Made by a program: the position numbers and the translations under genes
Shown: one piece after another, positions 1 to 1,860 of the stretch
Layout: every line of letters begins with the position of its first letter
Position numbering within the stretch: position 1 is the stretch's first letter
From: Naegleria gruberi
Lineage: Eukaryota
Length of the DNA: 1,860 nucleotides
Direction: 5' to 3' (one strand)
Assembly: GCA_000004985.1 (NCBI GenBank)
Contig: GG739313.1
Notes under the pieces: generated by a model
Databases searched by the model: none
Seen by the model: only the letters and a program-made list of their open reading frames with translations
What the model was told of the DNA's origin: nothing

Positions 1-99
1 CAATATTTCATGTATCAAGAAAAAGCCTTGATGAAATTTAAGTATCACCATTGTGGTGATGAAGCAAACGGAATAGTAAATTATGAAGTATTGTAGTTA

Positions 100-393
100 T
101 AATCGGATTGATGCTGGTTTATAGTTGTTCCGATGATGTAATACCAACTTGAATTTTTCCAAATAATAAAATAATTTCCAAATCATGATGAAGAATAAAT
201 TCCAAAAATTACTATTATTACTATTATTTAAATCATGATGAGATGATGTGGTGAAATTCTTGGAGGTAATAGATGTGAAATCACTCCAAGAATCAACAGA
301 GTCGTGATGTACCTGATGTTGATCCAATATTTTTGATAAAATATTTCGAAGTTGGTGTTCATAGAGATACCAATTCTTGTCACCACAGACGCT
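100..393 (-). CDS. Hypothetical open frame, a possible exon fragment, in the left flank of the insertion
   Basis: The minus-strand stop-to-stop frame (100-465) is open across the TIR junction. The flank-encoded part reads 'EFVSVCGDKNWYLYEHQLRNILSKILDQHQVHHDSVDSWSDFTSITSKNFTTSSHHDL...'. It is protein-like, but I recognise no domain and the sequence becomes low-complexity and hydrophobic towards its end. Confidence 0.15.
211..228. repeat. Tandem 9-mer (ACTATTATT x2), flanked by a 12-mer direct repeat AAATCATGATGA at 180-191 and 230-241
   Basis: Read directly from the sequence. This is a short simple repeat. Confidence 0.4.
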
Positions 394-401
394 AACAAAC
401 T
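394..401. repeat. Target-site duplication copy 1 (AACAAACT)
   Basis: Identical 8-mer in direct orientation abutting the outer end of each TIR. Confidence 0.6.
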
Positions 402-417
402 CAGGGGGGCGGAAAGT
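402..417. repeat. Left terminal inverted repeat CAGGGGGGCGGAAAGT
   Basis: Exact reverse complement of 1327-1342. It contains a G6 run, which is rare in this AT-rich window. Confidence 0.75.
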
Positions 418-1255
418 GAAGAAAAATGGTGAGAAAGGAAAAAATAAACAAAAAACAACCAGTTTTTAATTTTCTGAACAACCAAAACCAAAGCCATGTT
501 TCAGACCTTGTAAAGTAACTTTCTGATTATTAGCCAGAAATGCTTTAAGAATCAACTTTTTTCGTAACTCCACAAACAGTACAGCAAAAGGGTTTTGCCA
601 TTTTTTGGAAGTTTTTGGTAAATAAAAATGCATAATAATTGTGATTGAGATTAAACATTATTATCTGCCACATCGAAGAAACAATTCCAACCTTTGATAT
701 TTGGAATATATCATTACTACATGAATTATCGCGATTTGACAGAAGGTATTTTTTATTTTTTGCTTCTATCTTAAGAACGAAAGTTAGCCATCACACTCAT
801 TCAATTTCATACCAAAACCAAGCGTACACAGATAGTTCAAAAAATCCTCCAGCCACAACGAAGGAATCTTTTAAAGGTGTCATGTGTTCAATTATTGAAC
901 TTTATGAAATTTAAAAGTAACTGAGAGAAGCTATTTTTTTATTTCATCGTATTTATTTTTTTTAATACTTCCTAAATAGTGCATGTGTTTTTAGCTTAAA
1001 ATTTAATTCTGAAAATATGCTGTTTACGATAAATACTTCACAGAAATGAATAATTCCAAGATGAGAAATATATATATTGGTACTGAAATGTCTTCAAATT
1101 ACTAAAGTTTTGGGAAACATCATCCTCGACCCTGAGAGTATCTATGTGAATAAATTCTAGACACCAAGACGTGAATATGTGAATTAAAATCGATATTGTG
1201 AAACTTCACGTGTTTATAGAACTGTAACAGATTATTGGATGTATAGAGTTGTATA

Positions 1256-1261
1256 TTTATT
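1256..1261 (-). promoter_or_regulatory. Candidate polyadenylation signal (AATAAA on the minus strand) for the Sel1/ZZ gene, located inside the transposon
   Basis: Plus-strand TTTATT at 1256-1261 is AATAAA on the minus strand. It lies about 140 nt downstream of the TAA stop at 1401-1403. No minus-sense AATAAA exists in the 50-nt native flank between the stop and the insertion. Confidence 0.2.
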
Positions 1262-1326
1262 GAAAAAACATATATCGACTTGGAACCACTTTGACAATTC
1301 TCAACATTTTCGCTCGGCTGATACCA

Positions 1327-1342
1327 ACTTTCCGCCCCCCTG
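1327..1342. repeat. Right terminal inverted repeat ACTTTCCGCCCCCCTG
   Basis: Exact reverse complement of 402-417. Confidence 0.75.
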
Positions 1343-1350
1343 AACAAACT
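1343..1350. repeat. Target-site duplication copy 2 (AACAAACT)
   Basis: Identical 8-mer in direct orientation abutting the outer end of each TIR. Confidence 0.6.
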
Positions 1351-1400
1351 TAAAGTTGGGTTCTAATAAAAAACTTACTTTCAATAAACTATAATGTAAC

Positions 1401-1860
1401 TTATTCAAGGAGTTTGATCAATGTTTCCAATTTTGTGTGCTTTGGTTTTTCATTTAACTGCTTTAGCAAAGGAACAAAAAGTTGTAAAGCGTGGTGTTTG
1501 GCAAATTTTGAGTTTCCACATTTGTTGCATTTAGCTCCATTCTCGTAACATCGTTGGCATAAATCAAAATCACATGATAAATTAGCACATTCATAATTAA
1601 ATCCAAAATCTTCCACAAAACATTCATTGCAACAACAGCTTGAATTTACCTTACTGAGAAATCTGTCATCGAATTGAGTACCTAATTTTCCCAAAAATTG
1701 TCTACTTTTTTCCAAATCTAGCTCACAATCATGTAATCCAAAGTAGTGCATAATTCCAAAGAGAATGGTACATGAATGATCTCCTTGATCACACGCCTCT
1801 TTAAGCCAAAACATGGCTCGATCTATATCTTGCTCAACACCTTCCCCTGAAGAAAACATC
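1401..1860 (-). CDS. C-terminal part of a Sel1-repeat / ZZ-type zinc-finger protein; the 5' end continues beyond the window edge, and the TAA stop is at 1401-1403
   Basis: Continuous 152-codon minus-strand frame running to the window edge. The translation has a Sel1-like repeat ('GEGVEQDIDRAMFWLKEACDQGDHSCTILFGIMHYFG') followed by a Cys-rich ZZ signature ('CCCNECFVEDFGFNYECANLSCDFDLCQRCYENGAKCNKC...HH'). Codon usage is non-random and nematode-like (GGA used 7 times for Gly, AGA for Arg). Confidence 0.7.
   Translation of the reverse strand, partial: MFSSGEGVEQDIDRAMFWLKEACDQGDHSCTILFGIMHYFGLHDCELDLEKSRQFLGKLGTQFDDRFLSKVNSSCCCNECFVEDFGFNYECANLSCDFDLCQRCYENGAKCNKCGNSKFAKHHALQLFVPLLKQLNEKPKHTKLETLIKLLE
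1491..1637 (-). other. ZZ-type zinc-finger domain within the CDS
   Basis: Spacing is C-x2-C-x10-C-x4-C-x4-C-x2-C-x6-C-x2-C followed by HH. It contains the ZZ hallmarks 'G-x-R/N-Y-x-C' (GFNYEC) and 'DFDLC..C', as seen in p62/SQSTM1, dystrophin and CBP ZZ domains. Confidence 0.6.
1737..1859 (-). other. Sel1-like (TPR-like) repeat unit within the CDS
   Basis: Matches the Sel1 consensus G.GV..D...A..W...AA.QG...A...LG..Y..G: 'SGEGVEQDIDRAMFWLKEACDQGDHSCTILFGIMHYFG'. Further repeats probably lie beyond the window edge. Confidence 0.55.

What the first reader, a model, noticed from the sequence alone, without database searches (positions are those of the whole stretch)
394..1350. Complete TSD-TIR...TIR-TSD signature of a hAT-like non-autonomous transposon
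Left side: AACAAACT followed by CAGGGGGGCGGAAAGT. Right side: ACTTTCCGCCCCCCTG followed by AACAAACT. A perfect 16-bp inverted repeat bracketed by a perfect 8-bp direct repeat is very unlikely by chance. An 8-bp duplication together with CAGGG termini points to the hAT superfamily. The 941-bp interior has no transposase ORF, so the element would be non-autonomous and mobilised in trans. The perfect TIRs and perfect TSD suggest a relatively recent insertion. The two G6/C6 tracts inside the TIRs are the only GC-rich islands in the window.
Basis: partly seen in the sequence, partly recalled or inferred. Interest (0 to 1): 0.6.

Follow-up and report, generated by a model that had tools for sequence, protein, structure and literature searches.

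The report
Non-autonomous hAT-like transposon in Naegleria
A 941-bp non-coding "jumping gene" of the common hAT type sits just downstream of a gene in the amoeba Naegleria gruberi; it is a clean textbook example, not a new kind of element.

Summary
A perfect 16-nt inverted repeat (402-417 / 1327-1342, CAGGGGGGCGGAAAGT) is abutted by a perfect 8-bp direct repeat (AACAAACT, 394-401 / 1343-1350). The expected chance count in this window is about 1e-7. The window is an entire 1,860-bp scaffold of the eukaryote Naegleria gruberi. The insert lies 50 bp 3' of the stop codon of an F-box/Sel1 gene whose near-identical copy is on a 223-kb scaffold.

The 941-bp insert has host-like GC (31%). It has stops in all six frames, no protein domain, no RNA family, and no similarity to E. 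coli, plasmid or phage DNA.

It meets every hAT structural criterion that one copy can show:
- an 8-bp duplication;
- a short TIR (16 nt);
- a YARNG terminus (CAGGG).

Its end also matches the 11-bp TIR of the active plant hAT element Tip100 (CAGGGGCGGAG) at 10 of 11 positions, if the G-run is two bases longer.

No searchable collection holds Naegleria DNA. Copy number, an empty site and an autonomous partner therefore could not be tested. The "recent insertion" claim is only weakly supported.

Verdict: an ordinary non-autonomous hAT-like class II transposon. It is a new (or possibly already catalogued) member of a known kind and of low interest.

The parts
394..401 (.). Left copy of the 8-bp target-site duplication, AACAAACT
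   Evidence: It abuts the left TIR exactly. The word occurs only here and at 1343-1350.
402..417 (+). Left terminal inverted repeat, CAGGGGGGCGGAAAGT (16 nt). It starts with the hAT-type YARNG motif (CAGGG).
   Evidence: It matches the Tip100 TIR CAGGGGCGGAG at 10/11 with a G-run 2 nt longer.
418..1326 (.). Non-coding interior of the element (909 bp, AT-rich)
   Evidence: Stops in all six frames. No Pfam family in any frame at E<=10. No Rfam family at gathering score, no tRNA, no tandem array of note. No protein match to its ORFs among 5.8e9 proteins. The element as a whole (402-1342, TIRs included) has GC 0.312, against 0.303 and 0.333 in the flanks.
1327..1342 (-). Right terminal inverted repeat, ACTTTCCGCCCCCCTG: the exact reverse complement of 402-417
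1343..1350 (.). Right copy of the 8-bp target-site duplication, AACAAACT
1401..1859 (-). Context, not part of the element: the 3' part of an F-box/Sel1-repeat gene (NAEGRDRAFT_76978). Its TAA stop is at 1403-1401, 50 bp from the insertion.
   Evidence: ORF; Sel1, E 7e-9; 100% identical to a Naegleria gruberi predicted protein; 152/153 identical to the C-terminus of NAEGRDRAFT_74705 on a 223-kb scaffold; distance.

Best explanation
Bases 402-1342 are a 941-bp non-autonomous class II (cut-and-paste) DNA transposon, most probably of the hAT superfamily, with ends resembling those of the Tip100 branch. It is inserted in the nuclear genome of Naegleria gruberi, 50 bp downstream of the stop codon of an F-box/Sel1 gene.

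Mechanism (inferred from established hAT biochemistry, e.g. Hermes; not shown here):
1. A hAT transposase encoded elsewhere in the genome binds the 16-bp terminal inverted repeats and adjacent sequence.
2. It excises the element.
3. It joins the element's 3'-OH ends to target DNA with an 8-bp stagger.
4. Gap repair then produces the AACAAACT duplication seen on both sides.

The element encodes nothing, so it depends wholly on a transposase supplied in trans.

Shown here: the TSD-TIR...TIR-TSD anatomy, its statistical significance, the lack of coding capacity, the eukaryotic host, and the exclusion of artefacts.

Inferred: the superfamily, mobilisation in trans, and that the insertion may be specific to one haplotype.
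For: - Exact 16-nt TIR plus exact abutting 8-bp direct repeat. Chance expectation is 1.3e-7, and 0/300 shuffles give a 16-nt inverted repeat.
- The hAT diagnostics are met: an 8-bp TSD and a YARNG end (PMC3014272), and a TIR within the 10-25 bp range (PMC3942097; PMC8961557).
- The terminus CAGGGG[GG]CGGA resembles the 11-bp TIR CAGGGGCGGAG of Tip100, an autonomous hAT shown to make 8-bp duplications (PMC12511174; alignment).
- No coding capacity in any frame.
- GC content equals that of the flanks.
- The host is a eukaryote in which DNA transposons are reported but mostly unclassified (PMC12344493).
- No similarity to plasmids, E. coli genomes or phages.
- The window is a tiny separate scaffold whose gene is 152/153 identical to one on a 223-kb scaffold. 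This fits an insertion that kept two haplotypes from merging.
Against: - Only one copy is available. No second copy, empty site or matching transposase could be examined.
- The duplication AACAAACT does not fit the Ac-type target preference nTnnnnAn (PMC10368747), nor, from my own knowledge of Arensburger et al. 2011, the Buster-type nnnTAnnn.
- No enrichment of short subterminal repeats was detectable (best p = 0.03 over 27 tests).
- A 17-nt TIR with a 6-bp TSD is an equally exact parse.
- Other superfamilies also make 8-bp duplications, e.g. Zisupton (PMC12730594).
- The resemblance to the Tip100 TIR covers only about 10 nt and could be convergent.
Confidence: 0.7

Rival explanations
1. It is a genuine TIR transposon, but of a different superfamily that makes 8-bp duplications (Zisupton/KDZ, P, Merlin, short-TSD Mutator-like) or, under the alternative parse, 6-bp duplications (hAT6, IS3EU, Dada).
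For: - Zisupton also generates 8-bp TSDs (PMC12730594).
- The TSD fits neither hAT target consensus.
- No subterminal repeats were detected.
- The 17-nt TIR / 6-bp TSD parse is exact.
- Superfamily assignment without a transposase is always provisional.
Against: - The terminus fits the hAT YARNG motif and closely resembles the TIR of an active hAT, Tip100.
- From my own knowledge (not tested here): P elements end in CATG with 31-bp TIRs, Merlin ends start with GG, and Mutator-like elements usually have long TIRs and 9-11-bp TSDs.
- The 6-bp parse gives a TCAGG end that matches no motif I know.
Confidence: 0.2
2. It is not mobile DNA. The inverted repeat and the flanking direct repeat are a chance or structural palindrome, for example a recombination or replication by-product.
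For: Only a single copy has been seen. Nothing related was found in any searchable collection, although those collections contain no Naegleria DNA.
Against: The joint chance expectation is about 1e-7. The two GC-rich 16-mers are unique islands in 31%-GC DNA. The direct repeats abut the inverted repeats exactly, as transposition predicts.
Confidence: 0.04
3. It is an artefact: a bacterial insertion sequence that jumped into a clone during library propagation in E. coli, vector sequence, or a chimeric assembly of a very small scaffold.
For: - The scaffold is only 1,860 bp.
- The first 12 nt of the TIR coincide with a stretch of the pMB1/ColE1 origin, GTCAGGGGGGCGGAGCC. The 11-mer CAGGGGGGCGG turned up in papers about plasmids and vectors; that the shared stretch is the origin is from my own knowledge of its sequence.
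Against: - blastn at word size 11 finds no match of 394-1350 in 5,426 complete E. coli genomes, 72,556 plasmids or 50,697 phages.
- The insert has 31% GC, like its Naegleria flanks, and has no ORF, whereas bacterial ISs encode a transposase.
- Common E. coli ISs give 9-, 5-, 4- or 3-bp duplications (my own knowledge).
Confidence: 0.02

Closest known systems
Tip100 (Ipomoea purpurea) and the Tip family of hAT transposons
   Same: 8-bp target duplication. Short TIR that begins CAGGGG and continues CGGA. Tip100's TIR is CAGGGGCGGAG, against CAGGGGGGCGGAAAGT here: 10 of 11 positions match if the G-run is 2 nt longer.
   Different: - Tip100 is 3.8 kb and encodes an 808-aa transposase; this element is 941 bp and encodes nothing.
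- The TIR here is 16 nt, not 11.
- The host is a heterolobosean protist, not a plant.
- Family membership is defined by transposase phylogeny (PMC3942097), which cannot be assessed here.
Ds-type and other internally deleted non-autonomous hAT elements, and hAT-derived MITEs (e.g. BuT2 MITEs, mar)
   Same: They keep only the ends needed for transposition, have no transposase gene, show 8-bp TSDs, and rely on a transposase supplied in trans (PMC3942097).
   Different: - No autonomous parent is known for this element, so derivation by internal deletion is not shown.
- At 941 bp it is longer than typical MITEs.
- Copy number is unknown.
Hermes (Musca domestica hAT)
   Same: Similar anatomy: a 17-bp TIR beginning CAG and 8-bp TSDs. 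Its transpososome structure provides the mechanistic model (PMC10368747).
   Different: - Hermes prefers nTnnnnAn targets; AACAAACT does not fit.
- Hermes has clustered AAGT/AAGC subterminal repeats. Here AAGT lies inside the TIR, but no subterminal clustering is detectable.
Zisupton / KDZ transposons
   Same: 8-bp target duplications (PMC12730594).
   Different: No evidence here for Zisupton-type ends or transposase. The YARNG end and the Tip100-like TIR point to hAT instead.

Membership tests
hAT superfamily | 8-bp target-site duplication | tested here: met
   AACAAACT abuts both TIRs exactly. Caveat: a 6-bp TSD with a 17-nt TIR is an alternative exact parse. Criterion from PMC3014272 and PMC3942097.
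hAT superfamily | Short terminal inverted repeats (10-25 bp) | tested here: met
   16-nt perfect TIR that does not extend inward. Range from PMC3942097 and PMC8961557.
hAT superfamily | Terminal motif YARNG | tested here: met
   The end reads CAGGG (Y=C, A, R=G, N=G, G). Motif from PMC3014272.
hAT superfamily | hAT transposase (BED finger, RNase-H-like DDE domain, hATC dimerisation domain) encoded by the element itself | tested here: not met
   Stops in all six frames and 0 Pfam families at E<=10. This is expected for a non-autonomous member and does not exclude membership.
hAT superfamily | An autonomous partner in the same genome with the same ends that encodes a hAT transposase | not testable with these tools
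   No Naegleria genome DNA is in any collection. The look-up of encoding contigs has no record for either Naegleria protein.
hAT superfamily | Target preference nTnnnnAn (Ac family) or nnnTAnnn (Buster family) | tested here: not met
   AACAAACT has A at position 2 and C at position 7, and AA at positions 4-5. This is a statistical preference judged on one site, and the preference of the Tip family has not been studied (PMC10368747; PMC3942097). The Buster consensus is from my own knowledge.
hAT superfamily | Short subterminal repeats (transposase-binding motifs) clustered near both ends | tested here: inconclusive
   No 4-6-mer is significantly enriched in the terminal 200 bp against the middle (best p = 0.03 over 27 tests). 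One copy gives little power.
Transposable element (any family) | Several copies in the genome, each with its own flanking duplication, and/or an empty site in an allele or relative | not testable with these tools
   The predicted empty-site 29-mer is absent from metagenome contigs. All 242 loci fetched with the TIR 16-mer are chance hits: single matches, median GC 0.60, no partner. None of these collections contains Naegleria.
Tip (Tip100) family of hAT | Transposase groups with Tip100, BuT2 and hAT-4_BM in phylogeny | not testable with these tools
   There is no transposase. Only the TIR resemblance is available (10/11 with a 2-nt longer G-run), which is a lead and not a membership test.
MITE | Small size (typically under about 800 bp) and high copy number | tested here: not met
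   The element is 941 bp and its copy number is unknown. It is better described as a non-autonomous element than as a MITE. The size criterion is from my own knowledge.
Bacterial IS or vector contamination | Sequence similarity to E. coli chromosomal or plasmid DNA or to cloning vectors | tested here: not met
   No blastn match at E<=0.01 in E. coli genomes, plasmids or phages. The 28-mer of TIR plus 12 adjacent bases is absent from 185,579 prokaryotic genomes.

The most novel reading that the evidence does not exclude
The insertion is present in only one haplotype of the sequenced NEG-M strain, which is why this 1.86-kb piece stayed separate from the 223-kb scaffold that carries the near-identical gene. 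It would then record recent, possibly ongoing, hAT transposition in a heterolobosean. The Tip100-like termini would reflect either deep conservation of end recognition in the Tip branch across eukaryotic supergroups or a horizontal transfer into Naegleria.
Probability: 0.25. Interest if true: 0.4.

Novelty: new member of a known kind. Interest (0 to 1): 0.2.

Why it matters
Mostly it matters for annotation. Naegleria gruberi repeats are largely unclassified (PMC12344493), and this is a cleanly delimited non-autonomous DNA transposon with well-defined ends. Those ends could seed a genome-wide search for its family and for the transposase that moves it.

If the insertion proves to be specific to one haplotype, it would be a marker of recent transposon activity and of heterozygosity in the sequenced strain. 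It lies 50 bp from a stop codon, so it could affect 3'-end formation of the F-box/Sel1 gene.

It opens no new mechanistic question.

Tried and rejected
1. Other copies. The TIR 16-mer was scanned in viral, metagenome and prokaryote-genome collections. The 242 loci fetched are all single, GC-rich chance hits with no extension and no inverted partner.
2. Empty site. The predicted 29-mer gave 0 hits in metagenomes.
3. The allelic locus. P0002 (NAEGRDRAFT_74705) was identified, but neither it nor P0001 is in the gene-position index, so no DNA could be retrieved.
4. Annotated proteins overlapping other copies or the left flank. A chimeric query of the left-flank frames plus the element's ORFs gave no hit at E<=10.
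5. Decayed transposase. Six-frame Pfam scan found nothing.
6. RNA genes. Rfam gave only three sub-threshold chance hits, and there is no tRNA.
7. Vector or cloning-host IS. Rejected. The 11-mer found in papers about plasmids and vectors is, from my knowledge of the sequence, part of the ColE1 origin and shares only 12 nt with the TIR.
8. Subterminal repeats. None significant.
9. Literature on Naegleria hAT elements. Nothing specific was found; only Kolobok is mentioned for Naegleria. The Naegleria genome paper, Arensburger 2011, Rubin 2001 and Yuan & Wessler 2011 are not held.
10. I ran no further search on a generic hAT query. Results cannot be filtered by organism, so it could not show whether Naegleria has a hAT transposase.

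Full report
**1. Observation**

The window reads ...GCT AACAAACT | CAGGGGGGCGGAAAGT ... ACTTTCCGCCCCCCTG | AACAAACT TAAAG...

The repeat finder reports the inverted repeat as 17 nt (401-417 / 1327-1343), because the last base of the left duplication (T) and the first base of the right one (A) are complementary. Inward of the 16 nt the two ends are unrelated.

The structure is far beyond chance:
- None of 300 dinucleotide-preserving shuffles contained any 16-nt inverted repeat.
- About 0.003 such pairs are expected in 1,860 bases of this composition, and about 1.3e-7 once identical 8-bp flanks are also required.
- AACAAACT occurs nowhere else in the window.
- The G6 and C6 runs are the only G/C homopolymers of 5 or more, and the most GC-rich 16-mers all sit on the two TIRs.

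Shifting both boundaries outward by one base gives a 17-nt TIR with a 6-bp duplication (ACAAAC), and this parse is equally exact. Only further copies could settle it. The 8-bp parse is preferred because it maximises the direct repeat and gives a canonical terminus.

**2. Source and surroundings**

The minus-strand ORF at 1404-1859 carries a Sel1 repeat (E 7e-9). It is 100% identical to a Naegleria gruberi predicted protein (NAEGRDRAFT_76978) recorded on a contig of exactly 1,860 bp. The window is therefore a whole small scaffold of this heterolobosean amoeboflagellate.

That protein is 152/153 identical, with one missing Asn, to residues 401-553 of an F-box/Sel1 protein (NAEGRDRAFT_74705). The latter lies on a 223-kb scaffold and ends at the same stop codon. 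The window is thus an unmerged second haplotype or a very recent duplicate of that locus.

The stop codon is at 1403-1401, 50 bp from the right duplication. No reading frame of the left flank (1-393) matches any protein among 5.8 billion. The insertion therefore lies in unannotated, probably intergenic or 3'-UTR, sequence.

**3. The insert itself**

The 941 bp between the duplications have the following properties:
- GC is 0.312, indistinguishable from the flanks at 0.303 and 0.333.
- All six frames are full of stop codons.
- The longest ORFs and all six masked frames hit no Pfam family, even at E<=10.
- The ORFs have no homologue in the protein database.
- There is no Rfam family at gathering score, no tRNA and no notable tandem repeat.

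The element encodes nothing recognisable. It cannot be autonomous.

**4. Artefacts excluded**

The scaffold is tiny and came from a clone-based assembly, so I tested for a cloning-host insertion sequence or vector.
- The insert with its duplications has no blastn match (word 11, E<=0.01) in 5,426 complete E. coli genomes, 72,556 plasmids or 50,697 phage records.
- The TIR plus 12 adjacent bases is absent from 185,579 prokaryotic genomes.
- A literature search for the first 11 nt of the TIR returned papers about plasmids and vectors. From my knowledge of the sequence, the pMB1/ColE1 origin contains GTCAGGGGGGCGGAGCC. The identity ends after 12 nt and nothing else matches, so this is a coincidence.

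**5. Relatives elsewhere**

The TIR 16-mer was scanned in three collections.
- Viral contigs gave 2 loci, both the same GC-rich phage gene.

All 242 loci carry one match only. The median local GC is 0.60, none extends meaningfully beyond the seed, and none has a convincing inverted partner. This is what chance predicts for a 16-mer in hundreds of gigabases.

The predicted empty site was not found in metagenomes. Neither Naegleria protein is in the gene-position index, so the 223-kb scaffold could not be read.

This is because no searchable collection contains Naegleria DNA, not because they failed.

**6. Classification**

The structural hallmarks of hAT elements are 8-bp duplications and YARNG termini (PMC3014272), with TIRs of 10-25 bp (PMC3942097; PMC8961557). 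This element meets all three: 8 bp, CAGGG, and 16 nt.

I recalled that some plant hAT elements end in CAGGGGCGGAG, and checked this in the literature. Tip100 of Ipomoea purpurea has 11-bp TIRs CAGGGGCGGAG and makes 8-bp duplications. It is an autonomous hAT element that transposes in tobacco and medaka (PMC12511174). The Naegleria terminus CAGGGG-GG-CGGA-AAGT matches it at 10 of 11 positions if the G-run is two bases longer. This is a resemblance over about 10 nt, not proof of homology, but it points the same way as the other criteria.

Points against or neutral:
- AACAAACT does not fit the nTnnnnAn preference of Hermes/Ac-type elements (PMC10368747), nor the Buster-type nnnTAnnn (my own knowledge). 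These are statistical preferences, and the preference of the Tip branch has not been studied (PMC3942097).
- No short motif is significantly concentrated in the subterminal 200 bp. A single copy has little power for this test.
- Other superfamilies also make 8-bp duplications, e.g. Zisupton (PMC12730594).
- Kolobok is recorded in Naegleria but makes TTAA duplications (PMC9587614), so it is not a candidate.

**7. Mechanism**

Shown: the TSD-TIR...TIR-TSD anatomy of a cut-and-paste insertion, and the absence of coding capacity.

Inferred from established hAT biochemistry (the Hermes model, PMC10368747): a transposase supplied in trans binds the TIRs and adjacent sequence, excises the element, and integrates it across an 8-bp staggered cut. 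Repair of that cut yields the duplicated AACAAACT.

The claim of a "relatively recent" insertion is weak. The 24 matched sites (16 TIR pairs and 8 TSD pairs) only bound pairwise divergence below about 12% at 95% confidence. The host-like base composition argues against a very recent arrival from a compositionally different genome.

There is an indirect hint of recency. The piece remained a separate 1.86-kb scaffold although its gene is virtually identical to one in a large scaffold. This would be explained if the 949 extra bases exist in one haplotype only. That is inference and is untested.

**8. Verdict**

This is an ordinary non-autonomous, hAT-like class II transposon of Naegleria gruberi with Tip100-like ends.
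- It is a TIR transposon: about 0.9.
- It belongs to hAT: about 0.7.
- Another superfamily: about 0.2.
- Chance palindrome or artefact: about 0.05 together.

Novelty: a new member of a known kind. It may already be in Repbase/Dfam, which I could not check. Interest is low (0.2). It would be somewhat higher if the insertion proves haplotype-specific and documents current hAT activity in a heterolobosean.

Noticed in passing
window 1-1860 (whole); gene at 1401-1859, minus strand: The window is an entire 1,860-bp Naegleria gruberi scaffold. Its truncated gene model (NAEGRDRAFT_76978) differs from residues 401-553 of NAEGRDRAFT_74705, on a 223-kb scaffold, only by one missing Asn. It therefore looks like an unmerged second haplotype or a very recent duplicate.
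   Followed up: partly
window ~1500-1640, minus strand: The Cys-rich C-terminal part of the F-box/Sel1 protein (CCCNEC...CDFDLCQRC...CNKC) gives a weak ZZ-type zinc-finger hit (E 0.36, below threshold). F-box + Sel1 + ZZ-like would be an unusual domain combination.
   Followed up: no
window 402-413 and 1331-1342: The first 11 nt of the TIR (CAGGGGGGCGG) turned up in papers about plasmids and vectors. From my knowledge of the sequence, the pMB1/ColE1 replication origin contains GTCAGGGGGGCGGAGCC, which shares 12 nt (CAGGGGGGCGGA) with the TIR. This is a coincidence, with no other similarity to plasmids, but it could trip naive vector screens.
   Followed up: yes
window 180-241: A perfect 12-nt direct repeat, AAATCATGATGA, lies at 180-191 and 230-241. 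It brackets a 9-nt tandem repeat, ATTACTATT x2.3, at 208-228. This looks like a small local duplication in the AT-rich left flank.
   Followed up: no
window 1-393: No reading frame of the left flank matches any protein in the 5.8-billion-protein collection. This holds even for the frame that is open to the scaffold end on the + strand (1-93, ending in a stop at 94-96). The neighbour of the F-box/Sel1 gene on this side is unannotated or non-coding.
   Followed up: partly
window 401 and 1343: T401 and A1343 are complementary, so the junctions can also be read as a 17-nt TIR with a 6-bp duplication, ACAAAC. Only additional copies can resolve this ambiguity.
   Followed up: partly

What the first reader, a model, noticed from the sequence alone, without database searches (positions are those of the whole stretch)
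1401..1860. Unusual domain pairing: Sel1 repeat directly followed by a ZZ zinc finger
The minus-strand CDS joins a canonical Sel1-like repeat (a protein-interaction scaffold) to a ZZ-type zinc finger carrying the GxxYxC and DFDLCxxC hallmarks, with about 35 residues between them. ZZ domains typically bind N-terminal degrons or histone tails, as in p62 and HERC2. A Sel1 plus ZZ architecture is not one I recognise as a described family. The N-terminus lies beyond the window and probably has more Sel1 repeats.
Basis: partly seen in the sequence, partly recalled or inferred. Interest (0 to 1): 0.5.

Follow-up and report, generated by a model that had tools for sequence, protein, structure and literature searches.

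The report
Naegleria F-box/Sel1 protein tail with ZZ-like finger
The window holds the last 152 codons of a Naegleria gruberi gene whose full-length twin is an F-box protein with Sel1 repeats ending in a divergent ZZ-type zinc finger; this domain mix is unusual and undescribed, but it is built from ordinary parts and its function is untested.

Summary
The minus-strand ORF 1401-1859 encodes a significant but truncated Sel1 repeat (Pfam 36.3 bits, cut-off 30.7). About 50 residues later comes a Cys-rich module with GxxYxC and DFDLCxxC.

The ZZ call is below Pfam's cut-off (11.1 vs 21.4 bits). Independent evidence supports it:
- All six non-self hits of an unbiased HMMER search are multi-ZZ proteins.
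- hhalign against a ZZ profile gives 95% probability.
- The best solved relatives are the PRT1 and KCMF1 ZZ domains.

The finger is not canonical. It has a C-x4-C second knuckle, a long L3 loop carrying an extra CxxC, and no HxnH pair.

The window is an entire 1860-bp Naegleria gruberi contig. Its ORF is 152/153 identical to residues 401-553 of NAEGRDRAFT_74705, a 553-aa protein with an F-box, an LRR-like stretch, six Sel1 repeats and the ZZ-like finger. The annotated start Met is therefore internal, and the fragment is most likely an allelic or recently duplicated copy.

The most likely role is an SCF substrate adaptor whose Sel1/ZZ end binds a partner, possibly through a free N-terminus. This is inferred, not shown. 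No orthologue and no other Sel1+ZZ protein was found. Interest is modest.

The parts
1401..1859 (-). Open reading frame of 152 codons plus the TAA stop (1401-1403). It is the 3'-terminal fragment of an F-box/Sel1/ZZ-like gene, equal to NCBI XP_002668111.1 / NAEGRDRAFT_76978.
   Evidence: 100% identity to P0001; 152/153 identical to aa 401-553 of NAEGRDRAFT_74705.
1779..1859 (-). Sel1 repeat, aa 1-27. Its first helix is cut off by the contig end. It corresponds to repeat 6 of the full-length protein.
   Evidence: PF08238 36.3 bits, above the gathering score of 30.7, profile positions 10-36/36; solved Sel1 proteins to E=4e-19; the same stretch is aa 392-427 of P0088 and matches the full profile 1-36.
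1680..1778 (-). Possible seventh, degenerate Sel1-like helical hairpin (aa 28-60), in 36-residue register with the repeat before it.
   Evidence: For: BLAST self-alignments to repeats 3-5 of P0088 reach aa 52-64 (E 4e-6 and 2e-5); PDB Sel1 alignments run to aa 56-59; the AF2 model has helices at 30-39 and 49-58 with low pLDDT. Against: no Pfam hit when scanned alone, and p is only about 0.03 against a small HMM built from the other repeats.
1638..1679 (-). Linker, aa 61-74 (TQFDDRFLSKVNSS).
   Evidence: Low pLDDT in the AF2 model and no family match.
1467..1637 (-). Divergent ZZ-type zinc finger, aa 75-131. Predicted Zn1 ligands are C77, C80, C101 and C104. Predicted Zn2 ligands are C91 and C96 plus two of C111/C114/H122/H123. 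Ligand-cage positions are N78, D97 and D99. Secondary structure is beta1 88-91, beta2 99-101, helix 102-106 and beta3 128-131.
1604..1605 (-). Site of the only difference from NAEGRDRAFT_74705. One codon (Asn486 of the full-length protein) is absent between F85 and G86, in the loop between the first CxxC and GxxY.
   Evidence: EDF-GFNY against EDFNGFNY.
1404..1466 (-). C-terminal tail, aa 132-152, with a predicted short helix at 142-151. No family match.

Best explanation
What it is. The window is a whole 1860-bp unplaced contig of Naegleria gruberi. Its minus-strand ORF is the 3' end of a second copy of gene NAEGRDRAFT_74705. The copy is most likely the other allele (a haplotig), or else a very recent duplicate.

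Architecture. The full-length protein has 553 aa:
- an F-box (aa 38-74);
- an LRR-like stretch (about aa 95-150);
- six or seven Sel1 repeats (about aa 220-460);
- a divergent ZZ-type zinc finger (aa 475-531);
- a short tail.
The 'start' Met of the annotated 152-aa protein is Met401 of the full protein.

Proposed mechanism.
1. The F-box docks on Skp1 and so on a Cullin-1/Rbx1 core. This is inferred from the domain only.
2. The Sel1 solenoid and the ZZ-like finger form the partner-binding end. This is inferred.
3. The finger folds around two zinc ions in the cross-brace ZZ topology. This is supported by sequence and model, but no metal data exist.
4. It presents the Asn/Asp cage (N78, D97, D99) that in p300/CBP, ZZZ3, p62 and PRT1 grips the free alpha-amino group of a ligand's first residue. 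The residues are shown; binding is inferred.

The protein would thus be a substrate adaptor that reads a protein N-terminus or a similar short peptide and hands it to an SCF ligase.
For: Identity:
- P0001 is 100% identical to a N. gruberi predicted protein whose longest contig is 1860 bp.
- Its 90% cluster holds the 553-aa NAEGRDRAFT_74705 on a 223-kb contig.
- The two align at 152/153 with a single one-residue gap.

Architecture of the full copy:
- F-box PF00646 scores 20.9 bits against a gathering score of 20.5.
- F-box-like gives E=2.6e-4.
- Sel1 scores 134.5 bits in 6 stretches.
- ZZ scores 11.7 bits.
- The LRR-like stretch matches internalin at E=1.9e-4.

ZZ fold: as set out in the observation check. 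All invariant ZZ cysteines, G86, D97 and D99 fall in conserved columns. C-x4-C second knuckles occur in accepted ZZ domains of NBR1-like proteins, for example CMHPSC in P0007, P0008, P0014 and P0028. C directly followed by D[FY]DLC occurs in P0068, P0083 and P0086.

Ligand cage:
- p62 D129, D147 and D149 are each required for Nt-Arg binding (PMC6197226).
- H3-binding ZZ domains carry an invariable Asp plus an Asp, or an Asn in p300/CBP (PMC6138639).
- The window has N78 (in the motif C-N-E-C), D97 and D99.
- PRT1's ZZ is an N-degron reader with an unusually long L3 loop (PMC12370974). The window's loop aligns to it without gaps.
Against: - The ZZ match fails Pfam's gathering score in both copies.
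- The canonical H-x(1-3)-H pair for the second zinc is missing. PRT1's first His aligns with F119, and only H122/H123 (adjacent) or the loop's C111/C114 could substitute. Zinc site 2, and with it the pocket, may be altered.
- The p62 R139 equivalent is N88.
- Both AF2 models have only moderate confidence (mean pLDDT 65 and 70). They were built on alignments of ZZ domains, so the fold matches are partly circular.
- The F-box is not in the window, it passes Pfam by only 0.4 bits, and it rests on an automated gene model I could not check at DNA level.
- No orthologue was found, so there is no conservation evidence that the architecture is under selection.
- No expression data were available.
Confidence: 0.55

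Rival explanations
1. The Cys-rich module descends from a ZZ domain but has degenerated. It acts only as a structural zinc knot or C-terminal cap for the Sel1 solenoid, or as a generic protein-protein contact, and does not read N-termini.
For: It is sub-threshold in Pfam. The HxnH pair is lost and the L3 loop gained an extra CxxC. The Arg equivalent to p62 R139 is replaced by N88. PMC6138639 notes that acidic residues alone did not confer H3 binding on the TADA2A/B ZZ domains, so having the cage residues is not sufficient.
Against: The cage positions N78, D97 and D99 are exactly the ones retained. The best solved relatives are N-degron-reading ZZ domains of E3 ligases: PRT1, KCMF1, BIG and p62.
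Confidence: 0.3
2. The window encodes an independent short gene of 152 aa starting at the ATG at 1857-1859, as annotated (NAEGRDRAFT_76978). It would be a stand-alone mini Sel1-ZZ protein.
For: NCBI carries it as a complete predicted protein starting with Met.
Against: The ATG lies one base from the contig end. The Sel1 match starts at profile position 10 of 36, so the first helix is missing. In the full-length copy the same Met is residue 401, inside a complete repeat. The frame is open to the end of the contig.
Confidence: 0.05
3. The F-box/Sel1/ZZ architecture is an artefact of gene prediction. Two neighbouring genes, F-box-LRR and Sel1-ZZ, were merged into NAEGRDRAFT_74705, so the real unit is only Sel1 repeats plus ZZ.
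For: I could not obtain the scaffold DNA or any transcript. The region aa 150-215, between the LRR-like stretch and the first Sel1 repeat, has no family match.
Against: UniRef and InterPro name the single 553-aa product as F-box domain-containing. Naegleria genes are intron-poor (my own knowledge), so a single long ORF is the simplest model. F-box proteins normally carry a C-terminal repeat domain.
Confidence: 0.1

Closest known systems
PRT1 ZZ domain (Arabidopsis N-recognin; PDB 8zg8/8zg9)
   Same: It is the best solved sequence relative, E=0.005 over aa 70-127. It shares the cross-brace layout, the CY-E motif after the second CxxC, a long L3 loop of the same length, the Asp before Leu-Cys, and its setting inside a ubiquitin-ligase component.
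   Different: PRT1 pairs its ZZ with two RING domains, not with an F-box and Sel1 repeats. PRT1 has Asp after the first Cys where the window has Asn. PRT1 has HxxxH for Zn2, while the window has F119 at the first His position and carries CxxC in the loop. PRT1's hydrophobic pocket residues were not tested here.
p300/CBP and ZZZ3 ZZ domains (histone H3 N-terminus readers)
   Same: The first knuckle, C-N-E-C, is the same as I recall for p300/CBP. The Asn + invariable Asp cage signature is described in PMC6138639. These domains appear among the Foldseek hits.
   Different: They have the HxH or HxxxH type of Zn2 site and a short or ordinary L3. They sit in nuclear acetyltransferase complexes. There is no evidence that the Naegleria protein is chromatin-associated.
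p62/SQSTM1, KCMF1 and BIG/UBR4-associated ZZ domains (N-degron readers)
   Different: p62 D129 becomes N78, N132 becomes F81 and R139 becomes N88, so Arg-specific recognition is unlikely. The partner domains differ (PB1/UBA, RING-like, UBR4).
F-box proteins with non-WD40/non-LRR C-terminal domains (FBXO class of SCF substrate receptors)
   Same: The full-length twin has an N-terminal F-box followed by repeat domains that would hold the substrate.
   Different: I found no F-box protein with Sel1 repeats plus a ZZ finger in any search or paper here. The F-box lies outside the window.
Sel1-like repeat (SLR) proteins such as SEL1L/Hrd3, HcpB and Legionella LpnE/EnhC
   Same: There is a significant Sel1 profile match and tandem 36-residue repeats.
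   Different: Those proteins are ER-membrane, secreted or bacterial, and have neither an F-box nor a zinc finger.

Membership tests
Sel1 repeat (Pfam PF08238, SLR solenoid) | Profile match above the curated gathering score. | tested here: met
   36.3 bits against 30.7, E=7.2e-9, aa 1-27; 134.5 bits in 6 stretches in the full-length copy.
Sel1 repeat (Pfam PF08238, SLR solenoid) | Tandem array of helix-turn-helix units of about 36 residues. | tested here: inconclusive
   Inside the window there is only 0.75 of a repeat plus one weak, degenerate unit. The array is clear only in the 99%-identical full-length protein. The AF2 helices have low confidence.
ZZ-type zinc finger (Pfam PF00569) | Profile match above the curated gathering score. 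| tested here: not met
   11.1, 11.7 and 14.4 bits against 21.4.
ZZ-type zinc finger (Pfam PF00569) | Homology to accepted ZZ domains by more sensitive or unbiased searches. | tested here: met
   all six significant hits out of 1.84e9 proteins are Pfam-positive ZZ proteins; hhalign 95%, E=3.5e-8. PRT1 ZZ E=0.005.
ZZ-type zinc finger (Pfam PF00569) | Zn1 site: CxxC ... CxxC, four Cys, with D-[YF]-D-L-C before the second pair and G-x-[RK]-[YF]-x-C before the Zn2 knuckle. | tested here: met
   C77/C80 and C101/C104, DFDLC and GFNYEC all fall in invariant or conserved columns. N88 replaces the usual Arg.
ZZ-type zinc finger (Pfam PF00569) | Zn2 site: CxxC plus H-x(1-3)-H (PMC12370974). | tested here: not met
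   The knuckle is C91-x4-C96; this spacing is also seen in NBR1-like ZZ domains. There is no HxnH. F119 sits at the first His position, H123 at the last, H122 is adjacent, and C111-x2-C114 lies in the loop. Which residues bind zinc cannot be told from sequence.
ZZ-type zinc finger (Pfam PF00569) | ZZ fold: three short strands plus one helix in a cross-brace. | tested here: met
ZZ-type zinc finger (Pfam PF00569) | Binds two zinc ions. | not testable with these tools
   This needs metal analysis of the recombinant domain.
N-terminus-reading ZZ domains (p62, PRT1, KCMF1, ZZZ3, p300) | Invariable Asp two residues before the third Cys pair, plus Asp or Asn after the first Cys. | tested here: met
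   D99 and N78, and also D97 (the p62 D147 equivalent). The rule is taken from PMC6138639, PMC6197226 and PMC12370974.
N-terminus-reading ZZ domains (p62, PRT1, KCMF1, ZZZ3, p300) | Binding that depends on the ligand's free alpha-amino group. | not testable with these tools
   This needs peptide binding assays.
F-box protein / SCF substrate receptor | F-box motif of about 40 residues near the N-terminus. | tested here: inconclusive
   It is absent from the window because the contig ends at residue 401. In the 99%-identical full-length copy, PF00646 scores 20.9 bits against 20.5 (a bare pass) and PF12937 scores 21.2 against 24.3 (a fail). The motif LPDELIKLILNFIP is typical.
F-box protein / SCF substrate receptor | Binds Skp1 and assembles with Cullin-1. 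| not testable with these tools
   This needs co-purification or a two-hybrid assay.

The most novel reading that the evidence does not exclude
The gene encodes an SCF-type N-recognin: an F-box adaptor that uses a ZZ finger with an unusual second zinc site, buttressed by a Sel1 solenoid, to read protein N-termini. This would add the cullin-RING/F-box class to the ligase classes (RING, HECT, UBR4-KCMF1, autophagy receptor) already known to use ZZ domains for N-degron recognition. It would be a lineage-specific invention in Naegleria.
Probability: 0.15. Interest if true: 0.55.

Novelty: new member of a known kind. Interest (0 to 1): 0.27.

Why it matters
If the inferred function holds, this would be an F-box adaptor that recognises substrates through a ZZ finger. 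The ZZ/N-degron theme is so far known from RING, HECT, UBR4-KCMF1 and autophagy-receptor contexts, so this would extend it to SCF ligases in a deep-branching eukaryote.

As it stands, the result is mainly an annotation correction:
- NAEGRDRAFT_76978 is a truncated duplicate or allele of NAEGRDRAFT_74705.
- Both carry an unannotated, divergent ZZ-type finger.
- The architecture appears lineage-specific.

Domain shuffling of common interaction modules onto F-boxes is frequent in protists, so a specialist would find this mildly interesting rather than surprising.

Tried and rejected
- Orthologue searches found nothing with the same tail or architecture.
  - The word-indexed search with the 152-aa ORF found only itself.
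  - Full HMMER with aa 44-152 found only multi-ZZ proteins.
  - The ZZ-profile search gave 80 ZZ proteins, none with Sel1.
  - The search with the 553-aa protein gave 35 generic Sel1 proteins, none with an F-box or ZZ. It did not even list the query's own cluster, so it is a weak negative.
  - The viral contig scan found nothing.
  - The metagenome scan found 4 loci matching only the Sel1 region at 35-37%.
- No DNA for either copy is on record in the contig index, so allele versus paralogue could not be settled at DNA level.
- NCBIfam gave nothing, and Rfam gave nothing in the window.
- Other ORFs in the window have no family match.
- The literature holds no paper on a Sel1+ZZ or F-box+Sel1+ZZ architecture or on this Naegleria gene. 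The p300 ZZ paper (PMC6482957) is not held.
- My first shuffle control for the inverted repeat was flawed because it counted zero-loop palindromes. I replaced it.

Full report
**What is in the sequence**

The window is AT-rich, 22-36% G+C. Its one substantial reading frame runs on the minus strand from 1859 to a TAA stop at 1401-1403, giving 152 codons. The frame is still open one base from the end of the window. Other ORFs of 55-89 aa have no family match, and Rfam finds nothing.

**Origin**

The translation is 100% identical to a 'predicted protein' of Naegleria gruberi (XP_002668111.1, NAEGRDRAFT_76978, UniProt D2W6D5). The longest contig carrying it is 1860 bp, so the window is that entire contig.

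**The Sel1 part**

Pfam Sel1 (PF08238) matches aa 1-27 at 36.3 bits, above the gathering score of 30.7, with E=7.2e-9. Only profile positions 10-36 are matched, so the repeat's first helix lies beyond the contig end. Solved Sel1-repeat proteins match down to E=4e-19.

Residues 28-60 lie in 36-residue register with the preceding repeat:
- They align to bona fide repeats of the full-length paralogue (E=4e-6 and 2e-5).
- They are predicted as two helices at low confidence.
- Alone they give no Pfam hit.
- They score only p of about 0.03 against a small HMM of the other repeats.

I treat this stretch as a possible degenerate capping hairpin.

**The ZZ part**

Pfam ZZ (PF00569) scores only 11.1 bits (E=0.36; 14.4 bits for the segment alone) against a gathering score of 21.4.

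Four other lines support homology:
1. An index-free phmmer search of aa 44-152 against 1.84 billion representative proteins returned only six non-self hits at E<=1e-3 (4e-9 to 4e-4). Every one is a multi-ZZ protein by Pfam, with ZZ E-values of 5e-13 to 1e-63; one is NBR1-like.
2. hhalign of the ORF against a profile of 21 accepted ZZ domains gives 95% probability, E=3.5e-8, over aa 76-109.
3. Against PDB sequences the best non-Sel1 matches are ZZ domains only: PRT1 (E=0.005, aa 70-127), then KCMF1, p62, Ada2, BIG and the S. pombe Nbr1 ZZ.
4. AlphaFold models give the finger core pLDDT 75-90 with the strand-strand-helix-strand order of a ZZ domain.
   - Foldseek ranks p62, KCMF1, Ada2, PRT1, p300, HERC2, BIG and CBP ZZ domains among the top hits, mixed with RSC and UTX/UTY chains. 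All are at E>=0.08, as expected for a 45-residue domain.
   - The models were computed on alignments of ZZ domains, so line 4 is not independent of lines 1-3.

**How the finger departs from the canon**

According to PMC12370974, Zn1 is held by four Cys and Zn2 by CxxC plus HxH, HxxH or HxxxH.
- Zn1 is intact here: C77, C80, C101, C104.
- The Zn2 knuckle is C91-x4-C96. This spacing also occurs in accepted NBR1-like ZZ domains (CMHPSC in P0007, P0008, P0014, P0028). The direct C-D[FY]DLC junction occurs in P0068, P0083 and P0086.
- The His pair is missing. In the gap-free alignment to PRT1, the first His falls on F119 and the last on H123. H122 is adjacent, and the long L3 loop carries an extra C111-x2-C114.
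- Which two residues complete Zn2 cannot be decided from sequence. This explains the low Pfam score.

**Ligand-cage residues**

- In p62, D129, D147 and D149 are each required for binding N-terminal Arg (PMC6197226).
- PRT1 uses two conserved Asp for the alpha-NH3+ group (PMC12370974).
- All H3-binding ZZ domains have an invariable Asp plus an Asp, or an Asn in p300/CBP (PMC6138639).
- The window has N78 after the first Cys, D97 and D99 in the invariant columns.
- The equivalents of p62 N132 and R139 are F81 and N88, so any specificity would differ from p62.
- PMC6138639 also warns that cage residues alone are not sufficient for binding.

**The missing N-terminus**

The 90%-identity cluster of the ORF contains one more protein: NAEGRDRAFT_74705 (XP_002670242.1, D2W025), 553 aa, on a 223,047-bp contig. 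UniRef names it 'F-box domain-containing protein'. The window's product aligns to its residues 401-553 with 152/153 identities. The only difference is a one-residue gap: Asn486 is absent between F85 and G86, at window 1604|1605.

Pfam on the full protein gives:
- F-box PF00646 at 20.9 bits against a cut-off of 20.5, aa 38-74;
- F-box-like at E=2.6e-4, below its cut-off;
- six Sel1 stretches, 134.5 bits;
- the same sub-threshold ZZ, 11.7 bits;
- a weak LRR signal.

The segment aa 52-152 matches internalin LRRs at E=1.9e-4.

Three consequences follow:
- The annotated Met1 is an internal Met.
- The real architecture is F-box + LRR-like + Sel1 x6-7 + ZZ-like.

I could not retrieve DNA for either copy. 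Whether the window is the second allele or a recent duplicate therefore remains an inference from the 99% protein identity and the orphan-contig status.

**Mechanism**

These steps are inferred from established domain functions, not shown here.
1. The F-box would dock the protein on Skp1 and Cullin-1.
2. The Sel1 solenoid and the ZZ-like finger would form the substrate end.
3. The finger may grip a free N-terminus through N78, D97 and D99.

ZZ domains already serve this role in several ubiquitin or autophagy receptors, including PRT1, KCMF1-UBR4, BIG, HERC2 and p62. An F-box partner would be a new combination. The main rival is that the finger is a degenerate structural knot without peptide reading.

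**Rarity**

None of the 80 ZZ-profile hits carries Sel1. None of the 35 hits to the full-length protein carries an F-box or ZZ. The viral scan and the metagenome scan gave nothing relevant. No paper mentions the pairing. These searches sample the databases and do not enumerate them, and one search missed even the query's own cluster. Rarity is therefore likely but unproven. No orthologue means no evidence of purifying selection on the architecture.

**Verdict**

The gene is an already deposited but uncharacterised, apparently lineage-specific F-box protein with a divergent ZZ-type finger. It is a new member of known kinds built by domain shuffling, of modest interest unless N-terminus reading by an SCF adaptor is demonstrated.

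**Seen in passing**

About 50 bp downstream of the stop codon lies a 941-bp AT-rich element (402-1342). It has perfect 16-bp terminal inverted repeats, CAGGGGGGCGGAAAGT, and an identical 8-bp flanking duplication, AACAAACT, at 394-401 and 1343-1350. None of 300 dinucleotide shuffles reaches a 17-nt inverted repeat. It has no ORF with a family match. This is the signature of a non-autonomous hAT-like DNA transposon. If the insertion is heterozygous, that could explain why this haplotype assembled as a separate small contig; this last point is speculation.

Noticed in passing
window 394-1350 (TSD 394-401 and 1343-1350; TIRs 402-417 and 1327-1342): This is a 941-bp AT-rich element. It is bounded by perfect 16-bp GC-rich terminal inverted repeats (CAGGGGGGCGGAAAGT) and flanked by an identical 8-bp direct repeat (AACAAACT). 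The 5'-CAGGG end fits the hAT YARNG rule, and an 8-bp target-site duplication is typical of hAT (both from my own knowledge). No coding capacity was found, so it looks like a non-autonomous hAT-like transposon or MITE. It is inserted about 50 bp downstream of the Sel1/ZZ gene's stop codon. A 17-nt inverted repeat was reached by 0 of 300 dinucleotide shuffles. There was no match in the phage collection. Copy number in the Naegleria genome could not be checked.
   Followed up: partly
window 1857-1859 and the contig end at 1860: The annotated start codon of NAEGRDRAFT_76978 sits one base from the contig end and corresponds to internal Met401 of NAEGRDRAFT_74705. The deposited 152-aa 'complete' protein is therefore a truncated gene model.
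   Followed up: yes
window 1604|1605 (between codons F85 and G86): A single 3-bp in-frame indel relative to NAEGRDRAFT_74705 (its Asn486 is missing here) is the only protein-level difference. It lies in the loop between the first CxxC and the GxxY strand of the ZZ-like finger, where ZZ domains tolerate 10-11 residues.
   Followed up: partly
window 1524-1535 (codons C111-N-K-C114) and 1491-1496 (H122-H123): There is an extra CxxC in the long L3 loop and an adjacent His-His where ZZ domains normally have HxnH. Together with the spare C75 and C76 ahead of the first knuckle, this could mean an altered second zinc site or even a third one. No tool here could resolve it.
   Followed up: no
full-length twin P0088, aa 85-170 (not in the window): Between the F-box and the Sel1 array is an LRR-like stretch matching internalin (E=1.9e-4; Pfam LRR_4 E=0.12). 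The protein may therefore combine two repeat types.
   Followed up: partly
(database search, not sequence): The word-indexed search with the 553-aa protein did not return the query's own cluster representative (P0001), although earlier searches did. Negative results from that search should be treated with caution.
   Followed up: no
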